64,000 nt of DNA from Lytechinus pictus. Its lineage: Eukaryota. Positions 1-64,000 of the stretch are shown here, in pieces (position 1 is the stretch's first letter; each line of letters starts with the position of its first letter). The DNA lies in NCBI RefSeq assembly GCF_037042905.1, contig NC_087258.1, positions 7,378,001 to 7,442,000 of the forward strand, given 5' to 3'. Below the pieces are notes generated by a model. It saw nothing but the letters and a program-made list of their open reading frames with translations, was not told the origin of the DNA and made no database searches. The position numbers were made by a program, and so were the translations under genes.

Positions 1-519
1 TGGATTTTCATGAATTTGTAAATATATTTCAGTGTCGGTAATTACCGAGCACGTTTTCATCACGTTAGACTCTGCCGGCTTACAGAATTCTAAAGAAAGT
101 AATACTTTTAAATACTTTTAATCATATGCTTGACAGCTTCTTATCTGTTCTAATTTCGTAAACATTAAAAAAAAATGCTATGTAGTATATAAAAGCTCCA
201 TGTTTATCAGAACTCTCTTCTTTGTATTTATTTTGATAGAGATTTCAAAGGAAAAGTGGATATTAAGTACACGGTAAACCCATTTTCTTTTTTTTTCTAA
301 CGGTCACAATTGCTTAAAACGCCTTTTGTCTGATAAGATTTTGCACGGACTTAAAGTGCATGTGTAAGTAGGACTTTTCTTTTAAATGTTTAGTTTTAAA
401 ATCAGGCCAACGGAGATTAGGAACTAACTAATCTAATATTATCCCGAATAATGCAAGGATTATTTCAAACGGTGCCGCCGTGTTTGAATAATGCATGAAA
501 GACCTCGCAAGATTGGAAG

Positions 520-840
520 AATAAATTTCGGAAACGGGGATATGATAGAGAAAGGCATATAATGGGATGAAAAGAGAGTATTCAAATAAAGAGAGAGTGA
601 GAGAAAGGGAGAGAGAGGGAGGAACAGATGGGAAGAGAGAAAGAAAGCAAGAGAAAAAGAGGAGGAGGGGCACACACAACCATACATACCCGTAAAAAAT
701 ACACCACATTCACAAACGCACCAGAACACACACATACATCACGCACACGCACGCACACCGTCACATAAGAGATGGAGAAAGAGAGAGGAAGAATATGACA
801 GAGGGGGGGGGGGGGGAGAGAGAGAGGGAAAATGAGGGGG
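520..840 (+). repeat. purine-rich (GA)n / (CA)n / poly-G low-complexity tract
   Basis: gagagagtgagagaaaggga..., acacacac and a long G run; explains the spurious minus-strand ORFs at 428-881. Confidence 0.9.
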
Positions 841-1846
841 CATATACAGTAAATCAACACTGCTTGGTGAATTTTTGTCAATAAAATTTGTACAGATCAG
901 GATATTAATCACTTGATGAAACCGTCAATTTATCAACCTACAATTACAACATAGCCAATAAAGATTTGAGTCGCTGCTACCTAAGTACACCATTTGTTAT
1001 ACGTCGTCCTACTTTTAAAATATCAACAAAAAAGAGAAACTTTTAATCATTCATATTAATGAGAAAGCATCTGAAGGCTCTTAAACCAGGCCAACATTTC
1101 GATATTTAGACTATACATGTCTGTCTCCCCATGGTGTATCTATCAACTAATTGTGTAAGATAAACAGACGCCCCTAAGCTGTCAAACATCGTTAGTCCCA
1201 AAACCGATCGGAGAATTTCACCACCATCGCTCTACCCTCACCCGATGACAGCTATTCCGTTTAACTGTACTCTGGTCCCAGGCATTGATTTTGATGTATG
1301 TAACATCTTACCACGGTCCCACCTATTGAATGTGATGTATGTTCTGTGTCGCGTCGATACGCAAAGCAAACAGGCCCCTAAGCATTAGCTTTGAAGCGGG
1401 TAGCCGTAAATAAAACACTGAGACGACAGTGGTATGTGGGATATAAAAAATATGTTCAGCAGATGGACTTTAAACAGGTATCGGTAATGAACGTGTCCCA
1501 TAGAGACTAGTTAGGCCTGCTGGAACAAGAAAGTGATTTTTTTTATATATATATTACAGGAAGAACACTAATAGGTCATGAAAACATCTAAGAGAAACAG
1601 ATAGCTTGTAATCAGAGTTTAAAAATCGGATAAGATATTTTCTTAGATTAACCAGAAAACAAGATCTGATTGTTTCAACCAATTAGTTTCATTATGAAAG
1701 TTTTTTCCTCTTCTCGAATGAGAGGGAAAAGGCGCAATCTGCCTTGGTGAAAATCTTGGAGTTTAAGCCAAGAGGGGATGGGGGGGGGGGGGGGGGGCGT
1801 GGAGGGGGCATGTATGAATATCCCGCATGACTACTTATGCTGCACT

Positions 1847-1983
1847 GGACGGCTTTCATGAAGAAACTTGTTAGTGATCACCACTGACAATTACTTTAAT
1901 AGGCCAATCACAATTCAGAATTCACTTGCGCACAACAGCTTGTAAGAAGACAACATTGGTCACAGCTTGTTTCGTGAACCACT
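1847..1983. mobile_element. degenerate short MITE (tttcatgaa...ttcgtgaa family with internal CCAAT)
   Basis: imperfect terminal inversion; the internal agtgat..cac..acaatta..ccaatca..ttca..gattt/aattt block is shared with the copy at 32030-32165. Confidence 0.5.
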
Positions 1984-2626
1984 CAAAATACTACGGCCAT
2001 GACAATGACACATCAAACATAAATGCGCCATAGCTTTACAAAGAAGAATGAGCTGTTAAAAGCGTTCCTCCGTTTGTCATGATATGAAGCCTTAAGTGCG
2101 CCAGAGAGTCACACTGTCTAACCAAACCATCTTATATACTATGTTGATTTAGCGATGTTCAAGGCTTCTTATTGCGCCCCAAATGACAAATCCCCTTTGT
2201 GACGTCAGCATCGCCCTCGATATATCTGACCCACTTTCTCCCCCGGCTCATTAATGTTGACAAACGTCGGCAAAACACATAAGAAGTTTGTGAAAATGAT
2301 AGTTATTTTATTGGCCTTGTGGGATCATTATTCCTTTCCTCCTAGTTTCCAGCGATATTGGATATGCTCGGTTGTGAATCACTTGGATATATTTTGACAT
2401 GGAGAGCGACGGTGTACTTTGGTGAAGGTCACTCATCTTGACACAACGATTTCTTATCTAAATTTGTTTATTTTCTTCATCATTTCTTTTTTTTGTTACG
2501 TAAAAGAATTCTTTTCCCTACGAAAATGGCATTTCTGTTCTTGATGGCACGCAGGCATAAAAAGACGTTATAATTGGCCATTACTTCGGTCTAACAGGTC
2601 AAGCTAAAATAATGAAATTTGAATAA

Positions 2627-2758
2627 NNNNNNNNNNNNNNNNNNNNNNNNNNNNNNNNNNNNNNNNNNNNNNNNNNNNNNNNNNNNNNNNNNNNNNNNNN
2701 NNNNNNNNNNNNNNNNNNNNNNNNNNNNNNNNNNNNNNNNNNNNNNNNNNNNNNNNNN
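2627..2758. other. assembly gap / masked run (132 N)
   Basis: run of n. Confidence 0.99.
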
Positions 2759-2765
2759 ACATATA

Positions 2766-3761
2766 CAGTGCGTATCAAAAAAAAGTTTACACTTTGAAAA
2801 ATCCCTGAGAACTAAAAAATATACAACATGTGGGTAATTATTTCACATATATTCTTGGGTATGGGTCTCATCTTTTCAATGAAAGTAAAATTTTTGACAG
2901 AATGTTACACTTGAGTGAGCACTGTCCATTTTTGTAAAGCTCGCGGAAATCTGTTTGCGCAGAAATGCTCGTTTTCACGCTGTGTCAAGGGGAAAACGCG
3001 AAATCAAACTTACCCTGCGAAACATTTCTCATACATTTCCCTTGCACTTTTAGTCAATTGAAATAAAACGGATACATTCAAGCATTTTGTAACAATTTTG
3101 CCACCCAAATTGAAATTTCAACACTTAGTAAGCACAACCTTTACCCTTTTCGTGCCAGCTGGATCTTAGGACATAACTGAATCTAAACAAGTGTTTATAT
3201 CAGACATCTCCAGCATTTTTTCACCAAGTTTTTATCATTTAAAGAGAGTTTACATTTCGTTTTTTATTTAATACTTGTTTTCTCCACATTTTTCCCAAGC
3301 TTGACAATAATTAACAAAATGAAAAATCAAGCCAAAGCCATTTCATGTAAATCACAACTCAGTGTAAAGCAAATATCGTCACGATGGCCTCGATGTGTGC
3401 GGGAGTAGGGTGGGTCGCAGTGCACTCTTCGAAGTGTTTTGGACAAACATGGCAAAGAACAAGTTAAAAAAGGTAAAAGATATCTTGAAATAAAATTTTC
3501 TAGCTAAATTCTATGTTTTCTTCATGATTTAGGTCTACTTTTATTCGCGTAACTATTTCAAAGTTCTGCGCAAATCATTTTCACTAACTTTTCAAAAGTA
3601 AGTGGTGCTCACTCAAGCGGAAATATTTTTCGACAGTTATATCGTCATTTGCTTGAGTGGATCTATACCAATCTTAAAATGTGGAAAAATCTTCAGGATA
3701 TTACAAATGTATAATTTTACAGGATTTTTTCTAAGTGTAAACTTTTTTTTGATACGCACTG
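2766..3761. mobile_element. non-autonomous Tc1/mariner-type DNA transposon (~1 kb)
   Basis: TIR CAGTGCGTATCAAAAAAAAGTTTACACTT / AAGTGTAAACTTTTTTTTGATACGCACTG with TA on both sides (2764-65, 3762-63); the inversion extends imperfectly (ttgagtgagcac / gtgctcactcaa; tttgcgcagaa / ttctgcgcaaa); no transposase ORF. Confidence 0.92.
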
Positions 3762-4195
3762 TATAACCACCTGTCTATGTATATCTACCCAAGGTTTCCC
3801 TCTTTCAGGGTATGTTTTTTCTCCTGTTTCTTCTCTCTCTCCCTCCCTCTTTCTCTCCCTCGTATATCTCTATCTCCCTTACTATCATCAGTAGCTTAAA
3901 ATTCATAATGATAATAAAAAAATGTCTTAGAATTTTCAGGGTCATGTTATCTCTTGGTCACGAATTTACAAAGTTTCGGAGATTTGCCTGCTATAGAAGC
4001 TTTACCAATTGCTCGTATAGTCATGCACAATTCCCGATTAAACTTCATGGAGCAGCTCGAAAATCTAACATTATTATTAATTTAGAGACATCTAAAGTAG
4101 ATGTGAACTTTACAGATACCCCTGCTCCCGATCTAGAGGCATCTGGCCCGCCGAACAACTCAATGCATGTCTTCATTCATTTATTTAGCTATAAT

Positions 4196-4398
4196 NNNNN
4201 NNNNNNNNNNNNNNNNNNNNNNNNNNNNNNNNNNNNNNNNNNNNNNNNNNNNNNNNNNNNNNNNNNNNNNNNNNNNNNNNNNNNNNNNNNNNNNNNNNNN
4301 NNNNNNNNNNNNNNNNNNNNNNNNNNNNNNNNNNNNNNNNNNNNNNNNNNNNNNNNNNNNNNNNNNNNNNNNNNNNNNNNNNNNNNNNNNNNNNNNNN
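4196..4398. other. assembly gap / masked run (203 N)
   Basis: run of n. Confidence 0.99.
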
Positions 4399-6255
4399 AC
4401 ATGCATATACACATTTATTAACTTATTCATTTTGGAATCATTACCATCATTTTAACTTAATTTATTTATCTATTATCATTTTTTTTTTGGGGGGGGGCGG
4501 GGCACCACCCTATCTCTACACATCCTTATTGTGTAAGGTCATGATACTGTCTAGAGAATATCTGATTTTTCAAACATAAAAAAAAAAATCCAAGGGGGTT
4601 GGGTAGTTTGAATTCTCCCCATACACTGACAGAACGCGAGGGATAAAGCATAAACAAGGGTGATAAACATTCAAACACCACTAATTTTTTGTTTCCGGTT
4701 TGGGAAATCTGAGGTATCAGACGCGTGTATTCATGGTATGTTTGAAAGGAGTTTAGAAAACTGAAGATTATGAGCTCACGTTGTATTTGTTGTGCTAATG
4801 TGGTTGCTGCTTCACGAAAAATTCTGAATTTCATAGAGCAACGGTAAGGTTTATTCCCTCCTGGCTTATGGCAAGAAATCTCCGCACTAGTCCTATATCG
4901 ATCGCTCAGAAATGGTACAAACTCATTTCTAATGAACCTGCCTGTATTTAACAATAGACCGCAAATTGTCGTTTTTGATGCTTGCGGGCAAGATGAACTG
5001 CTAATTGCTCACAACTTTGAGATCTCATTTACCCTAAACATGAAACAAAATTTAGGACGTCCTATCAACCGGTGGCTACCTAGGTTTCAAGAGGGATTGA
5101 AAACCCGCAATTTGCAGTGCGATTTCTCACGTTATGGCTGAATATCATATGAATAAACGTACGAAAATGATATCAATATATTCCTTCAACTATGTTCATG
5201 ATTATGGATTATTGCTTTTAAGTTCACGCTACTATTAATCTGGGATAGTCTGTCCCCTTTCTTACATGAAGTAATAGACGCATAAACATCTTTCGCACCC
5301 GAACGTAAACAAAACATTGAAAAACATTATTTAACTCGCGATGATAAACCACGGATTACATGGTTTTCGATTGGCGATATTCTTTGAGTGTAATCAGGGC
5401 CTAAACATGACGTTTTAGATTGAGATGAGTCTTCATACACGGAAAGAGGTTAGTTAGAGAAAACATAACATATTAATTGTATCATACGAATGTAGGCATA
5501 CCAGGTCTGGGAAAAGATAGCGGGAATTGTTTATCTGGAGCTCCGCGGAAATTAGTAATATTGCCGGTCCAACCGAGGATGAACAATTCCTATCATTTTT
5601 TTCTCGAGACAAACGCCTAGCATATTGTGTTTTATTCTTCAATTCTTCATGTCTGAATGATTGGTTTGGTTTGGTTTTATTTACCGTATAAAAATCACAA
5701 TAAAATACATTTCACAGGATATTAGTCAACATGCACATAAAAATGTACGGATGGATCACTCTATTCAGAGCCATTGATATAATGGCTATGTTCTTCCTAG
5801 AGGTCCAGTCAATAAACCTCAGTAATTTAGCACTAGTTGGTCCACATGCCCATTCTAGACCAAATTCATTGAGTCCCTTTGCTTAGCGGAATTTGATATT
5901 TGTCTCCGCCGTCACATCACAAGGGTTGCCCGGTAGATACAACTGGCTTCTCGGCGTAATCGAGACTCAGCGAAGTTTCGAATATTTGTCACTATTTTAC
6001 CTGTGTAGAAATTCGCATGCTCAATTCTAGCACAGATTTTCCCCGAGAATTTTTTTTATATTTTATTACTTTGACCAATCGTGTATATAGAATGCTCGTG
6101 AATATACATAAAAGTGATATCAATTCTATCACATGAATCATTGTTATTCATATTATACCACCCATACAAACGTATTGTCCGATATCTACTTTTCTTATAC
6201 ATTGGAAGAACATGTTTACCGATTTTCCTTCTGTGTTGTGACTGCAGCCAGACTA

Positions 6256-6492
6256 CACTCTAAAAATATAGGGTAAAAGTGCTCCATGAGAAATATGTGT
6301 CTAACCAACATTGGGCATTTCTTTTGGGCATTTTTATCTATTTTGCCCATTTTAAAGTTATTGCTGCTTATTTTTTTTAACCTTACTGGACAATATGCTT
6401 CCCGCATTGGGTAAAATACTGCCCCAAATTGGATGGACACAGTCATTATTACCCTCGTGCTGGTTACAATTTTATCCAATATTTTTACAGTG
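6256..6492. mobile_element. TA-flanked MITE (CACT.TAAAAA termini)
   Basis: ta|CACTCTAAAAATATAGGGTAAA ... TTTATCCAATATTTTTACAGTG|ta. Confidence 0.8.
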
Positions 6493-7378
6493 TACATGGA
6501 TCAGGAATGACCTATATTACCCGGCACCATAATAATCAAAATGTCTCTTTTCAGAGAGCCTTTGTGATTCGAATGACCCCTTTAAATTTACGAGGGATAA
6601 CCAGGCCATGCATTTCAGCCTCTGAAGGAGTTGGTCACTTATTAACGTCAAGCCGAGACGCGGTAGGTAAATATTTCTTCTCATTAAACCCCAAACATTA
6701 AGGAAACAAGGTGGGTAAATATCACTCGGCAGCTTGCTCCTTATTCCAGTCTCATGTGATCAATAACCAATTTGATATTGTTATTAAGACTGCGTCGATA
6801 TAAATGTCAGTAAACGGAGAATGTGGTCATGTAAAAGATTGAGGCGTTCCATAGTTTGGACGTCATGCGAAGAAATGACTTTGCTATGTTTGTGTATTAC
6901 TTTGTCTGAAATTGTCACGATTGAATTGTGTGACTGTGAATGTGTCCCCATACTATGCCTGTATATTTTATGAACATGTTATGATTCAATATCATAAAAA
7001 TGAAATAGTAGACGGCAAACGGTGTTACATCTCATATATTTTGATGGTGTAACGTAACTATGATTTTCCAGATTTTGCGTAAAAGGGGCCTTGTTCTACT
7101 TTATTCGAGAACATGATATGTAAGTGATTTCGAAAAAAAGATGTACTTTGGAATGCAAAGAGGGAAGTTATTAGAAAGGCCATTCTATACCCGCTTTTTT
7201 GAAAAAAAAAAAACCGGATGAAAGATGTCTGAAAATGTTCTTGAAACACTGCTCTATATCTATATAGGGATGAATTCTGGGTTGCGGAAACAGTACGGTC
7301 ACACAAACTGAAGGATGAGTTGTTATTTTCATGGTGTCCTGTAGACACGAAAAAAAAGAAAAAAAATTAGAGAAAATT

Positions 7379-7484
7379 AAATAATAATAATAATAATAGG
7401 CCTTTATATAGCGCCATCTTTCTAGAAATATTCTATTCCGAGGCGCGTTGTTATTATTATTATTACCCCGGCTTTAGCTCGAGC
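7379..7484 (-). mobile_element. 3' fragment of a SINE with L2-like tail
   Basis: minus strand reads ...ggcgctatataaaggcct-(att)n; the aggcgc..ttattac..ggct block resembles the SINE at 23152-23433. Confidence 0.6.
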
Positions 7485-10400
7485 TTAATTAAACAGAACT
7501 TATGTTTCGCCATGTGTGTAGATAAACCTGAGATAAAAATTGAAATACAAGAATTTAAACGGAGCAACAGTTTTCATGCTCATGCAAAATACTTATGTCG
7601 ATATATATTTTTTTTACCCACCCCATAATTATTCTAATATTGACAGAAAGACTGATTGCATATCGAGCCCCCATCTTTTTCATTTTGTGAACGTTTGGTA
7701 TTTCTTAATCAAAGGTATACATGGTAATATAGGTTGTTTGTTCTCCAATAATTAAACATCGACGAAAGCGCGACCAAGATGTTGAGCTGATTTTAATTGG
7801 AAAATAGAAAAGGCCAATTCTTTAGATAAAACACTGGATAAGCGCTTTAATTAGAACCCGAATCCAGAGTGGTCGTAATATTATACGAGCTTGTAGTGCG
7901 TGCTATCAGTAGTCGTTCTTGATGAAGGAAACCCCACAGGGATCACTTATTGAGTTCTACCTTTGGTTTTTAATGGCTCGCTCTTCACTATCTTCTGCTA
8001 CAGTCACATTGATGAATCCGACCCCAAATAACCGATGGTATTGCATTGGGAGAAATGTAATACATAATAGTCGGTTTCACAGGTGTGTTTGAGGCATTTT
8101 GTCGAGTAACTCGCTATCTTTGCCCAACGATACCCGCAACGAAGGTAATCAATCTCGTTATCGTCGTTCGGGGTTGGTTACGGCGATATGCGTTTACTTT
8201 CATACCACGGTCACACTTCCACAAACCTATTGCAGCAATGAAGTTAATTTCCGCTTTTCACCCTTTCCTATCTATTCACACACAATTCATTGGCAGTTTT
8301 TATTTTAAGAAATTGTTTGAAAATTTGCCTAGGTTTCTTAATTCTCTCATATCCTTGATAATGGGATTCAAATGTCATCTACGAATAAATGCACCCTGTA
8401 TATGCCTTCGGTTTGGAAATATGAAGCTGAAAGCGTGTTAAGAATATAACACCGCCACGTACTGAGATTATCAGATAGGCGCGTATCCCCTATTTTGTTA
8501 ATAAAGGGGAGCATTAAAACATCCGAAGAGGAAATCACTACTAGATGTAAAAAAAACACATACCATTCTTTGAAAATGGGGCGAATTCGAACCCTTTAGT
8601 CCCGTATTTGGAACCCTCGAGAAAAAAGGGTTCCCCCAAAGATTCTTTAAGTGCTCATGATCCTTGAAGCCGAGTTCCTGTTAGCCCGAAATTCTAAACT
8701 TATAAACTTTGCATAGTATTGGGCAAAAACCTTTTTACTGTTCATTCCTCTCAGTATTCTCGCGCTGAGAATTATTTGTCGCATGTTTATTAAGTGTATC
8801 ATAAATAATATTGATATCAGCATTATTATCATTATTGGCATTATCCATTCTGTATGGCATTGAATTGTATTAAAGACTTGGCCTTGAGCATAAGTATGAC
8901 CACAACATACGGTAAATACTGCTTTCGAACAGTCGGGACAGTTCCAAGTGTCGACTCTAACGATTCATTATTCAAAGTTTACGATATAAATGGCATTTGA
9001 TGCTAAATGTTAGAGGCGCGTCAGAGAGGAGCTGAGCTATGATCGTGACATTTTCAGACGTCACTTTCTCTCATTGTTTTGAGAAGTGACTGTTTTAATA
9101 ACGTGTCCTAGGCCGAGGGTTTTATTTTTTCTCCGCGATTCCCGCTGTGTTCATCGTTGGTAGCGAAATCTGACGACACCGGTAAATGGTTGGAGAGCGA
9201 TCGCTCTAAATGGCGGGGCGCTTCCTGTATTTTGTCGATTTCAAAGGGCAACACCACTGTTAACATAAAAAGAAGCGAGATCTCATGAAACTCCCGTATA
9301 GATTTAAAGAAATCGAAATGAACCAAACGTGAGCTCTTAGATGACTTATACAATAACCCGGAAAGCGTTACATCTCCCCCGATGTCGTAATTGCTGACGA
9401 CCGGAACCCATTGACATCTTGTTATTCTTTTATACTCTGTTCTTGGGCTCTTTTCATATAATTAAACATATGGTAACTTTGCAATTGTATGGATTCCTTG
9501 CAATTCACAAAAATTTCAAAGGTATCATCGATCTTTATGAAAAGGGCACAAATCTTAAGTATGAAAACGTAGGACCAACAGGAAGTTAAACATATAGAAA
9601 GATACAAATTACTCCATATTCTTGGAAGTTTTCTTTCAAGGTCTGACACAGACTTCTGTTACATTTCAATTCAATTCAAATCAATTGTTTATTTCATTTC
9701 AATTCAAACATAATAAGAAGTAATATAAATCGGAAATAGTTTAAAGATCAACATTCTTACCTCATAAAAAACAGTATAAACATGATAAACTTGAGTATAA
9801 ATGGAAATGGGGGAGGGGTGTTCAATAAAAGCAATGCTTGTAAAGTGTGGATACCCCCTTGGAAATGAAAAAAAAAGAGAAAATTGTCGACTTAATCATA
9901 ATGCGTACAATACAGGAAAGAAAAAGAGAGAAGGAACGAAAAGGTGGAAATCAGATTGATGTAAACATATTTTAAATTACTGACTAGATGCAGGGCTAGT
10001 CACTAATTTACTCTTAACTAAACAGTCGATTATATTCCTGTTGTTAAGAATTTCTATTGGGTCAATTTATCTCTGTGTAATGGGAGAGAGGAGGTTTTGA
10101 AGGCCCTATTAAAACTGTGTTGTATAAGATCATGTATACAATTATGTAGACCTTTATGATATTCCCCTAGACAGAAATACGTAAATATTATTCATTTTGG
10201 TTTTAACGATAAACACCCACTATGGGCGAATGAAAGGCGCTACATGGCGCTCATCTTACCGTGATTTTGACATATTATTTTGACCATAAATACCTGAACG
10301 TGTCGAAGCCATAGAGGGGACGTATGATGGAGCCTTATGTCGCAGCTGTGCCTATCACCCAATTATCGATTGTGACATTGGCTGCCTTGTCGTGGTTTAA

Positions 10401-10568
10401 GTGTCGAATGAATGACATGTTCTATCCAGGTCATATGGTAATTGGAACGTTTTGGTCGTCGATGAAACAACACATGCTGATTATGTGATATTTTATAGAG
10501 ATCCGTTCTCGTTTCTGATTGGTGTTAGATTACGCGATGGTGGGACGTGAGAGAGATGTTATGAGAGC

Positions 10569-10670
10569 GAAGAAGAAGAAGAAGAAAAAGAAGAAGAAGT
10601 AGTAGAAGAAGAAGATGAGGAAGAAGAAGAAGAAATGAAGAAGAAGAAGAAGCAAAAGAAGAAGAGAGAA
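10569..10670 (+). repeat. (GAA)n microsatellite
   Basis: gaagaagaag... tract. Confidence 0.95.
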
Positions 10671-11111
10671 GGTTAATAATTATTGGCAACCGGGGACCGA
10701 CAGCTTGGTAAATTAAAGAAACATATAAAAAGGCTTAAGCAATATGATTTTTTTATTTATTTGTTTGTAGTTTTAGAGAGAAGAGAGTGCTTTAGTGCTT
10801 AACAACCATATAACGAATGAAATAAAGATCAAATTAAAACAAGAAATGATGTACAAATATTTCTATATGCAACGAATTCAGAACTGAGGAATGAAGCATG
10901 GCAATGGCGCCGGACACAACAATAAACTATTGGATGAAATATGAAGACCTAAAAGTAGGTCTTCGTTCCCTTCCGGAGACGTTTAATATTAAATTTGAGG
11001 TTAACTTGTGGGACACAATGACATGTGCCCTTCAAAACCAGTTTACAAACCCATGAATATTTGAAATTGCACTTTGAGGTCTCAACTATCGGATGTAGGA
11101 GATATCTTTAT

Positions 11112-11343
11112 GCTACGGTCACATCAACGAAACAGACGCCAAACTGACCGATGATATCCGATCCGAAATAACGTAATAGCTTTGATCGGTCTTGAGTCGG
11201 TTTATTGATGATACTGTATAAGATAGTCCATGTAACAGTCACGTCAATGAAACCGACGCCACGCCGACCGATAATATACCATTCAAAGTGAGTAGTAATT
11301 GCTTTGATCGTTGTGCAGTCGGTTTCGTTGGTGTAACCGTATG
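11112..11343. mobile_element. two adjacent copies of an old ~115-bp hairpin MITE family
   Basis: gtcacatcaacgaaac..accgat..gctttgatcg..gtcggttt..tg(a/g)tg repeated twice; relatives at ~36532, ~61044 and ~63951. Confidence 0.7.
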
Positions 11344-11619
11344 CTTTAACCGTAATCCCGCATAATGTTCGTGGTTGTCATTTTTATAACTTGTTTACAA
11401 CTGTCATCCGTCTGTGATATCCATATGGCTAAGTATTATTTATTCAGTTCCTCTGAAACCACACAAAATTTGCTGACGTAAGGAGTTCATGGAAGAACTG
11501 ATTTTTTCCCGACTTTTACCAATGGTGAGGGGATGATACTTACACAGAATAAAGAAAACGAGGAGAAGATTTTTTTTAAATGTAATTATCAAATGGATCC
11601 AATATTGATGGGCCCTAGA

Positions 11620-12273
11620 CTAGGGGGCGGCGGGGGGGGGGGGGGGGCAAGTTCCCCAAACTTCTAAGGGTGGGAGGGCTTGTGTTTCGTTTTTTTTATC
11701 CACTATTTTTGTTTACTTACAATCCTATCCGCATACTAACGTTCCCAAATGTCTAACAATGATAAAAACGTTCCTTTTCAGGTCTGGATATAAACAAATT
11801 TCGGCTCGCGCTTCGCGCTCGCATTATCTCAGTAGTGAGATTCATATCCTCTTGTGAATTTCTTTACAAAATCCTTTAAATATTCCTCTTGCATGCCACT
11901 GTATCAGAAATTCTAGCGGGTGCATCGCGACCACATTAAGTGCTTAACGGTAGTTAGCTATGACTTCATTATTTTCATGCATGATTACAAAAAGTTTATA
12001 TAATGCCTGGTTCTTACTTTTTTTATTTTCGAACATTTCAGCTCGTGCTTTGCATTATCATTATTTGGGTCTTATGAGATACATTTTTGAAATTTATACA
12101 AAGATTGATGAATTATCAATGCTCAAGATGGAACTAAACAGAGTGAAATAGCATAACTAGAAAGGGAGATGCTGGGGAATATAACAATATAATTGGGAAT
12201 ATTAAAAAAAAATTGGAAAGCAGACGAGGTGTTGTGCCCCCCAAAAAAGCTCAAGTTCGGAGTGACGCCAATG
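11620..12273. mobile_element. degenerate hAT-like non-autonomous element fragment with GCTCGCGCTTCGCGCTCGC motif
   Basis: the motif at ~11804-11822 is the reverse complement of the one repeated in the 20172-20918 element; ends gacgccaatg, like that element's TIR. Confidence 0.45.
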
Positions 12274-12584
12274 TTTTTATTTTTTACGGCTCGATGCCTC
12301 CAATCATGCTTCTAACAATCAATCCGGGCAATCAATGACAAGTAACACAGTGAGCCACTGCAGTTTTTTCGCCCTTTTTTCGCCGTTTTGTGTGTTATAA
12401 CCTATGGGAAATTCAAAGTTGCAGTTTTTTCGCCGTTTTGAAAACGGCTAGAAAAGGGCGAAGAAAGGGAGAATTTTTGGAGAAAAAACGGCCAAAAAAC
12501 GGCTACATTAGGTTTCCTATGTAAACCTTGAATTATTATGGAGTGCCATCATTGTTCAATATAAGCGGAGCTATTGATTTCCCC

Positions 12585-13125
12585 ATGAAAACGGCGAGAA
12601 AACGGCGAATGTTAAGGACAAGGATCCTGTTAGAGGAGTGAAGATACTGAGAGAAAACGGCTAATAAACGGAGACAAAAGGGCGAGAAAATGGAGACAAA
12701 AGGGCGAATGGGTAGTAAGGCGTGTGTTGCATAAAACGGAGAGAAAAGGGCGAGAAAACGGAGAGAAAAGGGCGAATGGGTAGTAAGGCGTGCAGTGCAT
12801 AAACGGAGAGAAGAGGGTGAATGGGTCCCAAAGAGTGCATTGCAAGAAACGGAGAGAAAATGGCGGGAAAACAGAGAGAAAAGAAAAAAAAACAGAGAAA
12901 GGGCAGATGAGTAGTAAGAGGTGAGAGCATGAAACAAAGAAAAACAAAGGTTAGAAAAAAAAAGGGCTAATGGGTAGTATGAAGTGCATTGCATAAATGG
13001 GAGAAAAGGGGCGAGAAAACTGAGACGAAATGGTGAATTAGTAAGAAGTGCATTGCATAAAATTGCTTTAAAATGTGAAAATGTGTGATATATGCATTGA
13101 GAAAAAGCGACTAAAAAACGTAGAA
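12585..13125 (+). repeat. left subterminal tandem array (~60-70-bp units, AAAACGGAGAGAAAAGGGCGAATGGGTAGTAAG...TGCAT)
   Basis: several progressively degenerating units. Confidence 0.85.
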
Positions 13126-13714
13126 TATATATTTGCAATATTTCTATAAACTTAAGATTTTCTTAAGAACTCCTTTTGGAAATAAGCTCTAGTTTTCATG
13201 GGTAATATTTAATAATAATTCTCATTTTCATTCATGTAAAAAAAAAATTGTTATTTTACTCTCGGGGGGGGGGGGGGAGGGGGGTTAGGCCTTCTTTCAT
13301 TAATCTTATTTACATATTGTATAGGCCTACTACATTCATTGTTTTATTTCAACATTTTTTATATTTCATGTGGACTTTGATAAAATGTCAATCAGATGAA
13401 AATAAAATTTAATTGAATTGGATTGACACTTCTTGAATACTTCATTCTTTACTCTTATTTTCTCTTCTTCATGGGCGGGAACCCGAGGGGGACGCGTCCC
13501 TCACTTTTTGGAAAGGGGGACATAATATCAAATCCCCCTCTTTGTGATCTTTTATGATGGAGAACAATAAATCATTCAAAGTCGAATGTAGTTAAAGAGC
13601 TTAAATTTGCCCTATTTACTAAAAAATGCAAAATTTCTAGCGCCGAATATTGGCACGCAGGTTGTCTGGGACATAATCTACAAAATTGTATCGTAATTTA
13701 TTTCATGCAACTCC

Positions 13715-14161
13715 CTTCAAACCTCAGAATGTTCTATGTTTCTATGGTATAAGAACTCTTTGTGTACATGAACAAAATTGCGATATCAGATCAATTTCTT
13801 ATGTCTTATATCGTTTTTTTGGCAATTTCTTATGTATTTCTTTGTTTTTTACATTTTGTGTTTCATTATTTTTTCAATTAAATTTGTTTGGGACTCTTTT
13901 GATATCATAAACAGCATTACATCTAGACCAGCAAAATAATCATACATTTATGTTTTTTGTTGAAAACACAATTTGCATTGACTTTGTACACGAAATCACA
14001 TTTTTGAGCAATTTTGGGTCTGACATGCACTTATATAATAACCGCATACACGGGTGACGCAAAACTGGTCTAAAAAGTTGCGCAAGACTTGAAAGTAAAA
14101 ATTTAGCGAGCGGCGAAAATATTGCACGAATCGTTGGGGGGGGGGGGCGGCCTAGATAGGG
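13715..14161. mobile_element. one end of a piggyBac-like non-autonomous element
   Basis: ends poly-G-ggcctagatAGGG|TTAA; the other end was not found, so the left boundary is approximate. Confidence 0.45.
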
Positions 14162-14191
14162 TTAATGGATTATTCTCTATTTACCAATGAC

Positions 14192-14309
14192 CAGTGGCGG
14201 ACCGTGACCCGGAGGAGACAAAGCATTGGAGGGGCACAGCATTGTTCACAAACAATACAGTGCCCCTCCCATGCTTTGTCTCCTCGATCCGGGTCACGGT
14301 CCGCCACTG
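14192..14309. mobile_element. 118-bp palindromic hAT-type MITE
   Basis: TIR CAGTGGCGGACCGTGACCCGGA; near-complete hairpin; perfect 8-bp TSD CCAATGAC (14184-91, 14310-17). Confidence 0.95.
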
Positions 14310-14416
14310 CCAATGACTTTTAAATGTATTACAAATTTAATTATGAACCAGTAAAATCCTTCGAATAAACTGGCGTAAAGGGATGGGGCACATCCAAGAA
14401 TCTGTATGGAAGTGGG

Positions 14417-14621
14417 CAGGGGCGGATCCAGGATTTTCCAAAAGGGAGGAGGGGGGAATCTTTCGGGGGAAAATTTTGACAAGCCAAAAAAAAAAGTCTT
14501 CAATTCTAAAGGGGGGGGGGCACATCTTGCTTTCAAATGGCATTTTTACTTTACAAATTTTAATTGTCCTTATCAAAAAAGGGGGCACGTGTCCCCTGTG
14601 CCCCCCATGGATTCGCGCATG
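14417..14621 (+). mobile_element. hAT-type MITE (CAGGGGCGGATCC family)
   Basis: CAGGGGCGGATCCA...TGGATTCGCGCATG; TSD gaagtggg/taagtggg (7/8); inverted copy at 62705-62945. Confidence 0.85.
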
Positions 14622-15042
14622 TAAGTGGGGATATTTTGTACAAATATATATAGCCATACCCTCGCAAGTTAAGTGTACGATGAGTTACTGATGACATTGA
14701 CCAAATCAATGTCGTTAATGAAACACAGAGGCAAATAAGGGCAGCAATATTAATTCCCACATACTTAATTTATTTCATCTGCTTATTATACTTAAAGGGA
14801 ACTGTAAATTACATCCTATAATAAATATTACATTTATGAATTTGGCTCAGAATTTTGAATGTTGCAACTTTCTCCAGTGGTTCTCTAAATTGCGTTTTTT
14901 GTCCTTTCATCTACGAACACACTGACCCCTCTTAAAAACTTCACCCCCGGTATGCACTTGCCTCCCACTTGGTATTTTGCCATTTATGTTAATTCAAATA
15001 CTCGCATGATAATATGCAGAAGGGCACTTTTCATGTTTCTGA

Positions 15043-15177
15043 TGCTGCAGTCACATTTCCCCTACCGCGGCGTACGGCGAGTAAAAAAAGCAACAGCCAT
15101 TTTATTAATGTGTAGGTGGTACAAAAAAGTCTTAACGGATGTTTTCGACCCGCCGTAAGGGAAATGTGACTGGGCCA
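15043..15177. mobile_element. degenerate MITE of the CAGTCACATTT family
   Basis: cagtcacatttccc ... gggaaatgtgactg; same family as 22683-22849. Confidence 0.75.
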
Positions 15178-18100
15178 TTGGTCATTTAAGCAGTATCCAA
15201 CAAACCACTTTGATATACTTTGATTACTTGGGGGAGGCATACATCAGCCTCCATGATGTCATGAGCTGGTTCGATCTCTTTGGTGTATTGGTCAAAACTG
15301 TGTTTTATAGTGCTAAAGACCCCAATGCACTTGAGCTCCTTTGTTTTATTTAGGAAAGATAACTCTTAAAATGTATAAAAGAAGCTTTGGAGTGAATGCC
15401 CTAGCTGTCGCGACTTGAATGGGGTCAATTAATTACACCGTCTCGCACCTTTTGTGAACAATGGATGAAGGTGTGAAAATAGCAGTTAACACTTAACAAT
15501 AGGAAGAATCTGTTTCAACTTAAAGTTATGCAATGATCTCTTGAGATCTCTTGTTGTGTTTCTTCAACCCGGATGAATCCCCCAAACCACATTGTCCAAT
15601 CCCTGACCTACTTCAATAGTCAGCGTTTGTGAAAATGGAATGATAATCGAGGATGATAGTGTATTTGTGATGTAAATAATGATGTTGTTGATAATGAAGG
15701 GGGATGAAGAGGAAGAAGAGGACGAGAATGATGGTGGTGGTAATGATTTTGATGCGGTGATGATGGCGATAACATAATTATTTCTTTTCTTAATAAACAT
15801 ATTATATGTGTAAATTTATTTTTTTTTAAAGAAATTTTCTTTGTAAGAATGTGGATAAGATGCATATTATTTTATATTATCTTTGTTTTTTTTCTGATAT
15901 TTTTGTTTGATTTGTCTCTATTGTTCTGATTACAATATGCATGTATATATATCGTGATTTCGTTAATACCTTTGTTAATTCAATAAAACACATAAATTAT
16001 ATATGATACAGTGATTATACAATGAGCGTTATGGTTAACGATTTTGCACAAGCTGGTTATCAAAATGACGCTAGACGATTTTGGTAATAAGACCCACATG
16101 GATTTAGACGAATTGGCATAACATGTACAATGAATCAATTGTAGCTAACTCAATAAAGTATCCAAGCACATAGGGCTTAATGTGACATATGGAAAGTACT
16201 CAATAGATCTTTCATTAGAAAAACAAAATCGAGAAAAGATCCCTGTCGTGAGGTAATAGCTTTACTCAAGTGATTGTCACGTAGACCTCTATATATAACT
16301 ATAATGTATTTTATTTGTTTTGAACCATCTCTAATCATTGCTTTGGTTTTTAATCAATTATTTTTAATGTTTACAAGCTGTATACATTTTAATATGTTCG
16401 GTAATATGTTATTGAATAGCATATTCAATGAGTATTACGTCGTTATAATCATCATATTCTTTAAATATAGTGAAAAAAACTGTGAGCTTTATAACAATGC
16501 CAGTCACTTATTCGTTTTGTTGACGAAGGAATGTTTTGAAAGAAAAGTTGACCATGAGGCCGTTGTAAGTTCTTTTGCTTTCTTGGTCAAGCTTTGATCC
16601 GTAAGAAGATCTTTGTCAGGACTGTATGAATTAAAGCAATAAAGTATAATATTATCCTTCTATAATAATACAATAATAATATATGAATTAGAATAAGTAT
16701 GGCACGAGTAGAACAACAATTTCTCAAGTAAAACTTATATTATTAATGATAATGTCGATAAGAACAACGATTAAGACAAAATCATTAACTTTTATATGTA
16801 CTGATAAGTAATTGAAAGCCAGTATATATATAGGTTCCTCTCTAGCCATCTTTATGTAATGTGCTTTTGATTGCAGACGCTAATTGCCCCGGTAGTTGCG
16901 TGCATGTCTTCTCCAAGAGAGCTTGTACATATAGCTTACAGGTGACATGCACGCAACTGAACACTTAAACAAAGTAAGAGCAATTAAACAATACATGTAT
17001 ACCTGTTCCATTACTGAATTTTTAAGTTAACAGAATTTTTGAGGAGACAATTTCCCAACTCCTTTATGCAGCATCTAAGTTCCCTTACATTAGTAACCAT
17101 GTATTTAATTCCTTGATCATGGTCATATGATAAAACTCAAGCATCGCTTAATCTTCAAGGCTTCTAAAAAAAAAAAAATACTTGACGAATCAATGACAAT
17201 TTACTTGTTACAAACATGTATCAATCGGCGCCTTATTGGCTTCATGAAGAGTGCCGATGTAGCTGATGTGATATTTATTGATAAATAGATTATCTAACGA
17301 ACATATCATTACAGCATCTAAGTTTTCAAATGGTATGAAATGCTACGGGTGTCTTCTCGTTTACATCAAACGTTAAGATAAAAAAGTCTTAATGTTTGCT
17401 CGCTCACAACTTTAAAAAAAAAAAAATTGCCCGATATGCCATATATAGCCCCTTCAAAATCTTTGGCTCATTACGCCACTGATATGTTTCGTCACACTTC
17501 TATGCAAATGCTAATATACTAAACGTTGTGAGCGAGGAAGCCTTAAAAATTTTTTGATATTTTCATTTTAAAAAGATCAAATTTTGTAAAGTAGATTTTG
17601 ACATAAAAGTATTTAGAAAATGATATATTTCACCTTTCTCTCTTTTCTTTCCTTTTCTTTCCTTTTTTTAGTCGTCATTTTAAGGGGAAGCGCCCCAAGT
17701 CCCCCGTCCCCCATATGTGCACTTCTACCAATAGCATTATGTTGTTGTTATTATTTGATGAATAATTTTCGTAGAAACGACTGGCTCAGAAAACTATTAA
17801 ACACAGCCTTTCGTGAAAAGCTCCCCCAGTTGTCCCAAGAACGTGTGTTTATTTGGTTCCCCTCCCTCAACCCACCCTTTCGAGAAAAGCTATCCTGGTT
17901 TTCTCGAAAGGGTGCGGCCATCCCCGCTCCGAAAAAGCAAATGATTGTAACAAGCCCAAGAAGATATAGAAAAAAATACAGTACAGTAAAGTATACTGCA
18001 TACATTTTGCACTTTGCAACATCTTTCCAAAAGAAAATTGATGAAAAAAAAATCATATTTATTAAGTATTTATTTTCTAAAGATAACAAACAAATGGTGA

Positions 18101-18499
18101 AAATTAGTTAATTACAGATTTTTGTTAATTCTCTTATGACAGCAGAAAACACATGTTTGGTATCAAACCACAAGTGACAAATCATTTCACATGCGAAGAG
18201 GGGCGCAATCGGAAGCTGAGAAGTTTTTTTTTTCAGATATAGGCCGATTGATTTCAGCCATTTTAAAATCTTAATATTTAGTAGGTATTTGTCATTACTT
18301 TATGGTGGAAGTTTGATGAATTTTAAGAAAGGTTTGATATGATTGAAAAAATGAAGATTGTTCGGTATATTCACCACCATACATTGCCGTACATGTTATT
18401 CCAAGTTGTCACAATTGTACACTCACCCGCTTGTGTGGTACAACATTATTTGCTGATTTGTACTTGTTTAGTCTTATTTATTATTACTTTTGTGCCTTT

Positions 18500-18725
18500 T
18501 GCCATTTGTTAGCCGTTTCCGCAAGGGAGATATTCGCCCTTTATTACCCATTTTGTAGCTGTTTCCCACAAGGGAGGTACATGTATTCGCCCTTTATTAG
18601 CCGTTTTGTAGCCGTTTTCCACAAGGAAGGTATTCGCCATTTATTAGCCGTTTTGTAGCCGTTTTCCACGAGGGAAGTACTCGCCCTTTATTCGCCGTTT
18701 TGTAGCCGTTTTCCCGAATGGAGGT
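18500..18725 (-). repeat. right subterminal tandem array (~45-55-bp units, TATTCGCCCTTTATTAGCCGTTTTGTAGCCGTTTTCC)
   Basis: 4-5 units; the reverse complement shares AAAACGG and AAAGGGCGAAT with the left array. Confidence 0.85.
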
Positions 18726-19079
18726 ATTAATTCGCTATTTTATTCTGATGAAAATCATTGTTGCATACAGTTAGCTTTCCATAGTTGGTACACTTTTTTT
18801 GTCGCCGTTTTTTAGCCGTTTTCTAGCCCTTTTCTAGCCGTTTCCTGTGGGGAAAAAGGGAGAAAAAAGGGAGAAAAAACGGCGAAAAAACGGCGAATCG
18901 CCCAAACCAGTCTGGCTCACTGTGTAATATCTTCTCATGCATTTTAGTGATTATCTCAACAACATAAGTCTTACATGCCGGAGTGGGCACCAAGAATTAA
19001 TGATACTCGTAGGACTGGATAGCTTTATCCTTGGGCTTTGTTGTCGCGTGTTAGGTCAGTGGGTTTATTTTGATTTTTT

Positions 19080-19481
19080 TACAATGCGACATTCAGCACG
19101 GAGATTAGTTAAGTGCACGAAAAGTGTGGGCGAGTGGATGGGAGTGAGAGTGTGTGTATGTCACATCGCACGCACGTCCGCATTGCGAGTGACGTTGTGT
19201 TTTCATCGCTCTACCGCCACACGCATTTACTATCACTTTTGAATGTCGTCTGCAAACATCCGAACGCCACACTCTGCTCGATTTGCGTTCCTGCATTGCC
19301 TCTGACTTGTTACTGTCTCATCGTAATTACTAGACAGACACAACCGCTAAGCGAGGGGCATCCAGAAGGGGGTGTTTCGTTGAGAGATGCAGACACCACA
19401 TACAGTTTTTCAAGCCAACTATGCATGCATGGAATAATGATCAGTGACTGAGCTTTGGATTCTTACACACGGCTATCCAAT
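19080..19481 (+). promoter_or_regulatory. probable core promoter / 5' UTR of the signal-peptide gene
   Basis: unique, relatively CpG- and GT-rich sequence directly upstream of the candidate exon; inferred from position only. Confidence 0.4.
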
Positions 19482-19659
19482 ATGGAATTAATGCCTGCCA
19501 ACATTCGTGGGGAGATATGCCGCTGCGATGCCGGGCCATCGCCGTCATTCACGCCCGGGGTTCAGGGACGTTGTGATTGTCGCTTGCCGATGGGTTTACA
19601 TTTAATGTTTTGGTGCTTTGTTGCTGTGCTATGTGGAACACTTCAGCTGTCATCTGGTG
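19482..19659 (+). CDS. probable first coding exon of a secreted or type-I membrane protein (signal peptide); alternative start ATG 19590
   Basis: MELMPANIRG...CRLP-MGLHLMFWCFVAVLCGTLQLSSG: hydrophobic core followed by small residues, ending exactly at consensus donor G|GTGAGT (19660), phase 1; GC-richer than flanks. Confidence 0.65.
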
Positions 19660-20171
19660 GTGAGTTTAATAAACTACATGCTTCCATTATCAAGATAAAA
19701 ATAAGTCAGCTTAGCATACGAGTTATTTTTTGTTTCAATGATACCATTGCTTCCATGCCGAAGTCCCAGCTCGAACACAAGACGTTTATGAGCCGTGAGT
19801 AGTCCTATATTGGTTAACTTGGAAAAAATATTTATTAGTGTTTATATGGAAAATCTAACAATGTTTAAAGAGATCATGATTACTATGCATTCATGGAGAA
19901 AGGCATAGAGGAGTAGAGATATGTATACAGAGATATACAGATGGGATGACACATTACAATGAAGCTTTGTAAAATTAAAAAACAGATTGCTTTAAAGCAA
20001 AAGTGTTTAAAACAAAAGATAGAGATATATATACCGTATATCGATAATGTAGATAGAAAGAGGAGGGATAGAGGAGAAAGAAACAGCGAGCGAGAGAGAG
20101 CATGAAAGATGAATAGAATCGCCGAGAAAGCAATAAAAGTACATACAAAGAAATAAAACAGTGGTTATTGC

Positions 20172-20918
20172 CAGTGGCGTAGCTAGGATTTTTTTCCTGG
20201 GGGGGCACTGGGGGGTCCTTGCTTTTTCAGGGGGGGCACAATTTTTCCGGTGTGTGTGTGTATGTGTCACAAGGGCGGATCCGACTATCGCCAATAGGGG
20301 ACGGGGCCCGAAATTATCTTCACCTATATTTTCTCCGATCAGTCACTTCTTAGTTTTATTCTTATAAAACAACATAAACATGAAATAATGTCATAAGCCT
20401 TATAAAAAGTGCGAGCGCGAAGCGCGAGCGATTTTTCTTTACTTTCATGTATTTTGTCCTGAAAATTTAATATTCTGGGCAATGTTATGTATGATCCTGA
20501 ACAAGATTCGTATGTAACTAGATGATAACTGCGAACGCCAAGCGAGAGCAGAAATTTATATTAACTGTTCTAGCATTATCGAAAAGGGACCTGTTAAGGA
20601 CTGCTTACAGTTACCCATGAAGACGGTATATATTTCAATAATGGGAGCGCGAAGCGCGAGCAAAAAATGTATATAGTAACATATAAGATTTTTTTTTGCA
20701 AGTCTTCCCCTCACATTACATTATTTCATTCACTCCTCTTCCTCCTCTTATTTTCCTTTTCTTTTCGTTCTCCTTCTTTTCCGTTTTTCTTTTCTTCTTT
20801 CTCCCTTGTTTTCTTTTTTTTTTGCTCTGCCAATTTTTTCAGGGGGGCACCTGGGGGGGCACACCAAATCTCAGGGGGGCACGTGCCCCCCAGGCCCCCC
20901 CCCGTAGCTACGCCAATG
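20172..20918. mobile_element. 747-bp non-autonomous hAT-type element
   Basis: TIR CAGTGGCGTAGCTA / TAGCTACGCCAATG; perfect 8-bp TSD GTTATTGC (20164-71, 20919-26); three GCGAGCGCGAAGCGCGAGC-like motifs inside. Confidence 0.93.
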
Positions 20919-21756
20919 GTTATTGCATGTGCATGATTTCACTCACCCAATCAAATCCAGTAAATACGACACGCGCCATTTAGTCACGTTGCCGATTTTA
21001 CTGGAAAAGCCAGCATGAACATGTCAACACATTACACAACACATTCAAATCTAATATCCTTTTCATAAAAAACATTAATAGATTCCTAACCATTTTTTTC
21101 CAAATAATGTCTGTGTGTTCGCAGAATAACGGTTATAGCAGGCCTATCCAACACTAACGAAAAGTGGCACTTCTGAAATAACATAGAAATCACAAAGTTC
21201 AATGCCACCCGACAATCATCGGTCCATTCGTAGTAGTTTTGTAGCGAGTGTGAAAAAATCCACTTCCAGCCATTGTGTGTATGACGATGAAGACAAAAGA
21301 TCAATACACTCTTTACAAATTCGAACAATGCATAACGGCGCCTCGATTTTCGTTTATTAATTTGCACAAGTAGGACAGATGGAAAACTTTAAATGAAACT
21401 TATAGCCTGTCCACTACTAGTATTGTCAAGATTGGGGATGAAGGATTGAGGGACCATGTCCCCCAAACGTCCCATGACTAAGAAAAAATTAAGAGGAAAA
21501 TACAGAAAGAAATGGAAAAGAAATGTTAGATTTGATGCTATTTTCTGAATACATTATTCACAATCTATCACAAATGAGATTTGTTATTTTTAAAAGGTGA
21601 AACATCAGTCCCCCGAGGAGGATGGCTACCACCCGTCTTATTAAGAGCTGAAATTTTTTTAGAACAAATGTAAGAATATAGGAGAACGATAAAAAGATGA
21701 GTATGGATTAGTGATTGCTTGGTAGGGCATCTTTACAATAAATATGTTCTGTTTAA

Positions 21757-22390
21757 AGGACAAGTCCACCCCAACAAAAAGTTGATTTGAATAAAAAGAG
21801 AAAAATCCAACAAGCATAACACTGAAAATTTCATCAAAATCGGATGTAAAATAGGAAAGTTATGACATTTTAAAGTTTCGCTTAATTTTACAAAATAGTT
21901 ATGCTCATCCTGGTCGGTATGCAAATGAGGAGACTGATGACGTCATCCACTTACTATTTCTTTTGTAGTTTCACCTGACAATGAGAAGAAAATTACAATA
22001 TTTCATATAATATATGAAATATTGTAATTTTCTTCTCATTGTCAAGTGAAACAGCGATTATTTCCTATCTGAACATGTGCTATTACCATTGCTTTAACAT
22101 TATATGGTTCAGTCAAGTTGGCCCTCATTGTCAAATCTGTAAAAAATGAAAAAAAAAAGTATAATTCAAACAATAAACAGAAGAAACAGTGATTGAGGGA
22201 CATCATCGACTGTCTCATTTGCATGTCACTGAGTCGTGCATGTCACTCTTTTGTGCAAAATAAGTGAAACTTTAAAATGTCATAGCTTTCTCATTTTACA
22301 TCCGATTTGATGAAAGTTTCAGCGTTTATATGCTAGTTTGATTTTTCTCCATTTATTCAAGTCAACATTTTTCTGGGGTGGACTTGACCT
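21757..22390. mobile_element. TTAA-flanked Kolobok-type MITE, copy 1
   Basis: ttaa|AGGACAAGTCCACCCCA ... TGGGGTGGACTTGACCT|ttaa; long imperfect inverted arms. Confidence 0.92.
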
Positions 22391-22525
22391 TTAATTATAA
22401 GACAATGAATCAAACTCTCATTTTGTTTATGTTGCCTTTTGTGCAAATAGCTTGCTTCTGTACCTGAAAGCTTATAGTTGTAGACTACAGTACGGTTTTT
22501 TTAAATAAAAAATATAACCATTTGG

Positions 22526-22630
22526 TTGTATGAGGAGAGACGTGGACAATAGGCAAGGGCATGGACAATAGAAAAACGTCTTTTGAAATGTGGATTTACA
22601 GACGGATGGTGGCATACCTTGGAAACAAAA
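22526..22630 (+). pseudogene. decayed fragment of an RTE-clade LINE reverse-transcriptase ORF
   Basis: with two frameshifts reads LY-GETWTIGKGMDNRKTSFEMWIYRRM-IPWKQK, matching the RTE motif LYG.ETWT...FEMWC.RR.L.I.W. Confidence 0.75.
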
Positions 22631-22682
22631 TGAGTATTTCACATGACGGGGTGAATTGCATTATAGTGGTGTGTATAGTTAA

Positions 22683-22849
22683 TACCTCAGTCACATTTGC
22701 TCTACGCCGCGGCGGTCATAAGGCGAGTCGAAAACAGCCGTTTTATCTATTTTTATTCAAACCAATATTATGTAGCTATTGCAATAAATGTTAAAACGGC
22801 TGTTTTCGACTCGCCGTACGGCCGCTGTAGAGAAAATGTGACTGAGGCA
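22683..22849. mobile_element. palindromic MITE with TAA flanks (PIF/Harbinger-type)
   Basis: taa|TACCTCAGTCACATTT ... AAATGTGACTGAGGCA|taa; internal ggcgagtcgaaaacagccgttttа arm inverted. Confidence 0.88.
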
Positions 22850-23151
22850 TAAGGAGATAGGACATTCTGAAAATAAGAGAATAGAAATTGTAGAGCTAGA
22901 CTGAGAGTGTATTAACTTATAGAACTGAGACGGAATCATTTCCACAAGATAGCACCAAAATGAAAGAAGATATGGTACATACATACCAACAAAACCTTTT
23001 TATCAAACATGCCAAAGGTAATGCGTTATTTCAATAGGCATGTCATCTGTCGTTTTGAATTTAGCTTTGTGTGACTTAGCAATAGAGTGAAATTGTAATC
23101 AATCTCAGAACGACGGATGGAACAATAGATATAACGAGAAATAGAACGATA

Positions 23152-23433
23152 AATAATAATAATGGTAAGAGGGGTACTGACACAGCGCACACCTTGTTTA
23201 GGTGCTCAAGGCGCTCCCTTATTACACAGCAGGCTAAGCTTTGCTTTCGATTCCAGTGCTCACAGCTTTTGAGGAATGACTTCCTGCCGGTACCTATTTA
23301 CCTCTCACCTGGGCTATGTGCAGTAAGTTTGGGACTAATTTCTTGCTGGAGGAAATAACGCCATGGCTGGGATTCGGACCCATGATCCTCTATTTCTAAA
23401 TCCTAAGAATATTCCACTAGGCCACAACGCTCC
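23152..23433 (-). mobile_element. diverged tRNA-derived SINE
   Basis: minus strand: ggagcgttgTGGCCTAGTGG (A box) ... GGGTCCGAATCCC (B box), body with cccaggtg..gtaaataggtaccggcagg, (att)n tail. Confidence 0.8.
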
Positions 23434-23940
23434 ACTATTTAGTTAGATAGAATGACAGATAGAATTATAATGGTATTATACAATAGATATGCCGACAGAC
23501 CTGGATGCGAAAACAATATATCATTTTTGTAACGTTCAAAGCATTCCAATTGCAGAGACTGAAGTCAAGTCTCAACCTTTACCACCAATCTGAAGCCCTA
23601 CCTACGGAGATGATCTTTATTTTCAATCGATATCATTTCATGGACAGTAAAAGTTAAATCAATGCCAATTTACTCGAACCCATATATACCATGCGTTCAA
23701 TCATTGAGAAGTGATACGATAACTAATATTGTTGAGAGCAGCCTGAAAGCATGTCATTTCCATAATTACCCACAATCCTCAGCTCTTATTATAAGGAAGG
23801 CAATATGACGTTTGAGGGTTTGAAATGAAAAAGAAATAATAACGATAGGCCTAATAATAATAATAAAAATAACGATAATAATAATAATGATAATAATAAT
23901 AATGACAAAAATAATAATAATAAATATAATAATAAAAAAA

Positions 23941-24763
23941 AAACTCTGTCTTAACGAAAGCAAGTCTGAAATGATCCACATCTCCTCCAAATTTAGAAAC
24001 ACAGAGTCCTTCCCAATGCTCTCAACCACAAGTAGCACTAGCGATAGTATTTTGATGTGTAATGAGTTGGTAAGGGATCTTGGGGTGACAATTGACAAGA
24101 ATCTCACATTTCAACAGCATGTTAAGAATATTTGTAAGTCTGCCTCCTTTGGTATTTTTAAGATTGGAAAAATGAGGAGGCTACTCGACCAACCCACAAC
24201 TGCTAAACTTACCCATGCTTTTGTATCTTCCCACATTGATTACTGCAATTCTGCTCTTTCTGGTATCCCACTGTCACATTTACGCCCACTTCAAAGAATT
24301 CAAAATAGTGCTGCAAGGCTTGTTACTCTTTCAAGAAAATCTGAACATGTTACACCTATTCTGAAATCACTTCATTGGCTTCCAATACGCCAACGCATCA
24401 TTTTCAAAGTTCTTCTCATGACGTATAAAATAATCAATGGCCTAGCTCCTGAATACCTCTCTAATCTCATTTCTCTCCGCTCTTCTAGCTCACTCAGACC
24501 ACTTCGTTCTTCAACAACCTTGCAGCTTACTTTAGGACCACGTACAAATACCAGTTATGGGGATCGAGCCTTTTCCGTTTTCGCTCCAATCCAGTGGAAT
24601 AAATTACCATCTTACATCCATAATGCCAACTCCCTTGATCAATTTAAGACCTTGCTAAAGACCCACCTTTTTAATGTATAAGTATCAGTTGTGGGTTGGT
24701 CTCTATATTGAGGTGCACATCTTAGTTGCATTTGTTTGTTTAAAATTTTGCTTTGAATATATC

Positions 24764-24799
<36 letters not shown>

Positions 24800-24890
24800 C
24801 ACGGTAATTTAGTTGATAGGCAGAAAACTGAGCGCTTAGAAACACCTGTATTAAGCGCCCTACAAATGTTATAATTATTATTATTATTAT
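23941..24890 (+). mobile_element. 5'-truncated L2/CR1-group LINE: C-terminal ORF2 (23941-24681), 3' UTR and (ATT)n tail
   Basis: KLCLNESKSE, VRDLGVTID, HIDYCNSAL, LQRIQNSAARLV, LHWLPIRQRIIFK, YGDRAFSVFAPIQWNKLP; ends taagcgccctacaaatgtt-(att)n; the ORF-track N-terminus is an AAT microsatellite. Confidence 0.96.
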
Positions 24891-26102
24891 AATAATAATA
24901 GTAATAATAATAACGTCATATTTACCCAGGGTAGCAACGGGCCCTCCTTAACATGATATTGTAAGATTATTTTGAAAATAATATTTCAATTTTGTAACAA
25001 AAGAGAAACGTTAGTTTGTCGTCAAAGTTCATTATTACTGTAAATGCTAAATCCTGGACCAGTTTATTCAATATGTTTTTGTCAGTAAAAATAATCGGTA
25101 CAAAAATGCGTAAATATCTATTCCTGTGTTGATCTCTGTGTTGGATTTAAACAGTCGCGTAACAGGCCAAAACGGGCCAAATTATGGCGTATGGAGCAAT
25201 GTTTTTTGACCACTTTAATAAAAGTTATAATTTAGTGAGAAAGTTTTACATACTATTTAGAAAGAATGTCATAATTCGCCCTTTCTCTTTTTCGTTCTCT
25301 CATGTTCGTCTTTTTTTGCTGGTGAAACTTGGGAGGGGGGGGGGTAGCATGGCCCTTTGGCCCCCCATCTGTACGACAGTGTGTTTTTTTTATCTGAATA
25401 TTTTCAATTTACTCTTCATATTTGGGAATGGATCAAGGAATCTTCAAAGGGCAGAAGGGGGAGGGGTATCCTTAAAAAAAGGAAAGTAAAATAAGACATT
25501 TATGAAATCAGTTTTCCCTTTAATGTATATCGTTACTTTTAAAGAAATGATTTTCTCCATAGTTTTGTTTTAATTTGTTCATGATTTGGTTTCAAAACGA
25601 GATGACTGAAAATTCTGAGAAAATTCCACTAAAAACAGATTAAACTATAACACATCACCACGACATTTATATCAGAAGTCCTAAATCTTAATCAGTGATT
25701 AATTGTGAATGAATCTTTAAAATAGGTTTTATCATAAAAGCACATTTTAAATATTAAATTTTAATGATTTTAATGAATCAAATGACGAGTTGAATCGTAA
25801 ATGAGGTTAGAGATGTTTTTTTAGCGCAAAGACCTGAAGCATTTCTTACTGTATATGACAACGATATCATGTCTATCGAAATCGCAAGTAGCCAGTCGAC
25901 TTAAAGTAATTACCATATTATTACAGCTTTCATGTATGATACAAGATCCCGTGATCACTGAACTATAAGGCGATGTAATCTTATCTGCCACATAAGGACA
26001 TAATGTGTTCAAGAATCTTATATGAAGTAGGATGTTAAGGGATCAGTTTAGTTTTCTGAAATATACATGGGTTCACTGAATGCTAAAAGGCATATTGCAT
26101 TA

Positions 26103-27288
26103 AGCCCCTTTCACAATTGACGTACGACCATTTGCGACCTTTTGGTCGTGCGACAGGCTGCAACAGGCATCAATCGCTAGTCATCTCATAAGATCGCACA
26201 GAGGCTTTCACAGTTGCAACAGCTGTCGTACAACAAAAACAACGAGTAAACCCCGTTGCACGAGTAAGTCGCATATGCTCTTATTGTGCTCGTGCGATCA
26301 CATGCGAGTGTTGCACGAGGGATTGCGAGCGGAACGGTCGCATACATGCGAATGAAACGGTAGTGCAATGTTGTAAGCCGTTGCGATCGGTCTTGCAACA
26401 GTCTTATGGCCCATATTTTTATCGCAACCAGTCGCAAGACAGGTCTCTGTACATGTAGGTCGCTTGCACATGTGCAAGTGTTGCACGACCTCCAGTCAAG
26501 TAAATGCGACTACTTAGTTGTACCACCTCTCGCACCAAGTCGTACAACGTTGAACAACACTCGCACGATGATCGCCCGACCGATGGTACGACCCCGGGTA
26601 CGGCCTGATGCGAGTGAATCGATCGTATTTGATCGCGTTCGGATTTTGAACATGTTCAAAGTTCAGATGTGACCAGTCACGACCACCTCGAGTTCGTGCG
26701 ACCGTCTACAACGACTGCGAGTGCTCGCAAGACACCAAGAGATCGATCGTGCAACAACAAGAAAAAACTGTTGCAGGCGGTCGTAAACTGGTCGGACGTC
26801 AATTGTGAAAGGGGCTGAACGGTCGCATACATCCGAATGCAACGGTAGTGGAATGTAGTAAGCCGTAATTTCGATCGGTCTTGCAACAGTCTCATATTAT
26901 CGCACCCAGTCGCAAGACTGGTTTCTGTAGGTCTCCAGCACATGTGCAAGTGTTGTACGACCTCCAGTCGACTAAATGCGACTATACTTAGTTGTGCCAC
27001 CTCTCGCACCAAGTCGTACAACGTTGAACAACACTCACACGATGATCGCCCGACCGATGGTACGACCTGTTGCGAGTGAATCAATCGTATTTGATCGCGT
27101 TTGGATTTTGAACATGTTCAAAGTTCAGATGCGACCAGCCACGATCACCTCCGACCACCTCGAGTTTGTGCGATCGTCTACAACGACTGCGAGTGCTCGC
27201 AAGACACCAAGGGATCGATCGTGCAACAACAAGAAAAAACTGTTGCAGGTGGTCGTAAACAGGTCGTACGTCAATTGTGAAAGGGGCT
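26103..27288. mobile_element. Harbinger-like non-autonomous element with duplicated right half
   Basis: TIR AGCCCCTTTCACAATTGACGTACGACC / GGTCGTACGTCAATTGTGAAAGGGGCT; extra right TIR ends at 26816; 26332-26816 is repeated at 26817-27288. Confidence 0.9.
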
Positions 27289-28518
27289 TAACATTGATCA
27301 TAAATATAAGCCCTCGTTCTTCTTGAGACATTCATGCGATTGTTACTCTGTACAGTGTTACATGAAATTATACAATGTGGACGGAATAGCAATAAGAGAA
27401 TAATCGGTTCTTTTTTAAAGAAGGGGAAGGAGTCCATTCTTCATGTTCTTCAAAGAAGGTTTTTCTGGAAGAGTGATTATGGAATGTTTATTTTTATTCT
27501 TTAAAAGAATATAAAAAAAATTCTATAGTGAAAAAAACAACAACAATGAAATTCACTCTTTGAAAGTATACTCTGGTTAGAATGTTAAGAAAAAGTAGAC
27601 GTAATGTCTAATATTAACGTGATAGTCATACAATACATTCAGAGATACTATACACAGAAAACTATATCTCATCACAAGCAAATCCCCATTTATCTGATTT
27701 CATTAAAAACACCTTACATAAAGCAGATTATCATATATGTTATCTGCGAGATTGATTTAACATAATTTATAAATATTTGTGATATTTTTTCTAGTTCGAT
27801 CTCCAATGTAATTATCAATATTTATATTAATTCATTATTAATATTCATATTAATATTCATATAATACGAATAAATATTAATTTGCTTCAGTAATGTTACA
27901 TTTTTTGGAGGAGAAATATGAAATTTTTGACAGAAGTACACATGCTATCACGGAACCCAAACCAGTCCGGCGAACTAGCTTATTGCATGAATCAATTAAG
28001 ATAATCCATGTTTTGACGTTTGATCAATAGTTGTACTTAGCACTCAAAATGATTGCAACTGCTAAAAGGCGTGTATATGAAAACAATATCCAATACTGAT
28101 AGCGTGTAATGGCCCAGTTAAGAGCGATGTGCTGCATACTGATTACACCAGGCGGCAAGGAGCAGACGACTACAGATGGTATAATTTTCTTGTTCAGGCC
28201 ATGTTCTCATTAACAGTTAGATTTATGCACCGCATTCGTCAATTATTTCTATCACTATACATGTACGTATTCAGGATTTTTATGTCATTCATTCAATCGT
28301 CCTTTTTGTGTGTTGCATTTGAGATTTTAAGTCATGTGTTTCAAGTCTAAGGTTTTCTACGAAAGTGTATGATAAAGATAAATCGAAAACTTCTCTACGT
28401 CAATTTCATCTTAATTGAATTCATCAAATCTTAATGTAAAACCTTGATTCATATGATTCCCAGAGCTTTTAAATGATTATGTCACTTCATTTAACCGCTG
28501 TTTCCTTAATCAGTTACC

Positions 28519-28770
28519 CAAGGGCGGAAATCTGTCTCCAAAGGTAGGGGGACCAGGGGCTGGAAATTTTGACAAGCAAAAAAAAAAAAGGTCACCCAAT
28601 AAGAAAGGTTCATCTCGTCCAAAATACATGTTTTAATTTCAATTTCTTTCTTTCCATCATAAAAGACCGAAAATAGGAGAGGGGACATTTGATATTGTGT
28701 CCCCCCTACTATTTTGGAAAGGGGGGGGGGGGGGACACGTCCCACTGTCCCCCTGGGATTTCCGCCCATG
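28519..28770 (+). mobile_element. hAT-type MITE (CA.GGGCGGAA family), copy 1
   Basis: CAAGGGCGGAAATC ... GATTTCCGCCCATG; partial TSD cagtt(acc/tca); homologue at 42049-42356 and an inverted partial at ~13470. Confidence 0.85.
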
Positions 28771-30833
28771 CAGTTTCAACATCCTTCCTGTAGTCATGGT
28801 AGTGTTTGGTCGAAAAAATATCTTGTCAACAATCAACAAGATTCAGTGGTTTATATGCACATGGTCTACACGCATTTTGTCATCTTGTCAGATGGTCTAA
28901 TACCAATTTGGTCCAATTGCTGTTTGGTATACACTTAACGTAGTCTAGTAAACGATTAGTCTAACTCTCATTTAGTCTAATGCCCAACTGGTTCGTCTAG
29001 TACTAATATTATCTTTGCCAATTGAAATTTTGGTTCATAAACGGTTGCCTAAATGGATATAGCCTAATTGGAAATAAGACAAATCGGTAAAGGGGCTAAA
29101 TGAAAATTAGACCAAATGATAAGTAGAGGAACTAGCTGTAGACGAACTGAGATTAAACCAGGTGAAATGAGATGAATTACCGAAGCAAAGACCGCAGGAT
29201 TTGAAATGGGTAAATCTTAGATTGTTGTGGGTCGCCTTAAAAACCTCAAATACAACTATCACCAGAAAGATGTCAAATTATAATTTTTCGTAAAGCTTGT
29301 ATTGGTGCAATCTTGTGGCCTTGAAGCAGTGCATCTATTTATTCATTGCGTGCATAAACACGTATACTGCTTCTTTTTTGCCTTTGTGAAGCGAAATAAT
29401 GTCAGCACAATATTGGTCGACCTTGGTAAAGAGGAAATGATAATATGAAAGTGAGTTTTAGCTTTGGCATGACGTATATGTATGGTATATATACCAGGGT
29501 AGTTCTGCTGTTTGTTAACGAGGCACTCGACCGTTAACTCGTGATATATGGCGGGATTATTTGTAATTAGAAATATTGCTGGTACCTGTAAATTCATATA
29601 TATAATAGGTCTGCAATAAATGGAAATTGAAATTCGCAGGATTGCAATGAAACGTTTGCATCAAGTTCTTTAGTGACTTTATTTAATATCAGAATGCAGT
29701 AATGTTGCCTTTTTATTTCGTCAGGGGAAGAAATATCAGCGTGTAGAGCTCATTTCTAAAAAAAAAATCAGGTAAATTGTTATTCCAGTATACTGCCCCT
29801 ATATCTCACACCCACACACCCTCACACAAACCGTTTCACATAAACGCACAGCGCACACGTACAGTATATATGCATAGACACAGACACCCACACATTCGCA
29901 CACTCACCCTCACACACCCACAGTCACATGATCGTAATCACGAGGATAATTATCCATTCTCTGTCAGAAAACTGACGGAATAAGACTCGACTCAATGAAT
30001 GAATTGACATGCGAGGACTTTATCTGGTTAACATCAGATACTCTTATTAAAAAAACACAATGAATTAACGTGATATCAAAAGGAGGGAAAATAGAAAAAG
30101 AAATCGAGAGATCGAAAAGGAAAATTCCAGAATCATTTGATCTTTCGATGGTCATCCACCATTTTTTTCATAGCCTCTTTACAGTCACCACGCATCCTTT
30201 ATAAATCGGATGTTTACAAGTGATATTGTACGGTTATATCGCTTAGCTTGGCGCCTCACGAAATGCAGTGCCATAAATCTGACATTATATAGATAGTGGC
30301 ACGGTGCACACGAAATCGTAGATGAGAGGGAAATCATGTCCTTCAAGCGGTTTGCTGTTTACGAGGCGTGCAGCTATCATACTTCATGTTCACCCAATAA
30401 TGCGCGGAACAACATCTTGATATCTAATAATGATACGCCTACATCACTACATTGGCTATTTTGGCGGGTGAATCGGAGTTTAATGGATGTGCTTAAGTGA
30501 TTGCAAATTCAAGAAAATTTACTGGAGTCGATGACTGATAAATAACCTAAGATTAAAGGTCTCATGTTTTCTTCATTTCTTTCGGGGGTAGGAATTCTAC
30601 GTACCACGTTTTCATTGAAAAGCTCTCTTTTATTCGCCATAATGAACTTTGATTGCCAATGAGTTTCTGACGGTGAGAAATATTAGCCGCACGTGCTTCT
30701 CTCAACCTTATTGAGGAATATGAGTTCGAAGTCATGTGCGAGTCGTGATAGCCATTTTATGTCAGACTGATCATATCTACATGCAGTGAGGTGTAATATT
30801 TAAAGCTCAGATTACAAATAGAGAAATCTTTAA

Positions 30834-31444
30834 AGGACAAGTCCACCCCAACAAAACATTGATTTGAAAAAAGGAGAAAAATCCAACAAGCAAAACACTG
30901 AAAATTTCATCGAAATCGGATGTAAAATAAGAAAGTTATGACATTTTAAAGTTTTGCTTAATTTCACAAAACAGTAATATGTACATCCTGGTCGGTATGC
31001 AAAAAATTATTGGCAGACTGATGACGTCACCCACTCACTATTTCTTTTGTATTTTATTATATATGAAATATGAAATATTCTAATTTTCTCCTCCTTGTCA
31101 AGTGAAAAGAAGTTGTATTTCTCCCTGAACATGTGGAATTACCATCATTTTATTTGTTTATGGTTAAGTTAAGTTGGTCCTTATTGTCAAATCTGTAAAA
31201 ATTGAAATATTGTATTATTCAAACGATAAAAAACAAAAGAAATAGTGAGTGATGGACATCATCGACTCTCTCATTTGCATATCGCTGAGTTGTGCATTTA
31301 GCTGTTTTGTGAAAAATAAGCGAAACTTAAAAACGTCATAACTTTCTTATTTTACATCCGATTTCGATGAAATCTGCAGCATTATGTTTGTTTGATTTTT
31401 CTCTATCAATTCAAATCAGCAATTTTCTGGGGTGGACTTGACCT
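30834..31444. mobile_element. TTAA-flanked Kolobok-type MITE, copy 2
   Basis: same TIRs and TTAA flanks as 21757-22390. Confidence 0.92.
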
Positions 31445-32029
31445 TTAAAATAACCGTACTTCTATTTGCCCCTTGAAATATTTCTATAGCATGTCACGTA
31501 CATGATCTATCTCTTGTCTGCCAACACTCGATCTATTCATGTCTCCTCCAGAAGTTTTATCCTGATAATTTCAGAGGCGAAAATAAAACAATGATCCATA
31601 TAATCTGATATTCTAGGTTAAAATACTAAACTTATGGTCTAAGTCTGAGGCAGTTAAGGGTAAAATTACATCTACAAAAAACACGTTTTTATTTCATATC
31701 ATCTATGCCTTTAATACTGTCAATCAATGAAACCCTAACATTTTGAGGACATGTACATTCATAATGATTAATATAAATGAAATGGAAAAAAGTGACAGAT
31801 ATGAGGGTTGTGGCCATGACTAAGAGGAAACTTTAAATAACTGTGTCAGATTTTGCTATCCATTTTCAGATCACACTTGACTTAGTATACTGGATTTATA
31901 TGGGCCAATGAATTGTTAAAAATATATTCCCTTGAATGCATTTCCCATATGACATGATGTTCTTTTGAGATAGTGCATCACTAATCCAAAGTACTTGCTG
32001 AGGTCAATATTCTCATCTTGATATCCTTG

Positions 32030-32165
32030 AAAGCGATTAACGAAACGTCTTATCAGTGATTGTCACAGATAATTATCCTCTCAGCCAATCAGCTTCAAGG
32101 ATTTCAGTAGCTTATAACAAAAACCTATCAAAATCACGGACAGGTCACCTCATGAAACGCTCCCG
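32030..32165. mobile_element. degenerate short MITE, same family as 1847-1983
   Basis: internal ccaatcagcttcaaggatttcagtagc; right end tcatgaaacgctccc. Confidence 0.5.
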
Positions 32166-32949
32166 GCTGTCTTGGGTTGTAACAAGAGGAAAATTATACA
32201 TTCAAAGATACCATCGATCAGCTCAATCCCATGGGTCAATGTCGATATTAGGATAGAAGCTTGTGTGTTCCTTGCATACATAATTGAGTGAGGGTGATCC
32301 CCTCTGGACACATGAGCACAGGTGTGAAGCAAATATGAAATTGACAATGTCTTTTTTTGGTGGAATTGGGAGGGTGAATAATGGAGAAATTGGAATCAGT
32401 TGGTACTTGCTCTGAACGTCCCCCCCAAAAAAGTGTAAAAAATAATATTTTTATACATTTGTTGACAATTTACTGTCATTTTTAGCGATTAAAAAAAATA
32501 TTGGTTGGGCGGCCTTTTTTCATTCTAAACTTCTGCTAGACTTCTCTTTTCCTTTCTTGTCCATGAGCAGCCCACCCCAAATGAATAAAATATTTGATGA
32601 CAATGACACTGGTCATATGACATTTCAGAATAACCCGGCCGTGTCATCATTTACACCGCAATCAGTCTGCAATAAAAAAGTAATCAGTTCCGTGGGAGGG
32701 TGTGAAGTAGAAGTCACCCCTCCTTATCGGGACCAATTTTTCTTTGAAAATATTCCCGAGAATTATTTGAATAGTTGTAAACAAGAAGCCGGAGTTCCAT
32801 CTTGAGCTTCTGGTGATAGAAATGCAATGACAGCAAAACGATCAAACGAAGTTGAAATTATTATGGGTCAGCCGGATGTAATTAATATGTCTTTAATTTT
32901 ATATATTTCTAGTACATGTTGGTACCATAGACCTATTAGTAATTGATTA

Positions 32950-33160
32950 TTTATCATCATTAATACAATTAAGTTATGATTGTTGTTATAATTATTACTA
33001 TTATCAATATTTGTTTTAGGTTATTATTATCATTATTAATCATATTACGATTAGTGTTATCATTAACATTAGTAATATCATTATTATCACCATCATCATT
33101 CTCATCATAATCATTGTTATTAAAACAATTAATATATTATGATGATTATGATTTTATTAC
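32950..33160. repeat. degenerate (ATT/ATC)n low-complexity tract
   Basis: attattatcatc runs. Confidence 0.8.
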
Positions 33161-34024
33161 AAAATATTTATCAGCGTGTGAAGGACTGCGAATAAAAACC
33201 CATCTAATCATGAAATTAATAATTAACCACTGGTGTCGTTCACCAACCAGCCAGTCTATTATACCTTGTTAAAAATCAATTTCAACGGTGCCGGCGAGAA
33301 GAATGGTTAATAATTCTTTTCCAATTTCGTGAAATATAACATGAGGCGATTTGACATTAATTGCAATTTCCAATCAATTATCTAGGCGCGGCGAACAGAA
33401 AAAATGCTGCGAATAGCAGAGTGTATGTCTGCGTAGGTGTGAGGGTTTTTATCGGAAAAGAGACAATCGGTGTAATTGGAAAACATGTCAACGTATTTCT
33501 TCAACTTAATCATTAATCTAGAATATTATGTCATTGTATTAACTTTTATTGTGTAACAGGCATACATAATGATTATGGTTTATAAGGGTAGGGTTTTTTT
33601 TATTGGGCGCCCTAAAAAACATCCAAAACTGTTGTTGAAATATATTGTTTCCTAAACAATAATTTTCATTTAATTCTTTTAAATTTCTGTATTTGTATGT
33701 TTCCTTTACTATGTATATGACCTTGACCAATTTATTTATGTATTTATTTATTTATGTATTCATTTATTTTTTCATATATTCATATTCCACAATTCCTCAA
33801 AGTAGATTTCATAATAAATCATTTCCAGTGAAAAAATACATCAACTGCATAACTTATGCAGTTTTGAAACATACCAATAAAATAAATAAAGAGGGGACTA
33901 TTGCAAAACAAAGCTTGTAAGATGTAGACCCCCTATCAAAATTTTATACAAGGGTAATATGATATGATACGATATGACAAGGTCAAATTTCCAGTTTTGA
34001 CCTTTTCATGAGAGATTACAGTAT

Positions 34025-34225
34025 TGGGTGTTGTGTTTCCGGTGATCCAATCTGATCAAAGCTACACGGGAAAGTTACGAACTGATGCAGAGGTTCGAGG
34101 TTCGAATCTCGGGTCACGTCTTTCGGATATTGACGTCAATCATATCTGATTGATAAACCTGTGTAAAAGTCATTAAGAATTATCATATAAAGAAAAACAG
34201 CCCCCAATTATTGGCCTTATCACAT
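34025..34225 (+). mobile_element. possible decayed SINE (B box GGTTCGAATC)
   Basis: aggttcgagGTTCGAATCtcggg at ~34091-34113; A box weak. Confidence 0.35.
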
Positions 34226-36531
34226 TACAACTACAAAATTTAGAGATCTATGAGGGTAAGGAAAGTGAAGAAAAATGGCAGTGTAATAATAGAAGTAGGT
34301 TAGGAATAATAAAAAAGAAGGCAGAGATAGAGATAGAGATACAGAAAAATGAAACCAATCCCTAAAAATAATTTTTTTAAGTGAAGATCATTAATGTGAT
34401 GTTTTTAATGAACACAACTTGTAATGTCATGCAATCAAATTGGGTGTTCGTATATAATACGAAAAGGAGAACGACAAATAGTATACTCTTCATAAAACAA
34501 ACATTAAGAAAACGAGAACATGAGCAATTAGCAACTGCTTCTTCAATCAATCAATCAAAAATAACATCACTAAAAGTAGCAGCAATAACAACATATTCCG
34601 AAACAATATTGTAATGAAGATAGATCAATTGCACCTGTACGCCATTAGAACCAGATACAATATAAATACGTTAATTAAGAGATGTCCAGTAGTGCATTTA
34701 CGACATAAGTTGAAATAATTAAGTGACCTTATGTACATGTATTTGAGGAACCTTATGTACATGTATGTACATCGTATGGTAAAAACAGAGCCTTATAAAT
34801 CAGAATTGAGCATTTTTACCATCGTCGCCGTCATTATGATCATCACCACTGTCATCATCATTGTCGTTATCATCATCGACTTTATCATGACAGCAATGGA
34901 CAAATAACTATATTGATAAGAGTAATAATAACAACGAGATGATGATGACGAAGAAGAAGAAGTAGATGAAGAAGAAGAAGAAAAAGTAAAGTAAAGAGAA
35001 GGAAAAAGATGAGGAGTAGGGGAATAAGAGATGTCTATCTCGTATCAATGACACAATGATCATAACGAGAAATTTACTGGATGATATCATAATGAGTTTA
35101 TATAAACATGAAATAATAGTGAAATTGCAAAGTGGCTTCTGTGAAAATTACGGCTAGAAGATTTGCGAGAAAAGGAGTGTCGAATTATACTGAGAACGCT
35201 TTTACGTGTTGGTGTGAGTTTTTTCACCTGATTATACTTGTATTTAGTCATATTAGCATAATTCATTGTTGTAAATGAGCTGCAATAAATCACGTAAATT
35301 TTATCTAAACATGTATCGTATTTCCTTCCGTCAGCTTGCTGTAGTTGATTTATTACGTTAGTACCTTCAAATTTAATTTCCCAATTTAAATGCAAATAAT
35401 GAGAAGAAAGCCATTTTGTGGCGCCAGATTGTATGTAAACTGACTTTTTATGCAAGATTAGTGCTTGACAAACTCAGACTCTCTTCGTTTACATCGATTT
35501 ATCGTGTTCTTATGCAAGAGAACAAATATGCTATATAATATTCCATACTCTTATTCTGATGATACTACTGAAACGCGTAAAGTGTTTACGGTCATTCATT
35601 ACTCCTAAGTCATGTAAGTATCCCTTTATTTCCATTTTAGTCGCCACTTTGAATATCTTGTGTTTTTATGCAAGATACAAAAGGACAATCCTATCCTCCA
35701 TATTTTTATCCTCATATCGCTATTGAAACACGAAAACAATATTTTCTACGGTCTTTTATTACTAATGATTGAGCTTTTATTTTTTATTGCCATTTTATGG
35801 CTTAAAATCACTTTCTATCAGAAAATATGAAGTAATTTTATGACCGTAGTTTTATGATCGGTTGATAATTTTTCGTTCGAACTGTGACGAAGTAAATATA
35901 CGGTGAGGTACAAAACCAGTATGATTAAACTTTCAAATAGAGCAGCTAATTAAACTGATGGCCAAAAAGCATCATAGAGCCTACACTGTTACTACAAATC
36001 TATTTCGTTCAGGTTATCTAAATCATGAAAATGACAATGATTGGATATACACTGTACCTAATAAAAGGATTTGAAATTTTTGCATGGACTTTATATATAT
36101 GCAACATTAATTAATAATGGTATGCATTTTATTTCTTGCAATTAAAATTTTTACTTGTTTGACAGATCTTAGACATAGGCCTACGTGCTCAATTGCACAT
36201 GCTCTGAAAACACTTTAAGGACACGATAATGAATTACAAATCCACAAGGAACGGAAATTGCCATTTCTCTATACACATTTCTAAGATATCTTTCAGTATT
36301 TAGGTTTCATAAGTATAGATTTCAATCTTTAATTCGTGGTTTTTAATCGGAAATATGACTTGGACATGGACTAAATTGGCTACCTCTTGCACAATATATA
36401 TATATATATACACATGCACCCCGTCAAGAGGACAGTCCATTATTACATGCACGTGTAAATATGATAGGTGACCGCTCAAGGTCATTACACATCCCTTTCG
36501 TGTAAAGCACAGCGGTATGGTTTAGCCAGGG

Positions 36532-36635
36532 ACAGCCACACAAACGAAACCGAGTCCAAATCGACCGATTATACGCGGTTCGAAATAATGTAAAAGCTTC
36601 AACCGGTCTGGAATCGGTTTAGTTGCTGTGACTGC
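36532..36635. mobile_element. ~115-bp hairpin MITE family member
   Basis: cagccacac.aacgaaaccga ... tcggtttagttgctgtgactg. Confidence 0.7.
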
Positions 36636-39295
36636 GACATCAAACACGATGGGAATATTATCATGAAAACTAATTACAATACCCTCCCCTCCTCCGCTCT
36701 GATCATTAGGGGAAGTTATTTTGAAGTGCGACGACCTACTCGCTGCATGTTATGTACTGGTCATCAAATTATGCATTAAGTACTTTCCCAGTAATACTCA
36801 ACTATCGATATGCATTTGCAACAACTCCTTTTTAACTGGAAGATGTTGAAATGTCAGTTATTATTGTCCTTCCGAGAGGGAACGATTTGTCATTTTGATG
36901 TCATATAAATATGATGTGGGAAGGTGTGTGCGTGTGTATCCGTGAGTGGATGTAAGTTTGTAATGACTTTTTTTTTGGAACATTTTTCTTGCATTTTACC
37001 AATCAACCGGGAACGTCCCAGGTCCAGATAAATCAATCCCATCTCATTTAAAACAATTTCATAATAGTAGCCCGTGATTTGTCAAAGACACCGTTTGTCC
37101 AATAAACTCATCCTCACCATCCTCCTCACCATCATCATCATCATCATCTATACTGACCTGTCAGCATGACACAGGTTCAATGACCCCAAAAGTTTTTGCG
37201 TCAAGTTTTAACATTTCATACCTCGTTGCTCCAAATTCTTTAATTAAATTGCACATATAACGCAAGTTAAATTTAATTACCAGAATACCCGATTTAATAA
37301 TGATGATTATGATCTTAGGTAGTTCACAGAAACCATAGAGTAGGCCTATTCCAAAGTTCATTCTGAAACCCAACTCCTTTTATAATTTGAAACCGACCCT
37401 TATTCTATCCCTCCGTAATCGGGGAAAACCTTTTTAGGCCTTATTCCATTTTGACATTTTGTTCTAGCTGAAAAATTTCTCGAATTTTCAGAGTTGTCTC
37501 TCATGATTCCATACGCTCCAGATCCCCCCCCGAAGATGATTTTGTCCGAATTGCGTACCAGGAATATAAAGAGTCACTTATGCACAATTTATGTGGGGGT
37601 AATAAACCCGGGGGATGAGCTATTTTCAGCCTCTTTAAAATGGAGCCTTTAGTTACCTTGACAATAAATCATTAACAATTAATTGAAATATGTCACCGTG
37701 GAATTTACTGGAATACATTATACCACGGTGCTCCATTTCAGCATCATCGCGAACGTGCTGATATATAACTATTTAAAATGTGCAAAAGATAAAACACCAT
37801 TATAGTTTTTCTGTTTTACTATAATTATCCGGATCTAACACATTGGTATTTTCTGTACAGAATTGAAGGTTTGTCATACTGATTTCCAGGTGGTGTTTTC
37901 ATGAAAGAAATGCATTGTATCTGATAAGAATTTTATGAGAAATCATTATTTGTATCTTTACAAAAGTCACATAAGAGTTACATACAATTACGAAGCACAA
38001 ATAAATTATGGGGGGCCATGAGTGTAACGAAAATTATATTTTGAAGAAAATGTGCAATGTATACACGTGACCTTTCTTGTGGGCTTCCATGTGGGCTTTC
38101 TTAAGGACCCAACTGGAAATAAGCTTTCGAACATTTATGGGATATCCTCTTCAAGCATACTGATTTTATTTTTGATGCATTCAAATATTGGCTATTTATT
38201 GGTGACTTGGCAAAAATAAATGAATAAATAAATATTTACTTTGTGGGATATAAGGCTCGAACATGATTGCATTACGTGATTCGAATGACTCGTTGGTATG
38301 GGCCTTCTTTCAGTGTCAACCTCGTGTAAGACTCGTAGATGTCTATTTTGTGAGTAGAGTGACTCGTGGACTATAACGTTGCTCATATGCCATTAGATGT
38401 CTACTACGAGGGCTGTATCATTCTTGATTATTAGGCCTAAATGACTCATGAGCTATATGGCTCTGGGCCTTTTCCCCAATTGTTTACATCGTGGGATACA
38501 AGTATGACATGTATGACTCGTGGGCTAAACATGTGGGCTTTCTTGAAATGTTACAACCGTTGGAAGTATGACTCGTGGAAAATATAGGTCATACATTATA
38601 TGATGTGTGGACCACTTTTTAGTGACGACTTCATAGGCTATATTACTCATGGGTGCCTAGCCTAAGGGTGTTAAACCCCTCTGCCTAAAAAACTAGTTTT
38701 CCATCTATGCTAAGTCCACAGTATCTCAGCATGGAAAATTTAATTTACTTCGCTTCATCAACTTATCTTTCTCTTGGGTGATATTGTTAGCTCTGAAGGC
38801 CATGGGTTATACCTTTTACAATTCAAATTACTTCCATCAGATATATTAGCTGACCCCCTTTCTACACCCTCATCCTCCAATGACCAGCAACGCTAGTATG
38901 TCAATTATCATCGGGGCCATTTAATTTCACGCCGCATCCCTAAGGAGAAAGCCGTTGCCAGGGTAGCAGATACTCCTCTATTAATTACCTATCCATTTCT
39001 TGAAGTAGATGGATACTTCCCTTCCCCCTAAAAATGAATTATTCACAAGCTTTACAAATTGAAGTTTTAATTATTGAACTTGTTATCTCAGGCCTATATC
39101 ATTGACGATTGAGTTTGGTCAGTGAACCGTTTAGCTTATCGCAATTTTAATCGTTTTCCTGGGCAGTTAGGAGGAAGCTCATTATCTTTTAGCACAAATT
39201 TTAATATGGCATCAGAGGAAAGGGATTATTAGCATAAAACCATTTGATATGATAAAAGTGTTTGGCACGTGAACAGAAATGTGGTAACCTCGCAA

Positions 39296-39440
39296 TATAT
39301 GATAATGATAATATTGACAATAATGATGGTAATAAAAACAACAACTATAATAAGAATGATAATAATAGTATTAGTGATAATAAAAACAATGATGGTGGTG
39401 ATGATGATAATGATTATAATAACGATTATACTAATAATGC
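39296..39440. repeat. degenerate (AAT/GAT)n microsatellite
   Basis: gataatgataat runs; source of spurious N/D-rich ORF. Confidence 0.9.
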
Positions 39441-40198
39441 AATGTTTCTAAGCGTTGCATAGAGATGCATCACATTACTCCAACTTTAGCACGACTACCC
39501 TATTGAGGCGCTCGAGCATACTGGTGGATGGAGAGTGGTTTGAAATAATCTATATGAAGTACGGATCCAAACTATGTAATACATCTATTATTTGAAGGCT
39601 GAAGCTTTAGATAATTCACTCACAAGTATCAAAATGTGCTCGAAACATGTGAGAAATATAATGCATTTTGACTATTTTGTATTGACTTCATTTTTGAATA
39701 CTAAGGAAAATAATTGTCCTTTACAGACTTAACTTAATTAGTTTTGAATGTTAAAAATACTGATAAATCATGCAAGAGTAGTTTTGTTTCTTCCCGTGTT
39801 TCTTACTTTAGTATCTATATTCGGCCGGTGTTTGAACCATGTATAGACTTACTATTAATAAGAAGATAGCCTTGTTGTTAAACATCTTTTGTATTCATTT
39901 CGATTACAAATGGTTTATATGGTTCTCCCAGATATATACATGTATATATTTCGTGTATGCTGATTGTCCTGTTGCATCACCTGTCAATGTTGTTGACGAA
40001 ATATCCTCCGTATTTTGGAATCCATCATACCAATGATGCTGTATCGAAATCCGCGGAAAATGGTGGTTGCCATAGCGACACTATTCATCAATTTTCACCG
40101 TGGTAGATGCGAATGAGTATATATAAAACTGGAGAAAATGAAATTGTTTGTTTAAAGATAAGTGTAGTTTAGTCAGCAATATATTAGCAATCGAGATA

Positions 40199-40474
40199 CT
40201 CTCTAAATACAAAGGAGCTAATCTGGTCCCTAATTACTTTCCTCTCAGAGTGAGATGACTGACCAGTCCTGATGGAATGAGATTTTAATCTTTAAAGAGT
40301 AAATTTTTACTTTTTGAGTGAAAATTTGCATCATTTTTTTTACAATATCACTCTAAAAGGGTAAAAAAAATCACTCTTGAAAGATTGAAATCTCATTCCA
40401 TCAGGACTGGTTCCTCATCTCACTCTGAGAGGAGTATGATTAGCGACCAGATTAGCTCCTTTGCATTGAGAAAG
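40199..40474. mobile_element. TA-flanked palindromic MITE
   Basis: arms caaaggagctaatctggtc..cctctcagagtgagatga..ccagtcctgatggaatgagattt inverted over ~100 bp; TA on both sides. Confidence 0.9.
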
Positions 40475-42048
40475 TACTTGTATATTAGGAATCATATTAG
40501 TAATATACTTATTGGAAATACTTACAATGGTTTATTACACTTATAAGTACTTTGAATGGTGGATTCATTGAATCAAGCTTGCTCGGTTTCCAGGTATATA
40601 GACCGACGTACGAAACTAATTACTTTGCTAGTATTCCAAAGTACATTCTGAAATGCTTGAATAAAATCTAGCTAAATATTGTTAAAATCTTAGGCAATAT
40701 TAGGTATATTTTACCTAACAAACAAGCATGCTACATTGACCTGATATTTATGTTAAGCTGTTGTAGGGGTAGCATTTCATGAATTGCATCAATGCGTACT
40801 ATTATGTCTAGCTTAATTTTTTCGATTTGCCTCAAAAACTTCTCTCTGTTCCAATTTGTTTTTAGATCAGACTCAACAAATGAATAGCAATAATTTCGAT
40901 GTCAAGCTCAACACTATTTAGACAAAATTAAAGATTAAAGGCATAGAAAATAGGTGATATTTTTTTATGAGAGTCAATATAGCATCGACATAGAAAACTG
41001 TAGAAACAAGTAGTATTACAAAGTAAAGAGTACCTTTAAAATGAGTCACGCTTGTTGATATCGATATGGTAGAGTAGCTGTCGCCTGGATCAGGTCACGA
41101 TGAATTTGTGTGCGTCTCATTCCCGCCTAAAAGATATCATGAGGGCTCGTCAAAGATCATAAGGTTAGAGACCTGTAACAAGTTAAAAGAGAAGGCTGGT
41201 TTTTGTGGAAGGTGAAAACAAATTCGCTACTAGTTTCTGTTTTATTAAAAAATAAATGCACCAAATGTTTAAAAATTACATCTGGATGATTTTCGTAAGG
41301 AGGAGTTTGTCACATTTGGAAATCATACATTCATTGCACTTTAAAATCTCTATTTCTTTTCAATGTAGAGGATGTAGGTCTGCAAACCATTATTCAAGAT
41401 CCTTCATGGACTAATCCAACGGGCTCAAGTGAACTTCAATATAACCTTCGTCAGCTACGAGTGGAACATGATACCACTAGTATCTTAGCGTGGCTCCTGC
41501 ATGCGTGGAGTAATGATTAGAAAATGATGCATATCACAAACGGGCCTCGGCATAGCCAGGTTTTTTTTTTTAAGTCAAAGCATATGGACCTATGGTCAAA
41601 GTGTGCTTGTTGGAGAGGATGTCTGTGTGTGTGCGTTTATATGGGGGGGGGGGGTGAAATATCAAATCTGGTATAAGTAGGTTTGCATTATAGAAGTGTG
41701 TGTGCGTGGATGTGACTGTGTGTGTGTGTTCGTGTAGCGAGGGTGGGGGGGGGGGATGATATCAAATCTGGGATTGCCACCTTTGTGTTAGTATAATCAC
41801 GACAATATTGATATATATTATATAGATAAATATCCTAATACTTATTTTCTTGTGCATACGAATTAATGTAAAATTTTCTCTAGACTTTGTGGGTTAATTT
41901 CTATTCATATTGATATCAAATCCAGTTAATGTCTAGAAATGACAGTTTTTTACTGGAAAGCAGTGGGCCCTTAAATTGCTCTAGGGCAAGTCCCACGACA
42001 TAATACTTAGGTTCTGTGAATGGCAGTTTTTGTGAAAGATGGAAGGGA

Positions 42049-42356
42049 CATGGGCGGAATTCTGTCCCCAAAGGTAGGGGGACCAGTGGAAAATTTGACA
42101 AGCAAAAAAAAAAGGTTTTCACCCAAAATATAAGGTCATGTTAACCCAAACAAAATTTTACAAGCAAAAAAAAAGAAAAAAAAAAGGTTTTCACCCAAAA
42201 TGTAAAGTCAGTTGGTCAAAAATACATGTATTATTTCGATAGTGAATAATGTATTTTCTCCATCATAAAAGACCAAAAATAGTAGGGGGAAATTTGATAT
42301 TGTGCCCCTTACTATTTTTAGTAGGGGGGACGCACCCCCTGGGATTTCCGCTCATG
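42049..42356 (+). mobile_element. hAT-type MITE (CA.GGGCGGAA family), copy 2, with internal short duplication
   Basis: CATGGGCGGAATTC ... GATTTCCGCTCATG; acaagcaaaaaa..ggttttcacccaaaat repeated twice. Confidence 0.85.
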
Positions 42357-43320
42357 GAAGGGGGGCGGTATATATCCCCTCGACCCCCATGTTTCACCAA
42401 TGGCTATTACAATACATGACCCAAAGCGTGTAGAAATTAACCGAGGTCCTCCACTGAATCACAGCGCTGTGATGTATATGCGTTGTGGTGAAAGCAGAAC
42501 GTGTGGTAAAATCCTGAATATAAATTGCCGTCATAATTTTTGATAACATTGCCGTTGTCATGTGGATAATTAATGGGACAGCGAAGATTTGTGAACAAGG
42601 CTAAAAAGGGCCGATGTACCGTTTACATAGTGTTTCAATTGATGTATATTTTGTCAGTCCATAAAAAAGGATGTACCCATTTTTCGAAAAATTGTAAAAA
42701 AATACAAAATGGATACCGATTGTTAATTTATCTTTACCCCCAATAAAAAAACAAAAACAAACATTATACAACCGTGTCAAATATAATTCCGATCAGGCAT
42801 TGCTTTTAGGTTTAAACATTTATTTTGATGTTAAGAATGCATTATTCAATTTGTAATATAGATTGTGTGTAAAATTGACAATCGCTCTTTAAATTCAAGT
42901 CTACTTTGCAAGGTCTATCCAAACTTTTAAACGCTTTCTCGAGAATACCCCCTTTCTATCATACGTGGTTTATTTTGCTTCTGGACTAGTAGTTGGATTC
43001 TTGATTCCCCCCTCTTTATTCCCCTGCACTGCACTTTTTGATAAAATGTAATTTTGATGTTTATATATATTTTTACTGTTGATTGTAAATGTATTTTTTT
43101 CTTGTTAATTGTACCGGTACTCTTTTTAGCTGAAAGGGGTGTTTGACCCATAAGCGGGAATAAGTGAATACAATTGTAAAGCAATAAATACTTAACATTC
43201 ATTTCATGGTTAAAAGCTTATATGATCAGTCTATAAAGTTAACCTGATTGTTTAATTTTTATACAGACTATTACGTTTTTTCTGTGTACGTGGTGTACTT
43301 TGTGTTTCCTTTGAATCGAG

Positions 43321-43657
43321 CAGTTATATCTTTCGGTTTTCAGTAGGGAGCACTTTCTATCCCCGACATGCGATATCATGAAATAACGATACATTATGAA
43401 AAGTGACAGTATATAACAGTTATGCAGCAGTGGAAGTATAAAGCAGTCATATCCCTCGGTTATCAGTATATACCAATTTTTATCTCCGTCATACGATATC
43501 ATGACGAATCGATACTTTGTTAACCGTGACAATATATAAAAGTTGTATAGCAGTGACACTACATAGTGGTTATATCTCTCGGTTATCAGTATATAGCATT
43601 TTCTATCCCCGCCATACGATATCATTACATATCTATACTTTATGAAAAGTGACAGTG
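43321..43657. repeat. 123-bp-unit tandem repeat, ~2.7 diverged copies
   Basis: tcggtt.tcagta / cgatatcat / gtgaca blocks recur at 123-bp spacing (43321, 43444, 43567). Confidence 0.85.
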
Positions 43658-44000
43658 CTTGTCATGTGAAAAGCAATATCCGGCTATTGCCATGTCGGCC
43701 TTCATCATGTTGCATTAGTGGCGGATATTAATGGCAGGGATTTGGCGGGGGTGGAAAGAAGCATGGACCTACCTTGGTAGAAGCTATTTGTGTATATAAG
43801 CATATACGGTGTATAGAAATAATTCATGATTTGAAAGTTCTGGGTCCGAAATGACGCAGAGTCGCGCAAAAAAAGGGGAGGAGTGTTATTTTTTTTTACA
43901 GAGCACTAACAATGACCCCCACAAAAATGTTTGTTATATAGAATTCGATTAAAATTTTGATCTTGAACTGTTTATTACATGACAAGAAGTTTAATACAAT

Positions 44001-44423
44001 TACCGTGTTTACACGTGCATCGGTTTTTTGTTTATCTTGCACCGCGTTTACACGCTGTCACAGCTCGCGTTGCAGAATCGGCTCGCGTGTCAAAAACCTG
44101 AAATGATCCGCGCACCAACAATATACATGTATGTCATAATAAGGACAACGCTAGATCCGTGCGCTTACAAGTACGTCATAATGGTAAAGTAAATGAAATG
44201 CGCGTCAATTGCCGATGCACAATCGGCTTTCTGTTTACACGTAGAAAAAAAAGCAGATTCTGCATCGGCTCGCGGCTCTGAACCTACTACTTTGGTGGTG
44301 CAAAATTGCCGATTCTGCACCGAGAACCGATGCAAGTTAATCGCGTTTACACGCAACAAAATGCCGATTCTGCACCGGCTCGCGGTTCTGAACCGCGAGC
44401 CGATGCAGCATGTAAACACGGTA
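44001..44423. mobile_element. MITE with TACCGTGTTTACA termini and repeated GTTTACAC motifs
   Basis: aat|TACCGTGTTTACACGTGCATCGG ... CCGATGCAGCATGTAAACACGGTA|aat. Confidence 0.88.
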
Positions 44424-47400
44424 AATAATACAAGGGTCTAACACGAATGCTACTTGTCTGAAAACTTGAGGTGGCATCAACCACAGAGCCCCAATCAGTA
44501 CGCCTACGCCACTAACACGTAATGTACATGACTTAGGTATTGAAATTCAATAGAAAGAATTCCAAGGCCAATTTGGGTCTAGAAGTTAGACGCCATGACT
44601 GTAAATAAAAGGACTTCAGATAATGGGGATTTGACCTATACCACTTTTGATCGAAATGTGGCATACACACTCACACATACACTCACACACCCACTCACTT
44701 ACACTTCTCCCCAGTCGTTCATGATTTCCTGACATGTCTTACGAAAGGTAATTCTTCGTGATGGAAATGTATAACTGCAATGAAAAATCATCATTCGCAA
44801 TGCACACTTTTGTTTTAGAATATATATAGAGTCAGTAGTTTCACATCATCACTAGATCACAGTTTGAGTCAGAGTACTAGTAAGTTTTTATTAGCTGAAC
44901 CCATAATAAATCCAGATATTTGATATCTACTTTATGGTAATAAATGACTGTTTATTAGTTGTCGCCATGGTAGCAAGTGCTATTCGTAACTACCAATCAC
45001 CTACAACGGGAAGCAAGGGCGGCCGATAAGGGGGTGGGGATGGGAGTTGATAGATGACTCTTGCTTGTGATATCTGTGTCTTGTACACTCTCTATCATTT
45101 TCCCTCCTGTTTTCAAAACTCCTCTTCATCGTTTCATCTTTTAATTTCTCATTTATCATTGTTATTCAATTGATTAATTCAAACAACTGGTATTGTTATA
45201 GAGAGTAATAGATTATAACATGTCTGATGGGAAATATGTTCTTTAAACTTCTTTGTACTTGTTATTGACTCGTATACAGTCGTTTATTAATCTAATTAAT
45301 TAGAAAATTATTTCATATATTCATTTACTGTTTGTATTTAGTTATAAATTTATTTATTGTTATGACACTGCCCCCGCTGCCTATGAATGTGCTCCAGAGG
45401 CTGAGAACACTTGATAGACAAATATTACTTTAAACGAACCGATAGTATATCATCACTTGAAGTTCACTCTATGTCAAACATACAGGACCAGACAGAACTT
45501 GACTCGGGACCGCCGGGAAGACAAGAGATCAAACATTAGGCGGTAAATCTGCTTGGATAAATGTCAAAATAGCAGAGAGAATCGAAGTCTAAACAGAGTT
45601 ATGAGTGACGAAAGATATTGTATGCACCCATAGTATTTACCCGACATTATTACATTAATGATCAAGCAGTGCGACTGAGTGATCTTGTTTTGATATGACA
45701 AACATTTCTTATTTTTATGGTTGTAGGTCTGATTTATTTTAGAGATGAATGTGGAGTTATGGTAGTGAAACGCTTGAAAAAAAAAGTATCCGCTTCTTCC
45801 AACCTACTTAATGATGAGAACGAGTAATGTCTAGGACGGAATTATTATGACGTACATAAGGATGCAGAGTTGTCAGTATTTCTGACATACTGCATTTCCT
45901 TTCAAACAAGACGAAGCTTTCCAAGCTTTTATCTCGATGCTACAATTGTAAGCATCATAATTTCCAAAATGCTAAAAATATTTGTTATAATAAATATAAT
46001 CTGAAAAATTTGAAAATCGAATTGTAATCGAATTGTACATTTCAAGTATATTTCCATATTGCCGTGGTAACATGGCAAGATTATTTCCCCTTTGGAAGAG
46101 AGAGGTTTGGGCATAAAAGAAAATTCGCCTACCGCAAAGAAAGGAATATGCGCTTTCATCGAATTAGCAAAAGAGGGAAAGTCCCTGAAATACACCGAGT
46201 GGAAATGAAAGATAAAAGGATATAAAAGACAGGTCCGTGTGCAACATGCTTACTATGTTTAATTCGACGGCGGATTATGAAAAACTAGGTTTGCAAAGGT
46301 CTTTGCGAAATAAAATCGTCCATTGTAATGTCAATTAATCATATTGAATTAAGTATGCAGTCTGATTTGCACGCAGTTTGACAGTGTTTTTCCTTCTTGT
46401 AGATTTATTTATGGCTGTGTCGATGTGCGACAGTTAAATTTGAGAAAGCTTCCTGTTCATCGGTAAGCCACATTATTTGCCAATAAACTGTCCTGCTTTC
46501 ACTGAAATACCCCCCCCTCCCCCCCAAAAAAACCAAGTGATTGCTTGGTTACCTATTGGGTCAAGGAGAACCGGGACTTTATAAAAAAAAAACATTTTAG
46601 TCTACAATACGATACACATGTAGATGGGCTGACTAAGCCCCCAACGGGGTCCAAGGGCGGAGCCCTATGTGGGGGTCAAGAAGGCAGAGCTCCCAGAAGC
46701 TCCTGGATTTTTCGCAACTTTCACCCTAAACGGACAGGCTACTTGTGATGTATTGAGGACTTGGGGCATTAATGGGTATATAGCGACTTTCCCCACATTT
46801 TTGTTCTCACATGAAATTTAAGAAATCAGGACGTCCTTATTTTTTTGCCATTTGGAAATCAGGACAGTTTGCAGGATCTAAAAGCAAAGGGTAAGGGAAT
46901 GGATTATGGAGAATGGACGCTATTGGAGAAGGGAGAAAATGCAATTAATTATTGTCAGAACCCCCACAGAAGCGGACCCATGCGAATTCGTCTTAACAAA
47001 GTGAGAAGATCATGATGATTGTGACTTGACCCGGAAGGACTTGACTTAAAGGGCAAGGACACGGAAAGAACAAAAAGACACGATGCTCATTTGGGAAGAG
47101 AGGCGAGGAGAGATGGAAAGGTGTACATGCGGAAATACAAAGTTAATGAAGTTGAAAGGACTTTCCCGATGGCTGGCTTCACAACGAAGTTAGGGGACAT
47201 CTTCACAACACCCTCCGGGGATCGGGTCCCAGCTTGCTCTTATTTTACACGCATCACTCATCACCATTGACCGCGAGTGAACAAGGCGCCTAGAGAGATG
47301 AGATGGGGGCGGACGGGGGGGGGGGGGGGCGTTTTACAAAGAAGCGAAATTGAGCACTGAAAGTGAAAAGTAAGTGTGGATTGCAGTATGAAAGTGTCAT

Positions 47401-47627
47401 ATTTTTTTTACTTTTGTGTGTACAATGTACACTAACACATTGAAATTAACTTTGTATATAAAATGTAGAAGCACAATCTTCCCTTTGGATAAATCATGTT
47501 ATAAAAAAACTGTCAATATTGTCGAATCTAATCGGCTTTTATCAAAGGCGTCATATTAATTTTGCATTGATTTCATGGAACGGGATCCCGGTCATGAGTC
47601 AGTGGAAAATAAGGGAATGCAAATTTT

Positions 47628-48582
47628 AACAAGTGGAATGCCTCTGGCCGTCTCACCTGCATCACGCGATTCAATATAGCAGCAGTGCTGATTTTGAAAA
47701 CTACTATAACTCGCACAAGATGTTCAGTGATACTTGGTTACTCGTATTTCCACGTTTTATGAATTAGACCAATACACTTATAGAGATATGATGGCAATTC
47801 AACAAATACCCCCAACATGGCCAAAGTTCTTTGACCTTACATGACCTTTGACCTTGATCATGTGACCTGAAACTCGCACAGGATGTTCAGTGATACTTGA
47901 TTACTCTTATGTCCAAGTTTTATGAACTAGACCAACACACTTTCAAATTTATGGCTGTAATTCAACAAATACCCCAATTTGGCCAAAGTTCATTGACCCT
48001 AAATGACCTTTGACCTTGATCATGTGACCTGAAACTTGCACAGGATGTTCAGTAATACTTGATTACTATTATGTCCAAGTTTCATGAATCAGATCCATAA
48101 ACTTTCAAAGTTATGATGGTAATTCAACAGATACCCCCAAGTCGGCCAAAGTTCATTGACCCTAAATGACCTTTGACCTTGGTCATGTGTCGTGAAACTC
48201 ATGCAGGATGTTCAGTGATACTTGATTAACCTTATGTATAAGTTTCATGAACTAGGTCCATATATTTTCTAATTTATGATGACATTTCAAAAACTTAACC
48301 TTAGGTTAAGATTTTGATGTTGATTCCCCCAACATGGTCTAAGTTCATTGACCCTAAATGACCTTTGACCTTGGTCATGTGACATGAAACTCAGGCAGGA
48401 TGTTCAGTAATACTTGATTAACCTTATGGCCAAGTTTGATGAACTAGGTCCATATACTTTCTAAGTTATGCTGTCATTTCAAAAACTTAACCTCAGGTTA
48501 AGATTTGGTGTTGACGCCGCCGCCGCCGCCGCCGTCGGAAAAGCGGCGCCTATAGTCTCACTCTGCTATGCAGGTGAGACAA
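47628..48582. mobile_element. Helentron-associated / pearl(CvA)-like non-autonomous element with tandem ~162-bp cores
   Basis: begins aacaag; 13-bp IR GTCTCACCTGCAT (47650-62) / ATGCAGGTGAGAC (48568-80); terminal hairpin gtctcactctgc-tat-gcaggtgagac; ~4.5 cores (gatgttcagt at ~47719, 47882, 48045, 48208, 48399); (GCC)n near the end. Confidence 0.85.
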
Positions 48583-50876
48583 CAACGAGAGTTTAGTTCA
48601 TTTTTGTCTATCCATGTATATATTTACGTATATTTGTCATCTCCCCTGGGGAAAAGAAACCTGTGCACGGCCGTTGTTAGTAGGGAGTCTTAATCATTGG
48701 AATGCATGAGGGCCTGCTTATTTCTGATGGTGAGGAGAATGAGAATTTCGCTCTTGCTTTCGGAGGTCGGTTTCTCACGGTTGCCATCATGGTTGCCTTT
48801 AATATGTATGAAAGAACGAGAGGAGGAGGAGGAGGATGGGGAACGATTGGCGGACTAAAATAACTACCCGCCAGTTGCGAGTGGGTGGGTGTGGGTATGT
48901 GTGTGCGTGAGTGTGTGCCTGTGCGTGAGTGTGAGGTTCCTTCCTGCCATAAAATACAAAAATATATTGCGGAACGTAGGGAGGAAGAAAAATGCTTAGC
49001 TATAAAATCGGGCAAATTGAGTTTGCATGTAAAGAAATGGGAAGAACTGAAGGTGAATGAGGCAGTGAATGCAAACAGGTGTGAAGCGTCTGCTGGTGCT
49101 GTGAGTATGTAATGGTATGTCCGAGTGTGAATGCGAGTGTGCAATGGTATATGTCCGCGTGTGAATGTGAGTGCTTGCTGCCAGGGATGGGGGGGGGGGT
49201 CTTCCTATCTCCATGGTTAGCAAAATATATGTTTGAGTAGATCCAAAAAGAAAGAATATTTTGTTTGGGGTGTGGAAAAGGTTTTGTTTTTTTTATTTTG
49301 TTGATGTTGTGTTTTGTTTTGTTTCCGTGTGTGCTTTATAAATAAAATCTTTATTCAGATTATTGTATAATTTCTAAGAATAAACAAAGAGACCTTTTTT
49401 TTTCTGTATTGTCTTACAAAAGTTGGAGGAATGGATATACATGTATAAGTACTTTTCTTTATTATGGGATAACCTCTTCACTTAAAAAAGTCTGTACTTT
49501 TGATTTTTCATCATACAATACGGTATTATTATACAGTAAATACATGTGAAATTACGAGGTTTTTGTTATTGGTATTATGGGTTATGATAATATTTGTTCG
49601 AAAAATTTATATCAAGATGTATATTATTTCATTTGTTATATTGCTGTATAAGTGTACTTCACTTTAATTTGCATACATGTATTTGATTTATTACCCTTGT
49701 ATGTATGAAAAATGTAATAATATCTGAATAAAGGCTAAAAAAGCAAGAAAAAAAAAGTGCCTGCCTGGGTGAACGGTGTATGTGTGTTAGTAGCGTCTGA
49801 TGAGTTTCTTGTAGTTTCTTCATTCCCCTCTCCCCATGTGTCCCTTCGTATACTTTTTTTTTTTGGGGGGGAGGGGTTCATATTACAGGCCTGTATCCCA
49901 TCAAGGGTACGTTCCCCCCATGACCCCTCTATGACATGCCAGCATCCTTGCACTATCCGCGCAAGGTGTAGGCAGTAGGAATGGTGGAATCAGTTACGGT
50001 TTGCCGAAAATAAATACAGACAGCATGGACAGAGGAAAAAGAAATATCGATTGATTCTGCTTTCTGCGCCTTCACCAGCTGCGAAGGGAAATTGAACGCG
50101 AGTCACGAGTGCGATGGAAGAGCAAAATAGAGGATGTTGACGAAGAATCATCTGCGAAATGCTGCTGGGAAAAAAGCCAAAATGACGCACAAAGTTACAG
50201 ATAACAGGAAGGCGTTCGGGCAGGGTGAGAGAAAGATGATGATTAGTAAGATGGCTTAAGTAAGGGGCTTGAGAAATACTCGTTTTTATGTTTACAAAGT
50301 GGCGAGAGCATTGGCACGTTGGAGGGAGAGAGGGAGACGGATGGGGGGGGGGGCACACAGACTGACAGACATACGGACAAAAAGAACTGAGATGGTGATG
50401 ACGATGATTGCTAGGAGGTTTAATAGCATTTTTAGTGTCAAGAGGCAAAGAGGTGCGACTAATATGGACATTTACACATTGACGGATATACATTATAATA
50501 GGCTATAAATGAAAAGAGAGCGTAGAGTGTGTCCCTGTGTGTGTGTGTGGGGGGGGGGGACGAGGGTGTGTATATATATTGTGTAAGGGTAAGTCAGAGA
50601 GGTTCTGATAGAAAAGGGACGAGGTAGAGGGATGCCGAATCGTACATTACTTTTTTTTATTTTTTTTGAACAACGTTGTGAATACAACCCACAGTCTTCA
50701 AGACCTTATCAATCCCCAGGTCAAGTATTAAAACCACTTCCCTTCGAAGGCTCTTCAATCTACGATACATTTCAAGATTCTGCACTTGAACTCACACCCC
50801 TGGCCCGATTCATTACTAGTTGGCTTGGGTACACTAATGTGTCCTTTCAAGGAGCGTCATAGAAACCCAATCTTAA

Positions 50877-51268
50877 AGGTAAAAGACAGTAGTTGCAGCA
50901 AACAATTATTTCATGAGAAAGTCTTTAAAATCAAGGTTAATTGCCACAATATTATCATAGATCTAGATCTGGTACATTGAAATAAACTTATCTTTGTGAA
51001 ATCATGAAATTTTAGCTGAAAACCGATAATTCTGATGATCACTAACACAGGAAAGCATATGTGGGACAGTGTATTAATATTGCTCGGAAAAATACCCGAC
51101 ATTTGATGTAATTCTGTGCTTATTTTGCTCATTTTTCAGCAATTACACCTTTTCTTCCAGAGTCACATGGCACATATTTTTATTCATACATACAAACACT
51201 TGGGTGGTAATGTTATTGGATTCTGTTCGAACTCATTTTGAGATCGTTACCAAAACTGGTATTTATCT
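50877..51268. mobile_element. TTAA-flanked Kolobok-type MITE (second family)
   Basis: ttaa|AGGTAAAAGACAGT ... ACTGGTATTTATCT|ttaa; short imperfect TIR. Confidence 0.65.
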
Positions 51269-52569
51269 TTAAAAGAGGTAATTTAGATGAAGGTAGTATT
51301 TGCTATCTGAGGTGGAATGGGCTATATGGATGGACGATGGGGATGTCTGCGCCATCTTAAAATCGCGAAATTGAAAATAAACCTTGGTCTTGTTTTTCAT
51401 TTATTGCCGGAAAATTATGTCCCCCAAAAGGTTTGCCCTTTAATGTCAGACCATGTCATGAGCTGAAAAGGAGATTCATACTGAACAATTTTCTACAATG
51501 TCCCATCCACTGATTTTGTTGTTTAAATGTAATCATTGACGCGATGACAAGTCCGCCTATTATTCACTTATTTAATAACAAAAAAATGTTTTTATAATTA
51601 GACAGCACAAATCCATTACATCCATTTATTTTTTTGTGTTATAAACCAACGGTGGCGGAAAGTAATGATGTATAGTTTTGGCAAAAACCAAAGTGATAGA
51701 GCTAAAAAGGTATGATTAAAAAAAAAAATAACTGATTTGTTAAAAATTTTGAAAAAAGTGGTTATATCCAATTTTTGATATGCTAGAGGGATGATCATAA
51801 CGTTTAATGATCACCGCCGAATGAAGTTTTACCTAGCAGTTATGTCATAATGTGTATATTTTCATTTCACCCGTTTTGGGAAAATAAAAAGCAGGCAAAT
51901 GTTGCAATATTAAGTTTATAAATTTTGATCTATTAAAAATGCACAGTGGTGATTTCGGTTCATGTGATATTGACTTGATTATTCAATGGGTCTTTAAGAT
52001 GAATATTACATGGTGCTAAATATTTGTAGAAAATCATTATCCAATACCCAAAGGAAAACATTGGCAGCATACGAGGGAATAACATCGCGATCAATCGTGA
52101 TATCTTCAGAGGCATATTACCTGTGTCTCCAATATAATGTTCAAAAGACGTTGAAAATTTGTTAAAAAAACAGGGTTGATAAATTGTCTCACAATTCACA
52201 AGACAGCACTTCCTGACACGAACGCTTGCATTTCCGTATTGTAAAGAATAATTGCACGGGATTTGGCAGATCTCTGTTAAGATATACCACCTCTTAGGCT
52301 ATGTGAACACAGGGCACGCATTACATCGCCAAAATTTCTACAATCAATCATTCCTGTGTCCAGACCATGTTAATGAGTAACCCGTAATGCTGATGGCGGT
52401 TAGCAACGGTTGTTTTTAGCTGTTCTGGAAGTATATATACATGGCGACTTTGTTTGTATTTTGATATGTGGTCATAGTACTCTGGGGGTAGACTCAGGGA
52501 TGTAAGGGGTATTATGATCGTGATTATGATGATGATGATGGGCGCGAGAAAAGTGAAGAGAGGGTGAGA

Positions 52570-52600
<31 letters not shown>

Positions 52601-53479
52601 TTTCATTTCACCTACCTACTTACTCTCATTAAAAGAATGTATTATTACCATTAAAACATCAACGAGGATATTGGAAGGATCGGTCGTAAGAAGTCATTCA
52701 GAAATTGTTTTTAAATCTTTGCCTAGATTTGTACTTGTTACAATACTCTCCATGGGTGATGAAAATTAGATTCGTATTTTTAAATGGTAAATCACATTAA
52801 TGTTGCAAGAACCAAAAGCTGAAACAGACATGACAAAAGGAAGTCGTTTTCATATACTTTACGTGAGCCTTTTAACGATCTTACAAAATAGTTGCCGTTG
52901 ACACTATAGTGTAAGAGTTCAGATTTTTAAGTAGGAATCGCATGTTCATACCTTTTTCAGGTATCAAAATATTTTTAAAGCCATGTTTAATGTAATAAAA
53001 TCAGTTGAGTATAACCCCTTCAATCTTTGTAACACTACACCCATACCTCATACTGTCAGGTAATTTCGCTAAAATGTCAATTTCTTTCCACTTAATTCTC
53101 CAACTAGGATTTTTCATCCTCGCCTTCGCTATGCCGTCCATAAATTACTCGATGGTATTTAAGCTAAAATTAATCCTAATGGTAGGTGGATGTGCGCGGA
53201 AAGCTTTCATTAAATAAGTAAATTCATGAACACGGACCATCCTTGCATGACCTGAATACTGGAGGAAATAGGTTTTCAATGACTTTCCTTTATCAAGGAC
53301 TTACTGCTTAAGGTAGGCCAACGATGTTTTTATTTGTGCGTATTTTTGAGGTAAGGTCGGCTATGTATTTGAATGTACTTTCCGAGAAGTTCATAGATTT
53401 AACTTACAAAAAATGCTTTAAGAATAAATAACATCACGAAGACCAACGACATCGTAATCATCTCCCTGCGTTATCACCG

Positions 53480-53655
53480 TTCCTCCTCATCATTTTCCAA
53501 CATAATCATGATCATTATCATCATCCCCATGGTCGTCATCATCACGATCATCTTCATGATCACCATCATCATCTTATTATCACCATCATCGTCATCATCA
53601 TTATCATCGACTATAAGTATTGATATCATTGTAATTATTATTACAATCATTATTG
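53480..53655. repeat. degenerate (CAT)n microsatellite
   Basis: catcatcatc runs. Confidence 0.9.
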
Positions 53656-55595
53656 GAAACAAAAAGGAATAATGAACACACACACACCAGTAACACAATC
53701 GTAATCACGATTTCATACCAATCACAGAACCGAGATGAATGGTCGCATCATTACGCCGTGATCACAAGACGAAAAATCGCCAATAAAGTCTTCGGAGATT
53801 TGAGAAACCCGCTCGAGCAACCACGTAATGCTCTATGAAGCATGATGAGATACCGGAGAACGGGGTCTAAGTGCTTCGTAATTAAATCTTGCACAAGACG
53901 AAAAGAGTGGCGTGTCTCTCAGGTGTCAAGAATTTCACTTATTAGCATAGGTCCGATATCAAAAGCGTATTGATAAGAAAAGTCTCATGGAAAATAGAAA
54001 GATAAACCTCCTTACTATTCAAATAGGTGTATTGTTCTCTTCCCTTGAGACAATTACACGTGTCTGCAGAATGTTATGATCTTTGTTGTCACTTCTGTAG
54101 GTGTTATGGTGGAGGGCCGGGGGTACCTGGAAAGTTGTTGTTCACAAAACTTTTTTAGGAATGACTTGGGCATTTCATTTCTTTATATATGAGAAATTGA
54201 TGTTATTTGTTCATTCCTTATAAAGCCATTTAATTTTCTGCCTTCAAAATCAAATTTGCTGATATCCTTGAATTATTTTGTTTATTATTTTTGATCATGT
54301 CCTTCAACTATCAAAGTTATGTAATGAAATGGTGAACAGTAAAGTGAACGATTTATCTTATAGTCAAGAGTTACTTTGTAGAAAATTGTTATTGAACGTA
54401 GAAGTGTATCATCCATTATCCATGGATTTTTTCTTGGCAATTAGAATGATGATGATGAGTTATCATTTTGTTGGGGGTGTTAAATGCTTTACAATCGGGT
54501 AAGTCTTAAACTCTCGCTAAGTCATATAGTTATCTACATCCCCTGACAGTGCGCCACTGACTATAATGAACCTCAACCCTAAACACGAATGAACGCCCCT
54601 GATAATAATTGATTATCATCCGTTGTTTGCTGGATATCACACGTCAATATAATGATGCTCTAAAAATTAGCAATCAGTCCAGTCGTTAGTTCGAGGGCAC
54701 ATATCACAAAGATTCAAGACGGTGAAAATAACGCAGCTTTTGTCTCACATTCACTCCACCATTGTTTGATTGAAAGGGAAGGGGGTTCTACCGTCGAATA
54801 TTTGGCTATTGGCTTTCGCCAACTTGTGGCCATTTTCTGCCTTATGTTTTTTCTCACTTTTTCCTGATGAGTAATAAAAAGGCCTATCACAATGGAATAT
54901 CTTATATTTTTCTTCATTTTTTCCTGATGACTAAAAACCTATCAACATGGAGCAGGGTATTGACTGATGCAAAAATATTCAGGACTCAAATTTTTTATAC
55001 TTTTGGGGCAAGGCAAAATTCCTCTAGGGCGCATATCTATGGTACAGCACAAATGGAAAACAAAAATTAAAAAAAGGGCACTAAAATAGCCAAGGTCGGT
55101 GAGAGCGGCAACAGGGCCAATTAATAGGGCATCCACGGACATACCCTTCGTGGCCTTCAATTAATTTCCGAACTGCATTATTTATTTATTTTTTGCCTAA
55201 AGGTAACTCGCATCTCACCTATTTTTCAAAAAAAAAATGATTTTTTAAGTATCTTTATTCTTTTATTTCGACATTCAGCTGGTATCATGTCCTAACCTAC
55301 GTTTCTTTGCTACGCCTCCAAGCCCCCCGCTATGAACATGATCCCTCGATCCAAATTCACGAGTTGGTAAGCGTGCAATGACGTATTCGACTATCAGCTT
55401 ACCCTTTGCAGTCAGAATACTAACCAGTGATAGTGACGTAATTATTACGTCAAAAGTATTGACGAGACGAGTGGTGTTACAGTCGGGAGTATTCACGTGA
55501 TTCTTCGAATAGTTTTGGCAGTTTTATGCATAATTATTCCGGAATATGTATCGAACTACCTCATTTGCGTCAGAATCAAGCCAGCGAAACTGACT

Positions 55596-55854
55596 TGACC
55601 CCTTTACACAAAGATTAGAAATCAATCACTAATTTGAAACAACGATTCTGATTGGTTTCTATTTAGTCAATTGAGCAAAATGCACATTAACGATTAATCG
55701 CTAACCTTTGTGTTACGGGGACCTGGGGCCCGTAACACAAAGCTTAGCAATGATCGTAGAACATTTTTCTACGATTGATTGCATTGACTACAATGTACAA
55801 TCAATCGTGAAAATCACGCTTACGATTAATCGCTAACCTTTGTGTTACGGGACC
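55596..55854. mobile_element. two abutting ~128-bp Harbinger-like MITEs
   Basis: second copy ctg|GGGCCCGTAACACAAAG ... CTTTGTGTTACGGGACC|cag (55726-55854); first copy 55596-55722 shares its right arm. Confidence 0.85.
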
Positions 55855-56745
55855 CAGGATCCTGTTCATTCTATATGATATTAAGTAACAAATTCAAGTT
55901 ACTTTTAAGTTTTGTCGATCCCTGTAACATAAGAGATCAAATCAATAAAATGTACAGTTAAATGTAATTGTAACTCAATGGCAAAACATGTACAAAAATG
56001 ACATTTGATTGTAAATATCAATCGTATTTTGTTATTTATGTTCGCACCTCGTGTCGGTATCGCGTTGTGACAGCGGCATAAGGGAAATAATTTAATCCCT
56101 AGATGTCGCAATTTTCAATCAAATTTGATTCAAATTTGAATCTCCAGGTGTAAAGAGAGTGAATTCCGTATCGATCAATTTGGCGTCTGTTTCGTTTGTG
56201 TGGCTGTATTGCATCCGTTACTTTCTATTTCCATGTATTACACAAAATGCCATCCCTTCACTCTATCACTAGTGTGACAGTTAGCAATTTTATTCTTGGA
56301 AGAAAAAAAGCCTAATCGATGTGTCCTCATTATAAAACACTGAAGACGTAGACATTTTTGCATTTCGCATCGAGTATGCCTACTCTTTTGACGGGAAGCC
56401 TCAAGCCTTAGTTCGTCCGCGATCGCATTCAATTGCAAGAGGGGTAGCACATTACCCCCGGGGGAAATGTATCTGTTTACAGATGAGGGGTCCAAACCGT
56501 GTTGCATTCATGTGAAGCGTTGAAGTCATGGATGTGGTATTCCAGTCGAGGGGAAATGTTGGCTTTTCATTGCGGATTGGGTTTGAAGTACGGGGCCATC
56601 GTCTCTGACACATGTGGGACAAATTGAAACTTGTAAATTGAAACAAAGAAGATTGGAAGAAAGGAGGGGAAGGGAAGAGAGAGGGGGAGAGAAAGAGTGG
56701 GCGAGGGGGGGGGGGGGGTAAGGGCTATGTTTGGAAGTCAGTCTA

Positions 56746-56987
56746 CACTGCAAAAACTCTGGTGTCGATTTAACACCAGCCCGGAATCTATATATGTCCA
56801 CACCAGAGAAGTGTTAAACAACACCAGTTTCGTTTTGGTCTAACACCAAATAGGTGTTTATACAACACCAATTAGTATTAAAACAGCATCGGTTTGATTC
56901 CAAACTGTTGTTGTTTCGATACTTCTCTGATGTGGAAATATATAGATTCCGGGCTAGTGTTAAATCAACACCAGAGTTTTTGCAGTG
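56746..56987. mobile_element. TA-flanked palindromic MITE (CACTGCAAAAACTC)
   Basis: ta|CACTGCAAAAACTCTGGTGT.GATTTAACAC.AGCCCGGAATCTATAT ... inverse|ta; ~70-bp arms. Confidence 0.95.
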
Positions 56988-58229
56988 TAATGATGGTCAG
57001 TCTGTTGTTGATGTAGAATGCATCTGCGGTTGAACAAAATAATGGAGCGTCGAAATTGAATCGAGGTACATACTGGGGGACATTCCTCGGTAGTGTGTGC
57101 ATTGATTAATAGTATGAAGGGAAGGAAATTGGAATGAAGAGGGGGGGGGGCAAAATAGCGAAAAAGGGAGAAAAGGAGGGAAAGAGGGAGAAAGATGAAG
57201 GAGAGACATAGAAGGGGAGGAGGGGGGGGGGGTTGAAGTAGTCTGGAAGGCAAATACTTTTTTATAGCTACTGCATAGACTTAAAAATATATAACCAGTA
57301 GATCTACATACGTCCGTTGGGAAAGTGAGAGGGTATGGACTTTAGCAAGCGATAGCTATTAAAAGAAAAATTTAGAGAAGAGAGGACATAAGGTGCGCCG
57401 CGGTAAAAAGAACAATGAATAAAATATTTAACGGACAAAATACATTTTAATGAGGCTTACAGGAACGTAGAATGGAAAATGAAACGATGGAAAGAGAAAT
57501 GTACTTTTAATATAGGTGGATGAATGGATGAGGATTTACAGAGAGAAGACGGACAGAGTCATTGAGAGAGGAGATAGAAAGAAGGAAAGCGCGATGCAGA
57601 GCGGGAGATGGTTTAATAAAAAGAATATAAAGGAAGAGTACGTCAAGGAGATAGAGAGACAGAGAGGGGGAATTTGAAATAAGGGAAAATGACATGCGAA
57701 CAAGGTCGGATTAAAGAGAACTCAGGAGATGTCATTGGAAATAATCCTCAGCTTAATCTCATTAAATGTCATCCCCAAATTAAGTCCATCCATGCATAGC
57801 ATCGGCCCTGGTGACAGCTTTTCCGTAAAATACCCCGTCATAACTCATTTTCAAAAACCTGTTCCATGCTGGTAAACAGAAAGCTATTAGGGTATTGTGC
57901 ATCGTATGCTCTACCGGTTTGCTTTACCATGTTTACGACTAGAACGATTGTTTTCAAGTATCAGAGCATGATATTTTTCACTGAGACACTTAAAAGAGCA
58001 ATCCATTGTAAAATAAATTAATTCCAAAAACCGAAGTTCATTTCTCATTATTGACGCGAGATGTAATTTTAAGTATGTGACTGATTTTTTTTCTCGCAAG
58101 TATGATACTCTTACAGATTAGATATATAAGTGAAATATTTATGTAATGACTAGTAAATTTCTTCATTTTAATGCAGTGTGGCTATGTGGTTTATGTTAAG
58201 GTTTCTATTGTATAAGTTTTACCATTTTC

Positions 58230-59700
58230 CATAGTAAGTGATATGGTTCAGTGATTTTATTGTGGGGCCTCGATCCTTCAGGTCATGGGTTCTTATTAAA
58301 CCAGTTTTACTACTGTCCTCATCTTCCGTAGATAGTGGTGTCATTCAGTGGTTTTATTAATAGATCTCGTACCTACAGCTTATGGCTTATCATTTTATCA
58401 GTTTGACTAAAGTTCGTATCTTATATTATTCTGTAGATAGTAATATGGATCAGTGGTTTTATTTAGTGACCGCAAACCTACAGGCCGTGAATTATGATTG
58501 AATCAGTTTTAATATATCTTCAGTAGATAGTAATATGGTTCAGTGGTTTAATCGAGGGACCTCAAACCTACACGTCATGAGTTCTGATCGGATCAATTTT
58601 ACCATCTTCAGTAGAAGGAAATATGGTTCAGTGGTTTTATTTAGGGATTTAAACCTACAGGACAAAGGTTCTTATTGGATCAGTGTCACTATCTTCAGTA
58701 GATAGTAATATGATTCAGTGGGTTTATTACTGGACCTCAAACCTACAGCTCATGGGTTCGTGTTGAATAAGTTTTATTATGGTCCATTATCTTTCTGATG
58801 TAACATGGTTCAGTAGATGTATCGGGGCAACTTGAACCTACAGGTCGTGGGTTCTGAATTCTGAATCAGTTTTACTATCTTCAGTAGATAGAAATATGGT
58901 TCAATGGTTTTATTGCGGAACCTTGAACCTACAGGTCATTGGGTATAATTGATTCAGTTGCATCATTGTTCATATCTTCAGTAGATAGTTACATGGTTCA
59001 GTGGTTTTATTGCGGGATCCCAAACATACAGGCCGTGGATTCTGATTTAATCAATTTCACTATAGTTCATTTCTTCAGTAGATAGTAATACGGCATACTG
59101 GTTGTTATTGAGGGATCTCGAACCTACAGGTCATGAGTTCTGACTGAATCAGCTTTACTATCTTTAGTAGATAGTAAAATGATTCAGTGGTTTTAATGAG
59201 AACCTCAAACCTACAGGCCATGGGTTCGTAATGAATAAGTTTTATTGTTGTCCATTATCTTTCTGATTTTACAATATGGTTCAGTGGATGTATTGAGGAA
59301 ACTTGAACTTACAGGTCAGGGGTTCTGATTGAATCAGTTTTACTTTCTTCAGTAGCTAGTAACAGGGTTCAGTGGTTTTCTTTAGGGATCTCGAACCTAC
59401 AGGCCGTAGGCTCTGATCAAATCAATTTCACTATATAGCTCGTATCTTCAGTAGATAGTAATATGGTTCAGTGGTTTTATAAGGAACCTCAACCCACAGG
59501 CCACGAGTTCTGATCGAATCAATTTCACTATAGTTCATATCTTCAGTAGATAGTAATATGGCTCTATGGTTTTATTGCGGGATCTCAAACCGACAGGTCA
59601 TGAGTTCTGATTGAATCAGTACTTACATCTCTTCAGTCGAATATTAAATGGTTCAGTAGTTTAACTAATGGGTCTCGATGCACATCATGGGTTAAACATA
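58230..59700 (+). repeat. tandem array of ~16 diverged 88-100-bp monomers with tRNA/SINE-head-like layout
   Basis: consensus ATGGTTCAGTGGTTTTATTGCGGGATCTCGAACCTACAGGTCATGGGTTCTGATTGAATCAGTTTTACTATCTTCAGTAGATAGTAAT. Confidence 0.95.
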
Positions 59701-59876
59701 CAGGTATAACGTTTTCTATCTTTTGAATATTCATAGTATGTATGTATATAGGCCTGTATCATATTATGGTGAGTCTTTGAGGCGGCAAAATTGTAATCTA
59801 TATTGTTTCAAGACACGCTCATTAAGTTAACAACCACATAACACATTTTCTGGCATGGACTCATTTTCTGGTATAT

Positions 59877-60085
59877 GGTGGTGGTGGTGATTTTTTTACC
59901 TGACTGCTAAGAAAGCATGAATGCTTGTAAGCAAGCAACCAGAGGACCGACGGCTTAAGGTCCCCTCCGAAGGACCTGGTACTGAGGATTAATGCCTTAC
60001 CAAAGGGCACTAGCGCACCAAGTGGGAATCGAACCCGGGTCACCGGAATACGAGTCCCCCGCTCTACCGACTGAGCTATCGCGCC
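59877..60085 (-). mobile_element. full-length young tRNA-derived SINE with (CCA)n tail
   Basis: minus strand ggcgcgaTAGCTCAGTCGGtagagc ... GGTTCGATTCCC; body ccctttggtaaggcatt..gaccttaagccgtcggtcc; TSD (c)tggtatat at 59868-76 and 60085-93. Confidence 0.92.
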
Positions 60086-61043
60086 TGGTATATTGGAAAG
60101 GTCACCAGCAAAGAGTAATTTTAATGACCAAAGCCTATAGGTCTAGTAACTTGTTGGCTTTTAAGTCGGCATTCCTGTGGGACTAGCGCAGACATTGCAA
60201 TTACACATATTGCTATTGGCGCTGACATATAGGGGGCACGGCCACGTGATGTCGATGGTGATGGTTGACGCTCGATAATTATTTACTCCACTGAGTACTG
60301 CCAGCGTCAGTTGATAGCCCTTGTGGTTTGTATGCTTCATCAGTGTATGTGTGGTGGATGTGGGTGTGTGTGAGATCGTGCATGGCAGTGGCATTGTTTG
60401 AGGAGGGGGGGGGGATATGATTTAAGGGTGTATCTCACTGAGGACAGAATGCTGACGACTATAGCGATGTTCGGATTCACCAACTTTTTAATGACCGTTG
60501 CAAACGCTTTCAAACGTTTGTTAGCGACATAATCAATAAAGAGATATTTGCAAGCTGCTTTGAACGGAACGAATAAAAGAATAATGTTTGTCAATATTCG
60601 ACACAATTTCTCCTAAATTTTCTTGTTCAAGTAGAAATGGCGATTCTATTTGTAACACGGCATAGCCGATACATTTTTAAGATATTACCCATGTTATGTT
60701 CTGAATGAACATTTGAACATGTTCATGATTCTCTGCTACTATAGAAGAAAATGAAAATGCTGGAGACAAAGAAAACTTTTTAAAAAGTTTTCTTGCGACC
60801 TTATAATAAGAATGAGAAAATCACCGCGTTTGTAAGAGGGATTATAAAATTTGCAGAAGATGAAACATAAATGAGCATCGTCAAAGAGATGGACCGGTAT
60901 AAACGCGACAGACATTCTTTGAATTTGTTTATAAGTATCTAAAGAATAAAATGAGTGGATGGAACGGAAAGGAAGATAAATTTACCATCAGATAACGTTG
61001 GATCCCAATTATTTATCTCTCGTCTCGTATGAATTCAAGGTTA

Positions 61044-61155
61044 TGCTACAGTTACACCAACGAAACCGGTGTCAGACCGATCAAAGCAATGACGTTATTT
61101 CCAATGGCGTAGCATCGGTCGGTTTTTGGAGTCGGTTCCATTGGTGTGACCATGC
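61044..61155. mobile_element. ~115-bp hairpin MITE family member
   Basis: gttacaccaacgaaaccg..accgatcaaagc ... gagtcggttccattggtgtgac. Confidence 0.75.
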
Positions 61156-61248
61156 ACGGCACGATGATCAGCAAAGGGCAAAACAAGGCTGCGTCCCCTG
61201 AATGAAGCGTTCATTAGGGGTATTCCGGACCTATTGCATTTCCGAGGA

Positions 61249-61504
61249 GGAACCTCTCTACAACGCACCAATTCCTTTGAAAATGCAAGTCAAATGACAA
61301 TGATGAGCTGAGAGGCTTTTGTCGAAAGTTGATGAACCAGGACAGCATCGGAATCTCTTGACTCTGGACAACGACATATTTGCAATTGTTCTTCCGCGGC
61401 AAATCTTCGGAGGATCTGCAGTCCCAGTCCACCAACTTTCGACCAAAGCCTCAGTATGATTTTGATTGCATTTTCACAGGATCGATGCGTTGTAGAGAGT
61501 TTCC
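61249..61504. repeat. ~255-bp imperfect palindrome (probable old MITE)
   Basis: ctctctacaacgca / tgcgttgtagagag; tgaaaatgcaa / ttgcattttca; gaggcttt.gtcgaaagttg / caactttcgac.aaagcctc. Confidence 0.8.
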
Positions 61505-62704
61505 GCGGGGTTAAAGCGAAAACTATTTTGAGAAAAGCGATCCAATATTAGGGAATTAACTTTGATGCGAGCTTAAGACCAAGTATTACCTCGACAGAAA
61601 TCAGATAAAAGGACAAGGACGGAAGACAGAATAGAGGGAGATTTAAAGACATGAAAACGGCTTGTGAATCTGACATTTGCGAACATATTTTCAACATACA
61701 ATTGCAACAGAAGGCGCATATTTTTAATCATAGCTTTATTACGCTCAGACCAGCTTGAAGGCTAACATAAGATACATAATTAAAAACTGCATCACGTGGG
61801 GGGTAAAGCGGCAAGGTATATGAAGTATGGATTTATTATCTTATTAAATGATTGCGACAGTTTGGTAAAACCCATACTCGTAGCTCAAAATATTTGATCA
61901 AAACTTGGAAAAACTGTTAACACATCCAGTAGGTCAGCTACTCGTTCTTTACATTGAAAAAAAAACATTGTTAGGAACTAGGTTAGGAAGACGCACTTTG
62001 ATAAACTTACAGTTACTTAATAATTGCAAGAATTTATTGAAAAGATAGATAACCTTTGCACTTTACTTGACTGAGCGCGGAAGTATTTTGCATTTTGTAT
62101 TTTTGCATTTGTAATTTTGTATTTTGAAACAGTGCTTAGTTGCTGAAAAGCAATTCAAAATAAATCTTGAAAAGATATAGGCAAACATTTGATATGCGTG
62201 TGCGCGTGTGTAAGGAGGAAGGAGGGCGGGGGGGGGGGGGGGTGTAACACCTATCATCTACCACTGCATACCTACTTGGCACATAAAAAGGCATTCATGG
62301 AAACAACCACTGAGATTTTGAGTCCTTCATTATGCGAGATACGGGATGACATTTATATGTACTGCATGTACTCGACATTAATAAATGAAGATACGAACAC
62401 TTGAATAAGACATGAACCCATACGGAATGTACAGGTTATTTGAATTATAAATATGGCAAGGTGGAAGAAACCAGTGTGACGTAGTCTTTACTTGCACAGA
62501 CCCTGCCAAATTAGCTTGATGTGATGTTGAGAGATAACCATTGCTTATTTTATTTTAATAGTGTTGCTTCGCCGACCATATACCTCATATTTTGTAGTCG
62601 TTTTGTAGGTCAAGTAATTTTTTTACTACATATCCAGATAATGATATACAACTTAAAAAAACAATTTTTTGAAATGTTAAGATGGATAAATACATTATCC
62701 ACAT

Positions 62705-62945
62705 CACTAGCGGATCCACGGGGGGGGGGGGGGGGGGCAGCCGGCTCGTGCCCCCATTTGAGAGACACAATTAGAGTTTGTAATGTAAAAATGCCGTTAA
62801 AACACAACTGTGTCCCCTTTTGAAAATGAGGACCTATTTTTGTCAAAGTTTTTCGTTGACGAAATGTACTCAAATTTTTTTTTTGCTTGTCAATTTTTTC
62901 TCGGGAAAATGTGCCCCCCTTTGGAAAATCCTGGATCCGCCCCTG
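62705..62945 (-). mobile_element. hAT-type MITE (CAGGGGCGGATCC family)
   Basis: CACTAGCGGATCCA ... TGGATCCGCCCCTG; perfect 8-bp TSD ATCCACAT (62697-704, 62946-53). Confidence 0.92.
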
Positions 62946-63950
62946 ATCCACATGCACATTATAAGAATAATTCACAACCAAAAATTGTGTTTCATCAAGT
63001 CTGCAAAGTTCGCAAAAGATACCAGTCGGAAGGTGCTAAAACCAGCTTTTCGATTGAAGAGGAAAATTGCTTGTCGAAAATGATGTCGCTCATCGATCGC
63101 TCTGGCCTTATAACAAGTATCCAGTACAATACCTCCGTGACGCGAGCATGAAATGTAGAAACGGGATTGAGATTACCAGGATTTAATTGGATTGGTCTCC
63201 AGTATGTAGTCATTTGCTTGCCAGGCGTCGTGCCTAAACATGGCGACTTTCAGATTGTGAAATCAGGTCAAAGCAACCGCTCTTGGTTCGAAGCATTGCA
63301 TGTACGTTGCAAGTATATGTCCTCACTCATTTAAGACATAGAACTATTGGATAACAAAATATGAAATATTGAAAGAACTGATATTTACTAAATATTTCAA
63401 ATGCATATTTAATGAAGAAAATATATATTTGTATAATTTCTTTCAACAATATCTGAATTCGACTTAGAAGATGACGAAATAATCTTTATTGATGACGTAT
63501 ACACAGTGCCATAATTTTTCATTTTATATTAAAGATAATACATTAAAAAAATAACTATTTTCACGCTGAATATTCTGAGGGGATAATTATGGCAACTAGT
63601 ATTTTGATATTTTCTTTGTTACATTGGTACTGGCAATTATTCTAGAGATGATATCGAATCACGATAGCCTTTTGTACACTTTTGTAGAACAACCGTAGCC
63701 AAATTCTTCCATATGTCTAATTTGATTGTAAAAAAATGTGCAAACATCTGCAAAATATCATAAACAACGGGAAAAATATAACAATGTCAAGTAACTTTGA
63801 AATTTTAACTGAAATTTACAGCGAAGCGAAGGGAAAGTTTTGATATTGACTATTGTCGTTTTATTCAGATACTTCAGTAAAAGTTCGTATGAACTGCATT
63901 TCATCCATGTTTCCTTGTAGTTAATTCCATTCGATTTCAGTGTGATGCGG

Positions 63951-64000
63951 CAGTCACACCACCGAATCCGACTCCAAACCGATCAAAGCTATTACGTTAT
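63951..64000. mobile_element. start of another ~115-bp hairpin MITE copy (cut by window end)
   Basis: cagtcacacc..ccgactccaaaccgatcaaagctattacgttat. Confidence 0.7.

What the first reader, a model, noticed from the sequence alone, without database searches (positions are those of the whole stretch)
12346..18924. 6.6-kb cargo-carrying element whose ends begin with CACAGTG, inserted next to a promoter
Seen: exact 12-bp TIR CACAGTGAGCCA, TAA on both sides, mirrored subterminal arrays, no transposase, and a ~5-kb interior that looks like ordinary host DNA (nested MITEs, microsatellites). Established: CACAGTG is the V(D)J RSS heptamer; Transib/RAG-like transposons (RAG-like genes occur in echinoderms) have CAC ends with 5-bp TSDs, whereas Chapaev3/CMC elements have CAC ends with 3-bp TSDs. 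The flanks here fit the latter. Inference: a non-autonomous Chapaev3/foldback-like family able to carry large host-like cargo. TAA may be a fixed target preference, so it is only weak proof of a single insertion event.
Basis: partly seen in the sequence, partly recalled or inferred. Interest (0 to 1): 0.7.

Follow-up and report, generated by a model that had tools for sequence, protein, structure and literature searches.

The report
Non-coding CACTA-type transposon near a promoter
This 6.6-kb stretch is one copy of a young family of about 45 copies of a non-coding cut-and-paste DNA transposon of the CACTA/Chapaev kind; its interior is the family's own sequence, not captured host DNA, so it is an ordinary new member of a known kind.

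Summary
Exact 12-bp inverted ends (CACAGTGAGCCA) sit at 12346-12357 and 18913-18924. TAA flanks both sides. The subterminal motif arrays are mirrored. No ORF has a Pfam match.

The genome holds 38 exact left ends and 41 right ends, in about 45 convergent pairs of 2.1-7.4 kb plus three longer ones. Of 19 complete copies, 18 have a perfect 3-bp target duplication of varying sequence and one has 4 bp. TAA here is therefore a true duplication, not a fixed target.

The "host-like cargo" reading fails. One copy matches the whole 6,579 bp at 98.6%, and three more at 94-97%. The two subfamily-specific interior segments I searched occur in essence only inside family copies. A high-copy 118-bp MITE nested in the element is also found elsewhere.

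A 3-bp duplication, a CAC start and several hundred bp of direct and inverted subterminal repeats fit EnSpm/CACTA, which in Repbase includes Chapaev. They do not fit Transib/RAG, which makes 5-bp duplications. No RAG1-like or Transposase_21 hit lies inside any copy.

The autonomous partner was not found.

A contig from a related species matches the right flank from 6 bp past the element and then continues with other sequence. RNA places a transcription start about 340-365 bp to the right.

The parts
12343..12345 (.). Left copy of the 3-bp target site duplication (TAA)
   Evidence: Same trinucleotide at 18925-18927. 18 of 19 family copies have a 3-bp duplication of varying sequence.
12346..12357 (+). 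Left terminal inverted repeat CACAGTGAGCCA
   Evidence: The 28-mer that starts here occurs 38 times in the genome, with 0 in the control.
12358..13060 (+). Left subterminal repeat region: 3 forward then 12 reverse copies of GSCSTTTT, with 11-, 22-, 45- and 68-bp tandem periods
   Evidence: Shared by all 20 copies compared.
13061..18504 (.). Non-coding interior that belongs to the family. Element blocks 1-1700, 2650-3475 and 5356-6579 are shared by most copies. Element 1700-2650 and 3475-5356 are specific to the 6.6-kb subfamily.
14192..14309 (.). Nested 118-bp palindromic MITE, present in all copies of the 6.6-kb subfamily
   Evidence: I6: 35-nt arms, 91% complementary. (4,029 candidates; matches on both strands).
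18505..18912 (+). Right subterminal repeat region: 47/100-bp tandem array, 9 forward then 2 reverse motif copies, mirroring the left end
18913..18924 (-). Right terminal inverted repeat CACAGTGAGCCA
   Evidence: The right-end 26-mer (up to 1 mismatch) occurs 41 times in the genome, with 0 in the control.
18925..18927 (.). Right copy of the target site duplication (TAA)
19264..19657 (+). First exon of a neighbouring expressed + strand gene. The start of transcription is at about 19264-19289, the ATG near 19484 and the splice donor near 19657. This exon is not part of the element.
   Evidence: RNA raw reads lie on one strand only, with depth 9.7 then 25.4 in these bins, 1.2 in the bin before and 0.5 in the bin after. 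Contigs of X1 and X2 span 19289-19659 with no differences. The ORF is shown.

Best explanation
The stretch is one copy of a young, non-coding, non-autonomous cut-and-paste DNA transposon family of about 45 copies. It is of the CMC type, that is EnSpm/CACTA including Chapaev.

Shown: 12-bp inverted ends; mirrored arrays of a short subterminal motif; 3-bp target duplications of varying sequence; a deletion and insertion series of 2.1-7.4 kb that shares the same ends; and an interior that is the family's own sequence.

Inferred: a DDE transposase supplied in trans recognises the CAC... ends. It, or an accessory DNA-binding protein like maize TNPA, binds the subterminal GCCGTTTT-type motifs. The element is excised and reinserted with a 3-bp staggered cut. 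The size series arose by internal deletion (for example interrupted gap repair) and by nested insertions.

This copy inserted into TAA about 350 bp upstream of the transcription start of a + strand gene, after the split from the related species whose contig lacks it there. The identity of its first seven bases with the V(D)J heptamer reflects the shared CAC-type end chemistry of these superfamilies. It does not indicate mobilisation by a RAG/Transib enzyme.
For: Ends and TAA. Copy number: 38 exact left 28-mers, 41 right 26-mers, and 123 exact 12-mers against 26 in the control, mostly in convergent pairs. Target duplications: 18 of 19 are 3 bp with varying sequence, and one is 4 bp. Subterminal motif: 26 copies in the two end regions, mirror-arranged, and none in the interior. 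Interior conserved over its full length: L009 98.6% over 6,579 bp; L011, L012 and L015 94-97%. The two interior segments searched are found in essence only within family copies. No coding capacity. Orthologous contig of organism B: homology starts at 18931 at contig position 1702, and the 1,701 bases before it do not lie on the element, although B has related element sequence elsewhere. Copies differ by 1.4-5% whereas the unique flank differs from B by about 6%, so the insertion is younger than the split. Definitions: CACTA has TIRs, several hundred nt of direct and inverted subterminal repeats and a 3-bp duplication (PMC8978399). Chapaev3 has a 3-bp duplication and CAC ends (PMC3014272). Repbase classifies non-autonomous elements by ends and duplication length and merges Chapaev into EnSpm (PMC4455052).
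Against: No transposase is linked to the family. The 12 Transposase_21 hits (8 with open frames of 657-914 aa) and the DUF4218 hits all lie outside family copies, and no exact family 12-mer lies near them. The ends read CACAG, not the canonical CACTA. The HMM scans are insensitive here: a CACTA transposase that earlier notes place on this contig was not hit. Absence of hits inside the unread 14.8-kb copy therefore proves nothing either way. The empty site in species B is shown from the right flank only.
Confidence: 0.8

Rival explanations
1. It is specifically a Chapaev3-group element. It would be moved by a Chapa-domain transposase that some authors place in the Transib superfamily, so the RSS-like heptamer would reflect real kinship with RAG/Transib ends.
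For: CAC ends and 3-bp duplications with a T/A bias: position 1 is T in 11 of 18, position 3 is A in 10 of 18, and TAA occurs 4 times. This is close to the TWA consensus reported for Chapaev3 (PMC3014272). Kapitonov and Koonin place Chapaev and Chapaev3 within the Transib superfamily (PMC4411706).
Against: Only 4 of 19 duplications fit TWA. The long, two-orientation subterminal repeat regions and multi-kb size are the CACTA hallmark (PMC8978399), whereas the described Chapaev3 families are short (0.3-1.9 kb in PMC3014272). No transposase was read. The genome is said by earlier notes to be rich in giant CACTA families.
Confidence: 0.2
2. It is a cargo-carrying (Pack-type, transduplicating) element that picked up about 5 kb of host DNA between family ends.
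For: The interior is non-coding, AT-rich and holds a nested MITE and simple repeats, so by eye it looks like intergenic DNA. One outside match exists, at C2:42314621, with 80% identity over 440 bp.
Against: The full interior recurs at 94-98.6% in other copies with different flanks and duplications. Segments 15850-17330 and 14045-14990 match in essence only inside family copies, apart from the MITE. The C2 match was not read and may be a degenerate copy.
Confidence: 0.04
3. It is a Transib/RAG-like non-autonomous element whose CACAGTG ends act as recombination-signal-like sites for a RAG1-like transposase.
For: The heptamer is exact at both ends. The genome has RAG1-like genes with open frames of 612-624 aa. 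According to earlier notes it also has Transib-type MITEs.
Against: Duplications are 3 bp in 18 of 19 copies and never 5 bp. The ends match for only 12 bp. Read directly from the sequence, the first subterminal motif starts at offsets 25 and 29, so there is no 12/23-like asymmetry and no A-rich nonamer. None of the 17 PF12940 hits lies in a family copy.
Confidence: 0.03
4. It is a PIF/Harbinger-type non-autonomous element, a superfamily that also makes 3-bp duplications.
For: 3-bp duplications with a T/A bias.
Against: The duplications are not restricted to TWA: ACA, TCA, AGA, TGT, GAA, GAT and TAC occur. From my own knowledge, not tested here, CAC... ends with long subterminal repeat arrays are not the Harbinger pattern. 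No Harbinger HMM scan was run.
Confidence: 0.04
5. The two ends are independent solo insertions that bracket ordinary DNA by chance.
Against: About 45 convergent left and right pairs with matching 3-bp duplications, and a shared interior.
Confidence: 0.01

Closest known systems
Non-autonomous EnSpm/CACTA elements (maize dSpm/I type, and EnSpm-N entries of Repbase)
   Same: CAC... inverted ends of about 12-13 bp. 3-bp target duplication. Several hundred bp of short subterminal motifs in direct and inverted orientation at both ends. A series of internally deleted, non-coding derivatives with identical ends.
   Different: The ends read CACAGTG..., not CACTA. No autonomous partner was identified here. 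The interior shows no recognisable remnant of transposase or accessory genes.
Chapaev3 non-autonomous families (for example Chapaev3-1N1/N2 of Anolis, PMC3014272)
   Same: Ends begin with CAC. 3-bp duplications with a preference for T/A.
   Different: This family is much longer (2.1-7.4 kb against 0.3-0.4 kb). Its long subterminal repeat regions are not mentioned for those families in the paper I searched. The TWA consensus is met by only 4 of 19 duplications. It is young, with about 96% pairwise identity, whereas the Anolis families are old and extinct.
Transib / RAG-like MITEs of sea urchins (Kapitonov and Jurka 2005, PMC1131882; earlier notes on this genome)
   Same: The terminal heptamer CACAGTG is identical to the V(D)J RSS heptamer.
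   Different: 3-bp, not 5-bp, duplications. 12-bp ends without nonamer-like blocks or 12/23 asymmetry. No link to RAG1-like genes.

Membership tests
EnSpm/CACTA (CMC) superfamily | 3-bp target site duplication | tested here: met
   18 of 19 complete copies have a perfect 3-bp duplication of varying sequence, and one has 4 bp.
EnSpm/CACTA (CMC) superfamily | Short terminal inverted repeats beginning CAC(TA) | tested here: inconclusive
   The 12-bp ends begin CACAG. The CAC is met, but the full CACTA is not.
EnSpm/CACTA (CMC) superfamily | [quoted passage not shown] | tested here: met
   26 motif copies in two orientations within 720 bp on the left and 430 bp on the right, and none in the interior. 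Definition from PMC8978399.
EnSpm/CACTA (CMC) superfamily | Mobilised by a CMC-type DDE transposase (Transposase_21 core) carried by an autonomous relative with the same ends | tested here: inconclusive
   The genome has 12 PF02992 hits, 8 with open frames of 657-914 aa. Some are followed by weak DUF4218 matches. None lies inside a family copy or near an exact family 12-mer. The 14.8-kb copy at C8:3570376-3585180 could not be read.
Chapaev3 group | 3-bp duplication of consensus TWA and ends beginning CAC | tested here: inconclusive
   Length and CAC are met. TWA holds in 4 of 19 copies, with only a T/A bias. Criterion from PMC3014272.
Chapaev3 group | Transposase with a Chapa zinc-finger domain | not testable with these tools
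   No partner sequence was available.
Transib / RAG-like | 5-bp target site duplication | tested here: not met
   No copy of 19 has a 5-bp duplication.
Transib / RAG-like | RSS-like ends: heptamer plus nonamer-like block, often with 12/23-like asymmetry | tested here: not met
   The heptamer is exact. The ends diverge after base 12. The first subterminal motif starts at offsets 25 (left) and 29 (right) and is T-rich, not an A-rich nonamer (read).
Transib / RAG-like | RAG1-core-like transposase associated with the family | tested here: not met
   17 PF12940 hits in the genome, none within any family pair.
Cargo-carrying (Pack-type, transduplicating) elements | The interior derives from a host locus that exists separately from the element | tested here: not met
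   The interior segments match in essence only inside family copies. The whole interior is shared among copies.
PIF/Harbinger | 3-bp TWA duplication and a DDE_Tnp_4 transposase plus a Myb-like gene | tested here: inconclusive
   The duplication length fits but the sequence is not restricted to TWA. No transposase scan was run for this family.

The most novel reading that the evidence does not exclude
The unread 14.8-kb copy (C8:3570376-3585180), which has a proper left end and a proper right end, is the autonomous master of this family. It would encode a Chapaev-like, Chapa-domain transposase that works on perfect RSS-heptamer ends while making 3-bp duplications. That would be a live intermediate between the CACTA/Chapaev and Transib/RAG end chemistries in an echinoderm.
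Probability: 0.08. Interest if true: 0.55.

Novelty: new member of a known kind. Interest (0 to 1): 0.22.

Why it matters
The finding corrects an attractive reading. The RSS-like heptamer and the "cargo" are not signs of a new cargo-carrying or RAG-related element. They belong to an ordinary non-autonomous CACTA/Chapaev-type family.

Three modest points of value remain:
- The family is young (whole copies 1.4-5% apart) and appears to be absent at this site in a related species, so it is a usable marker of recent DNA-transposon activity in this sea urchin.
- This copy sits about 350 bp upstream of an active transcription start and could affect that gene.
- The family gives a clean set of ends with which to look for the responsible transposase among the many CACTA-type elements of this genome.

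Tried and rejected
- **Long copies.** I tried to fetch the two long copies (C8 14.8 kb, C3 11.4 kb) and the loci of the Transposase_21 hits. I did not try to read letters by another route.
- **HMM scans of the own genome.** PF02992, PF13960 and PF12940 gave hits, but none inside a family copy. These scans look insensitive for this genome's CACTA transposases, so the blank is weak evidence.
- **Diverged relatives.** The pattern for relatives with CACAGTG, a base other than A at position 8, and the subterminal motif gave 0 hits.
- **Empty site.** The empty-site 30-mer, with 2 mismatches allowed, is absent from the own assembly.
- **10.8-kb copy.** L013 looked like a candidate master, but its extra 6 kb carries weak Phage_integrase and RVT_3 matches. 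It is a nested tyrosine-recombinase retroelement.
- **11.4-kb copy.** The C3 copy carries the 6.6-kb subfamily's segments, interrupted by at least one insertion of about 1.2 kb.
- **Scan for a transposase.** No transposase fragment appears among the longest ORFs (170 aa or more) of the window and the twenty 10-kb loci.
- **Caveat on identity.** The 100% identity of the left 100 bp among my copies is due to selection, because they were chosen as the best matches to that end. I do not use it as evidence.
Full report
**Observation**

The 12-mer CACAGTGAGCCA occurs exactly twice in the 64-kb window, at 12346-12357 on the + strand and at 18913-18924 on the - strand. Read inward, the two ends agree for exactly 12 bases and then diverge. 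TAA lies directly outside each end, and the fourth base out differs.

A short motif, GSCSTTTT and its complement, occurs 26 times in the element:
- In the left 720 bp there are 3 forward copies followed by 12 reverse copies.
- In the right 430 bp there are 9 forward copies followed by 2 reverse copies, the mirror image of the left.
- There are none in the 5.4-kb interior. The rest of the window has 0.07-0.14 per kb.

Tandem periods of 11, 22, 45-47, 68 and 100 bp fit these arrays.

The element has no ORF that looks real. The longest are translations of the repeat arrays, and ten interior ORFs have no Pfam match at E<=0.1. There are no tRNA genes or Rfam families between 11000 and 21500.

**It is a family**

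- The left 155 bp has at least 40 matches in the 811-Mb assembly, 24 of them identical.
- The exact left 28-mer occurs 38 times. The right 26-mer, with up to one mismatch, occurs 41 times. Reversed-pattern controls give 0.
- The exact 12-mer occurs 123 times against 26 for the control.
- In the part of that list that was shown, the matches fall into convergent pairs 2.1-7.4 kb apart, three longer pairs (10.8, 11.4 and 14.8 kb), and about 26 singles, which is the chance level.

**Target duplication**

I fetched 20 copies with their flanks. Eighteen have a right end within 10 kb, and their lengths are 4.2-7.4 kb.

With the window copy that makes 19 complete copies. Eighteen have a perfect 3-bp duplication, and its sequence varies: TTT, ACA, TCA, AGA, ATT, AAA, TGT, GAA, GAT, TAT, TAA, TAC, ATA. 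One copy has a 4-bp duplication, ATTA. None has 5 bp.

There is only a bias to T at the first position (11 of 18) and to A or T at the third. The TAA at this copy is thus a true duplication from one insertion event.

**The interior is not cargo**

- Copy L009 (C12) aligns to all 6,579 bp at 98.6%. L011, L012 and L015 align over nearly the whole length at 94-97%.
- The shorter copies share element blocks 1-1700, 2650-3475 and 5356-6579 and differ by deletions and replacements.
- I searched the genome with the two segments carried only by the 6.6-kb subfamily. Window 15850-17330 matches in essence only inside family copies, apart from one unread 80% match of 440 bp on C2 and two weak short ones.
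- Window 14045-14990 does the same, except for a 118-bp palindromic MITE at 14192-14309. That MITE has 4,029 first-look candidates genome-wide and is present in every copy of the subfamily, so it was there before the subfamily spread.
- No separate host donor locus exists.
- A diagnostic CG/TG difference in the right end separates the 6.6-kb subfamily (7 exact copies) from the rest.

**Classification**

[quoted passage not shown] Chapaev3 elements have a 3-bp TWA duplication and ends beginning CAC (PMC3014272). Repbase classifies non-autonomous elements by ends, duplication length and structure, and has merged Chapaev and Mirage into EnSpm (PMC4455052). Kapitonov and Koonin instead place Chapaev and Chapaev3 in the Transib superfamily (PMC4411706).

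This family meets the duplication length, the CAC start and the subterminal repeat architecture. It does not meet the Transib/RAG criteria:
- No copy has a 5-bp duplication.
- The ends match for only 12 bp.
- The first subterminal motif begins at offsets 25 and 29 from the two tips and is T-rich. There is no nonamer-like block and no 12/23 asymmetry (read).
- None of the 17 RAG1-core (PF12940) hits in the genome lies in a family copy.

I therefore file it under CMC (EnSpm/CACTA in the broad sense). Whether it belongs to the Chapaev3 group stays open.

**The autonomous partner was not found**

The genome has 12 Transposase_21 hits, eight with open frames of 657-914 aa. Several are followed by weak DUF4218 matches, which is the CACTA transposase layout. 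None lies inside a family copy, and no exact family 12-mer lies near them. A pattern search for diverged relatives with the same subterminal motif found nothing.

Of the three long copies:
- The 10.8-kb copy holds a nested tyrosine-recombinase retroelement.
- The 11.4-kb copy is a 6.6-kb-type copy with insertions.
- The 14.8-kb copy at C8:3570376-3585180 has a proper left end and a proper right end.

Earlier notes of this scan, which I did not check, say that this genome (named there as Lytechinus pictus) holds many young two-gene CACTA elements of 14-25 kb. One of them, on this contig, was not hit by my HMM scans. The blank inside the 14.8-kb copy is therefore weak evidence.

**Age and the empty site**

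Conserved blocks of the copies are about 96% identical pairwise. The left 100 bp is identical only because of how I chose the copies.

I laid four runs on window 16900-22800. A 3,400-bp DNA contig of a related species (organism B) matches 18931-19984 at its positions 1702-2748 and then matches 20917-21478. Homology therefore starts 6 bp beyond the element's end. The 1,701 bases before it do not lie on the element, although B has related element pieces on other contigs.

This fits an empty orthologous site. The left flank was outside the 6,000-letter limit, so the joined site itself was not seen. The unique flank differs from B by about 6%, more than the 1.4-5% between whole copies. That fits an insertion after the split. 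The empty-site 30-mer is absent from the own assembly.

**Promoter claim**

Stranded RNA raw reads (X21) cover 19264-19657 with the first mate on the - strand only. Depths are 9.7 and 25.4 in those two bins, 1.2 in the bin before and 0.5 after. Contigs of two other runs span 19289-19659 without a difference, while 19067-19263 is almost uncovered.

An ORF with an ATG near 19484 runs to a GT donor near 19657. The element's right end is therefore about 340-365 bp upstream of the transcription start of an expressed + strand gene. Whether it changes that gene's expression was not tested.

**Mechanism**

Shown: the ends, the motif arrays, the 3-bp duplications, the size series, the shared interior and the absence in a relative.

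Inferred from the CACTA model: a DDE transposase supplied in trans cuts at the CAC ends. Binding of the subterminal motifs, by it or by an accessory protein, brings the ends together. Reinsertion uses a 3-bp stagger. Internal deletions during repair generated the non-coding size series.

**Verdict**

This is a real, well-bounded, young non-autonomous DNA transposon of a known kind. The cargo reading and the RAG-related reading are not supported.

Noticed in passing
window 19985-20916: This stretch is replaced by about 99 bp in the orthologous contig of the related species. Its core (about 20050-21040) has very high contig depth in all runs. It looks like a second lineage-specific repeat insertion, lying in the first intron of the same gene.
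   Followed up: partly
window 21628-22415 and 22613-22800: Extremely high-copy repeat. Summed contig depth is 10^5-10^6, it is abundant in RNA reads on both strands, and it has many 'opposite strands' joints between about 21800 and 22360. This suggests a foldback or inverted-repeat element.
   Followed up: no
window 14192-14309: A 118-bp palindromic MITE (35-nt arms, 91% complementary) with 4,029 first-look candidates in the genome. It is nested in every copy of the 6.6-kb subfamily.
   Followed up: partly
L042:2600-8600 (C8:28305995-28316812 copy): A family copy of 10.8 kb carries a nested insert of about 6 kb. Its ORFs match Phage_integrase weakly, below Pfam's cut-off, and match RVT_3. It looks like a DIRS/Ngaro-type tyrosine-recombinase retroelement.
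   Followed up: partly
G000:C182:16498-18156, C233:18651-20309, C4:15674907-15676589: Three RAG1-core (PF12940) matches with uninterrupted frames of 612-624 aa (E 1e-65 to 1e-72), plus 14 broken or partial ones. The first two have identical scores on small contigs and may be one locus assembled twice.
   Followed up: no
G000:C8:3570376-3585180: A 14.8-kb family copy with an exact left 28-mer and a right-type end. It is unread and is the best candidate for an autonomous master, or else another nested insertion.
   Followed up: partly
G000:C4:18633367-18635503, C8:2996583-2998772, C10:16708818-16710970, C12:16490712-16492899: Four family copies of 2.14-2.19 kb form a short deletion subfamily.
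   Followed up: no
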